A DNA stretch of 59,448 bases, the filler included, from Dugesia japonica (Eukaryota): NCBI GenBank assembly GCA_001938525.1. It is 6 parts of 6 records of this genome, joined end to end, with 100 filler letters (N's around TTAATTAATTAA, not from the genome) between each part and the next. Parts side by side here need not be neighbours in the genome. Positions count along the whole stretch, not along the records: positions 39,896 to 50,043 come from MQRL01642810.1; 5 more parts are not named here. One strand, given 5' to 3'. The stretch's first letter is position 1; the number at the start of each line of letters is the position of its first letter. Shown in pieces: positions 1 through 59,448 of the stretch. The translations under genes were made by a program, and so were the position numbers. The notes under the pieces were generated by a model, which did not search any database, was not told where the DNA came from, and saw nothing but the letters and a program-made list of their open reading frames with translations.

Positions 1-13560: not shown

Positions 13561-13908
13561 TCACCAGATGCATTTTTAGAGGGTTAATTTAAGTTGTAAA
13601 ACTCTGTCACATATTAACTATCTGTCATAAATTGTTGAAGTCCTATTAGTTTTTATCCCGATTAAAATCGATCTTTACTGTTTGGCATGGAAGTTGAATA
13701 ATCCCATGTGGGGTCTTCTGAGATCTACGTTAATATAAATTGACATGTTTATCATGGTGAATATGCTGTTCTCTTTATCGTGTTAGCAATAATTTCTTAT
13801 TTGAGTTATAACTCTTATAATAATATTATAATGCTTATAATATTCAGGAAACTCTTGATACTCGAATAAGTTTTTATAACCGAAAAGGATAACAGTTGTT
13901 TCTTATAT

Positions 13909-14044
13909 TTAAGTGGGTAAGCATATTACCTGCAAGTATAGGTTACGCCACCACTGGGTTAATGCATTTCTAAAATTAAGTGGGTAAGCATATTACCTGC
14001 AAGTATAGGTTACGCCACCACTGGGTTAATGCATTTCTAAAATT
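13909..14044. repeat. Perfect 67-bp tandem duplication
   Basis: TTAAGTGGGTAAGCATATTACCTGCAAGTATAGGTTACGCCACCACTGGGTTAATGCATTTCTAAAA x2, period 67. Confidence 0.95.
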
Positions 14045-14199
14045 TTCATATTATTATTTTTTATAAATTTCTAGTAGTAGAATATTTTAATAAAAATATT
14101 TTATTTACAAATTATAAAAAATATTTACTTGCATATTATAATTTTTTTAAAATTAAATATTACACTAAATTTTGAAATTTTTAATTAGTAATTTTTCCA

Positions 14200-14780
14200 T
14201 AACAATCATGGTGGAAAAGAATTTTGTTCTTTTTTTCGCAGTCTATTAACTTGAATTACAGCAGGGAAGTAATCAAATTTAGCCAGATAAATGACGCTGA
14301 TGTTGAATTGCTTTTTGCTGTTTTTTGTCTGGAATTTATCAACGTTGCCACTCATCACTGTCATACCACCAAAAGCACATGACATTTGAGAATGTCATCC
14401 AGCGGATGATTCTGACTCTATCAAACTATTATACATTATTTTTTTCTTCTTGCAGTGGATATTTTTTCTATCTCTTTTGGCATTTGACCTGCAGTTACAC
14501 AAGTTTTCCTTTGAGGTTCTTAAACAATAGCCAAAAAACCTTTACTGTGACGAGTTTAAAAATGACCCACAATAAAAATCTTACCTAGCATTCTAATTGT
14601 CAAGCTTTCGTCCTCTTTAATGACAGCATATGTTTGATCATCATCATATTCCTTCATCGTCTATCAGGGTTGAACAGTACGATTTGATCGTTTTGAACCA
14701 TTTTCACCCTGTTTTTGACTAAATGTTCTTTCAAATCATGGATTGTACCGCTATCAGTTCTTTCTCGAAAAAGCATAGCA
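14200..14780 (-). pseudogene. Possible highly decayed piggyBac-type transposase
   Basis: Weak motifs in the expected order: DSGTIHDL, KGFLAI, IIRW, MSGNVDK (cf. MGGVD), and a C-terminal C/H-containing tail. Confidence 0.3.
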
Positions 14781-15012
14781 TAATGTGTCAAAAATAAATA
14801 TGCTTTTATTACGTATTTTTTAAACTAAAAAAAAGATTATTTTTATAAGATTAATTATGGAGTGGTTATCAATTTTAATAAATTTCTTAAAACATGTTTC
14901 AATTATGTGACCAATCTAGTTCTATTTAAATGAAAGCATTTAAAATTTTATAATTAATAAATAAACCTTATTAATGAATTAAATAAAACAATTACTTTTT
15001 AAAAAACAATTA

Positions 15013-15218
15013 CCGTATTTTCCGCAAGATACAGCACACCAGTAGATAACGCGCATCTTAATAATTTTATCGAATTTATAAAATAAACACTTCGCTTTTA
15101 ATAAACGTTCACTTTTAAATACAATTTTTCTCTCTGCGTATAACGCGCATAGTCACATCTGCTTGATTTTTATATTTTTTGTATATATAACACGCGGGGT
15201 ATCTGGTGGAAAATACGG
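15013..15218. mobile_element. MITE with CCGTATTTTCC TIRs and TA target duplication (Tc2/pogo-like)
   Basis: TA|CCGTATTTTCCgcaAGATAC ... GTATCTggtGGAAAATACGG|TA. Confidence 0.85.
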
Positions 15219-16157
15219 TAAATATATTACTAAATTAAATATTAAATTAATTAAATGAATGAATTTTAAAAATAAAATTTTTATTAGTATTTTCCATTCA
15301 TATTTAGTTGGAGTTTCAGTGGTCTATAAAAAATTATTTAATGATACTTATACTTGTCAAAGTGAACTGGCTAATTATCAAGTAGAATATTATTGCATTT
15401 TTGAAAAGAAATGGTATAAATTAGGTTATTCACGGGCTCCATTTGGTTTTAACCAGTTATATTATTATATTTACAAAAACACCATTATATTTGAAAATAC
15501 AATTACATTTCATTATCCTTTTTTAGATATTGCAATAGAATGTTGTTGCAACATTGATCTTCATTTAATGGTAGTGGGAAAGAGACTTTTTCAGTTAGAA
15601 TTGAAAAGTAGAATTTATTTGAAATTTATTAAATCTCATAATTATTTTTTATGATTTAATAAAATTGCTCATACTTAAATTAAACTTGTTCAAAGGAATC
15701 TTAACTAAATTTAGCAACTTTTATTATAACAGTACATTGGTAAGATAATAATATTATTCTTTCTAGATGAAAGTTATAATTACTATTTGATTCACAATTG
15801 GAACACCTTTATTTCTTTCTGTGATTTTGTAAATGTTTTACTTAACCTCAGTAGTTTATATTCATATTGTAATGAATTTAAATAATCAAAACAATACGTT
15901 TTTTTTATCAAGTGAATTTCATAATATTTTATTTGTGAATAAATTATATATTCTACAGAAGGATGGATCCACAAAAGAGGCGATGGAAGCGATCGCCCGC
16001 ACCATAACCGGATTTCGAAAAGGTTTTATAATGATAAGTAGCTACTATTCACCTGAATATTAGGATAGTAGTATGAGAAAGTAAAAAAGAAATAATTAAA
16101 AAGAATTTTATATCAAAAAGTCGGAATAAATAAGATAAAAAGAATTGTAGATTAAAA

Positions 16158-16259
16158 ATATAGATAGATAGTGGCGCACTAAACCACATCCTCGGATTAC
16201 AAAGTGGTTTAGAAATTCAGTTTGGAATTTTGGTTTAGTAATTTAGTATCTATCTATAT
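16158..16259. mobile_element. 102-bp mini element with Polinton-like terminal inverted repeats
   Basis: Left ATATAGATAGATAGTGGCGCACTAAACCA vs reverse complement of right ATATAGATAGATACTAAATTACTAAACCA. The left end matches the Polinton terminus consensus seen elsewhere in the window. Confidence 0.55.
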
Positions 16260-16775
16260 AATACTATACAATAATAAATACTAAAAATATTAAATTAAAT
16301 AAATTTTATAAAAAATTAACCTTTTATAGAAATTCTACTTGTTTTTTTTATTGCTATTTTTATTTCTTTCCTCGGGAATTCGTTTTGGCGATTTTTACTC
16401 TTTTTTTCTTACTCCGCACAAAATTTTCTATTGAATAGATGGGTTGATGATAAAATTTGAAATACTTTTTATTTATGGAAAAACCTATGTAAAATATTGA
16501 AAAAACCAAATTCATAACAGATTGGTATAAACGGATTTGAAATCTGAGCAGAAAAGTTATTTTTGAAAAATTTGGATTGTTCACCCGGATTCCCATGAAA
16601 ATTTTAATTGTTTATAAACAAATTTTGTTTNNNNNNNNNNNNNNNNNNNNNNNNNNNNNNNNNNNNNNNNNNNNNNNNNNNNNNNNNNNNNNNNNNNNNN
16701 NNNNNNNNNNNNNNNNNNNNNNNNNNNNNNNNNNNNNNNNNNNNNNNNNNNNNNNNNNNNNNNNNNNNNNNNNNN

Positions 16776-16838
16776 AATTCTATAAAACGATCAATGGTTA
16801 AGTCCAACAATTATTCTCGTAATAATTGCAATTGTAAA
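16776..16838 (-). repeat. Right copy of the 63-bp inverted repeat pair (partner at 9268-9330)
   Basis: Reverse-complement match. The inner side runs into an N gap. Confidence 0.8.
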
Positions 16839-16917
16839 AAATTTTGTTTACTGTGAAACTTACTTTTTTGGTAATTATTCACTTTTTTTAAATTTTTAAC
16901 CAATAATATCTGAATGA

Positions 16918-17217
16918 AAAAATTAAATATTTTCAAAATTAAGAAAATAAACTAAGAAAATAAAATCTTTTTTAAAAATTTTATCAAAGTTAAAAATTTC
17001 AAAAATTTAACTTACTTCCTCAAATGATCGAGTTTATCTTCTTCGAGAGTTGAGATTGATTTATTTAATTTATTTCATAGCAACTCTTGAAGATAAAATC
17101 GAAAAATTGAGTCGAAGAAAATTAAATTTTTGAAAATTTTAACCCTATATAAAATTTAAAAACATTTTTGGTCTAATTCTTAGTTAAATTTCTGCATTTT
17201 AAAAATATTTAATTTTA
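16918..17217. repeat. ~300-bp imperfect palindrome (foldback/MITE-like)
   Basis: Arms AAATTAAATATTTT...AACTAAGAA...GTTAAAAATTTCAAAAATTTAA...TTTATCTTC..GAGAGTTG pair with CAACTCTTGAAGATAAA...TTAAATTTTTGAAAATTTTAAC...TTCTTAGTT...AAAATATTTAATTT. Confidence 0.75.
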
Positions 17218-17949
17218 TTTTTTAAAAAAGTTAAAATTTAAACATTATGGAAATTTTTTACTGGATTTCCGTGAAAATAAATTAAAAATTAATTTTAGTA
17301 AATGTAAACAAAACATCATTAATTTCACTTTATTTAAACTAAATGTTTAATTCCCGGTTAAGTGCATAATAAATGACGTAATTTTTTTAAATCGCCCCCA
17401 CATGAAAAATTCCTGAATCCGTCACTGATTATACGTAGTACAATTTTAAAATATCTACAGTGAACTCTGATTAAAGAGAAAACTTGTGGAATCGGCGCTA
17501 TTTGTTCTTTACAATTGAAATTTATCTTTAAACAGAGCATTTTGAGCATGACATTTTCAACTTCCAGAAAACAGGAATGAAAAGAATTATTTGTAAGCGT
17601 GTTTTTTCTCTTTAAAAATATTGCATTTAAATAATTTCTTTATCGAATTACTTTGAAAGTTTCAGTATGATCAGAATTGGTTCAAAAAAAATAAAGAACC
17701 AAAGACAAAGCAGAACCACGAAATTTACAAAGTTGAAGCTTACGATTTTTTTATTTTTGACGCGACATCATGTGACGTAGTGCATGAAGAATCGGGAGAA
17801 AATCAAAACAATAAATCAACAAAGACTTAAAATGTAAACATTTTCTCATCATGTTGTAATGGTTAATTTTCTTTGTTGATATCATATAATACACAAATTA
17901 ATTTAAAGATCAGTAACAAAATATATTGTTTGAAAAAATATTGGTCAAT

Positions 17950-18275
17950 AGTAGGTAGATAGTGTCGCACTGGATCAACCCCCTAGACAAAGAACTTTTA
18001 CAACAAAGACAATAGTTCATCGTTTTATAAGGAACAAATCTTTGTTGATCGTCGATTACCTAGCTTTATTTTGGTTACTTTTCAAAGTGGAGAACAATAT
18101 AATGGTAGTTATAAAAGTTCAAGTTCAACATGTCAAAATCTAGATGCTGTGTCTGTTTCCTTGACGAAAAACACTGATTATCGAGAAATATATACTCACG
18201 ATTTTACAAACAATAATTATGCCACAACATATATGCAATCTATAGTATGAAATATGGGATATTTGGATAAGAATA
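17950..18275 (+). mobile_element. Polinton remnant: terminus (17950-17970) followed by a major capsid protein fragment (18013-18275)
   Basis: AGTAGGTAGATAGTGTCGCAC terminus. Translation FYKEQIFVDRRLPSFILVTFQSGEQYNGSYK...DFTNNNYATTYMQS matches the MCP C-terminal jelly roll and is homologous to 37500-37710. Confidence 0.7.
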
Positions 18276-18375
18276 NNNNNNNNNNNNNNNNNNNNNNNNN
18301 NNNNNNNNNNNNNNNNNNNTTAATTAATTAANNNNNNNNNNNNNNNNNNNNNNNNNNNNNNNNNNNNNNNNNNNN
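18276..18375. other. Artificial contig-joining spacer
   Basis: 44N-TTAATTAATTAA-44N. Confidence 0.97.
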
Positions 18376-19830
18376 AATTCTTGTACAGAGATGACGGGAA
18401 GTCTCTCCAATGTATGTGGCATTATAACGAGATTCACAAAAACTGCTAGAAGATGTATACAAACATGTGTCTGTTGGTTTGTGATAAATCTTTGTTTCAT
18501 AATGTTTGGACTTTCTCTCTATTAATAAGTCAAAGAAAGAAAGTTTAGATTTACATCCCATTAAAAATCAGAAATATATCATCCACATAGCGTTTATACA
18601 CTAGCAGTTTATTTCCAATAAATGTTCCATTAGATGAAACTATTAATCTTTGTTGTGAATTATGCGAGAAAATTTTATCTGAGCATAAGTTGTTAGGTGT
18701 GACTGCCTTTAAGGAACTTTTGACCTTTGCTACATCTAATATACATTTTTGTTTAATGATGAATGGTACAAACAAGTTGATGGAGTTGNNNTGGGTTCAC
18801 CTCTTGCTCCTACTTTAGCTTCTTTGTTTTTGGCCAATATTGAGGAAAGGATTGATTTGTTTATTGAAAATAAGCCGTTAATGTAATAACGCTATGTGGA
18901 TGATATATTTCTGATTTTAAATAACCAAGTAGATATTGACCCATTCCTAAACTATATGAATNNNNNNNNNNNNNNNNNNNNNNNNNNNNNNNNNNNNNNN
19001 NNNNNNNNNNNNNNNNNNNNNNNNNNNNNNNNNNNNNNNNNNNNNNNNNNNNNNNNNNNNNNNNNNNNNNNNNNNNNNNNNNNNNNNNNNNNNNNNNNNN
19101 NNNNNNNNNNNNNNNNNNNNNNNNNNNNNNNNNNNNNNNNNNNNNNNNNNNNNNNNNNNNNNNNNNNNNNCATATTTGAAGTCTTGTGCTAATATTCAGA
19201 GTTTAACTTCTTTACTAAATAAAAATGGCTATTGTAAATCAATTTTCGAGAAATTAAATCGTGAAGCAGTTTATAAAATTGTTAATAAAAATAAAAGTAA
19301 GATTAAGGATGTCAATAATAATGATAACAATAATTTAAATTGTGAATATATTATCAAAGACCCAAATAAGATATGTACGTTTAATTACGTATTAACTATT
19401 CCATATTCAGAAGGATTTAAAGAATTTAAAATTGAATTATTAAAATATAGAAATGACTCTTGGAATTTTAAAATTGTTTCGCAATCTTATAAAATCATAA
19501 ATATGTTTATTAATAAATCTAAAACACCAATTCAATAGTGTTCTGATCTTGTTTATAAATATGAATGTAATGGGTTTAATGCCACATACATTGGAGAGAC
19601 TTCCCGTCATCNNNNNNNNNNNNNNNNNNNNNNNNNNNNNNNNNNNNNNNNNNNNNNNNNNNNNNNNNNNNNNNNNNNNNNNNNNNNNNNNNNNNNNNNN
19701 NNNNNNNNNNNNNAAAACTTTAAAGATTATTGGGAGAGAGTCATGTGTGAAGCATTGATGATTAGATCAATTAATCCAAAAATTAATATTCAAACTGGTC
19801 TTTCTAAATCTTTATTGAATGTTTTTAATT
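18376..19830 (+). mobile_element. Penelope-like retroelement (RT + GIY-YIG endonuclease) with an inverted, internally deleted copy at 18376-18604
   Basis: NVPLDETI...WYKQVDGV..GSPLAPTLASLFL...RYVDDIFLI...KNGY...IPYSEG...VYKYEC..NATYIGETSRH...EALMIRSINPKIN. The minus-strand copy reads RYVDDIFLI..FFDLLI..IYHKPT..YIGETSRHL. Confidence 0.92.
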
Positions 19831-19849
19831 AATTTGATTCATTAGAGAG

Positions 19850-22150
19850 ATTGGTCTCAGTCAAGATGACGAAGATTGGATGCACACAACGAAAGATTTT
19901 GCGGTATTTCAATCAAATGAAATTTGCTTTCGCGTTTAATTTGCTCCTAAGATGTATTGCGAAACAGTTATGGGAAGAATTTACTTGTTCAAATGATTCT
20001 GTTACTAACGAGGAGGTCGAAAAATGGTTTATGGAAACCTTTACAAAAATAAAATCGATTTATGATTAAGAAAAGGAATTGGCTTCAATAAAACAGAGAA
20101 TAGACGAGAAGTACAGAAACTTGGAGATTCGAGTGAAAAAAAATGGTTACAGATGTGTTTCAAAAGGAATTAACAATTAAAGAAATTGCAAGAGCATTTA
20201 TTCTGCAAGGATTACAGAGTGAGAAACTGCTTTAGATCCATCAAGGTCTGACGAAAGATGAAGAGAATATGCAATGAATTTAGAAAAATTGGTTCCGCAT
20301 CGAGAAGTTCATGTCATGAAGCCAACATATTTGCAACCTCGGTAATTATAACCAACGTTCAGATTAGAAGACAAATTTTGAGCACCAAAGGAATTCAGTA
20401 AATTTTACATCTTCAGAAAATAGAAATCAATCTGAAAAATCNNNNNNNNNNNNNNNNNNNNNNNNNNNNNNNNNNNNNNNNNNNNNNNNNNGGAATTTTT
20501 CTCATCAAGCTATTAGACCGCAAAGATCGATGAAGATGATTGCAATGAAATTCTACAATCAGTGCGGGGGTAAAGCATATCCACGTGATGAAATCTTACA
20601 ACAATGTGCATGCTTTTGTTGTGGTAATATGAGTCATAGACGAAATGAATGTCCACTTAAGAATAAATGCTTAATTTGTGGTAAAAATGGTCATTATTTC
20701 AAAGACTGTCATTTGGTTACCAACGGTCATCAACATGGAAAAATATCATGTATTCATGACGAAGAGCAAAAAGCAAACAAGATGAATAATTTACGTGAAA
20801 TTCATGATATTGATGATAGCGAAATGAAAAAAAACTTCTACCAACTCCCTGTAGCTATCTCGTCGGTGGAGTTGAGTCAATAAATTCTATTAATAATAGA
20901 GATAGAAAAGAGGAAGATGAGATGAATGATGAAGAACTTAGAATGTTTCAGAAATTAGAAAGAAGGCAATGGAGTATTATGAATTCTAATGGCTGTGATT
21001 TGAAATGCTGTGGGATTCTGGAGTATGAATAACAGTGATGAGTGAAGAAAATTGGTTCCGAATTGGTGCACCTAGTATGATAAAGTCAGAAGTTAGATTG
21101 TCAGAAGTTTTGTCTTCAAAGCATTATTCATGTCTTGGTAAGATATTTATACAAATTGTATGGAAAAATAAAACTTTGATGAAAGAAATTTTGGTTGTTA
21201 AATGTATTTCTCCTGGTTTCATTGGTGAAATCGATATGATGAAATTATGCGGAGTATTCTTGGCAGAAATAAAGTTGATTGAATCTTCTGAGTTAAAACA
21301 ACAAATACGGATTGTGATCGAGTTAAGACGGCATTAAATTATGTTGCTGACAGATCTCCATTTATTAAAAACCTAATTGAAAAATATGGATCAATTTTTA
21401 TGGCATCAAAATTTGATTTAGGAATCACTACATTGATTAAACATCATGTTAATACTAAAGGACCTCCGATTTCTCAAAATCCAAGAAGACAGTCAATGAA
21501 TTTAGAAGATAAAGTTGATAAATTAATTGAAGATTTGTTAGAGTCAAAAATTATACGATCATGAAAAAGCCCATGAAATTCTCCATTAGTGATAGTACCA
21601 AAGAAAGATGATTCTATCCGAATGTGTTTGGATTTTCGACGGTTGAATGAAGTAANNNNNNNNNNNNNNNNNNNNNNNNNNNNNNNNNNNNNNNNNNNNN
21701 NNNNNNNNNNNNNNNNNNNNNNNNTTTCATCTATAGACTTAGGACAAGCTTATTATCAAGTTGTGTTAGACGAAGATTCACAAATGAAAACAGCTTTTAT
21801 ACTAAAATTGGACAATTCTGCTTTAATCGGTTGCCGTTCGGTTTATGTACAGCACTGGCAACCTTTCAGAGTTTAATGAATTTGGTTTTTAAAGGAATGC
21901 TGTATAAAAGGCGTAATTGTTTATTTAGATGACATTTTAGAATTATGGAAGAACTGTCGGTGAACATAATCAAAGATTAGAAAATGCATTTGAATTAATT
22001 AAAGCATCAAAATTAAAAGTTAATCCATGAAAGTGTGTATTTGGAACTGATAAATTGAATTTTTTAGGGCACACAATTAGTCAAAAAGGAATTCAAACAA
22101 ATGATGATAATATTAAAAAAATTAAGGAAGCACCAATCCCAGGTTGTGTT
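19850..22150 (+). mobile_element. Ty3/Gypsy retrotransposon, degenerate gag-PR-RT, truncated
   Basis: Two CCHC knuckles (CFCCGNMSHRRNEC, CLICGKNGHYFKDC), protease DSG, RT VPKKDDSIRMCLDFRRLN, IDLGQAYYQV, LPFGLCTA, YLDDIL, FLGHTIS. Confidence 0.92.
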
Positions 22151-22155
22151 ACGAA

Positions 22156-23959
22156 TAGAGTTTCAAATCTCAGAATTATCGAAATGAGAATCCCGGTATT
22201 ACCTGGTAAAATTAATAACAAAAATGCAGGTATTTTTAACAAGCAATACCGAAAATACTGGTATTTCTGGTTCCGGTTGTAATAGTGATTCATAGATTAT
22301 ACATATCTGGGAAATTTTTTTTAATTTGGCATATTTTATATTGTATTATATTAAATTTCATTTTTTAAAAGATTTAAATGTTATTTCAAATATTATAGTA
22401 AAAAAAAAATATTACAGATTTTTAAAACAAGAAAACATTTTTTTAACACAAAATGATTTAAAAAATTGCTATTTATTATATTAGGTAAAATTATAAAAGT
22501 ATAAAATTATTTTAAGAAATAAAATTGAAAAATAATTAAAATATATGTAAAGTATATATATTTTTTAAAAATAAAATCGATATTTTAAAAATATTTCATT
22601 GAAAATTAAAATTAATTTTCTCAGATTATTTGTTTAAATACTATGGATTATTCTTCATCTTTTTTTTACTTTAATCAAACACTTGTGATAATAAATAAAA
22701 CTTGTGGAAATTTGTGAAGTTCTGAATTTATTTAATATGGTGACCAATGCATTATTGGATTTGCTAAAGGAAGCATTGCAACCTGTAATTTTAAAAATTG
22801 GCGATAATGTCGAAAAATTTATTCTGAAGACAACGAAATTTTGTGATCTATACGGACTAAAGAAAGACGATTGGAAATCTATGAAAATAAAAACGAAGCA
22901 TTTTGATTCAAAGAAGGATTCAGAAAGGCTTTCTTTAGGCCATCAACAATGATTAAAGATATAGGAGAAGCTTTAAATTATCGAAGGAATGGAGAGCATA
23001 TAAATATCTATAAGAAGAAGATTGAAGGATTGGTAGAAAAGTTAATGGCTCATAAATGAAATAAAAATGACTTAGCATAGGAGCTAATAGTGAATAGTTG
23101 CAATCGCAGAAATATAAAACATAAGATCAAATCGGGGAAAATAGAAAACATAGAAGATGTATTTAAACCAATAAAAGGGTAGGAAGACATAAAAAACACA
23201 GTAAAAACTGAAGAAATAAATGTAGTTTGTAACTACAGAGATGCAGTTTGAACAAGTCCAAAATAAATAAATTTCAACAAGAAGGGAAACAACAGAACAG
23301 ATACAACGAAAGACGGGAAATCAAGTGTTGGACATGTAAAAAATAGGTCATGTAAGCAGAAATTGTCAAGAAAGAAAAAAAGTGCTATGCTTGTATATCT
23401 GAGTAACACTTAAGAAGAGAGTGTACTAAAGTTATTTGTTCAAGATGCAACAAAAATATACACCACATAGTTGACAGTTACACAAATACGAACAGGAAGT
23501 TTAATTATCAGAATAAAAGTGAACATGTCCGAAAAGAATTCGGAAATGGCAAACAAATATATTATTCGAATAATACGAATAATTAATCAAGAAAGAATGG
23601 ATTAACGTGTTTGAGGAAAATGAAAGAGATTGTACATGTAGAGAAGACAAAGGCCTCTATTTAGTAATGAAGGATCAAATATTTACCAAGATTAATACCC
23701 AAATGGCGAAGCGCCGACCGAATTCGAGATTGCCAGAGCGGTAATAATAAATAAAACTTTGGAAATTTGTAAAGTTTTAAATTAAACTAATACCGGTATT
23801 GCATTAATTCCGAAATACCTGTTTAAAAAAAATGCAGGTATTGGTTATTTTATCTTAAGCCAAATTCTTATTACTGAAAATACCGGTATTTCCAGGTCCA
23901 GTATTAGTTAAATTCGGAAAAACCAGATTTTAAAAAAAATAGCGGTATTGGAAACCTTG
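22156..23959. mobile_element. hAT-like non-autonomous element (subterminal AATACCGGTATT-type repeats) interrupted by a retroelement
   Basis: Left TAGAGTTTCAAAT vs reverse complement of right CAAGGTTTCCAAT. Clusters of ATACCGGTATT / AAAAATGCAGGTATT at 22190-22280 and 23790-23950. Confidence 0.5.
22684..23792 (+). mobile_element. Gag-only LTR element with ~54-bp direct terminal repeats
   Basis: 22684-22737 and 23740-23792 are direct repeats (ATAATAAATAAAACTT(G)TGGAAATTTGT.AAGTT.T.AATT...TAATA). A TGGTGACC PBS follows the left repeat. The internal gag carries CWTC..GH...C and further knuckles, and there is no pol. Confidence 0.7.
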
Positions 23960-25483
23960 ATTGTCATACATATGTACTGTTACTTCATAAGAATTTGATG
24001 AGATTTTTGAATATTATAAAAAAAGCTTGGGTAAATAATATCCATTTGTTACATGCTGATGTCACCGTAATTAGGAAATCAGTGTTAATTATATAATTAA
24101 ATAATTTGTTGAAATCTAACAAAAAATCAAAAATTCTTGAATAGTAACAGATTTTCATTTCATGGTTCAATTTTAAAAGAACATTCATAAATAAAATCAA
24201 TTTAATTATAAATTTGTTTTAATATAAAACAACTTACATTTGTAATTGAATTATCCATTTTAATATTAGTTTAAATTGAAAGAAATCGTTAGAATTTTTT
24301 ATATCATCACGTGATTTAATTTTGCTAAGTTACAATTCAAATATTAATTTCAGAAAGTGACCTTATTTGTTAACTCACGTTATAATTTTGAATTCAACAT
24401 TTGATGAATCAGTGTTAATTGCTTATTAATAGATAGTCTGTAGTATAAGAAAATATTATAAAATCAGTAGATTAATTTTTATAAATTTTTAGAAATATTT
24501 TAAAAGTTTTGTTGAAGATGAAATAATTGTGGTAAGATGTGTATGCACCTTGTGAGTACACAGTTAAGTGGCTATTTTAATTCTTCACAAATAATAAAAT
24601 TAAGTTGCTCTTTCCGGGAACTTAAGTATAAACTCTCCTGCTAATATTAATATTAGATGTCTCTAGACAATTGGTTATCCATTTTTTAATTGAAAGAAAT
24701 TTAAAAAATTTTATATCATCACGTGATTTAATATCTAGACAATGTTAAAATTAATATTTTAAATTCTCCTAATAATATAAATATTAGGAATTCCTCCAGA
24801 CAATATTTAATTTGTTAACAGTGATTGCATTTTATTTGCATTGAATTTATAAACATTTCAAGAACATTCTTCTAAAACCTATTGTAATTAAATTAAAAAT
24901 TATTAATGTATTAAATTGCTAAAGAAATTTGTTTAAATTTAGGGTTTATATTTATTTTGTATTTATTTAAGTTTAATAAATTGTTAAAATGGTAATTTAA
25001 TTATTTAATTTCTTCTTTTAATTATTATTTAGAAAAATCAAAAAGCAATGAACGAGATAGAGAATAATTCATGTATGTTGATAATGAAATCCATTAGCAA
25101 TGCATTAACTGTTGTCAAATCAAATCGTCAGGAACGAATCAAACAAAATCCAAAGGAAATGAATGAAGAACTTTTATAACAATTGAACAACAGAGGAATG
25201 ATAGCAACAGATCCATTCAAATATCTGAGGAAAGAATTCAGAAAATTAAACAATTAAAAAGAATAAATTATCCATATTATTATTAATATTGTTATTATTA
25301 TTATTATCATTATTAAATTATCATTATTATTATTACTGAAATCAACCAGAGGCTATTTTTAGCAAGTACGCAATTCATGGTTGAACAGTTAATAAATAAT
25401 GGAATAAGTAAAAGGTTAATTATAATTCATTTATTTAAAACCATTTCAACCGCCATGATTATTTTTTCAGTGGTAATTTTAGA

Positions 25484-26584
25484 GGTAATGTGCACAAGTT
25501 GTTGTAAACCATTGTTAATATCGGATTTTGTTATAAACATTTATACTATTGTCTTTTGGCATTTTATTTTTTTAAAGTTTGTTTAATGTCACAAAATTTT
25601 TGAATTCTGACATTTGCTTTCTATGTTGGTAACATTTTTGCATTATTTGATATTAAATCCTGTGCTATTTTCATTTCAATTGCACCAATACGTTTAAGAA
25701 TGGACAAATTGATACTATACTGATTGATACTATATAGCGCTTATAACATTTATTTATGTAAAACAAAGAGTTCAATAAAGTTTTGAATCTTGAGCAAGAT
25801 TTATTAATTATCCACTGTCATCGCGTATATTGATTTTTATATAGTTTATACATAAATTAGAAACTGTTAGATACATAAATATTAACTTCGCCAACAATTA
25901 TAAATTCAACAATATTACTATAAATAAACATACTATAATAAACATTTAACTCTCCAAAAAATAAATCAATACCCATCACCTTCCCTCATTCACCCTCTTT
26001 ATAACAAACCAACACCTATCCAAATCCAACAAAAATTCACAAAACTATATACTCATCGTACTCCAAATGCGGGATAACCCATCATTCTGATTGGATGCGC
26101 TCACAATTCTGGAAACCCCTGAGATTTTTTCGCCTTTAGTTACCTTTACCAACATATATAAAACTTTCGAGAGCCAGACAAATCCATCATTAAACACTCA
26201 AAAATACACACACATACACACACCTTTTGACTGTTTTTCGTATTTTCAACCCACACTCACATACACTGCAAATTCAAAAACTTTGCACCGAAAAATAGAC
26301 GTGCACTTTACACACACATTATCAAAACCCCCAATACCCTCAATACTCCCCATTACCATAAAAAAAAATTCCGCCAAAAAAAATTTCAAAAAAAATCAAA
26401 CAAAATTTAAATTCCTAGAAAAATCCCCCTTGATTTTTAAACCAATGAAACAATTTTTTTTCAAATTTAATCCGCTCAAAATACTTAAATCAATAAATCC
26501 ACGATAACCAGTAATCACACAGTTGATGTGAGCGTATGAGGTCAGCCCCCCGGTCGTGATCTGGTGTGCTAACATCTATCTACT
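25484..26584 (-). mobile_element. Deleted Polinton remnant: terminus (26564-26584), PW-type fragment (~25610-25706), protease fragment (25484-25538)
   Basis: Reverse-complement terminus AGTAGATAGATGTTAGCACAC. LSILKRIGAIEMKIAQDLISNNAKMLPT matches the 43090 ORF, and VYNKIRY*QWFTTTCAHY matches the protease. Confidence 0.75.
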
Positions 26585-29500
26585 TTTGTTACACCAATAT
26601 AATTTTAATCCTACGCTTATTATTGAGTTACTGGATGAGTTGACAGAATATTTCAACAGCGAAGTCGGCCTGACTTCAGGGTGAGTAATTGGTAAGTAAG
26701 TAAGTGATAGAATTCATTACAATTTTGTATAATTTCTATCGTAAAATACAGTTTTTTTCATGTAGATTTGTTTATTTTCCTGTGAGTGATACTTATGTGT
26801 TCGGATTTGAAAACCAGGCATAATTCATACACACGCACTTACCAACAAACAAACTACATCCACATGCACCACATACATATATAACACAAACAAATATAAT
26901 ATAATTGCTCATAAACATAAATAATATAAAACAAAGATTGATTTTATGTCTGAAATCAGAGCAAAACAACAGCCGGATCAGCAGTCGATAAAAATATGAT
27001 AAGCATTCCGATAACTCTATTTGATCTAGACATTTTATTTTATCCAGAAAATAATCTTCATTAATGTGAATATTTTGACAATATTTCTTTGGATTTTATT
27101 TTTAAATAGGAAATAAGTTCTGATTGTAAAACAACTGTCATTTTACTTATTGATTAAATCGAGTTTTGTGAAAAATAATTTATATGGTGACAAAATAATC
27201 AACAGCTGTCACTTTTATTAAATGATTAAAGTTTATTTTTGTAGAAAATAATGGATTAAATTTTTATAAGTACTTGGGAACCACAGCTATGTGTAGAAAA
27301 AAATTGTATAAATACAGATTGAATTTTTTAGTTTTTCGAGCAATTTTATTTGAAGAATATTATTTTTTATTTTTACTATTACGGATATTATTGTATACAC
27401 CAAATATATTATTTAAAGGGTACTGGTTGTTATTTATATAAGGTTAATACACATATTACCTTATTTATCGTTTGTTTGAGATATTACAATTATATAATAG
27501 AGTTGTTACAGAAAACTATTATCAAAACATATTAAAAAAACTTTTAAGTCATTAACACTTGTAAAATAACTAAATCGTTTCCACTAACTATAGTTTCAAA
27601 TTTGAACCATAAAATCTTTTATTGAGTAGAAATACCCAACATATGTCAAAATACTTATAAAGGCTAAGCAAGCTAGTGGGTTACAAAATTTATTAAATAT
27701 GGTTATTTTAGAAACGGGACGTTGAATTAATAAAATATGTAAAATCTTGAGTTAAGAGAGTATGACATGGTGATGAATTTATTAATTTTTATCTGAATAA
27801 TTGAGTGTCAAAGAAAACCGATAAACCAGTATTAAAACCGACCTTATGACCATACAGTGCAAGTGAAAGGAAAAAAGGAATGCAATTGTGGATACTGAGA
27901 TTAGAGAGTTTCAAATACCAAATTGGAGACTAGGCGAGTACAAATGAAAGAAAACGAGTTAGCTCTCTAACAAGCCAAACAGGTGATGCCGGATGTCCAC
28001 AAAATGTATTCAAATATTGAAGCTCCGTTATTCACCACTATACACACCCGTTGACAGTCATATTATACACTATCTGAAATGACAGATGAAAGAAAAATTA
28101 AAGTGGATCTAGATATCCTTGACAGAAGGGTTTATGAAAGTTATATTTGATGAATTTAAGCCAAAGTGTATTGTGTTTTATTGAAATTCATTAAGTATGG
28201 CCGTGTGAAAATGGCATCAATTATACTGATGAAAACTAATTTATGCAATTTCACTAATCACATATGATATTGTTTTTTTCTTCAAGAAACATCCCGAGTA
28301 TAAGACGAAATACAGTATAGTCTTGATGAACTCGGGAAAAGTGACAAATGGCACAGAAGGTATCATATATACTTGTAGATTTCAAATTGCCCATAAAGAA
28401 AAATCATGTGAGAAAGTTAAAGTTGAAAAATCATAAATAGAACGATTGCCCAACACTCAGAGAAAAGACAAATCATGAAAAATGATAAATCTATAAATTA
28501 TAAAAACAAATCAGATATTTTGGTAACTAGATTACTGTCATGATAATGGAATAAATTGTAATAAAAATCTTTAAAACATATGTCTATATATTTTAAAAAT
28601 AGATATTCCTAATAAATATGATTAAATTAGAAAATTAACGATTATGTTTAATTTTTGTATTTTACAGAATTTTACCTTTTTTTTATTTTCAATACTCAGT
28701 CAGAGTTTTTGTGTCAAAAATTACTTCTCTGGAAAAAACAACACAATCATTCAAGTCAGTGTTAAATGCATTTATAGGGCAATTGCCATACTCGTCCGCA
28801 AGATTAGATTTGAAAACAGTGCAAAGTTGATCGATATAATATCATTGATTCTATCAGAAATTATTAGGATTCGGGGTAGATTATTGAGGTTTACTACAGA
28901 GACTATTTTATTAGCAGCCAAAAGACTACCAATGTCGGATTACAGAGAGTTGAGTGCCCTTCTCTGCGTTAAAGATCTGAGTATCAATATAAACAAGACT
29001 ATTCCAGTTTAGATGAGCATCCATGAAAGTCATGATCTTTTCATTGCAGAGCCAACAACTATTAAATATCCTAAAAGTGAGTTTATCCACAGTTAGGGTA
29101 TGTAAAGAAATTGTTAGGGTAATAGTGGACCCTTTTCGTTATTTCTTAGGAAATACATATTTTCCTGGAATTTTAGTAGTATCATAGAAGCTGACACCAC
29201 TCAAAACTTCGGCAGCATTCACGATAGTAAAGATCAGTAGCAGTATTTTTAATATTTTCTGGCTGCTTCAATTATTTTACTGTGTGTATTAATTGATTTA
29301 GAATAAGAGTTTATCCTTAAACTATTAATTCTTTTTTCGTTAAAGATATTCTAGATCCTCAGCCTAAGTGACAAAACCTTTCCGAGCAGGAGAGTTCACA
29401 GATGAAATTGATTAGCTAAGTTCATGCGCAGGATCAGTAGCACTTTTTCTGGTGAGTTGGGAGCCTGCTGAGTTGCAAATTTGGAAGAGTCCAAGACAGC

Positions 29501-30939
29501 GCACTCTAAAATAGAGTCTTGAACATTATTATGAGCATCGGGAAGCCTATTCATTACAAGAGCAGAGAAGTGCCACAAAGGGTTAGTGAGATAAGTTTAC
29601 AAAAATGTCCTCCTTCTAGAAAACATGGGCAGCAGGTATCTCCAGATTAAGATCAACAACAGTGTCAGCTATAACTGATTTATTGTTTCTGCACTTAATT
29701 CTCTTTCTTGTTTACTTATGCTTTGCTGTCAGTCCATATATATTGTAAGGAGCAGTATCAATTTGGGCACCATTTGAGTAAACTTTCTTTTTAATTTCAG
29801 TGTCGGTACCACAAACTATTATTATATAAGATTATATAATAATTATGATTAATCTAAAATTGTATTGAAGTTATTAATTATAAAATTACTGGTAGCAGAT
29901 TTATCAGGAAAAGATTCTGCAATCGCAGATGTATTATTGTTAAAGTCCAAGTTAGAATTATTAGTAATAAAATTGTTTTCATTATTTGAAATGGATTTGT
30001 TAGATTTATTTGTAGATAGTAGATTCGTGAGAGTTTGTAAACAATACATTTTTATACAGGAAAACTTCGAAATAATGTACATATCGGTGCAACAACAAAT
30101 TATATGCAATATCGAGGTTTTGTAGAATTTTTTATAAGGTAATTACGTAATAACTAGTCAATATGATTNAATAATAATTTATACGTTAAAAGNACATTAC
30201 CAATNAATAAAAACACTTAGATAACAAATCTTATTTTTTAAAAAAGTCCATTATTGAAGTTTGTTTTTTTGTTGGTTTCAATGAATTTTGAATGCTGCTT
30301 TAGAATGATAGAAACAAATTTGTTGAAATTTCTAGGTGCTGCTTTGGTGAAAACATTAAGAATCTATGAATATTATCCAATACTTCATTTAACTGACAAA
30401 TTATTGGACAAATAGTATTTTAAGCAATATGCATATATTTGTTTTCTGTAACCACTTAAATTTAAAAGAACTGTTATTTTTCAGTAGTCTCTATACTAGA
30501 GTCAAAATAAATAAATTCTTGTACAGATACTCGATATACAATGGGAAAATATTGGATATTCTCAATTATTTCAGAAACATCGCTTTCACGATCAACAAAC
30601 TGAATAATTTTGGTATGCTTCCAACAATTATAAATTCATTCTGAAGTTACTTTATTCCATGAAGTTCGTATAATTACAATTGTTTCAGTATTTAGTTTTT
30701 AATTTAGAGTTCAGACTATTTTTACTAGAAAACTAAACCTAAGAGCACAATTGTGACCCGTAATTTTGTTGGGCTGGAACACATTCAGGAATAGAAGTTG
30801 TAGGCCCAAAAAGTTTGAAAATAAACGAGGAAAATATAGACAATAGAGGGAAAAGTAGATGTGCTGGACCAGAAAATGGATTATTATATGCGAAATTATC
30901 ATTATTATTAGGTAATTATTATTAGTATAATTATTATAA

Positions 30940-31039
30940 NNNNNNNNNNNNNNNNNNNNNNNNNNNNNNNNNNNNNNNNNNNNTTAATTAATTAANNNNN
31001 NNNNNNNNNNNNNNNNNNNNNNNNNNNNNNNNNNNNNNN
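30940..31039. other. Artificial contig-joining spacer
   Basis: 44N-TTAATTAATTAA-44N. Confidence 0.97.
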
Positions 31040-32249
31040 AAATAGAAGAATCGCAGATATTTTACACATGAAATAAAAAAAAATAATAATATAAAAATAA
31101 TTACACCTTTTTTGCATAATTTCATTTACAATAAAGTAAGAATAAAAATAAAAATAAAACGAATATAATTTTAAAAAGTTAGTTTTTTGTTTCATCATAA
31201 AATTAGAAGTTTATTTTATGATACAAAATATCTCGAATCAAATGAACAAATTTCAAATTGTTTGGGATTGGTCATTGGAATTTCCGAAGATTTCAGAGAA
31301 TAGTTTAATCATATGTTAAAATTTTCTGAATGTTGGATAATAATCATGATTATTTCCAGGATAGCTAGATAATGTTATCTTCTGACTTTGTATGTNTGAT
31401 GTTTCATATAAACTATGTATGAAGCATGTATGTGTTAAGTTTTCATGTGTTGTTATACATTGTTTTATATCATCGAATTTATATAGGAAATGCGTTCTTA
31501 AATCGCTTTTTAGTAAACGATACTCCGTCATATAGTACAGGAAGGATCGTGAGGAGTTTCATAGTCAGGATTTACACATTCTATCCTAAAGATACAGGTG
31601 TTGAATATGTGTTCAAAGTTTGCGTTGATACTAATTAAATTTAGATGTTAAGAACCTTTAATTCTGAAGAATAGGTTATGTTGTATGTGTTGCGTTTTTG
31701 TGACCATATCTCCAAGTTTAAAGCTCTGTTTAGTTTCGATGTGTTTGAGGAGTTCTGTGTGGGTTTTGATAAAACCGAAATATTTGAGTTTGTAAGGTAA
31801 TTTGAGATAAGTGATGTTCAAGGTGAGTAAGGTTATTTATGTTCCGAAAAAAAGAAAATGTAATATCTTATCTTGATGTGATTGTTTATTTAGAGTGAGG
31901 TTTCTTCTTCCGAGGATTTGACTCGTAATACTTTCAGGAATATTATCTACTTAATTGTGTTTATATCATGTGGTATTAAGGTATGAGCTCAAAATGGTTC
32001 AAGATAAGTGTATTTAACATTTGTAACTTAATAAAATATATATGTAAAACTTGATTTAAAATACAGAAAGTTGAACTGTTTCTTATCTTTATAGCTTGCT
32101 GCTATTATCTTGGGAGTATCTTCATCTAACTTATCTATTATAATAACCGGTTAACATAACCGGTTAACTCTCTCTCTCCTAATTAAATATATTAATTAGG
32201 ACTTTGTGCTGTTTCTTGTTTACTTTGAAGACCAATTTTTTTAATGTGC

Positions 32250-32865
32250 AAAAATCATTTTTAATTTTAATAATATCGAATCTTTTTGACACGAGAAATT
32301 TGAGAAGAGGTTAAAGTCAGACTGATGGTCCGGTATGGCATCTTGTCTGATTTACGATAATTTTTCTATCAGTCTGAGAATTTTATTTTTGCTGAATTTT
32401 GTTAAGAGATAACTATATTTGCTAAACTCTTCTTTAATGTGACTAAGTACTGATCCGATAGCTTCAAAACAAGCATCTGTATCAAGTACAAAAACTCTAT
32501 TCTTCTTATGAAAGTCTAATATTGCTGTATTGTCCGCTAACTTTGGAAAACATTGTTGAAATTTATTGGATCATTTTAAGACCTCATCTTTACCTGAAAT
32601 GGTATATCCGTGAATAGATCATCGATAATAATTTACTAATCTCATGAAAGAACACAGGGGACAAATTCAAACAGGAGGTTCTGCCTTTAAAATTTCTTCA
32701 ATTTTCCTTTTATTGGTTCTTACTTAATCGGCTCTTACTATGTGTCCCAGTAAGATCAACTCTCGTTGATGAAATTTACATTACCCCTGGTTTACTTTCA
32801 AACCAGCACTACTGATACGTTTAAAAACCGTTTCCAATATATCATCGTGTTTTTTTTCTAGACAT
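32250..32865 (-). pseudogene. Gypsy pol fragment (RT thumb-RNase H)
   Basis: HDDILETVFKRISSAGLKVN..CKF....LLGHIV...LVNYYR...FVLDTDACFEAIGSVLS. Confidence 0.85.
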
Positions 32866-34771
32866 ATAAATCATAGTTGTTAAAGAATAAAGCTAATAAT
32901 TAAAATCAAAAACTGAGCTCTTTATTTTAATATTTAAACAACAGCTNNNNNNNNNNNNNNNNNNNNNNNNNNNNNNNNNNNNNNNNNNNNNNNNNNNNNN
33001 NNNNNNNNNNNNNNNNNNNNNNNNNNNNNNNNNNNNNNNNNNNNNNNNNAGTTGAATACTTTTTCTCATTACTAGTTTGTTTGTTTTCTTCCTGCTATGA
33101 ATACTTGTACTTTGAAATGTTGTCGTTTTATAATATGGAGAAGGAGAACATCATTCTAATCCTGATGATATGTCAAGAATGTCATTGAGTTATTGTTAAC
33201 AATGCCAGACTGAACATGAATATGCCAAGTTTAAATCGTCTTAGGTAAAATATGTAAATGTTATGAACTTTTTCAGAAATGATGCACACAGTTACATTAA
33301 AAGAATTTAAAGAATATGAATTATTTGGGGAAANNNNNNNNNNNNNNNNNNNNNNNNNNNNNNNNNNNNNNNNNNNNNNNNNNNNNNNNNNNNTTTAACT
33401 ATTTAAAAAGGTTTTTAATTTTTGGTTGCACTACATGACTGCTAATTTAATTTCATTTTCTGAACAGGATTCTTTAAATCCTCTTATAAATAATGACTTT
33501 CATTATATTTCTAAGTAGCAATAGAAGTCAATCGGTTACATACAGCATGAAAAGATTCAGGATCTAGATCAAGCGTCGACAATCTATGATTCGTGGTGAG
33601 TTTTTATTTGAGTTCATCAAATAAAATATATTTTCAAAAAGAAGATTTAATATCTATCTCTCCTTTTTTCCAAAACAGTAAATTGATATCGAATGAAAAA
33701 AGTTTAAAGAAATTTTATAACCAGCTCTATAAGCATTTTTCATAATATCTACAACTACTGACCGGAAACGTTTTCTTAGTACTCATATTTTTGAAGATTT
33801 TGACCCGCACCAAAAGAAAAGGATTGGTGACGCCTGATCTAAATCCTTGAAATTTTACAGGTTTTCTGTGATTTTATTATGCTAGTTTTGTTTTTTTCTG
33901 ATTTTTTTATGTGAATGATGGAAATGGTTTTCTTAACCTTTCCGTTTGAGAGCGGGATATATTGTTATCTCAATAATTTTTTTATTTGAATCATTTGCTA
34001 AATACCGATAATGTTTGGCTGATACTTATTGTAATCTACAAAGATATTACAATAAATGCATTGTATTATAAAAACTGAAAAATATGAAAGATATTGACGA
34101 TTTTACATGATAAATAGAATTATCGGACCATACACACAGTTCGTGTATACATTTGTTGATTGAATTTTTGGTTTGCATGCCTGTGTTTTTTTGAATTCTT
34201 TTACATGGTATTATTTGATTGATAAAATTTCAGTCTATGTTAGTAGTTTTCTGCATATTGATAATATTGATAATATAATAAGAAAATTCANNNNNNNNNN
34301 NNNNNNNNNNNNNNNNNNNNNNNNNNNNNNNNNNNNNNNNNNNNNNNNNNNNNNNNNNNNNNNNNNNNNNNNNAATAGCGTTTTAAAATTATAGAACATG
34401 GCCATAATCAGCATTTGAACTAGAAACCATTGTGATTTTTAATTTTAGTTAGTTAAATACAAAAATTCTACTGGTATGATTTTGTATCCCACTTCGGTCC
34501 TCAATCCCATGTCGATGCTTAGGTAACCGGAATAACTAATGATCTNTGTAGTTAAATCTTTTTTTAAAATTTCTTTTATTAAATGTTTTATTTAAAACAA
34601 AACCAATAATTCGCTAATAATGATTCATTGTGATATTTTTGGTATTTATTAAAACAAAAATTCTTGATAAATGATGAAAATTAAAACAAAAACTAGTTTT
34701 AAAATTTTTAAAAAATAAAAATTGAATTTTCTAATTTTGAAAAGAAAATTTTCCGATGTTTTTCGGTAATG

Positions 34772-35842
34772 TTATTTTATCGGAAAAAATTTCTTCATTT
34801 CATATCGAAACGGTTTCATGTTTCCATAATAAATGAAAATATTGATTGATTCGACTACCATTGAAAAATACAATCCAATATCATGAATATTATACATGAT
34901 TTGAACTTGATTCCGTACAAATTCACTGTTGTCAGTTAGATTTTCTAAATATGTTATTATAAAAATTAGAAATGCTACCGATAGACCTCCAGCAAGAAAT
35001 AATATTGATAATATCAACACTAAAATTGTTGCTTTGATTTCTTTTTGAAATTGTTTCTTTGAATTCTTTCTTAGCCTTTTCACTTTATTTTGATTTTCAA
35101 ATATTTTCCATAATAAAGAAAAGTTGATAAATAAAATCATCATAACTTGTATGAAACCTGTATTAAGAAATAAACATTTTGACCATTTTAAAATTTCAAT
35201 TACAATTTTATCGTAACTTGCATATGAAGTACAATAGATCTTTTGACCAACTCTTATACTTCTACTAAAAAGAAATGTAAATAATGTCACCATAATAAGT
35301 ACAAATGACATTATTAAACTGGCATAAACTGCACTTTTATATCCGTATTTAATCATTTGTAAGGGATAATAAACTGCCAAAACTCTATCTAAACAAATTA
35401 AAACAAAAGTTCCACAAGACAAAGTTGAACACATAGTATAAAATCCTCTAAAGATTTTACAAGCTTCATTTGACAGATTAATTATAAAAAAATAAATCTC
35501 TCCTTCACTTGAATATGGTAATCCTTTAGCTGGAAACAACCACAACCAACCGTAAGAAAATATAAATAATGTATCATAAATTGATAAGAATGTTAATAAA
35601 ACAGTTTGTCGAGATTTTTTCGGATATTGAAAAGTAAATATATAACATATAAATAAATTACTAACTAAACCAAAGCTTCCAACTATTGGAAAAACGTAAG
35701 CAGACAAAATACCAAGTATGTGACTTAGATAACATAAAGTTGAATTAGTAGTAGACTCGTTTTTTATTTGACATGTATATATCATATCATAAGGAGTGTC
35801 AATATAGGCGTAATTAGCTTTCAGTTGAACATAATCTTTCAT
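34772..35842 (-). CDS. Intronless class A (rhodopsin-like) 7TM GPCR, flatworm-expanded orphan/peptide-receptor-like type
   Basis: Intact 356-aa ORF with seven hydrophobic segments, N-glycosylation sites (NES, NST), TM1 GLVSN, TM2 LSIYD, ECL1 Cys (ACK), CLDRVLAVYYP (DRY equivalent), ECL2 Cys, EIKAT at the TM6 start, and TM7 SINIFIY plus helix-8 FR. Confidence 0.95.
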   Translation of the reverse strand: MKDYVQLKANYAYIDTPYDMIYTCQIKNESTTNSTLCYLSHILGILSAYVFPIVGSFGLVSNLFICYIFTFQYPKKSRQTVLLTFLSIYDTLFIFSYGWLWLFPAKGLPYSSEGEIYFFIINLSNEACKIFRGFYTMCSTLSCGTFVLICLDRVLAVYYPLQMIKYGYKSAVYASLIMSFVLIMVTLFTFLFSRSIRVGQKIYCTSYASYDKIVIEILKWSKCLFLNTGFIQVMMILFINFSLLWKIFENQNKVKRLRKNSKKQFQKEIKATILVLILSILFLAGGLSVAFLIFIITYLENLTDNSEFVRNQVQIMYNIHDIGLYFSMVVESINIFIYYGNMKPFRYEMKKFFPIK

Positions 35843-36329
35843 TTCATTTAATTAGAATTAAAAGAATATCTTTATAATTATCCAATTATTCAAAAATTTA
35901 TTGATAAATCAAATTTGATTCGATATGATTTCATCGAAAATTAAACAACAAATTTTTACTTTATTAACAATTAATAATATGAAATAGTAATTGCTGATTT
36001 ATTTAAACTGTTTTTTTTATTTCGTAATTGATTTATCTGTCATGATTAAAATAAATATTGGTGTAATCAAATTAAAAGTCGATGACTTTCTGCTAGTTTT
36101 AATTGGTTTACATTAATAATAGCAATCCCAAAATGATGATTCTCAATATAGTGATTACTACTTACAAAATGTAAAAGCATTATTGGGTAAATAAAATATA
36201 TTTAATAAAGAAAAACCAAAAGCAACAGATAATTGTTGTTATTATTATTTATTGTGCTTAGTCTGCTTAATTCTACGATGATAGTCATTTTAATGTTATC
36301 AATCTTTTGAGGATCTTTTTTATAAATTT

Positions 36330-36696
36330 ATCGATATTTTTGCAATATATCGTTTTAATAAAATCAGTATAATTTTTTTTAAAATTTTTTTTGTATAATT
36401 TATCATTGATTAAATAGGATTATCGAATAACTAGGATAAACAAATCAAGTTTTCTTTGTTGAAAAGTAAATTTTAGTTTTTTGAAAAACCGTAATTAAAA
36501 ATTGAAACGGTTTTTATGTTTTCATAATAAATAAGAAGTATTGATTGAATCGACATTCATTTAAAAATAGAATGCAATGTCATTTATTATATATATATTT
36601 GACTATCCTATTTATTCGATAATACTATTTAATCGATGATAAATTATACTGTTTTTAAAAGTCTTCATTAAAACGATGTATAGCAAAAATATCGAT
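36330..36696. repeat. Inverted repeat arms (36330-36438 and 36604-36696) flanking a GPCR fragment
   Basis: ATCGATATTTTTGC.ATA.ATCGTTTTAAT...GTATAATTTATCAT.GATTAAATAG.ATTATCGAATAA.TAGGATA occurs in both orientations. Confidence 0.85.
36439..36603 (-). pseudogene. Degenerate paralogous fragment of the neighbouring GPCR (TM7-helix 8-3' end)
   Basis: 36503-36603 aligns with 34806-34906 (GAAACGGTTT..ATGTTT.CATAATAAAT...TATTGATTGA.TCGAC). It translates QIYIINDIAFYF*MNVDSIN vs QIMYNIHDIGLYFSMVVESIN. Confidence 0.8.
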
Positions 36697-36700
36697 TCCT

Positions 36701-37010
36701 TTACGTTTCGGTTTATTTGGTATGAAAACTGTTCAAAATGTACTAGCTAATAACGGAAAAATATTACCAACATTAAAATCTAATGCATGAACTAGGTAAT
36801 GTTGTATTTTCTTTACCAAGTGGAGTAATGACATGATATCAAAATTAGCAAACATATTGCCAACGAGTATAATAAACAAAGTACCGAGCAAAATAACTAA
36901 TATTACAAAATTGCAAAATTAACCCAACAGGCGAGAGACAACTAATAAGCGCAAAAAGTTATATACATCACGTACAAGACTTCGAATGAGATGTTATTTA
37001 ACAATATTTG
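36701..37010 (+). pseudogene. Polinton PW-type small protein, partial
   Basis: LRFGLFGMKTVQNVLANNGKILPTLKSNA matches the 43090 ORF, followed by a basic tail TNKRKKLYTSRTR. Confidence 0.7.
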
Positions 37011-37013
37011 AAA

Positions 37014-37945
37014 ATGATTTGTTTAAAACGGAATTATTTATTTTTGATTGTTCTTCGCCTTAAACTGTTTATGAATATGATGCATTTGAAGACTTGTTTC
37101 GAATGAATGCAATTGCTTATCAAAAAAGCGAATTATTATTTTTTATACATGAATCTCAAACAGAATATTTGAATTTGAGTTCTACTTTATTGCATGTACA
37201 CGAAAAAGTAGTTAATAGAGCATTTTTTCTTTGCAGTTTATTGTAACTTGATTTTATGGATCAGCCTAAATATCATATTCCATGTGTTAATGCACAAATT
37301 TGAATTACTAGATTATTTTCAACCATGTGTTTAAAATCAACAGCTGACGAGACAAATTATCAATTTTAGCAAATGTAATTGTTAAACGAGTCGAAGTTGA
37401 ATCTTTAGTATTGGCAGGTTATCAAATAGTAATAAATAAACAAAATGAAGTTTATCCAATAAAAAGAAGGAAATTGTATATTTTGAAATTAGTAAACATA
37501 GTATCGTATTTTATAAGGAACAAAGTTTACGTGATCTTCGACTACCAAACTTAATTCTAGTCACATTTCAAAGTGAACGTCAATATGTTGGTAGCTATAA
37601 AACGTCTAACATAAACTTTGTTCATTTCAATGCTACTTCCGTATCTTAATCGAAGGACATTGATTATCGAGAAATTTATTATCAGTATTTTGAAAACGAT
37701 AATTATAGCGCTATATATAATTATATATATATTATATAATTATATAAATTCCAAACCAAATACTTATTCTTTATATTGGTTCTTGATCCAAATTTTGATA
37801 TTCATCACAATCAATTACCTCAACTTGTAAATTTGCAGTTGAATATAAAGTTTTCGTAAGCTTTGCATACACCTGCATATGTTATAATTTATGGTGTATT
37901 TGAAAGCAAAATTCACATTAGTGGCAACTGAACAATACTAATTTA
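37014..37945 (+). pseudogene. Polinton major capsid protein (double jelly-roll, hexon-like), internally deleted
   Basis: KTELFIFD..SP*T...ELLFFIHESQTEYLNLSSTLLHV; LDFMDQPKY; LPNLILVTFQSERQYVGSYK; C-terminal QLNIKFS.AL...YVIIYGVFESKIHI. Confidence 0.8.
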
Positions 37946-37976
37946 AACAATGTCTTTTACAACATTTTAATGCACT

Positions 37977-38420
37977 ATGAAGCAAGACTTGATAAAAATA
38001 TATATTCCATTTAGTAGTTCTATTCAAATTAATTATATTCGATCAAAATTGCTTGTATTGAGGTGGTTAGGTGTCTATCCATTAGATAAACTGTCATTTC
38101 TTCCAGATAATAAATCCATAATTGTCAATTTACAAATATCAAATCTTGATAGAGAAACTNGAATAGTGGTTTATAATAAACTCGTAAACATACTGTTATT
38201 CAATATTATGGTATAATATTATCTACTTATGTTGGTATTTCATCTGTCTAAAATGTCAAACCTATCATAAACAACAAAATACAGTATCAAAATACATTTA
38301 CAACAAATTGTGGACAATACTGTTTATTAATAAATCAACTCACATTATCGAACTATGATGATTACAGTTATTTGATAATGAATATTGATAAAGTTCTTGA
38401 TTATTTTGTTGAGTGTGTAA
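37977..38420 (+). pseudogene. Polinton adenain-like cysteine protease
   Basis: WLGVYPLDKL...IIVNL...NNKIQYQNTFTTNCGQYCL (Q...CG catalytic motif), directly after the MCP. Confidence 0.85.
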
Positions 38421-39795
38421 ATTATCCTTCTGTGCAACATTCTGAAGGTAATAAAATTTATAATTTCTATAAATTATGGATATGCCACAAAATATTCTCG
38501 ATGAATGCGAAGATTGTAAAGAAAATCTTAATGCCCCAACAAGAAAATCTTGATGATTATGATGATTGTAAAGATTTTGGGATTTATTCCGGAATTAATT
38601 AAAACATTGTTTTTATACGTTTAATATATGTTTTTAAGAAATTGCATTTTTTATATCTTGTACAAAATGTCTAAATCTCGTGCTATATGCAATGCTATAC
38701 ATATGCCATACACATGCTACATGCATGCTTTATGCATGTCATATGTATACTATANNNNNNNNNNNNNNNNNNNNNNNNNNNNNNNNNNNNNNNNNNNNNN
38801 NNNNNNNNATCAATATTACTTTTTCCGACAATGTATAGACAATTTTTAATTCTCTACATGCTGGCAAAATCATTCATATTTGTAATTGCAAAATTTATCT
38901 GTACACGTTTTCTAATATTTATCAATTTTAATATTGATTTATTGATTTTATAAATATTATTTAAAAATCAGTCATTTCATTACGCATTTAACAATACCTT
39001 ACTTGCTAGAATCAGATCAGAATCTCAAGTTGAACTAAATATGTAACAGTCCTTTAGGCAATGCATAGATAGATTTTAATTTTCTATCTGATTGTATCAG
39101 AAACTCAAACTCTGTAATTACGTATTAATTAATACCAAGTTTGAATTAATCAGACAACAAATAGAATAGCTTGAAAAGGTTTTTTGCAAATGCGCGATAG
39201 CTCATTAGTTGTTTCCATGCACATTTATGAATGAAGCACTTTTGCCAAATGTTTTTTGGACAATTTATAAACAGAATGTTTGCCTTATTTCGTTAACAAT
39301 GGTTTCTATTCTAAAATAAATAAAGACAGAGTGCTATTGAGTACGAAAAGTGTTTTTCATGAATATCAATTATCACATTTGACGTATTTTGTGTGCAAAG
39401 ACATTTAAACATGATCGGATCAGAACAAAAGTACTTTGTTTTTAAAAACTTTTAAAGATATTTAAAATATTTTATTTAAAATAACATCGTTTTTGTTAAC
39501 ACTTGGAATTTCTTGGTGAAAAGGTTATGTTAGGAAAGCGTAATACTAATCAAGATTAGTTTGGTAACACTATCATACGTTTCCATAAATATTTAATCAC
39601 AAATTGTTTGGTTTTCTTGTTGAAAGTTAAAAAGAGATGAATATTCAAAATATTCAAACAAATTAACTTTCATTAAACTTTTAATGAAAGGATATTTTAT
39701 AATAATCAATGCCTGTGAAACCTAAAAGTGTTTATAAGTTAAGTTTCTTCTTCAGCAAGTATCATCTTTCTTGAATTTGTTTTATCACTTCTAAT

Positions 39796-39895
39796 NNNNN
39801 NNNNNNNNNNNNNNNNNNNNNNNNNNNNNNNNNNNNNNNTTAATTAATTAANNNNNNNNNNNNNNNNNNNNNNNNNNNNNNNNNNNNNNNNNNNN
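39796..39895. other. Artificial contig-joining spacer
   Basis: 44N-TTAATTAATTAA-44N. Confidence 0.97.
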
Positions 39896-40300
39896 TGTTT
39901 TAAATTTTAAATGGAAATTAAATAGCGAATGATTAGTTTTGTTTTAAATTTTATATGGAAGTTAAATAGTGAATGATTATTTTTGTTTTAAATAACGAGT
40001 GATTATTTTTGTTTTAAATTTTAAATGGAAATTAAATTGCGAATGATTAGTTTTGTTTTAAATTTTAAATGGAAAATAAATAGGGAATGATTAGTTTTGT
40101 TTTAAATTTTAAATGGAAATTAAATAGCGAATGATTATTTTGTTTTAAATAACGAGTTATTATTTTTGTTTTTAATTTTAAATGGAAATTTAGTAGCTAA
40201 TGATTATTTTTGTTTTAAATTTTAANTGGAAATTAAATAGCTAATGATTATTTTAGTTTTAAATAACGAGTGATTATATTTGTTTTAAATTATAAATGAC
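39896..40300. repeat. Minisatellite, ~44-bp unit interspersed with a ~24-bp subunit (Polinton subterminal)
   Basis: TTTTGTTTTAAATTTTAAATGGAAATTAAATAGCGAATGATTA repeated, with the variant TTTTGTTTTAAATAACGAGTGATTA. Confidence 0.9.
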
Positions 40301-40382
40301 GATGTAATAATAAATTAAAAAGTTTGTTTAAATTTTATTATTTAAAAAAAATTAGAAACATTAAAAAATTTATATAGTAAGT

Positions 40383-40529
40383 CTGAGCGGGAAATTTAAA
40401 TATTAAATCTGCGCAGGAAATTTAAATATTAAATCTGCACGGGAAATTTAAATATTAAATCTGCGGGGAAAATTTAAATATTAAATCTGCGTGTGAAATT
40501 TAAATATTAAATCTGCGCGGGAAATTTAA
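40383..40529. repeat. 26-bp tandem array (~5.5 copies) containing GCGGGAAATTTAAA
   Basis: Period exactly 26 (GAAATTT register at 40391, 40417, 40443, 40469, 40495, 40521). Confidence 0.95.
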
Positions 40530-40723
40530 TTATGAAGTCTGTCTTGACGATAGTTGCTATGGATATTANNNNNNNNNNNNNNNNNNNNNNNNNNNNNNNN
40601 NNNNNNNNNNNNNNNNNNNNNNNNNNNNNNNNNNNNNNNNNNNNNNNNNNNNNNNNNNNNNNNNNNNNNNNNNNNNNNNNNNNNNNNNNNNNNNNNNNNN
40701 NNNNNNNNNNNNNNNNTAAACAC

Positions 40724-40790
40724 TTTGACCTTGAAAAAATTTGACCTTGAGGGGGGAGGGGGTGTTTATGTGCGCTAGGATCTATCTACT
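40724..40790 (-). mobile_element. Polinton terminus (outer end at 40790) with G-tract and two TGACCTTGA motifs
   Basis: Reverse complement AGTAGATAGATCCTAGCGCAC matches the termini at 17950, 26584 and 59125. Confidence 0.7.
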
Positions 40791-41030
40791 CATATGTTAT
40801 GCATGATTTACTTGAGATTATTATAAATATTGTTCGTGGTAATGTAAATTTGAGCGAATCTAAAAAAAACATAAAAAAACATTGAAAAACCTTACTATCG
40901 CTTGTAAATACTAAAAATAGGAGATTGATTAGGAAAGTAATACGAAATAATGAAGGTGGTGAATTTATAGCAGCATTAGGCGTAACTCATTTCAAAAAAA
41001 CAATTGAAGCTTTTGATCAATTTATTAATA
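40791..41030 (+). pseudogene. Small basic Polinton protein (upstream of integrase), 5'-truncated
   Basis: LLEIIINIVRGNVNLSE...KKH*K.L...RRLIRK...NEGGEFIAALG resembles the conserved N(I/L)xxGNVxL...QxGGF small Polinton ORF. Confidence 0.65.
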
Positions 41031-41043
41031 AACAATNGGTGGA

Positions 41044-42108
41044 TTGCAATCATTACCTAATTTTGACTTAAAATTGGCATCGAGTTGTTGTAATGGGTTT
41101 CGAAGCGTAGAGAAATTGATGAAAGCATCTCAAAAAACGAAAAGAAAGACAAAAAAGTGGTTATCGGAACAACTAGCGCACAGTCTGAACAAGCCGATGT
41201 TGAAAAGATTTCCAACAAGAGCATATAAAACATATAGTATTGATGATTTATGGTAAATGAATCTAATGGAGATTCATTCCATATTCAAAAATTAATAAAA
41301 GATACAAGTATATTTTGACATGTATCGATGTATTCAGTAGATTTGCAAGAGCTGTTCCTGTTAAATCAAAAGCTGCTAATAATATGGAACCAGCAATCAA
41401 GTCAATGTGTAAAAATGGACATCCAGATAATTTACAAACGAATTTGGGTAAGGAAGTTTACAATTCCAAGGTGAAACAACTTATAAATCATCTATCCATA
41501 AACCATTACAGTGTATTCTCTCAGTATAAAGCTGCACATGTAGAGATATTTAATCGCACATTGTGAGATGCATTGAAAAGTACTATGTACATGTTGGTAA
41601 TAAAACTTGAATAAATGTTTTACCGAAACTTATTCATAGTTATTATCATTCTGGTCATACGAGATTTAATGGAGCAAGACCGGTTGATGTAAGTACAAAC
41701 AATCAATTAAAGTTATGGTTATCACTTAAACATTCAAAAGCAAATAAAATACCAAAATATAAAGTTGGTGATCATGTGAGAATCTCAAAAATATCTGCTT
41801 CACCATTTATCAAGAATTTCAATAGTAATTGAAGTGATGAAGTTTTTCCAAAAAACAAAAATAAACAAAATCCGATCATGTATGTTAATAAAGATTATGA
41901 AGATAATATTGTTCAAGGAAAATTCTATGAACAAGAATTACAAGTCATTCCACCACCAAAGATAAATGGAATAGAAGCAATAATCAAATCAAAAGAAACT
42001 GGAAAGAATAAACAATACTATGTAAAATGACATGGATACGAAAAACGGAGTTGGATATTAGCATCGCAAATAGTCAATCAGGAAGAAAATTTAGATGAAA
42101 TCGAGTAA
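41044..42108 (+). pseudogene. Polinton retroviral-like (c-)integrase with C-terminal chromodomain
   Basis: KWL..Q..HSL.KP...RFP...IDDLW; LTCIDVFSRFA; LQT.LGKE.YN; KAAHVE.FNRTL; KYKVGDHVRISK; GKFYEQELQ; YYVK*HGY...SWI. Confidence 0.95.
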
Positions 42109-43100
42109 TTTCTATACGCTTTTACCTAGTAATAGCTGTCCACTTATTCATCCTAAGAATAATGTTAGTAAATTCATTGTCGAGCTACAAAATCCAATTT
42201 ATATGGATGGTAGTTGAGAAATTGCAATGATGGACTTCACCTTTCTATAGTCACCATTTCCGGTATATAGCAAGTCAAAAATTGAATATATGACTGCAAA
42301 AATATATTGAATTAAATAACTGTAACAATAAATAACAAGAAAAAAACACTTAGTGTTGATAAAAATAAATTTTTTGAAATATTTGAAAATAATCTCATAA
42401 GATTTTATTGTGATTTTCCATATATTGTCATATTTGAAGATGCACATATCGCACAATCATTTAAATTAGGATTTAAATCTAACAAATTATCAAAGAAATT
42501 TGGTCATGTCTATACAAACTTTACAAATGATGACACAGTACAAAAAGTAAAAATTAAAGTAACTTATACAGTGGTGAATTATCAGTTTATAGATGATATA
42601 TACATATCAGAATTGGAACAATTAAGTTAATATTTGACCGAAAATTTTACTCAAATATTTAAGAAATGTCTTATAAATGCGGATAAATATTTTGAATTCG
42701 AGCTACAAGATGATGTCAAAAAAGTTGTATTTGATAATGTCTTGACAAGAACATTGGGATTATTCTCCTGAAGATATGAAGGAAGGTCAGTTCAAAACTA
42801 TTACCAAGTCAAAAATAATGAAATTACATCAGCAAATGTTCATCTATAGTAGTCTTGTTGAACCTATAATTNNNNNNNNNNNNNNNNNNNNNNNNNNNNN
42901 NNNNNNNNNNNNNNNNNNNNNNNNNNNNNNNNNNNNNNNNNNNNNNNNNNNNNNNNNNNNNNNNNNNNNNNNNNNNNNNNNNATGTATAAACAATATAGA
43001 AATTAATATACGCGATGATAACGGAAAATTAATTAAGTTTCCAAAACATTCAAAAATCCATTTAACTTTACATTTTAGAAAACTAAAAAATGAATCCTGA
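42095..43100 (+). pseudogene. Polinton minor capsid (penton-like, single jelly-roll) protein
   Basis: FYTLLPSNS...PKNNVSKFIVELQNPI.MDG.*EIAM; MFIYSSLVEPII; IEINIRDDNGKLIKF...LTLHFRK. Confidence 0.9.
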
Positions 43101-43323
43101 TATTTTTTCAATGTATAGTACTAGTCAAGCAGGTGGAGAATTACCTTACTTTCTTTGAAAACAGTATGGATCTAGTTGGTTGAGAACCATAGGTAGATTT
43201 GCTTTACCGATTCTTAAACGTATTGGTTCTTTTGGTATGAAAACAGCTCAGGATGCACTAGCTTATGCCGGAAAAATACTATCAAAATTGAAATCAAATG
43301 GATTAGCTGAACTTGGAATTTAA
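43090..43323 (+). pseudogene. Polinton PW-type small virion protein with GG motif and amphipathic helix
   Basis: YSTSQAGGELPYFL*KQYGSSWLRTIGRFALPILKRIGSFGMKTAQDAL. Confidence 0.8.
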
Positions 43324-43325
43324 AC

Positions 43326-43468
43326 TTTAAACAATAAACCTGCTCAAATACTAGTATTCGATCCATTAGCATTTAATTATCCATCAATGTTGGTGTCACA
43401 CCTATCGAAAATATTGAAGCCAATAGTCTACAATAAAATCCGATATCAAGATCCATTTACAACTACAC
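43326..43468 (+). pseudogene. Central fragment of Polinton protease joined directly to PW (MCP deleted)
   Basis: NNKPAQILVFDPLAFNYPSMLVSHLSKILKPIVYNKIRYQDPFTTT aligns with 38170-38310. Confidence 0.75.
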
Positions 43469-44474
43469 TTTTTATTATGGTTGAAAAAACAACATTGTAC
43501 TTGACAATATTTATTTGTTCTTGTTGTAAAAAATAAATGTCTTTTATTGAAATGAAATCTTTGTTATTTATTAAATATTTGTAAGTAATATGCTAATAAT
43601 ACATGTTTTTTTATTATCAAAAAAAAATTAAATTAATTTAAAATACTGCAACGTAATATATCTGTATTTTGTAAAATTAATTTAAAATATTACAACGTAA
43701 TATGCCTGCATTATTTTAAATAAATTTGTCATTTTAAAATACACACATATTCGAATTTGATTGGTTAGATTTGAAAAACTTGCTAAAATTTATTATTATT
43801 CATCACAATTTCAAATTATTTTTAGAAAACAAGTGAGCTTGAAGTAATTTATTATTAACATTATTAACTTTTATTTTTAGAATAAACATGAATTCATATA
43901 AACAAAATGGAAAAAGATTTATTTCAACTACGAATGCTGTAAGATTGTTATTATTTATTATTAATAAATTAATTATGTAATTTAGAATTTTAATGAAATG
44001 CGACATAGAGGTGAAGGATCTCACGTTAGTTCTTTTGATTTTATTATATTTTTAAATATTTTTTTATAAGTTAAATTTTAATAAAATAAAACTTTTATGT
44101 TAAGTTATTATGAAGAACAAATTGCCATGTTCTATGTTATGAAGAAATGTTCTATATTATCAAGAAATGTTATGAAAAAGAAATGCTCTGTGTTTTTTTA
44201 AATGAAAAAGTTCTATGCTTTTATCATTTTTTTCTGAAAAAATTGCATCGCTAATGACATTTTTTATTAAAAATTGCAACAGTAAAAAAACGTTTATTAA
44301 CAATTACACCGGGAATGAGGTTTTTTATATAAAATTGCATCACTAACTTGATTTTGTTTATTAAACATTACCACTTTTATATGTTTTTTTTTAAATGGAA
44401 AATAACAGTTAATAAATTTGTTTTAAGAAGAAAAATGTTAAAATCATTATTTTATTAATATTAAATTATTTCAG

Positions 44475-45260
44475 AACTTTGCAAATTATACAATCATTGC
44501 GTAAATGTGAGTCATAATGGTGACTGTCATAGTATCATGGAAGAATATTATGGCCAACGGTTTTATGGAATAAATTATTTTGTGTGTCCCAATTGTAAGG
44601 TATTAGGCTTAAGTGACTATCCAAGTTTTTATATGACGCATAAGAAACACTTGTCTTGTTTTAGTAAAAGTAAAAAAAATATTTTAAAATCAATATTAGA
44701 TAGTCAGATGGATAGTGAGTTTTATGAAGCACCAGTAAATAAGAGAATTAAGATGGATGAAATAACAGTTAAGGATGAACCGGTTGAAATAATTGTTATT
44801 GAAGATGATGTTGAAGAAATAATGATCAAGGATGAACCAGTTAAAATAATTGTTATTGAAGATCATGTTAAAGAAAAAATAATCAGTTGAAAAAATTGAA
44901 TATGTTCTTGGAGAAATTATCAATTTGGATCTAAAAGAAGAAACAACATATATTGTATAAGAAGAAACAGCAAATATTGAATCTGATGATTGGAAAAGTT
45001 TTGAAATAATTTATGAACTTGATGAAAAAGATATCATGTTACATGAGCTCGTCGATATGAAAGAGGAAAATAATCAAGTTGGTGAATCGATAATGAATAC
45101 TGAAGAAGATATCATGTTACAACAATTTATGAATGCAGAAGAAACGGAAATTAATAATCAAATTTGTGGATCAGCAGATAAAACTGCGGAGGATGAAGTA
45201 ATTATAGAATCGGATTTGTATCGTTGTCATAGGATACTTAAAATAGATGTTTTGAGATAG
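44475..45260 (+). pseudogene. N-terminal extension / terminal-protein region of pPolB (Zn-finger-like, acidic repeats)
   Basis: Acceptor-like ttatttcAG at 44474, CPNC...H..H, NLS-like PVNKRIK, and a 57-bp duplicated VKDEPVEIIVIEDD. The 45036 ORF is in frame with pPolB across one stop. Confidence 0.6.
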
Positions 45261-45275
45261 AATTGTCGTGAAATA

Positions 45276-46370
45276 ATGTTACCAGAAGCTATAGTAAACA
45301 AATTATTTCAGACAATAGAAGGAATGAAGAAAGTTAAAATTCAATTTGGGATACATGTAGAGTTCAAAAGAATAATAACAACTGCTGATGGAGAAGAATT
45401 TGAGTTTAAAACNTGTAGGATATCAAATAGAGCCGTTGCATTAACTGATAACGTTTTTGAAGATGGGATCAACCAATTGAATGAGAAAATAACAATAAGA
45501 AGTGAACTAGGCTCCAGTTGGATGTTGAACAGAATACTTGAAATTAATTTAAAAATTACAAAGATCGCAGATATATGTCGACTTTCAGGAAAAAGTTATA
45601 TTCCAACACCGGAAGATTTAAAAAAGAAAGACGCAATTGTAAACATCAAGAACAATGATAATTACTGTTTTATTTACAGTATTCTTGCTATCACCAAAAG
45701 TGATCAAGTTGGACAAAGGAATAAAATCCGAGTAACATTATATAAAAAATACATGTCGGAGTTTATTTTTGATGAAGAGGATATGCCAATGAAACTGATT
45801 GATATACCTAAGTTTGAGAAGAATAATCCAGGACTATCCATCAATGTCCTATCATGGAATCCAGAATCAGTGGAGGATGAAGATGATGATGTAGTAATGA
45901 AACATCCAAATTTATACATAATTCATCGTTCAAAAGTAATAGATGGAGAAAAAATATATCTGTTATTAAAAATATATCTATATGGTTGGGCACTTAGTCA
46001 AAAATTACCCTTTGCAAATTTTGAATGGGTCTATGATGGATTAGATAGGATTTTGGAAGAGTTTAAGAATGCAGGCCTAGATTCATTGTCATATGGATAC
46101 ACTCTAGAGGTTAACATGGTGATTCCTGCAGAGATTCATGATTATTTGAATGATTTGCCGGTTGCAGCAGAACATAGAAGCGCTCCAGGTTGTAAAGTGA
46201 AGAAATTAATATCAACGCTCTACTCCAAGAACAATTACGTAGTGCACTGGAGATTGCTGCAAATGTATTTAAGTTTAGAAGTTAAAGTAATAGAAATTCA
46301 TCGAGGAGTTATATTCAGCCAGGCTTCAATTTTTGAGAATTATATCAACACCAACACAATTCTCAGATAA
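45276..46370 (+). pseudogene. Polinton pPolB with in-frame deletion of the exonuclease region and truncated C-terminus
   Basis: GSSW, SYIPTP..L.KK.AIVNIKN.DN.CF.YSILA, IPKFEKNNP.LSINV, then directly LYGWALSQKLP, GYTLEV...IHDYLNDLP.A.E, KLI.TL..K.NYVVH, IHR...FSQ...YI..NT..R. Confidence 0.93.
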
Positions 46371-46650
46371 AATTGTAGTACGGAATTGGAAAGAAATTAT
46401 TATATACCTAACTATAGAAGAAATGCTGGAAAATATTGAAAGAAATTATTTCGATTCCGAATTAAAAATATTACCATCAATTCAAGAAGGTAATTTAAAA
46501 AAGATATATTATTTAATTATAAGATTTAATTAAAATTATATGCTTAAAATAAAATAAGACTTTGATTAAATAAGATTTATTATAGAACATTAAAATAAAC
46601 CACACATAAAAGCAAACAAAATATTTACAACACTTAACAAATAAAGTCTT

Positions 46651-47414
46651 TTACAACCAAGAAACAAGATGTTGGTGTGATTGTTTGACATTGCATACTG
46701 GATCTAAACTAATAAATAATACGTTTACATAAATAAAAACTATTTTACAGACATTTTTCTTCCTATCCACACGAAATTGTCTTTGTTTACCAAATGCAAT
46801 TGATAGAGCTTGCATTTTAACATTTGTTCTGTTTATATTAATTATCTCCGGACTCTGATATTGTCTGCCCATGTTCTATTTATTGGTAATGTTCACTTTT
46901 TCTTCCTTATAAATCTCAATAGCTACTGTTAATGGATCAAGTTCATAAAACCTTACCAAGTTTTTCATCAAAAACGTCATGTTTTCAAGAACGTTTGGAT
47001 CGAATTAAAGTTTTTTAGAGCTTTCTTATTTTCTTAATACCTAATTAAATAATAATTATTGTATTAATAATAATAATAATATTACCACCAAACTATCAAG
47101 AAATTGAATTTCTATCAAACTCATTTGTAGTTTCTTCTCCAACTTATATAACGATACTACAAAATTTCGTTGTTGGATATTTCTGTCATTGGATTAATAA
47201 AGGGTTCCAGATTGTATTCTACTTTTTTTCTCTCTGCTTTTTTTATAATACACCTATTCAAATTGTCCATATAATTCAGTGTATAGGCTTGATTAATGAT
47301 TGACAATACTTTGTATCCTGCATTTGGTAGAGAATCTTCATTATCTTTGTTGCAAATATCTATCTGCTTGAGCATTTCATATTGTTTGTGTGATGAGTTG
47401 CGAATATCTACCAT
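46651..47414 (-). pseudogene. Spliced Polinton accessory gene of unknown function
   Basis: ATG at 47414 with a TATA ~35 nt upstream. A ~44-nt GT-AG intron at ~47041-47084 preserves the frame (QFLDSLV|VLRK...FYELDPL...). Several stops are present. Confidence 0.45.
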
Positions 47415-47447
47415 TTTGAAAATAATGAAATATTTAAAAGAATCTCT

Positions 47448-47985
47448 ATTTATATACTTTTTTATGTATGTTTGTATAATTTTTATTAGTTATAGAAGGG
47501 ATAGAAACAAACTAGAAACCAATAGAAATCCTGGAACCAATAGAAATAAAGAAACCAATAGAAATCCATCTGGAAAAAGAAAAGAAAAACAGTTGTTGTT
47601 GTAATAAATGTTTCTTATTGTAATTAGTTTTTTATTAATAAATACAATAGATNTGCAACTCAGATGAAACTCAAATGCAACACATATACACTAAAAAATC
47701 ACATGCCTGGGAATTGTTATTGATATTTTAAATAAATGCAATACGTATGCAACTCAGATGCAACCCACATACACTGAAAATCACTCGCTTATGAATTTTA
47801 GACTTCCTCGTCCCTTGCAAAATAACAAGACTGTCCCATCTCTTACATAAATAAATTAATTTAATTAAATTTAATTTAATTATAATAAAAAGATTTCCCA
47901 CAATGAAATGAAAAATTTCCAACCAAAAGATTTTTTTTGAATTTCCCGCCAAAAAATATTTTTTTTGAATTTCCTGCCAAAAAAG
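47448..47985 (-). promoter_or_regulatory. Putative promoter: TATA, 3x CCAAT (18-bp period) and E2F-CHR composite sites
   Basis: TATATAAAT (reverse complement of 47448-47456); AACCAATAGAAAT at 47517, 47535 and 47553; TTTGAA-TTTCCCGCCAAAA at 47936-47954 with a one-mismatch copy at 47964-47982. Confidence 0.55.
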
Positions 47986-48489
47986 TTTTTAAAAATATCC
48001 AGACTTGCCTCTTCCCTGTTCGAAAATATTAAAAAACAACCCTTCCCGGTTCAAAATACCGAAAAAATAACCAAAAATACATCAAATACATTAAAATAAC
48101 ATTACTTTCATTAAATTTATCAATTTCAGCAAAATACAGCATTTTTAACCAAATTAAAGATTTCAAAAAATTTTGACGTCATAACCACACAACAGAAAAA
48201 TTTCAAATAAATCTTATAAAATCCGATAATTAATTCTCTTTCCAGGCATACCAACCTCCACCTCACGAAAAATTTTTTAACACACTTATACTACTTAAAA
48301 ATAAACCAATCAAATAGTAGCCCTTAAAATAAAAAATCAAAGTACATTCGGCAACCAAAATTTTTTCCATTACATTACCTCTCCAACAAACCATCAACTA
48401 ACAAATTCCATCAACAACAAACAAACCTACAGCCTCCATAAAACTACCCATGATAACTCATACGCCTGTGCCCGTGTATGAGAAAGGCC

Positions 48490-50043
48490 ATTTGTTTGAA
48501 TGTTCGAGAATTGAAATTTCTGGAATTCGTGGATTTGTGTTTCGTTGTTGTTGAGCCTGTTGCGCTAAATAATCAATTTCCATAGATAAATCGTTCTGAA
48601 TGACACTGAGGAATTCTAATCAGTTCATGGGGCGGCTCCTCGGAAGTAACGTTACTGGAATAAGTGTGATTTTTAATTTCTCGTATCTAGTTCTCCATTT
48701 TCCATACTCATTTGTTAAGTCAACATTTTCAATGATAAGATTCTCATTTTTTTCTTTCATCCCTTGTTTTCCTTTGTTTAACTGTTTATTCTCCCGAATC
48801 ATATATTTATTACTGTTTTCCAGATTCTGTATTATTGTACGACTTTCCTGACACGCTTCCTTCCATCTTTTACTCTCAATCTCTTAATTCTCTTTATCTT
48901 TGATTTCTCTTTGAATTCTTTCGAAATGTATTTGCTGAGCCTGGGTTCTGGCTAAATATTTATTTTCAATCGTTAATTCTAGCATCTTAGTTTTCTTTTG
49001 GTTTCATTTTATTTCTGTTCTATTTTCATCAATTCTATTATAACAATAAGGGTTAAGAATAAATTCAATTTGTTATATATTAATTCTAAGCTGGACTAGC
49101 ATCATCTCTGTCTTTATATTCACGCTAATTTGTATGGGTATTTACATTTCACTTGGCTTAGCATTTCATATGTAACAGTTTAAATACCTGCGATTGTCTT
49201 CTCGACTTCACTTTACTTTACATCTCTCCTTTATTTGGATTCTCTTTTCTCACACAACACTCATTTTGCAATTCTTGTTTTCTACAGAAATAATTGTGAT
49301 TCATTTAAATCTTTTGCACTACACTACACTCTACTATAACATTTTGAGCTTAAGCTGTTTACACAATTTTCTACTTTCTCATTACCACATATTGTAATTA
49401 ACAATATTATTATAGCTACAAATTCACCGACTCTACCGATGAGTCTCATTCACCATCCATCACCCGCTTCTAATATCCACGTTATCGTCTTCATTTTCTC
49501 TAATTGATTTAGCTAATCTGGTTTGATTTTTTATCCCGTTGGCCCTTTCCATCTTTTGCATTAGTCTTTCGAAAATATCGTTTTCTGCCTGATTCAGCAC
49601 TCTTATTGGCACTTTTAATTTTTCAATTGTTTTCATTCCAGTTTTGTGTTGATTCACTTCGACTATTTCTCTTTTACTTGTCGTATTGATTTTTGTGATA
49701 TTGTTTACATTACTCTTTTTTATTGTTTCTGGTTTTGTCGCCTCTCAACCTCGTGTCGTTTTCGGTTTACTGATTGGCCTTATTGACGTTTCTCTTGTAC
49801 TTGTTATCCTTGTTGTAATTCTTGTTTTGATGACTTGTTTTGTCGTTTTATCTGGTAGTAGCTCCCACACTATCATAACCTTCACTTTAAACCATATTCC
49901 ATATTTTAATTCTTGCTGATTGCCGCTCCAATTATAATTGAGTAATAAGTCACCATTTTTCCAATCTTGAAGTGATAAATAATGTCCGATTCTCACGTTT
50001 TGTTTTCTTCCTTGCAACACTGATAAGTCTACAAACTTTTCTG
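48490..50043 (-). pseudogene. Degenerate ORF region with Thr-rich stalk, a hydrophobic segment and a coiled coil; possibly a 3' accessory/env-like region of an LTR element
   Basis: KTRITTRITSTRETSIRPISKPKTT, then FVAIIILLITICG (other frame), then a long heptad-like stretch. Many stops. Confidence 0.3.
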
Positions 50044-50143
50044 NNNNNNNNNNNNNNNNNNNNNNNNNNNNNNNNNNNNNNNNNNNNTTAATTAATTAAN
50101 NNNNNNNNNNNNNNNNNNNNNNNNNNNNNNNNNNNNNNNNNNN
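50044..50143. other. Artificial contig-joining spacer
   Basis: 44N-TTAATTAATTAA-44N. Confidence 0.97.
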
Positions 50144-50349
50144 ATAAAGATATAAATTTTAAAATATTCAAATGTACATTGTGAAAAGTGGTCATACTTG
50201 TGTCCATTGGACATAGTCCGGTGAGTTGGGGGTATTGCGACGCCGATAACGCTGTCTCTTCCACTTATAGCGCTTGTGAATTTGATAAATTGATACTATA
50301 AACGCTACGAGGAAGAAATACACCGGTTCCCAAAATTATTAGGGGAATA

Positions 50350-53349
50350 CTTTTTATTATTTTGCTTTCAGGTTCTGGAATTTTTGGGTATCTCAATATT
50401 GGCGCTGTTATTAATTTTTTTTAACTTATCGAAAGCTTTCTGTTGATTGTTTCCTCATAATTTTTTGTAATTTTGATGAGCTTTCATCGATTTTCTCAGT
50501 GATCATCACATTTTTACTTTCTCATTTTGTTTTTAAACCTTTTGTTAATTCTACTAGCGGGGCAGATATTTTATCAAAATCTTGTATGAATCTTCGATAA
50601 TATCCAACTAATCCGTTATAACTTTGTAGTTGTTGTACTGTTTTTGGTATTGGGAAATTCTTTACTGCTTCTATTTTATCTGAATTTGGTTGTAAACCTT
50701 TTGATGAAACAATATGACCTTAAAATAATACCTGTTCCTCTGCCCATTTGCATTTTGTTGGCTTTAATTTTATGTTTGCCTTTTGCAATCTAGACATCAT
50801 ATTTATATGTTTATTAAATGTTGCTCAAAATATTCTGATGCAATCAAAATATCGTCCATATATACTGTTACATGTCCCACATCTATCAGAACTGTATTTA
50901 TCAATCTCTGAAATGAGGCTGGTGCGTTTTTTAAACCAAATGGCATTCTTGTAAACTCCTTTAATCCATCTTCGGTTACAAATGCATTCTTTTCTCTATC
51001 CTGTAATAAAACTTTTAAACTATAAAAACCTTTATTGGCGTCAAATATAGCAAACCATAGTGCTTTACTTAATTTATTAAATTGCTCTTGTATTTTAGTA
51101 ACTTCGTTTAACTTTCTATAATCTACACACATTCTGATTTCTCCATCTTTTTTCTTTACTGGTGATGCCCATGCAGAGAAGCTTTGTACTATTATTCCGT
51201 TGTCTTTTAATTCTTTTATTTGTCTCTTGACTTCCTCTCTTAATTTATATGATGCAACCTATGACCTTTGTTTAATGGGTTTGGCACTACCAGTGTCAAT
51301 GGTATGTTGTATAATATCTGCTTCACCCATATAAAATTCATGTTTTGCTAAAACATCTTCATATTTATCAATTAATGTTTGTAGTTGCTGTCGCTGACGC
51401 GCTGTCAAATTGTTATTTTGGTTTTATCATAAAATTTTGTTTGCTTAGGTATGATTTTATCATAAATTAGTGTTTCTTTTACTATTTGCTTTTGTCTTAT
51501 ATGATTATTATCATTAATGGTAATTTCATTTATTTCACAGTCCTCGTTTTTTATATATAGTTTACCTAATTTTATACCTGGGAGAAGATTAACATCTTGA
51601 TTATTATAATTAGCAATTCTTATATGCATGTTTCCCTCTTTTGGTACAAAGCATCCGGGTACTATTGATATATTAAATTTTTTCTCTAATTGATTATTTG
51701 GTTCAAAAAACTAAGTATTGTCACTACGGAACCCTAATTTTACAGGCATTATGCATTCGCATGAGTATTCTATTTTTGCGTTAGATTGTAGATATAAATC
51801 GTTATTTGTCTTTTCATTATTTATGGGGGTTTATTTTTATAATTATTATTTTGTAAATCTATAACATACTCTGTTAATTTTGATAGTAAACCCATTTCCA
51901 AAATACAGTCTTGTATTCCCTGATCTACGACTCGGAATTGATGTTGAATATTTTCATTTTCTAAGATAATGTTACAATCTATTATCCCCTTTATAGGTAG
52001 TCTATGACCCGTAAATGATTTTAATTCTTCTGACAGTTTCGTATCCAGATTTTCTTGTTGTTTTTTATTGAGAATGTCTCTTTAATTATGGAGCATGCGG
52101 CTCAAGTGTCTATTAAGTAAGGTATGTTATATCCATTTACCGATATTATCATGGTTGGTCTAGGAATATCTCCATTTATTACACAAATCTCATGTGATTT
52201 TCTAGGTGCGGTGTATCTTATTAATTTTTCGTTTTCAAAGTTTGATTTTATTTCATTACGCTTATCGGTTTTTAATTGATAGGGTTTATTATTGTAATTA
52301 TTTATTTATCTATTTATTTCTTCTCCTTTGATAGAATATAATGTTTCCCGTCCTCCTTAATCTTTTAGCCATTTTGTTAAGAATTTTTGTACCATTTTAG
52401 AAATTAAATCTTTAGCTACTTTTAATCTTTGGATAGGATTTTCCTTTAACACATCTTTTAACCAAATTATCATGTATAATATAGCTATAAGTGCCTTATT
52501 TAAATCAATTCCATCTTTTAATAAAACTTTTATTACTTTATATTCGTCAACATTATTTGTTTCTGCAACTGCTTCCACTCGTCTTTTTACAACTTCCATA
52601 TCTTGCCATATCAATTTTGCTCGTTTATTTATCCTTACTACATCAAAAAGTTCAACATTTGCTAATATTATGAGATCTCAGATTAAATTGCTTGAATCAC
52701 TTTCCTTTATATGACCAAATGTCTTTGCTATATCATTTAATTTAATTACCTGATTTTTTAGTGGTGATGGTTCATTTGATCTTGGTCTTCCTCTTAATCG
52801 TCTCACAGTTTCCTCATTAGAAGGGCCTGGATCATCTGGATGTCTCGGTTTCCTTGATTCTGTATTTGTAACTGTATTTTTTACTTGAACTGATTGAGTT
52901 GTATTTATATCTGGTTGATTATCATTTCTCACTTGATCTTGCTGATTATTTACTGGAGATTCTTGTTCTATAAATATTTTCTTTTGTGGGATATATTTCT
53001 TTTTACCTTCATCTTTAATTTCCTCTATTATATCGTGATCGAGAAGGTTCAATATTTCATTCATCGCTTCCTTCTGTTCCTCGGATAATCTATTTATTAT
53101 CTTGACTTTTTTATGATTATCACCTTTAGGAATAATTCTATATTCCATCAATCTTTTATTTTCAATCAGCTCGTGATTAAAGAAATATAATTTTATTTCA
53201 TCATCCTCTTCTAATGTTATCTGCCATTTTGCTCTTATTATTTTTCGTAATTTTTCTGTTTTTGTAAGCGCATGTGTGCTTATTATTACAGCTTTTATAT
53301 TGCAGCTACTTGGTTCGAAGAAGCTTGTATTATTATAGGTTTCTGCCAT
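50350..53349 (-). mobile_element. Ty3/Gypsy retrotransposon remnant: long gag, protease, dUTPase-like spacer, RT
   Basis: Gag-like 52357-53349; protease YLIDT*AACS...CILG; HIRIANYNNQDVNLLPGIKLG; RT VKKKDGEIRMCVDYRKLN, DANKGFY, FTRMPFGLKNAPASFQR, VYMDDILI, GLVGYYRRFI, TAPIL.YP. Confidence 0.92.
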
Positions 53350-53589
53350 TCTACATTAGTTTTGAAAAATTCACTGTATTTCTTTATTTATCCATCAAAG
53401 CCACTTCTTATTGACCGTCCATATAAATTTGATTTTGAATCTCAACACTGAAATTACTAGCATTATTATCAGAATGAATAAGTGGACAACTATTGCTCGG
53501 TAATAGTATATAGAAATTATTCGTTTTACTCATTTTTCTTCTTCTTTTTTGAATTTCGATTTGAGATGCTGATATTCGAGTATTCGAAT

Positions 53590-54315
53590 GTTCCCTTTGA
53601 TCTTATAATCTTTTCTATTCTAAATACTGTTGACTGTGGAATTACTTGTAATTTTTGGACATAAAATTTTCCTTGAATAATATTATCTTCATAGTCTCTA
53701 ATCATGATTGGATTATACTTGGATTCTGTTTGATATTGATTTTAGATATTTGAAACACTTCATCGCTCCAATTACTATCAAAATTCTTGATGAATGGTNA
53801 AGCTGATATCTTTGACATTCTAACATGATCACCAACTTTATATTTTGGTTTTTTAATTACTTTTGGTTTTTGTTTCAATAGCCATAATTTCATTGAATTT
53901 TCAAATTATGCATATACAGATTTTGCTCCATTTAATCCATTATAACTTCTATGATTATAATTATAAATTATTTTTGGTAATACATGTATCCATGTTTTAT
54001 TTCCAGTATGCACAAAGTACGTTTTCAATGCATCTCTTAATGTTCGATTAAATCTTTCAACATATGCCGCTTTGTATTTCGAAAATTCTGAATAGTTGTT
54101 AATTTTGAGAAGTGAAATAATATTCTTAACTTTAGAGTTGTAAAATTCCTTTCCCAACTCAGTTTGTAAATTATCTGGATGTACATCTTCAAACATTAAC
54201 TTGATTGCCGCTTTCATTTCATTTGCAGATTTTGCCTTGACTAAAACAGCTCTCGTAAATCTGCTTAATACATCGATACATGTTAAAATGTACTTGTAAC
54301 CTTCATAAATATTTG
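53590..54315 (-). pseudogene. Second Polinton integrase, partial
   Basis: YKYILTCIDVLSRF...LQTELGKEFYN...KAAYVERFNRTL...KYKVGDHVRMSK...WSDEVF...QGKFYVQKLQV...FRIEKIIR. Closely similar to 41300-42000. Confidence 0.93.
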
Positions 54316-54807
54316 AATTTACTACTTTTTTACTACAAGAGTTGTTACTTTGAATTTGTTTACAATGAAGACGTTTACTATTCGACAGTTTTCATTATTG
54401 AAATTCTTGATGAAATATAATGATATTGAAAATTTGATTGTTCCATCCTGTAATAATTGTTTCATATATAATATNAGTTTCATGTCATTAATTTGTTCTA
54501 ATGATTTCAATAGACTCTGTGAAAACATTTATTGTCTTCATTTTCAGGATTAATTTTTGATTGTATAATAAATTATAACAATATCAATTTTTAATGATTG
54601 GTATAGAAAATATTATTCTCACCATCCGCAGAGTTTCTACAAAATTCAAATCAATTAAAGAAATTCAAAAGAGTCAGAAACANNNNNNNNNNNNNNNNTT
54701 ATGATATTTAATTAATGTTTATCAATTTGATAATTTATATTTAAATTATTTTTTAATATTTAAAATTAATTTATTTTAACCAATAGAAATTCAATTAAAT
54801 AATAAAT

Positions 54808-55728
54808 ATGTTTATTTTTTTCTATTATTTTCTAAAATTTGATTTAAATCTAAATCAAAAAAAAACTATGCAATCTGTAAGTAAATCTTTTATATATATT
54901 GATAATATTCTTTACAAACTAAATCGTCTAAATAATGAATTGTTTGCGATATTAGTTCCAAATGATGAAATACCTAATTTCACACCCTTGGTAGAAGAAA
55001 AGATTATAAAAATAAATGGTAGTGTTGGTATACCTATGAATGAAGAAGAATANNNNNNNNNNNNNNNNNNNNNNNNNNNNNNNNNNNNNNNNNNNNNNNN
55101 NNNNNNNNNNNNNNNNNNNNNNNNNNNNNNNNNNNNNNNNNNNNNNNNNNNNNNNNNNNNNNNNNNNNNNNNNNNNTCTCAAAATTCATCAAAATTAAAC
55201 GAGAAGCAAATTATTAAAACTAATAACAAACAACTCAAAATAAAACAAGAAAATAAAACAAAAAAAAATATTTTGATTTCATTACACGATAAGAAAAAAG
55301 AAAATAAAAATGAAAATAAATTAGATATTAAATTTGAAAGCAATGTAAATGAAATTATTGAGAAAAATCCAATTTCTAAAATTGAACAGTTCTACAAAAA
55401 TATTTTTACAAATTGCATTAAACAAAATCAAAATTTAACCATAACTGATGATGATTTATTTGNAGATTTTCCATGTAAAAGTAGTAAAAATATGAAAAAT
55501 AAATTTGGAAATAAAAATCAAACTAAAAATATCAAACTTGAAAATAATATTGAAAACGTGTTTAACAACCACAAAATGCGAACTAAAAAAAATATTCAAA
55601 TTGAAAAAAGCAGCAAAGAATTTGATGAAACTAAAGAAATTTCAATAGATAGCGTAGATTTGGAAGATAATGAAGTTTTAAGAAAAATAGCTTTGAATAT
55701 TTATAATTGTGAAGAAATGAAGTTTTAA
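54808..55728 (+). CDS. Hypothetical K/N/E-rich protein (ORF spans an N gap; probable start 54868)
   Basis: Long stop-free frames on both sides of the gap, with an AACCAATAGAAAT box at 54778 identical to the Polinton promoter motif. Low complexity, no recognised domain. Confidence 0.35.
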   Translation: MFIFFYYFLKFDLNLNQKKTMQSVSKSFIYIDNILYKLNRLNNELFAILVPNDEIPNFTPLVEEKIIKINGSVGIPMNEEEXXXXXXXXXXXXXXXXXXXXXXXXXXXXXXXXXXXXXXXXXXSQNSSKLNEKQIIKTNNKQLKIKQENKTKKNILISLHDKKKENKNENKLDIKFESNVNEIIEKNPISKIEQFYKNIFTNCIKQNQNLTITDDDLFXDFPCKSSKNMKNKFGNKNQTKNIKLENNIENVFNNHKMRTKKNIQIEKSSKEFDETKEISIDSVDLEDNEVLRKIALNIYNCEEMKF

Positions 55729-57987
55729 AAAACATTTTTGAAATAATTCAAACTCATAAAAACCAAATAAAATCCATTAATTATTTGATAAGTTAATAAA
55801 TTTTATTAAATAAATATACATAATTAAATAAATAAAAAATATAAATAAAAAAATAATATATAAGAATTAATAAATAAATAATATTGTTAGATCCTAGTGG
55901 GCTCAGGTACCTAACAATAAATAAACTGACTCCAATTGATTTAAAATTACTAGGCGTGTAGGTGAAAGTTCGTTTATTTATTATAAATAATAATATAATA
56001 AATAAGAATAATTCAACAAGATAATACTTTGTTTTTGACAACACTTTAATAACAATAAACAATTTTTACAAAAAAATATTTTCTAAATAAAAATGTTAAA
56101 CTAATCCAAATTTTAGGCAACACCTTTACGAGCAACCTGCTCCTATATAATTTAACTTGAAAGAGAACTCAGTACTTCGACTGACCTGTAAGCAATTCGC
56201 ACGGTGGCACTAACAATTGCAGCACACCGCCTTTAAACAATGTAACAAGGAAAATGAGATTTTTGGGCCTCGCTAATTTTAATATTATTTTTTGGATCAC
56301 AGGATACCTGTTAACAATAATGTCTAACAGTATCCGTTAAGTAATTTTATTTAAATACGATCACTAGTCAGTAACTGACTATAAATTAATATTAAAAGAT
56401 CAATATTATATCAAACTAATTAGCAAATAAATACTAGTCTTAAACAGACTATTAATTTTAATAAAATATTAATATTATTATAATAAAACTGATACTGTCC
56501 CCAGTCATCACAATATTATTAATAAAAATTCATTTGTAATAATGAAGGATTTGATAAATTTATTCTATATCATCTCTAAATTCGTTAAATTAAATTGCCT
56601 AATTGGTCACGAAATAATTTCATTAAAACTTTACTGACATTAAACACTAATAATATCCGACAAAAATTATTTATTTATGAAATCAATTTATTTCATAATA
56701 GTTTTACTCGAAAACGTTTATTTAAAATTTAATTTACTTTCTCAAAATTATATCAATCATTACAGCAGATCAACTAGCAACTTATCAAATCACAAACAAA
56801 TCTAATTTTACTCACACAAAAATAATATTTAAAAGTTTATGTGTGACCAATGGAATTGCGCTGTGGCCAAATCATTTGATTGGAGAATCATTTTTGAAAT
56901 TTTATTTGAAAAGTTATTTTATTGGACAAGTTGATAAAAGTTAAATCCGGCGTGTGCTTGAAGCACCATACATTGTTAAAATTTTATTGGAGAATTTTGT
57001 AAAATTAAGTTGCATGTGTATGTTTGGAGCACTATATAAAGGAGCTCAGTTTTATAAAAGTTTGCTCATTAGCCGAAAATTATTTAGATTATTTGTTATT
57101 TGTGGTGCAAATAAAGTTACAGTCATAATCACCTTATTTTATTGATGCATTATCATTTGATTTTAATCATCTTCCAATTTCCTTGTACCGTTTATCGACT
57201 TTAACTTAGTCTGTCATCTTTACTATACTTTATGTAATTATTTTCACTTTTCACCTCACCATTTCACCGGCTTCTATCTTTGATCAACTCTAATTCATCT
57301 TGACTTTGCACATAATTCCTTTCCTCTTTAATCGGTTATAATTCAATCGTCTTCACCTCAATTAATTTGTTTTTCTTTTGATGTATATGTCCATGATCAT
57401 CATTGTATCTTCACTAATTTTCGTTTCATTTCTAATCTTTGTTAACTTTTCTTTTATTTGATTCAATTATCTTTTATCATCCTTGCGTTCTTTATAATTT
57501 TAATTTCATTTTCTTTTCTTTTTTTGATTTAATTTTCAATTATCTTTCTTTCTTTTGATTTTCATTTCATTTACCAAACTCTCTTTATATTTGATTTAAT
57601 TATTCGGCTGACACTGGTGAATGATCTCGGAAACATTATTAAATTCGCCAAAATATATTTCGTCAATTACTTTTTATTATTGAATCTTCTTCCACTTCTG
57701 CAAAGTTGATTAGATAAATTCACGGGTTACTCAAAATGACTTCTAATGAAGCTATTCAAATAATCTTTTAGGAAAGTTAATTTTTTTCATGATTAGTGAG
57801 TTTTCTTATATAGCTTTTTTTGTTCTGTGAAAATTTCCGTTTTCAAGCTTTTTTACGTTTTAATTTTTTAAAAACTTTATTTGCTCATGATTGAAAATGA
57901 TGATAACGATGATGATGATNNNNNNNNNNNNNNNNNNNNNNNNNNNNNNNNNNNNNNNNNNNNNNNNNNNNNNNNNNNNNNNNNNNN

Positions 57988-58049
<62 letters not shown>

Positions 58050-58058
58050 GTAATATTA
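57988..58058. repeat. (TAA)n microsatellite, preceded by (GAT)n
   Basis: Seen directly. Confidence 0.95.
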
Positions 58059-59124
58059 GAGCGAAAAGTCGTCATGACAATAAACAATTATAATCGTAAT
58101 AATCAAAAGAATAATTTTTATCGATATTTTTATATTAAACACCAAACATAATATAAATTAATAAATAGGACAAAATAGATAATTGATGGAAAAAGGAAAT
58201 TGAGGATTGGATTGCTGAACTTGATCAATGGAATTTTGGTACTATTATTGATTCTTTTTGAGTAATGAACTTGCTTGAAATGATAAATTTTGATTTACTA
58301 ACAATTCGGAAGGCTTATTTAGGCATACTTTTCTGAATGAAATGCAATCAGATCAATAAGATGCTTCCTGTGTCCGAGAGCAATTAAGAATTGGATTGAT
58401 AATTATCCAGGGTGATTTTCTGATAGTCTTAGCTGCGATGTCGAATGATTGTACAAGATTACTTTTTGACAATTATCTCTACGATGTCGAATGATTATTT
58501 TCTAACAATTATTTTTGCGATGTCAAATGCTTTCTGACATTTATTTGTACAGAGTCGAATTTCTGATAATTATTTCTGAGAGGTTGGACAATTTCTTTCA
58601 AGGAATTATTGAGAAATTTTTATTTCTGTCTCAAATCAATTAATAATTATATTCAAGTTGAAAATGAAATTGAATATTCTTACTTTTTATTATTATTTTT
58701 TGTCATTTGTGGGTTTTTGATATACATTTGTAAGAGGCAAAAATGCGTTCATGATTGGTCGATTATTTGACAACAAATATGACCAAAGAAGTTATGACCT
58801 CGAAACCACACTCTTGTATGGTCGCTTTTCCGGAAGTCAGAGGGACTTCCTGATAACTCGTCTTGAATTAGATCGAATATTTTTTTACAGCTCAGTACTC
58901 TACAAGTTGTTCAGTATCATTAAATTCGAATACGTGGTAGACAACAAACATATTTCAAGAAATTTTACATTGCCACTCAGATATTTAACTTAACAAGTTA
59001 CTTTTCTTTTTCGGCACCTGACCATTTATTTGTTTCAGCTTCCATATTTAGAGGTCCTTGCCTGCAGCTCATGCTGGTGAATCCACCAAGGTATGATATC
59101 GGTTCCCTTAGTGATCACCGTGTC

Positions 59125-59448
59125 AGTACGGGGATAGTAGCGCACGGCGCTACTTTTATTTAAGCAGTTATCGAGGGGGGAACCCCCCGGGGGGGGGGCT
59201 CGGAAACAAATTACGCTTGAGCTTCGTATTTTTGTCCTCGAATTTTTGGCTTGTTTTTGAGATCAAAAAGTTTTTGATCGGATCAAATTTTTTTTTGATC
59301 AGATCAATTTTTTTTGATCAGAGTATTTTGATCGGATCAATTTTTTTTAATCTTTTTTTATCTTTTTTTTACCTTTTTTTTATGAGGGAATTTTTTTTTA
59401 ATTGTTTTTTTTGTTTTAATAATTAAACTTTTTTTGTTTTAATTATTG
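59125..59448 (+). mobile_element. Probable Polinton left end running off the window
   Basis: AGTACGGGGATAGTAGCGCAC (same length and pattern as the other termini), followed by G/C tracts and short TTTTGATC(G/A)GATCAA tandem repeats. Confidence 0.55.

What the first reader, a model, noticed from the sequence alone, without database searches (positions are those of the whole stretch)
40383..40529. Polinton subterminal array built from an E2F + CHR-like (DREAM) composite motif
Seen: a 26-bp unit whose core is GCGGGAAATTTAAA (intact or nearly so at 40387 and 40517, with 1-2 substitutions in the other copies), ~260 bp inside a Polinton terminus. Known: TTTCCCGC is the canonical E2F/DP site, TTTGAA/TTTAAA are CHR elements bound by LIN54 of MuvB/DREAM, and adenoviruses use E2F sites in early promoters. 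Inference: this virus-like transposon may have multimerised host cell-cycle switch elements, so it is repressed in quiescent cells and active in cycling cells (neoblasts/germline if planarian). I am not aware of this being described for Polintons.
Basis: partly seen in the sequence, partly recalled or inferred. Interest (0 to 1): 0.75.

Follow-up and report, generated by a model that had tools for sequence, protein, structure and literature searches.

The report
Cell-cycle switch repeats at Polinton ends
Two different virus-like Polinton transposons in a flatworm genome each carry, a few hundred bases inside their end, a short tandem repeat spelling the docking site of the host's DREAM cell-cycle repressor, at about the position where adenovirus keeps an E2F site for persistence; binding and function are untested.

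Summary
The array is real: five 26-bp copies plus a partial sixth at 40383-40530, nominally 261 bp (148 of them N) inside a Polinton-type end at 40790. That end (element A) is inserted into another Polinton (B, 40791-48295). The core follows the published E2F/CDE + 4 nt + CHR grammar.

Chance is about 0.001-0.003 per 500 bp, and the two regions do not otherwise align. Adenovirus has an Rb/p107-bound repressive E2F site at nt 271-288.

Limits: only 1 of 6 copies has the whole 14-mer, and the copies decay at the same rate as a neighbouring array. The composite is missing at 2 of 3 other ends in the window and in 65 distant Polinton-type loci. Published planarian data show Polintons rising on differentiation, which argues against 'on in neoblasts'.

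Best reading (0.55): multimerised host E2F/DP-MuvB sites forming a repressive latency switch in the terminal promoter. Known in kind from plant MITEs and adenovirus; my searches found no report for Polintons.

The parts
39896..40337 (+). Upstream array of 44-bp and 26-bp AT-rich units without an E2F site; inferred to be part of element A; the contig starts at 39896
   Evidence: TRF; units split; no GCGSSAAA
40383..40530 (+). 26-bp array of element A: E2F/CDE-like core, 4-nt spacer, TTTAAA; five full copies and one partial; the composite points toward the terminus
40569..40716 (.). Assembly gap of 148 N between array and terminus
40717..40790 (+). Right end of element A (...ATCTATCTACT), with a G-run and two TGACCTTGA words at 40726-40734 and 40742-40750 (nuclear-receptor-type site; label recalled)
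   Evidence: similar ends at 26584 and 17950 adjoin Polinton gene remnants
40791..40796 (+). Candidate 6-bp target-site duplication; the other copy is not in the contig
   Evidence: sequence; 6-bp TSD rule from PMC8097293
40793..41023 (+). Small core-type gene of Polinton B, lacking about its first 30-40 codons where element A is inserted; also has an internal stop
41125..42072 (+). Broken retroviral-type integrase of Polinton B
   Evidence: Pfam rve E 5.2e-07; tblastn to L017 integrase E 3e-60
42107..43314 (+). Broken minor-capsid-like gene (label from position and recall) and a conserved small gene of Polinton B
   Evidence: tblastn to L017 ORFs, E 0.002 and 2e-14, same gene order
44480..46403 (+). 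Protein-primed DNA polymerase B of Polinton B, with a large internal deletion
   Evidence: best homologue E 4.4e-106, PF03175 on 13 of 22 hits; query residues jump from about 332 to 827
47160..47414 (-). 85-aa ORF pointing inward from B's right end, with a TATA-like word about 40 bp upstream; unidentified
   Evidence: no usable Atlas hit
47514..47568 (+). 18-bp repeat with three CCAAT boxes in B's right arm
47914..47990 (-). 28-bp array of Polinton B: TGGCGG, 4-nt spacer, TTCAAA; exact at 47936-47951, 1 mismatch at 47964-47977, third copy decayed; points inward
48174..48181 (.). Palindrome TGACGTCA (CRE/ATF-type; label recalled), 115 bp inside B's end
48290..48295 (+). Right terminus of Polinton B (ACTACT)
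   Evidence: end motif as in PMC8097293

Best explanation
The array is a multimerised docking site for the host's E2F/DP and LIN54-MuvB (DREAM-type) complex, in the terminal promoter/enhancer zone of a Polinton. Shown: it lies in the subterminal zone of a Polinton-type element; its core has the E2F/CDE + 4 nt + CHR layout; a second Polinton has built its own tandem array on the same layout. Inferred: an E2F4-type/DP dimer and LIN54 bind each unit and recruit the Rb-family pocket protein; this keeps the element's first genes off in G0/G1 and somatic cells, as the E2F site near the adenovirus left end does; repression lifts in cells entering S phase or in germ cells, where a self-synthesising element can replicate and be inherited. 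Repression is the better-supported half; which cells release it is open. The copy in this window is a dead, decaying insertion and probably does nothing now.
For: Grammar: E2F TTSSCGC, CDE TGGCGG and CHR TTTAAA are the listed common motifs and the spacer is four nucleotides (PMC5716687). TTTAAA binds DREAM about as strongly as TTTGAA in vitro, and inverse TTCAAA is functional (PMC4176359). Independent instance: B's terminal 500 bp holds the A core at 1 mismatch (7 of 5000 local shuffles) and a strict SGCGG-N4-TTYRAA (15 of 5000), the only strict match in the window. A and B ends do not align beyond shuffle level. Of 38 merged tandem arrays in the window, only these 2 hold GCGSSAAA. Of 14 GCGGG words, none of the 10 outside the arrays has the CHR at the 4-nt offset. 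A and B are separate, nested elements. Other host-factor words lie at these ends: CCAAT x3 and a CRE in B; E2F, CRE x2 and TCAAGGTCA at the end of L035. Adenovirus E2F site at nt 271-288: bound by E2F4/DP1 with p107 or p130 in EMSA and by Rb and p107 in ChIP; needed for interferon-induced repression and persistence (PMC4726734). Some animal Polintons encode candidate Rb-binding LXCXE proteins (PMC8502044). In C. elegans, LIN-54 promotes germline genes and prevents their ectopic somatic expression (PMC3093354).
Against: No binding, TSS or expression data. n is 2 arrays on one contig. The composite is absent at window ends C and E, so 1 of 3 other testable ends has it. It is absent (<=1 mismatch) from all 65 distant Polinton-type loci; E2F words in their non-coding DNA number 2 against 7.3 +/- 3.2 expected; 0 of 7 hand-picked distant ends have the composite and 1 of 7 has a single E2F site. 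The two arrays face opposite ways relative to their termini. 7 of the 8 differences among A's copies fall in the GC core; this matches neighbouring neutral decay, so it gives no sign of selection. B's composite is about 520 bp from the nearest inward ATG, whereas mammalian CHRs sit at or near the TSS. Planarian Polintons as a class go up in differentiated tissue, and no TF motif was enriched at neoblast promoters (PMC10558129). No credible LxCxE ORF in the Polinton remnants here.
Confidence: 0.55

Rival explanations
1. The repeats bind an element-encoded protein (packaging ATPase, integrase or replication factor), like adenovirus packaging repeats; the shared core reflects that protein and the E2F/CHR likeness is incidental or secondary.
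For: Subterminal arrays with other cores occur at or near candidate ends of distant loci (L004 47 bp, L010 26 bp) and window end E (19 bp). In adenovirus the packaging repeats lie in the same enhancer region as the E2F site (Fig. 5 legend). The position 200-400 bp from the end fits a packaging domain (recalled).
Against: The recalled adenovirus A-repeat pattern TTTG-N8-CG is absent from ends A, B, C and E. What A and B share is exactly the host composite, including the CHR variation TTYRAA. Related end C lacks the composite.
Confidence: 0.2
2. A neutral slippage minisatellite in AT-rich DNA; any GC island flanked by A/T runs resembles some factor's site, and the B match is luck or a leftover of shared ancestry.
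For: TTYRAA is ubiquitous. The motif was chosen after seeing A. Copies decay neutrally. The loose BSSSSS-N4-TTYRAA pattern occurs twice against about 1 expected. GCGG-N4-TTYRAA reached 2 matches in 3 of 100 window shuffles. No enrichment in distant loci.
Against: The B test used a motif fixed in advance from A and from the literature; with three ends tried the chance is about 0.005-0.01. Both instances are multimerised, both are subterminal, and their flanks are unrelated.
Confidence: 0.18
3. E2F or pocket-protein binding is real but serves replication timing or repair at the element, not transcription, as proposed for E2F-bearing plant transposons.
For: A review states that plant TE-borne E2F motifs are bound but mostly do not regulate nearby genes and may aid transposition (PMC7329337); one paper it cites for this is listed as retracted. 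A's array faces outward and no gene of A is visible.
Against: The CHR half at the exact spacing points to MuvB, a transcriptional complex. B's arm also has CCAAT, TATA-like and CRE words ahead of an ORF.
Confidence: 0.05
4. The array is not subterminal: the end at 40790 belongs to a short insert whose left arm is hidden in the gap, and the array belongs to B or is misjoined.
For: 148-N gap. A 100-bp element with both such ends exists at 16158-16260.
Against: In two relatives the ATPase gene abuts the core-type gene, but the DNA left of the gap has no hit to either gene (best E 0.35) and is not an inverted copy of B's right end.
Confidence: 0.07

Closest known systems
Human adenovirus E1A enhancer E2F site (Ad5 nt 271-288; PMC4726734, passages read)
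   Same: E2F site a few hundred bases inside the end of a linear genome (protein-primed replication and the kinship to Polintons are recalled); shares the 9-mer CGCGGGAAA with copy 6 of array A; repressive role through Rb-family proteins proposed here by analogy.
   Different: Single sites next to GABP sites, not a tandem E2F+CHR multimer; function shown there, not here; adenovirus does not integrate.
CDE/CHR and E2F/CLE promoter elements bound by DREAM (PMC5716687, PMC4176359, PMC5683655, PMC3093354; passages read)
   Same: E2F or CDE half, four-nucleotide spacer, CHR TTTAAA or TTCAAA.
   Different: Known cases are one or two sites at host gene starts; here 3-6 tandem copies in a mobile element with no mapped TSS.
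E2F-motif amplification by Brassicaceae transposons (Henaff et al. 2014, known only through the review PMC7329337; original not held)
   Same: Transposons carrying and amplifying an E2F motif.
   Different: Plant TEs, especially MITEs; no CHR half mentioned in the passage read; mostly no effect on nearby genes. Here an animal, virus-like element with its own genes.
Polinton/Maverick (adintovirus) elements (PMC8097293, PMC8502044; passages and supplement rows read)
   Same: AG...CT ends, integrase, pPolB and capsid remnants; gene order as in intact locus L017.
   Different: The passages read describe no terminal transcription-factor arrays; all copies in this window are broken.

Membership tests
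Polinton/Maverick (element B) | Retroviral-type integrase | tested here: met
Polinton/Maverick (element B) | Protein-primed DNA polymerase B | tested here: met
   (internally deleted)
Polinton/Maverick (element B) | End motif AGTAGT...ACTACT | tested here: met
   ACTACT at 48290-48295; motif; the left end is not in the contig
Polinton/Maverick (element B) | Capsid, ATPase and protease genes | tested here: inconclusive
   Weak minor-capsid-like hit (E 0.002); no major capsid, ATPase or protease hit within B; deleted or beyond the insertion
Polinton/Maverick (element A, which carries the array) | AG...CT end of Polinton type | tested here: met
   End reads AGTAG inward and resembles ends C and D, which adjoin Polinton gene remnants. 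It is not the exact (AGT)2 motif.
Polinton/Maverick (element A, which carries the array) | [quoted passage not shown] | not testable with these tools
   Contig begins at 39896; the other end is not in the window
Polinton/Maverick (element A, which carries the array) | Own integrase and pPolB genes | not testable with these tools
   No coding DNA of A is in the contig
CDE/CHR or E2F/CHR (DREAM) element | E2F (TTSSCGC) or CDE (TGGCGG, BSSSSS) half-site | tested here: met
   E2F word in 2 of 6 A copies, BSSSSS in 1 more, TGGCGG in 1 of 3 B copies (definitions)
CDE/CHR or E2F/CHR (DREAM) element | CHR (TTYRAA) four nucleotides downstream | tested here: met
   TTTAAA in 5 of 6 A copies, TTCAAA in 2 of 3 B copies
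CDE/CHR or E2F/CHR (DREAM) element | Within about 200 bp of a transcription start | not testable with these tools
   No TSS data; B's site is about 520 bp from the nearest inward ATG
CDE/CHR or E2F/CHR (DREAM) element | Conservation among relatives | tested here: inconclusive
   Shared by A and B; absent at C, E and in 65 distant loci; neutral decay within A
CDE/CHR or E2F/CHR (DREAM) element | DREAM binding and cell-cycle-dependent repression | not testable with these tools
   Needs EMSA, ChIP or reporter data
Adenovirus packaging A-repeat | TTTG-N8-CG pattern (recalled) | tested here: not met
   0 matches at ends A, B, C, E
Structured RNA family | Rfam match | tested here: not met
   0 matches at E <= 0.5 in 39896-48400

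The most novel reading that the evidence does not exclude
Animal Polintons and adenoviruses share an ancient control design: an E2F/Rb-family repressor site 200-400 bp inside the genome end that holds the virus latent until the cell cycles or a viral Rb antagonist acts. Flatworm Polintons have repeatedly amplified it into DREAM-site arrays. This would name the host switch that keeps endogenous Polintons silent and predict the cells in which they replicate.
Probability: 0.25. Interest if true: 0.8.

Novelty: new variant of a known kind. Interest (0 to 1): 0.52.

Why it matters
How integrated Polintons are switched on is open; the vertebrate survey's abstract notes that their particles have not been observed (PMC8097293). 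A DREAM-type array at their ends would give a concrete, testable host control, link them to adenovirus persistence and to the Rb-binding 'Oncoid' proteins proposed for these elements, and mean that Polinton insertions scatter clusters of cell-cycle repressor sites through a stem-cell-rich genome. Four searches listed no paper on E2F or CHR sites in Polinton ends. I saw mostly listings, and the library lacks most subscription journals and Repbase reports.

Tried and rejected
(1) Hairpin as the shared feature: array A folds (z -3.98) but array B does not (z 0.85). (2) RNA family: none. (3) Sigma-70 promoter or terminator scan: 0 found and irrelevant to a eukaryote. (4) Homology of the 44-bp array to B's intergenic DNA near 44380: 7% of shuffles scored as well. 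(5) An E1A-like LxCxE gene beside B's array: none credible; 2 of 22 pPolB homologues have the word, probably by chance; the 85-aa ORF has no Atlas hit. (6) Word-based search for the small core-type gene found nothing; HMMER found 9 hits. (7) Published Polinton DNA as a test set: the supplements of PMC8502044 (cut when read), PMC10748475 and PMC8097293 gave no motif hits and showed no element DNA; PMC11414722 holds C. elegans genomic alignments where E2F-like words occur but cannot be tied to Polintons. All uninformative. (8) Distant ends: one search printed ten AGTAGT candidates. I kept four (L004, L006, L010, L014), dropped six that looked internal (none had GCGSSAAA or the composite), and added three (L013, L035, L062). 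None is confirmed by a paired TIR. (9) The TCTCTCTCT stretch near 32170 was not counted as a Polinton end because the adjacent ORF at 32352-32570 looks like LTR-retrotransposon RNase H (by eye). Ends D (17950) and F (16158) were too short to test. (10) Other genomic copies from this host could not be obtained; the viral and metagenome collections stayed unchecked.

Full report
Setting. The window is 28% GC and is a concatenation of contigs joined by spacers of 44 N, a 12-base all-frame stop word and 44 N (five such spacers). The finding lies on contig 39896-50043. A 356-aa rhodopsin-type GPCR on another contig has cestode proteins as its only named homologues, at 34-35% (2 of 9 hits). The host is therefore a flatworm; 'planarian' is my inference from the AT content and Polinton load.

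Observation. The array is as described: period 26, five full copies and an 18-nt sixth at 40383-40530. The 14-mer GCGGGAAATTYRAA is exact in 1 of 6 copies, off by one in 3 and by two in 2. The end motif stops at 40790, 261 bp away, but 148 of those bases are N.

What the element is. Right of 40790 lies a decayed Polinton, B: a small core-type gene, an rve integrase, a minor-capsid-like remnant, a conserved small gene, an internally deleted pPolB (E 4e-106) and an ACTACT end at 48295. The order matches intact locus L017. The end at 40790 cuts B's small gene about 30-40 codons in, so it belongs to a second element, A, inserted into B. A's end resembles ends at 26584 (C), 17950 (D) and 59125 (E). 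C adjoins remnants 75-76% identical to B's genes and D adjoins a double-jelly-roll major capsid fragment, so ends of this type are Polinton ends; E has no visible gene and is uncertain. Could the array be B's own promoter, with A a tiny insert hidden in the gap? A 100-bp two-ended element exists at 16158-16260. But in L017 and L042 the ATPase gene abuts the core-type gene, and the DNA left of the gap has no such coding hit (best E 0.35). I assign the array to A.

Motif grammar. Published definitions (passages read): E2F TTSSCGC, CDE GGGCGG or TGGCGG, CHR TTTGAA, TTCGAA or TTTAAA, CDE four nucleotides upstream of the CHR (PMC5716687); TTTAAA binds DREAM as strongly as the canonical CHR and inverse TTCAAA works (PMC4176359); worm DRM uses BSSSSS and TTYRAA (PMC5683655) in a hybrid motif (PMC3093354). 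A's unit has this layout. The CHR half alone is uninformative (728 counts over both strands).

Independent instance. B's right end carries a 28-bp array (47914-47990) with an exact TGGCGG-N4-TTCAAA at 47936-47951 and a one-mismatch copy. It is the only strict SGCGG-N4-TTYRAA in the window. In dinucleotide shuffles of B's last 500 bp the A core (<=1 mismatch) appears in 7 of 5000 and the strict motif in 15 of 5000; Markov models of order 1-5 give 0.0002-0.0013 per 500 bp. The A and B ends do not align above shuffle level in either orientation. Only 2 of 38 merged tandem arrays hold GCGSSAAA, and they are these two. B's arm also has three CCAAT boxes, a CRE-type palindrome and a TATA-like word before an inward 85-aa ORF of unknown identity.

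Results against. The composite is absent at ends C (which has only TTTTGGCGGAAT, 210 bp in) and E (324 bp visible), so 1 of 3 other testable ends has it. The looser BSSSSS pattern occurs twice against about one expected. One scan of prokaryote genome contigs gave 66 loci encoding distant pPolB relatives (25-39% identity), which I take to be eukaryotic contigs binned by mistake; I analysed 65 (496,688 bp). The composite at <=1 mismatch occurs 0 times, and E2F words in 83,583 non-coding bases occur 2 times against 7.3 +/- 3.2. Of 7 hand-picked candidate ends none has the composite; one (L035) has a single E2F site about 300 bp in, with two CREs and TCAAGGTCA, ahead of an ATPase-like ORF. The A and B arrays face opposite ways relative to their termini; CHRs are reported to work in both orientations. 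Among A's copies differences run 5 of 24 at CpG, 2 of 24 at other G/C and 1 of 100 at A/T sites; the neighbouring 44/26-bp array gives 4 of 18, 4 of 45 and 9 of 278. The core decays at background rate, each difference private to one copy. That fits a dead insertion and says nothing for or against past selection.

Biology. Adenovirus has a conserved E2F site at nt 271-288, bound by E2F/DP with Rb, p107 or p130, which represses E1A and is required for persistence in vitro (PMC4726734, passages). A's sites lie nominally 267-404 and B's 319-360 bases inside their ends. Animal Polintons often encode candidate LXCXE proteins (PMC8502044, passages); I found none here. In planarians an activating E2F is reported lost (PMC9768645, one passage), and e2f4-1 is highest in X1 cells, with lin9 listed among neoblast genes tested (PMC4494696, passages). 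Polintons as a class gain RNA and H3K4me3 on differentiation and are held by SMEDWI-2 (PMC8532177, passages and section 12), and neoblast promoters show no enriched motif (PMC10558129, passages). A repressive role is therefore plausible, but 'on in neoblasts' is unsupported; class-level data under piRNA silencing cannot test single families.

Mechanism and rivals. I favour (0.55) a host DREAM-type docking array in the terminal promoter, acting as a latency switch released in S phase or germ cells. Position and grammar are shown; binding, repression and release are inferred. Rivals: a site for an element-encoded protein (0.2), a neutral minisatellite (0.18), misassignment across the gap (0.07), E2F binding for replication or repair (0.05).

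Novelty. TE-borne E2F amplification is known in Brassicaceae (review PMC7329337, passage; original not held), and terminal E2F control is known in adenovirus. Searches for Polinton+E2F (3 papers, one E2F mention each), Maverick+E2F+transposon+virus-like (1 paper), Polinton+Schmidtea (13) and Polinton TIR/promoter terms (45, 30 listed) showed no report for Polintons. I saw listings for most of these, and supplements that were cut or held no DNA may bear on generality. Verdict: real feature, new variant of a known kind, interest 0.52.

Noticed in passing
window 40726-40750; L035 120-128: TCAAGGTCA (NR5A/ERR-type nuclear-receptor word; label recalled) occurs twice within 70 bp of A's end and once 82 bp inside the L035 end, each after a C-run; background is 0.005-0.026 per 500 bp. 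It may be a second host-factor site shared by Polinton ends.
   Followed up: partly
L035 39-650: Candidate Polinton end with two CRE palindromes, an AP-1-like word, CCAAT and a single E2F site ahead of an ATPase-like ORF; looks like a promoter built from host sites.
   Followed up: partly
window 26340-26400 and 59330-59400: Ends C and E share a T-run / GGCGGAA or GAGGGAA / T-run feature 210-260 bp inside (local score 49 against shuffle maximum 35); E2F-like in C, without the CHR.
   Followed up: partly
window 16158-16260: 100-bp element with 13-bp inverted ends resembling A-type termini; folds into a hairpin (z -6.0); possibly a minimal Polinton derivative.
   Followed up: partly
window 1155-1921: Another pPolB remnant, followed at 1909-1921 by TGACCT directly beside an E2F word; not at a visible end.
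   Followed up: no
window 36690-37922, 18014-18274, 53391-54318, 25611-25853: Further Polinton fragments (major capsid, integrase, small genes) on four other contigs; the genome is rich in diverged Polinton families.
   Followed up: partly
window 39896-40530: In both arrays CpG sites differ about 21-22% of the time against 1-3% for A/T sites, although planarians are said to lack 5mC (recalled); only 4 of the 9 changes are transitions. Small numbers.
   Followed up: partly
window 34772-35842 (-): Intronless 356-aa rhodopsin-type GPCR related to flatworm orphan receptors; host gene.
   Followed up: yes
L001-L066: 66 Polinton-type pPolB loci sit in bacterial and archaeal MAGs, about ten in one MAG, probably eukaryotic contamination; L017 holds a near-complete gene set.
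   Followed up: partly
window 54808-55728 (+): Gap-spanning low-complexity ORF of about 306 aa, unidentified (only a weak Pfam hit for its first 81 aa).
   Followed up: no

What the first reader, a model, noticed from the sequence alone, without database searches (positions are those of the whole stretch)
47448..47985. Cell-cycle-type promoter architecture (TATA + 3x CCAAT + E2F-CHR pair) at the far end of the contig-5 Polinton
Seen: three AACCAATAGAAAT boxes at 18-bp period, a perfect TTTGAATTTCCCGCCAAAA with a near-perfect second copy, and a TATA ~35 nt before the ATG at 47414. A related TTCCGCCAAAA lies near another terminus (~26369), and the same CCAAT box precedes ORF 54808. Known: multiple NF-Y boxes plus E2F/CHR sites typify S/G2-M promoters. 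This is a second occurrence in an unrelated sequence context, which supports the 40383 observation.
Basis: partly seen in the sequence, partly recalled or inferred. Interest (0 to 1): 0.7.

Follow-up and report, generated by a model that had tools for sequence, protein, structure and literature searches.

The report
Dead gene's promoter beside Polinton relic

Summary
All quoted motifs are present. The minus-strand ATG at 47414 starts a real but broken gene. It has a 45-nt GT-AG intron and belongs to an unnamed family of ~230-aa helical proteins (10 database relatives). TATA (-30), an initiator-like TCA+1TT and CCAAT boxes at -95/-113/-131 form a credible RNA polymerase II promoter; 4 of 1848 ATGs in the window have both TATA and an NF-Y-like box.

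The cell-cycle label fails two tests. The boxes are 18 bp apart, below the published 19-bp minimum for double NF-Y binding. The E2F/CHR pair lies 510 bp upstream of a TATA start, whereas CHRs usually sit at TATA-less starts. Both multiplicities are tandem duplications.

The pair does have DREAM geometry (CDE, 4 nt, TTYRAA) and may drive its own upstream start (Inr 47909, intron 47846-47570). Similar words occur only here and at 40383, both facing inward across the Polinton relic.

'Far end of the Polinton' is unproven. PolB is cut off at 46403, no terminal repeat was found, and 66 distant pPolB loci lack both the gene and the motif. Verdict: probably a real promoter; cell-cycle control and Polinton ownership remain open.

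The parts
46675..47414 (-). Broken gene of an unnamed ~230-aa, predicted all-helical family. It has a frameshift near 47150 and three stops after the intron.
   Evidence: 88% identical to P0001 and 34-46% to P0003-P0011, leaving aside a 10-aa overlap with P0011; no Pfam, PDB or fold match
47041..47085 (-). 45-nt phase-0 GT-AG intron, ATT-rich
   Evidence: Matches a 15-residue gap against P0003; ends GTAATA...AATTAG; P0001 reads into the same insert and stops
47424..47428 (-). Initiator-like TCA+1TT; predicted start 47426, 12 nt before the ATG
   Evidence: 30 nt from the first T of TATA; only 2 loci among 125 TATA sites have this spacing, and only this one has CCAAT upstream. Initiator consensus recalled; TSS not mapped
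47447..47456 (-). TATA box (TATATAAATA)
   Evidence: the word alone is common
47514..47568 (.). 18-bp tandem array carrying three CCAAT boxes (47517, 47535, 47553), inverted relative to the gene, centres at -95/-113/-131; boxes 1 and 3 are 36 bp apart and identical
47570..47846 (-). Candidate 277-nt 5'-UTR intron: GTAAG donor at 47846, pyrimidine tract plus CAG acceptor at 47570 (lead only)
   Evidence: Only acceptor-like site with 18 or more pyrimidines in 20 in the whole window; 33 sites pass at 16 of 20; an out-of-frame uATG follows the acceptor
47617..47773 (.). Degenerate local duplication, about 96-bp period, between the CCAAT array and the E2F/CHR array
   Evidence: 78% over 63 nt
47906..47911 (-). 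TCATTT initiator-like word, 27 nt downstream of the CHR; candidate upstream start at 47909
   Evidence: Only TCAKTY in 47300-48500; background is 2 per kb
47914..47990 (-). 28-bp tandem array with E2F/CDE + 4 nt + CHR (TTCAAA): one intact copy (47936-47954), one with a changed CG core (47964-47982), one or two further decayed copies
48011..48072 (.). 31-bp tandem pair (TTCCCGG/TTCAAA-like words) at the edge of a C-rich block
   Evidence: function not tested
44537..46403 (+). Polinton protein-primed PolB relic, with an internal deletion (aa 332 to 785) and missing its last ~260 aa; converges on the orphan gene
   Evidence: tblastn with P0012-P0017; those relatives carry PF03175
41125..43470 (+). 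Polinton integrase, minor capsid, core-gene and protease relics; major capsid missing here
   Evidence: rve hit; tblastn with L017 proteins
40366..40541 (+). 26-bp tandem array (6.8 copies) of GCGGGAAA + TTTAAA upstream of the integrase module, facing inward
54778..54790 (+). Fourth exact AACCAATAGAAAT, in another contig, upstream of an unidentified K/N-rich ORF

Best explanation
The interval is the 5' regulatory region of a spliced gene that is now dead, and it has two separate parts. The proximal part is an ordinary TATA/initiator/CCAAT RNA polymerase II promoter. NF-Y would bind one box, or boxes 1 and 3 at 36 bp, but not all three. TFIID would bind the TATA box and start transcription near 47426, 12 nt before the ATG. 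The distal part, about 0.5 kb upstream, is a DREAM-type E2F/CHR site that would repress in non-dividing cells and release in cycling ones. It would act as a distal element or through its own start, not as part of the TATA promoter. The three-fold and two-fold copy numbers come from local tandem duplication, which is frequent along this relic. Shown: the gene, intron, motif positions and repeat structure. Inferred: the TSS, all factor binding, and any cell-cycle timing. Undecided, about even: whether the gene was a Polinton accessory gene or a duplicated host gene beside the relic.
For: The gene is real and starts where its family starts. The 45-nt GT-AG intron fits the protein gap. TATA to Inr is 30 nt, and the combination with CCAAT is unique in the window. 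4 of 1848 ATGs have both TATA and an NF-Y-like box. All 4 differences between array units 1 and 2 fall outside the 9-nt NF-Y core (p about 0.04). The same 13-mer recurs at 54778. 36 bp is a preferred double-CCAAT spacing (PMC4889920). CDE-4nt-TTYRAA is the DREAM layout (PMC4974476) and is conserved in worm, fly and human (PMC3093354). A near-complete Polinton (L017) has a TATA 42 nt before its spliced PolB start, the same spacing as here. Arrays of 26, 44, 31, 18, 28 and 31 bp lie along the contig.
Against: No TSS or binding data. TATA, CCAAT and the generic CDE-CHR pattern are not enriched in the window. The CCAAT array also parses as a 9-10-bp AGAAACCAA minisatellite. The E2F cores are decaying: the second copy has lost its CG, and in the 40383 array the core is more changed than the rest (6 of 42 vs 4 of 114 positions, p = 0.024). 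In Schmidtea, CCAAT enrichment was found in intestinal and epidermal promoters, and no motif was enriched in stem-cell genes (PMC10558129); the host here is only inferred to be a planarian.
Confidence: 0.55

Rival explanations
1. A Polinton lineage carries inward-facing E2F/CHR arrays at both ends (40383 and 47936). They tie transcription of the integrase module and of this accessory gene to cycling cells, as E2F sites do in small DNA viruses.
For: GCGGGAAATTTAAA with up to 2 mismatches occurs 8 times in the window, all in these two arrays and facing inward. Vertebrate Mavericks have accessory regions flanking inward-facing core modules (PMC8097293). L017 has subterminal tandem repeats and a spliced PolB, so an intron does not exclude a Polinton gene. 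E2F sites drive polyomavirus early transcription (PMC12642449 abstract). Adintoviruses encode Rb-binding Oncoid proteins (PMC8502044).
Against: No terminal inverted repeat or shared flank. PolB is truncated before the orphan gene. No orphan homologue in 66 pPolB loci, and no enrichment of the motif there (SGGAAATTYRAA 1 vs 1.1; CDE-N4-CHR 23 vs 18.5 +/- 2.3); those loci are distant (25-39% PolB identity) and many are fragments. No LxCxE motif in the 10 family members. Intact vertebrate Mavericks are intronless.
Confidence: 0.25
2. The E2F/CHR pair is itself a canonical TATA-less DREAM promoter. It starts near 47909, makes a 63-nt first exon and splices 47846-47570 into the region upstream of the ATG, so the gene has two promoters in tandem.
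For: The CHR is 27 nt from the only TCAKTY in 47300-48500. The only GTRAG donor between the pair and the gene is 47846. The acceptor at 47570 has the strongest pyrimidine tract in the window. CHRs lie on or near the start (PMC4176359).
Against: Thresholds were chosen after seeing the site; at 16 of 20 pyrimidines the chance in 480 nt is 0.13. Inr words occur at 2 per kb and donors at 1 per kb. The spliced leader would begin exon 2 with an out-of-frame ATG and a 27-codon upstream ORF. This promoter would have no CCAAT box upstream within the stretch scanned until 48306.
Confidence: 0.25
3. One reading: TATA, three CCAAT boxes and the E2F/CHR pair form one canonical S/G2-M promoter.
For: All the ingredient motifs are present within 540 bp and in one transcriptional direction. 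Three CCAAT boxes plus a CHR control cyclin B2 (PMC3287175). An inverse TTTGAA and a TTTAAA also lie within 11 nt of the predicted start.
Against: 18-bp spacing, against ~33 bp in cyclin B2 and none below 19 bp in vivo. TATA is present, and the CDE/CHR is 510 bp away, outside the +/-200 window used for functional CHRs. TTTGAA occurs in 531 of 2165 100-nt windows, so the near-start copy is uninformative. The gene product has no known cell-cycle family.
Confidence: 0.12
4. The motifs are chance words in AT-rich DNA, amplified by slippage, with no regulatory meaning.
For: Generic patterns are not enriched. The arrays are tandem repeats among 110 repeat rows in the window. The E2F cores are mutating. 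The matrix margin over the next site is small.
Against: The positions fit an independently identified gene start: 4 of 1848 ATGs, and a unique TATA-Inr-CCAAT combination. The CCAAT core is invariant within its array, and the 13-mer and the E2F/CHR word each recur elsewhere.
Confidence: 0.12

Closest known systems
DREAM/MuvB-controlled CDE/CHR late cell-cycle promoters (cyclin B2, CDC25C, CDK1; C. elegans DRM motif 1)
   Same: A GC-rich E2F/CDE site followed after four bases by TTYRAA; three CCAAT boxes in the same upstream region.
   Different: TATA present; CHR 510 bp from the TATA start and upstream of the CCAAT boxes rather than downstream; boxes 18 bp apart instead of 26-36; multiplicity made by tandem duplication; the gene is dead and of unknown function.
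Ordinary TATA + initiator + NF-Y (CCAAT) RNA polymerase II promoter
   Same: TATA at -30, TCA+1TT, CCAAT from -95, short 5' UTR, AAAATG start. Typical distances are recalled general knowledge.
   Different: Three boxes packed at 18 bp, so at most two could be occupied at once; an extra distal E2F/CHR array.
Polinton/Maverick (adintovirus) accessory region and subterminal repeats
   Same: Gene faces inward beyond PolB; tandem repeats near the ends, as in L017; same INT-mCP-core-(MCP)-PRO order as L017.
   Different: No terminal inverted repeat, target-site duplication or matched AGTAGT ends found; PolB truncated and on the same strand as the integrase; no homologue of the gene in 66 pPolB loci.
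E2F sites in DNA-virus control regions (Merkel cell polyomavirus NCCR; adenovirus E2 promoter, recalled)
   Same: E2F consensus upstream of genes of a nuclear dsDNA virus-like element.
   Different: Here the site is paired with a CHR (DREAM type), tandemly repeated, distant from the start, untested, and no Rb-binding LxCxE protein was found in the gene family.

Membership tests
CDE/CHR + NF-Y late cell-cycle promoter | CDE/E2F site four nucleotides upstream of a TTYRAA CHR | tested here: met
   TGGCGG-GAAA-TTCAAA on the minus strand at 47951; definition
CDE/CHR + NF-Y late cell-cycle promoter | CHR on or very near the transcription start (within +/-200) | tested here: inconclusive
   510 bp from the predicted TATA start (not met), but 27 nt from a candidate upstream initiator; no TSS data
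CDE/CHR + NF-Y late cell-cycle promoter | Multiple CCAAT boxes spaced about 26-36 bp, at least 19 bp | tested here: not met
   Adjacent spacing 18 and 18; only boxes 1 and 3 (36 bp) qualify
CDE/CHR + NF-Y late cell-cycle promoter | Usually TATA-less | tested here: not met
   TATATAAATA 30 nt before an initiator-like site
CDE/CHR + NF-Y late cell-cycle promoter | Motifs conserved above flanks across orthologues | not testable with these tools
   No DNA for the relatives: the genome-contig scan found 0 relatives among 18 pattern matches. Within arrays, CCAAT and CHR cores are conserved and the E2F core is not
CDE/CHR + NF-Y late cell-cycle promoter | DREAM/NF-Y binding and S/G2-M-peaked expression | not testable with these tools
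   Needs ChIP and expression data
TATA/Inr/CCAAT RNA polymerase II promoter | TATA about 30 nt before an initiator, upstream of a real start codon | tested here: met
TATA/Inr/CCAAT RNA polymerase II promoter | NF-Y-type CCAAT box within about 60-130 nt of the start | tested here: met
   Centres at -95, -113, -131
TATA/Inr/CCAAT RNA polymerase II promoter | Mapped transcription start | not testable with these tools
   No transcript data
Polinton terminus / accessory region | pPolB and rve integrase in the same locus | tested here: met
   (both decayed)
Polinton terminus / accessory region | Terminal inverted repeats with AGTAGT-type ends and a target-site duplication enclosing the interval | tested here: not met
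   No significant inverted match between left and right regions. One ACTACT at 48290 among 25 such words in the window, with no partner at the left end. A 148-N gap and the contig start may hide the left end
Polinton terminus / accessory region | Downstream gene is found in other Polintons | tested here: inconclusive
   0 hits in 66 distant pPolB loci; genomic context of the 10 close relatives is not available
Polinton terminus / accessory region | Intronless genes | tested here: inconclusive
   The gene has an intron. Vertebrate elements are intronless, but L017 PolB is open only through two GT-AG introns
Adintovirus Oncoid gene | LxCxE motif with paired CxxC | tested here: not met
   0 of 10 family members carry LxCxE; definition

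The most novel reading that the evidence does not exclude
A lineage of animal (probably flatworm) Polintons carries tandem E2F/CHR (DREAM) arrays at both ends, facing inward, plus an NF-Y/TATA promoter for a spliced accessory gene of a new helical protein family. The element would thus be silent in differentiated cells and switch on in cycling stem or germ cells, where an insertion is inherited. It would be a first described cis-regulatory logic for Polintons, as far as the searches reach.
Probability: 0.25. Interest if true: 0.65.

Novelty: new member of a known kind. Interest (0 to 1): 0.33.

Why it matters
How Polintons are transcribed, and in which cells, is little described. My searches for Polinton with E2F (3 papers) and for Maverick/Polinton with promoter and factor-binding terms (5 papers) gave no title on this, and the word 'promoter' does not occur in two main papers on animal Polintons. 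If the E2F/CHR arrays prove to be a conserved part of the element, they give a direct test of whether Polintons time their activity to dividing stem cells. They would also offer a compact candidate cycling-cell promoter. If the gene is a host duplicate, the result is modest: one more TATA/CCAAT promoter of a pseudogene, plus an unnamed protein family worth annotating.

Tried and rejected
Identity of the downstream protein. Pfam gave no consistent family across the 10 members. The PDB sequence search gave one weak match at E 0.09. The ESM Atlas gave no usable hit for the 85-aa piece and only scores of 0.80 or less for P0003. The AlphaFold model was low confidence (pLDDT 52.8, pTM 0.45). Foldseek found nothing at E <= 0.001 in PDB or viral libraries, and VIA's best Z was 5.8 over about 50 helical residues. 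No longer or fused forms were found among 8000 candidates, and there was no phage match. P0002 was dropped as a repeat-driven chance hit.

Planarian PEVE ORF3L ranked 7th in the viral fold search (E 1.4, TM 0.20). That is not significant, and the paper describing it was not available, so it stays a lead.

Terminal inverted repeat between the 40383 region and the right end: not significant. Homology of the C-rich blocks at 25850-26520 and 47880-48460: not significant (50 of 200 shuffles reach the score), so it is treated as composition. A contig-6 against contig-5 score above the null was not displayed; a follow-up showed only low-complexity AT-rich and AAT-repeat matches and no tblastx hit.

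The plus-strand 102-aa ORF 47296-47604 over the CCAAT array has no family and overlaps the real gene in antisense, so it was rejected as a gene. No Rfam match in 46300-50043. The decayed coding-like stretch 48460-50043 has no Pfam family in any of six frames; one fragment scored only below-cutoff coiled-coil hits. The ORF after the 54778 box stays unidentified.

A general Polinton-wide E2F/CHR enrichment was not found in 66 loci, 512 kb.

Left unchecked: names and sources of P0004-P0011, the host species, viral and metagenome contig collections, and supplementary files of all papers.

Full report
Setting. The window is six unrelated contigs joined by N44-TTAATTAATTAA-N44 spacers; contig 5 is 39896-50043. 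The DNA is about 28% G+C with ATT microsatellites. I infer an animal host, probably a triclad flatworm, from composition, the 45-nt intron and a rhodopsin-family receptor gene in contig 4. No call names the host; the only named polymerase relative is from Hydra at 34% identity. On the plus strand, contig 5 holds a decayed Polinton: integrase 41125-42072, minor capsid from 42107, a core gene at 43090-43314, protease to about 43470, and a protein-primed PolB at 44537-46403. The PolB jumps from residue 332 to 785 and ends at residue 928 of 1191. The major capsid gene is missing here.

Observation. Every quoted motif is present at the stated place. The boxes are at 47517, 47535 and 47553. The E2F/CHR word is at 47936, with a second copy at 47964 that differs by one base in the CG core. 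TATATAAATA reads on the minus strand at 47456-47447. Tandem Repeats Finder calls the boxes an 18-bp array of 3.1 copies and the pair a 28-bp array of 2.4-2.9 copies, so each is one origin plus duplication. Arrays of 26, 44 and 31 bp lie elsewhere in the relic. Generic patterns are at background: TATAWAWR 125 against 119-140, CCAAT 137 against 140-151, CDE-N4-CHR 2 against 1.15-1.5 in 20 Markov simulations per order. The narrow words are rarer than chance but were chosen after the fact: SGGAAATTYRAA 3 against 0.15-0.25, and the 13-mer expected about 0.017 times.

The gene. The 85 residues from 47414 found 3 proteins among 1.84 billion; one was dropped as a repeat-driven hit. P0001 is 88% identical, and P0003 led to 8 more relatives among 169 candidates, 45-62% identical and all unnamed. 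These align to the minus strand from about 47400 to 46675. The window copy has a frameshift near 47150, three stops after the intron, and a 45-nt GT-AG intron at 47085-47041 that equals the 15-residue gap against P0003. So it was a spliced gene and is now dead. Its function stayed unknown after Pfam, PDB, Atlas, AlphaFold (pLDDT 52.8, helical) and three fold searches. None of 10 members carries LxCxE.

Proximal promoter. TATATAAA begins 30 nt before the A of TCATT at 47426, which lies 12 nt before the ATG. Among 125 TATA sites, two loci have such an initiator-like word at 28-33 nt, and only this one has CCAAT upstream. The box centres are at -95, -113 and -131. Of 1848 ATGs with clean upstream sequence, 4 have both a TATA and an NF-Y-like box; 1.5 would be expected if the two were independent. 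That is a small fraction for a start identified independently. The four differences between units 1 and 2 all miss the 9-nt NF-Y core (p about 0.04), although the array also reads as a 9-10-bp minisatellite. I take this as a probable TATA/initiator/NF-Y promoter. The initiator consensus and typical distances are recalled.

Why it is not a canonical cell-cycle promoter. [quoted passage not shown] Cyclin B2 keeps about 33 bp (PMC3287175 passages). Here neighbours are 18 bp apart; only boxes 1 and 3, at 36 bp, could be bound together. PMC4176359 passages say CHRs are usually in TATA-less promoters, on or very near the start, with CCAAT boxes upstream of them. Here the CHR is 510 bp from the TATA start and 377 bp upstream of the boxes. 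In Schmidtea, CCAAT was enriched in intestinal and epidermal promoters, and no motif in stem-cell genes (PMC10558129 passages).

The E2F/CHR pair. On the gene's strand it reads TGGCGG-GAAA-TTCAAA, which fits CDE, four bases, TTYRAA (PMC4974476 passages). That layout is conserved in worm, fly and human (PMC3093354 passages). It may have its own start. The only TCAKTY in 47300-48500 is at 47909, 27 nt after the CHR. The only GTRAG donor before the gene is 47846. The acceptor at 47570 is the one site in the window with 18 or more pyrimidines in 20. Against this, 33 sites pass at 16 of 20, initiator and donor words are common, and exon 2 would open with an out-of-frame ATG. I keep it as a rival at 0.25.

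Link to 40383. GCGGGAAATTTAAA with up to two mismatches occurs 8 times in the window: 6 in the 26-bp array on the plus strand and 2 here on the minus strand, both facing inward over the Polinton genes. A matrix from the left array ranks 47952 first of 113,278 positions, but at 12.8 bits against 12.4 for an unrelated site. The flanks do not align beyond chance (20 of 200 and 13 of 30 shuffles reach the score). So this is not a preserved terminal inverted repeat. It is either an old shared repeat or the same motif used twice. The E2F cores are decaying: 6 of 42 core positions against 4 of 114 others vary in the left array (p = 0.024). The 26369 word lacks a CHR four bases away and is not at any shown terminus.

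Does the gene belong to the Polinton? For: it faces inward beyond PolB, where vertebrate Mavericks carry accessory genes (PMC8097293 passages). A scan of genome contigs with a PolB alignment gave 66 loci. One of them, L017, is a near-complete element with the same capsid-module order, subterminal tandem repeats, and a PolB that is open only through two GT-AG introns with a TATA 42 nt before its ATG; an intron therefore does not exclude membership. Against: PolB is cut before the junction, no terminus was found, none of the 66 loci encodes the family, and the motifs are not enriched in them (1 against 1.1; 23 against 18.5; NF-Y boxes 88 against 105; 8 simulations). Those loci are only 25-39% identical in PolB. 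An intact host receptor gene lies within 1 kb of a Polinton relic in contig 4, so adjacency proves little. A scan with the family alignment found no locus. I rate ownership about even.

Literature reach. Polinton with E2F gave 3 papers, and Maverick/Polinton with promoter and factor-binding terms gave 5; I saw listings only, and no title concerns Polinton promoters. 'Promoter' does not occur in PMC10748475 or PMC8502044. E2F control of a viral control region is known for Merkel cell polyomavirus (PMC12642449, abstract only). PMC1802594, PMC3198968 and PMC6431247 were seen as passages for background. No supplements were read; they could hold annotations of Polinton termini.

Verdict. The reading as one S/G2-M promoter fails on spacing, TATA and distance. 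The reading as a Polinton end is unproven. What keeps it of interest is the DREAM-type word repeated at both flanks of the relic and nowhere else in the window. Interest 0.33; new member of a known kind; boldest case 0.25 likely, 0.65 if true.

Noticed in passing
L017:1969-2421 (-): A near-complete Polinton in a contig binned into a bacterial MAG encodes a small TBP-domain protein (PF00352, E 2e-10) in its accessory region next to the protease. A Polinton-borne TATA-binding-protein-like gene bears on how these elements are transcribed.
   Followed up: partly
L017:8810-9232 (+): The PolB gene appears to start at 8852 after a TATA box and to carry two GT-AG introns (8946-9012, 9076-9232); the spliced frame is open for 3456 nt. 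The first exon looks by eye like a zinc finger, but my pattern test did not match it.
   Followed up: partly
window 44238-44369: 31-bp tandem array (AAAATTGCATCRCTAA) about 170-300 bp upstream of the PolB start, with a 44-bp array at 43628-43727; possibly another multimerised factor site.
   Followed up: no
window 39896-40337: 44/70-bp higher-order satellite running to the contig start just outside the 26-bp E2F/CHR array; could be subterminal repeat of the element or a host satellite.
   Followed up: no
window 54808-55728: K/N-rich ORF, more likely starting near 54868, preceded by the same 13-bp CCAAT word; no Pfam or PDB match.
   Followed up: partly
window 34772-35842 (-): Intact 356-aa rhodopsin-family receptor gene lying about 850 bp from a Polinton core/major-capsid relic.
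   Followed up: partly
window 50144-54320: A reverse-transcriptase retroelement relic with a 223-aa upstream ORF begins right after a Polinton integrase and minor-capsid fragment that is 72% identical to the contig-5 copy.
   Followed up: no
window 48460-50043 (-): Decayed coding-like sequence with a coiled-coil stretch, running toward the E2F/CHR pair; no family found in six frames.
   Followed up: partly
window 25850-26500 and 48000-48400: Two strongly C-skewed blocks, each next to a GGCGG-containing word and near Polinton relics; they do not align beyond chance.
   Followed up: partly
P0003 model against BFVD: Planarian PEVE ORF3L (Q910R8) ranked 7th with E 1.4 and TM 0.20; not significant, but worth a profile comparison given the likely host.
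   Followed up: no
L001-L066: 66 contigs with eukaryotic-type protein-primed PolB sit inside bacterial and archaeal MAGs of the genome collection, most likely as binning contamination.
   Followed up: partly
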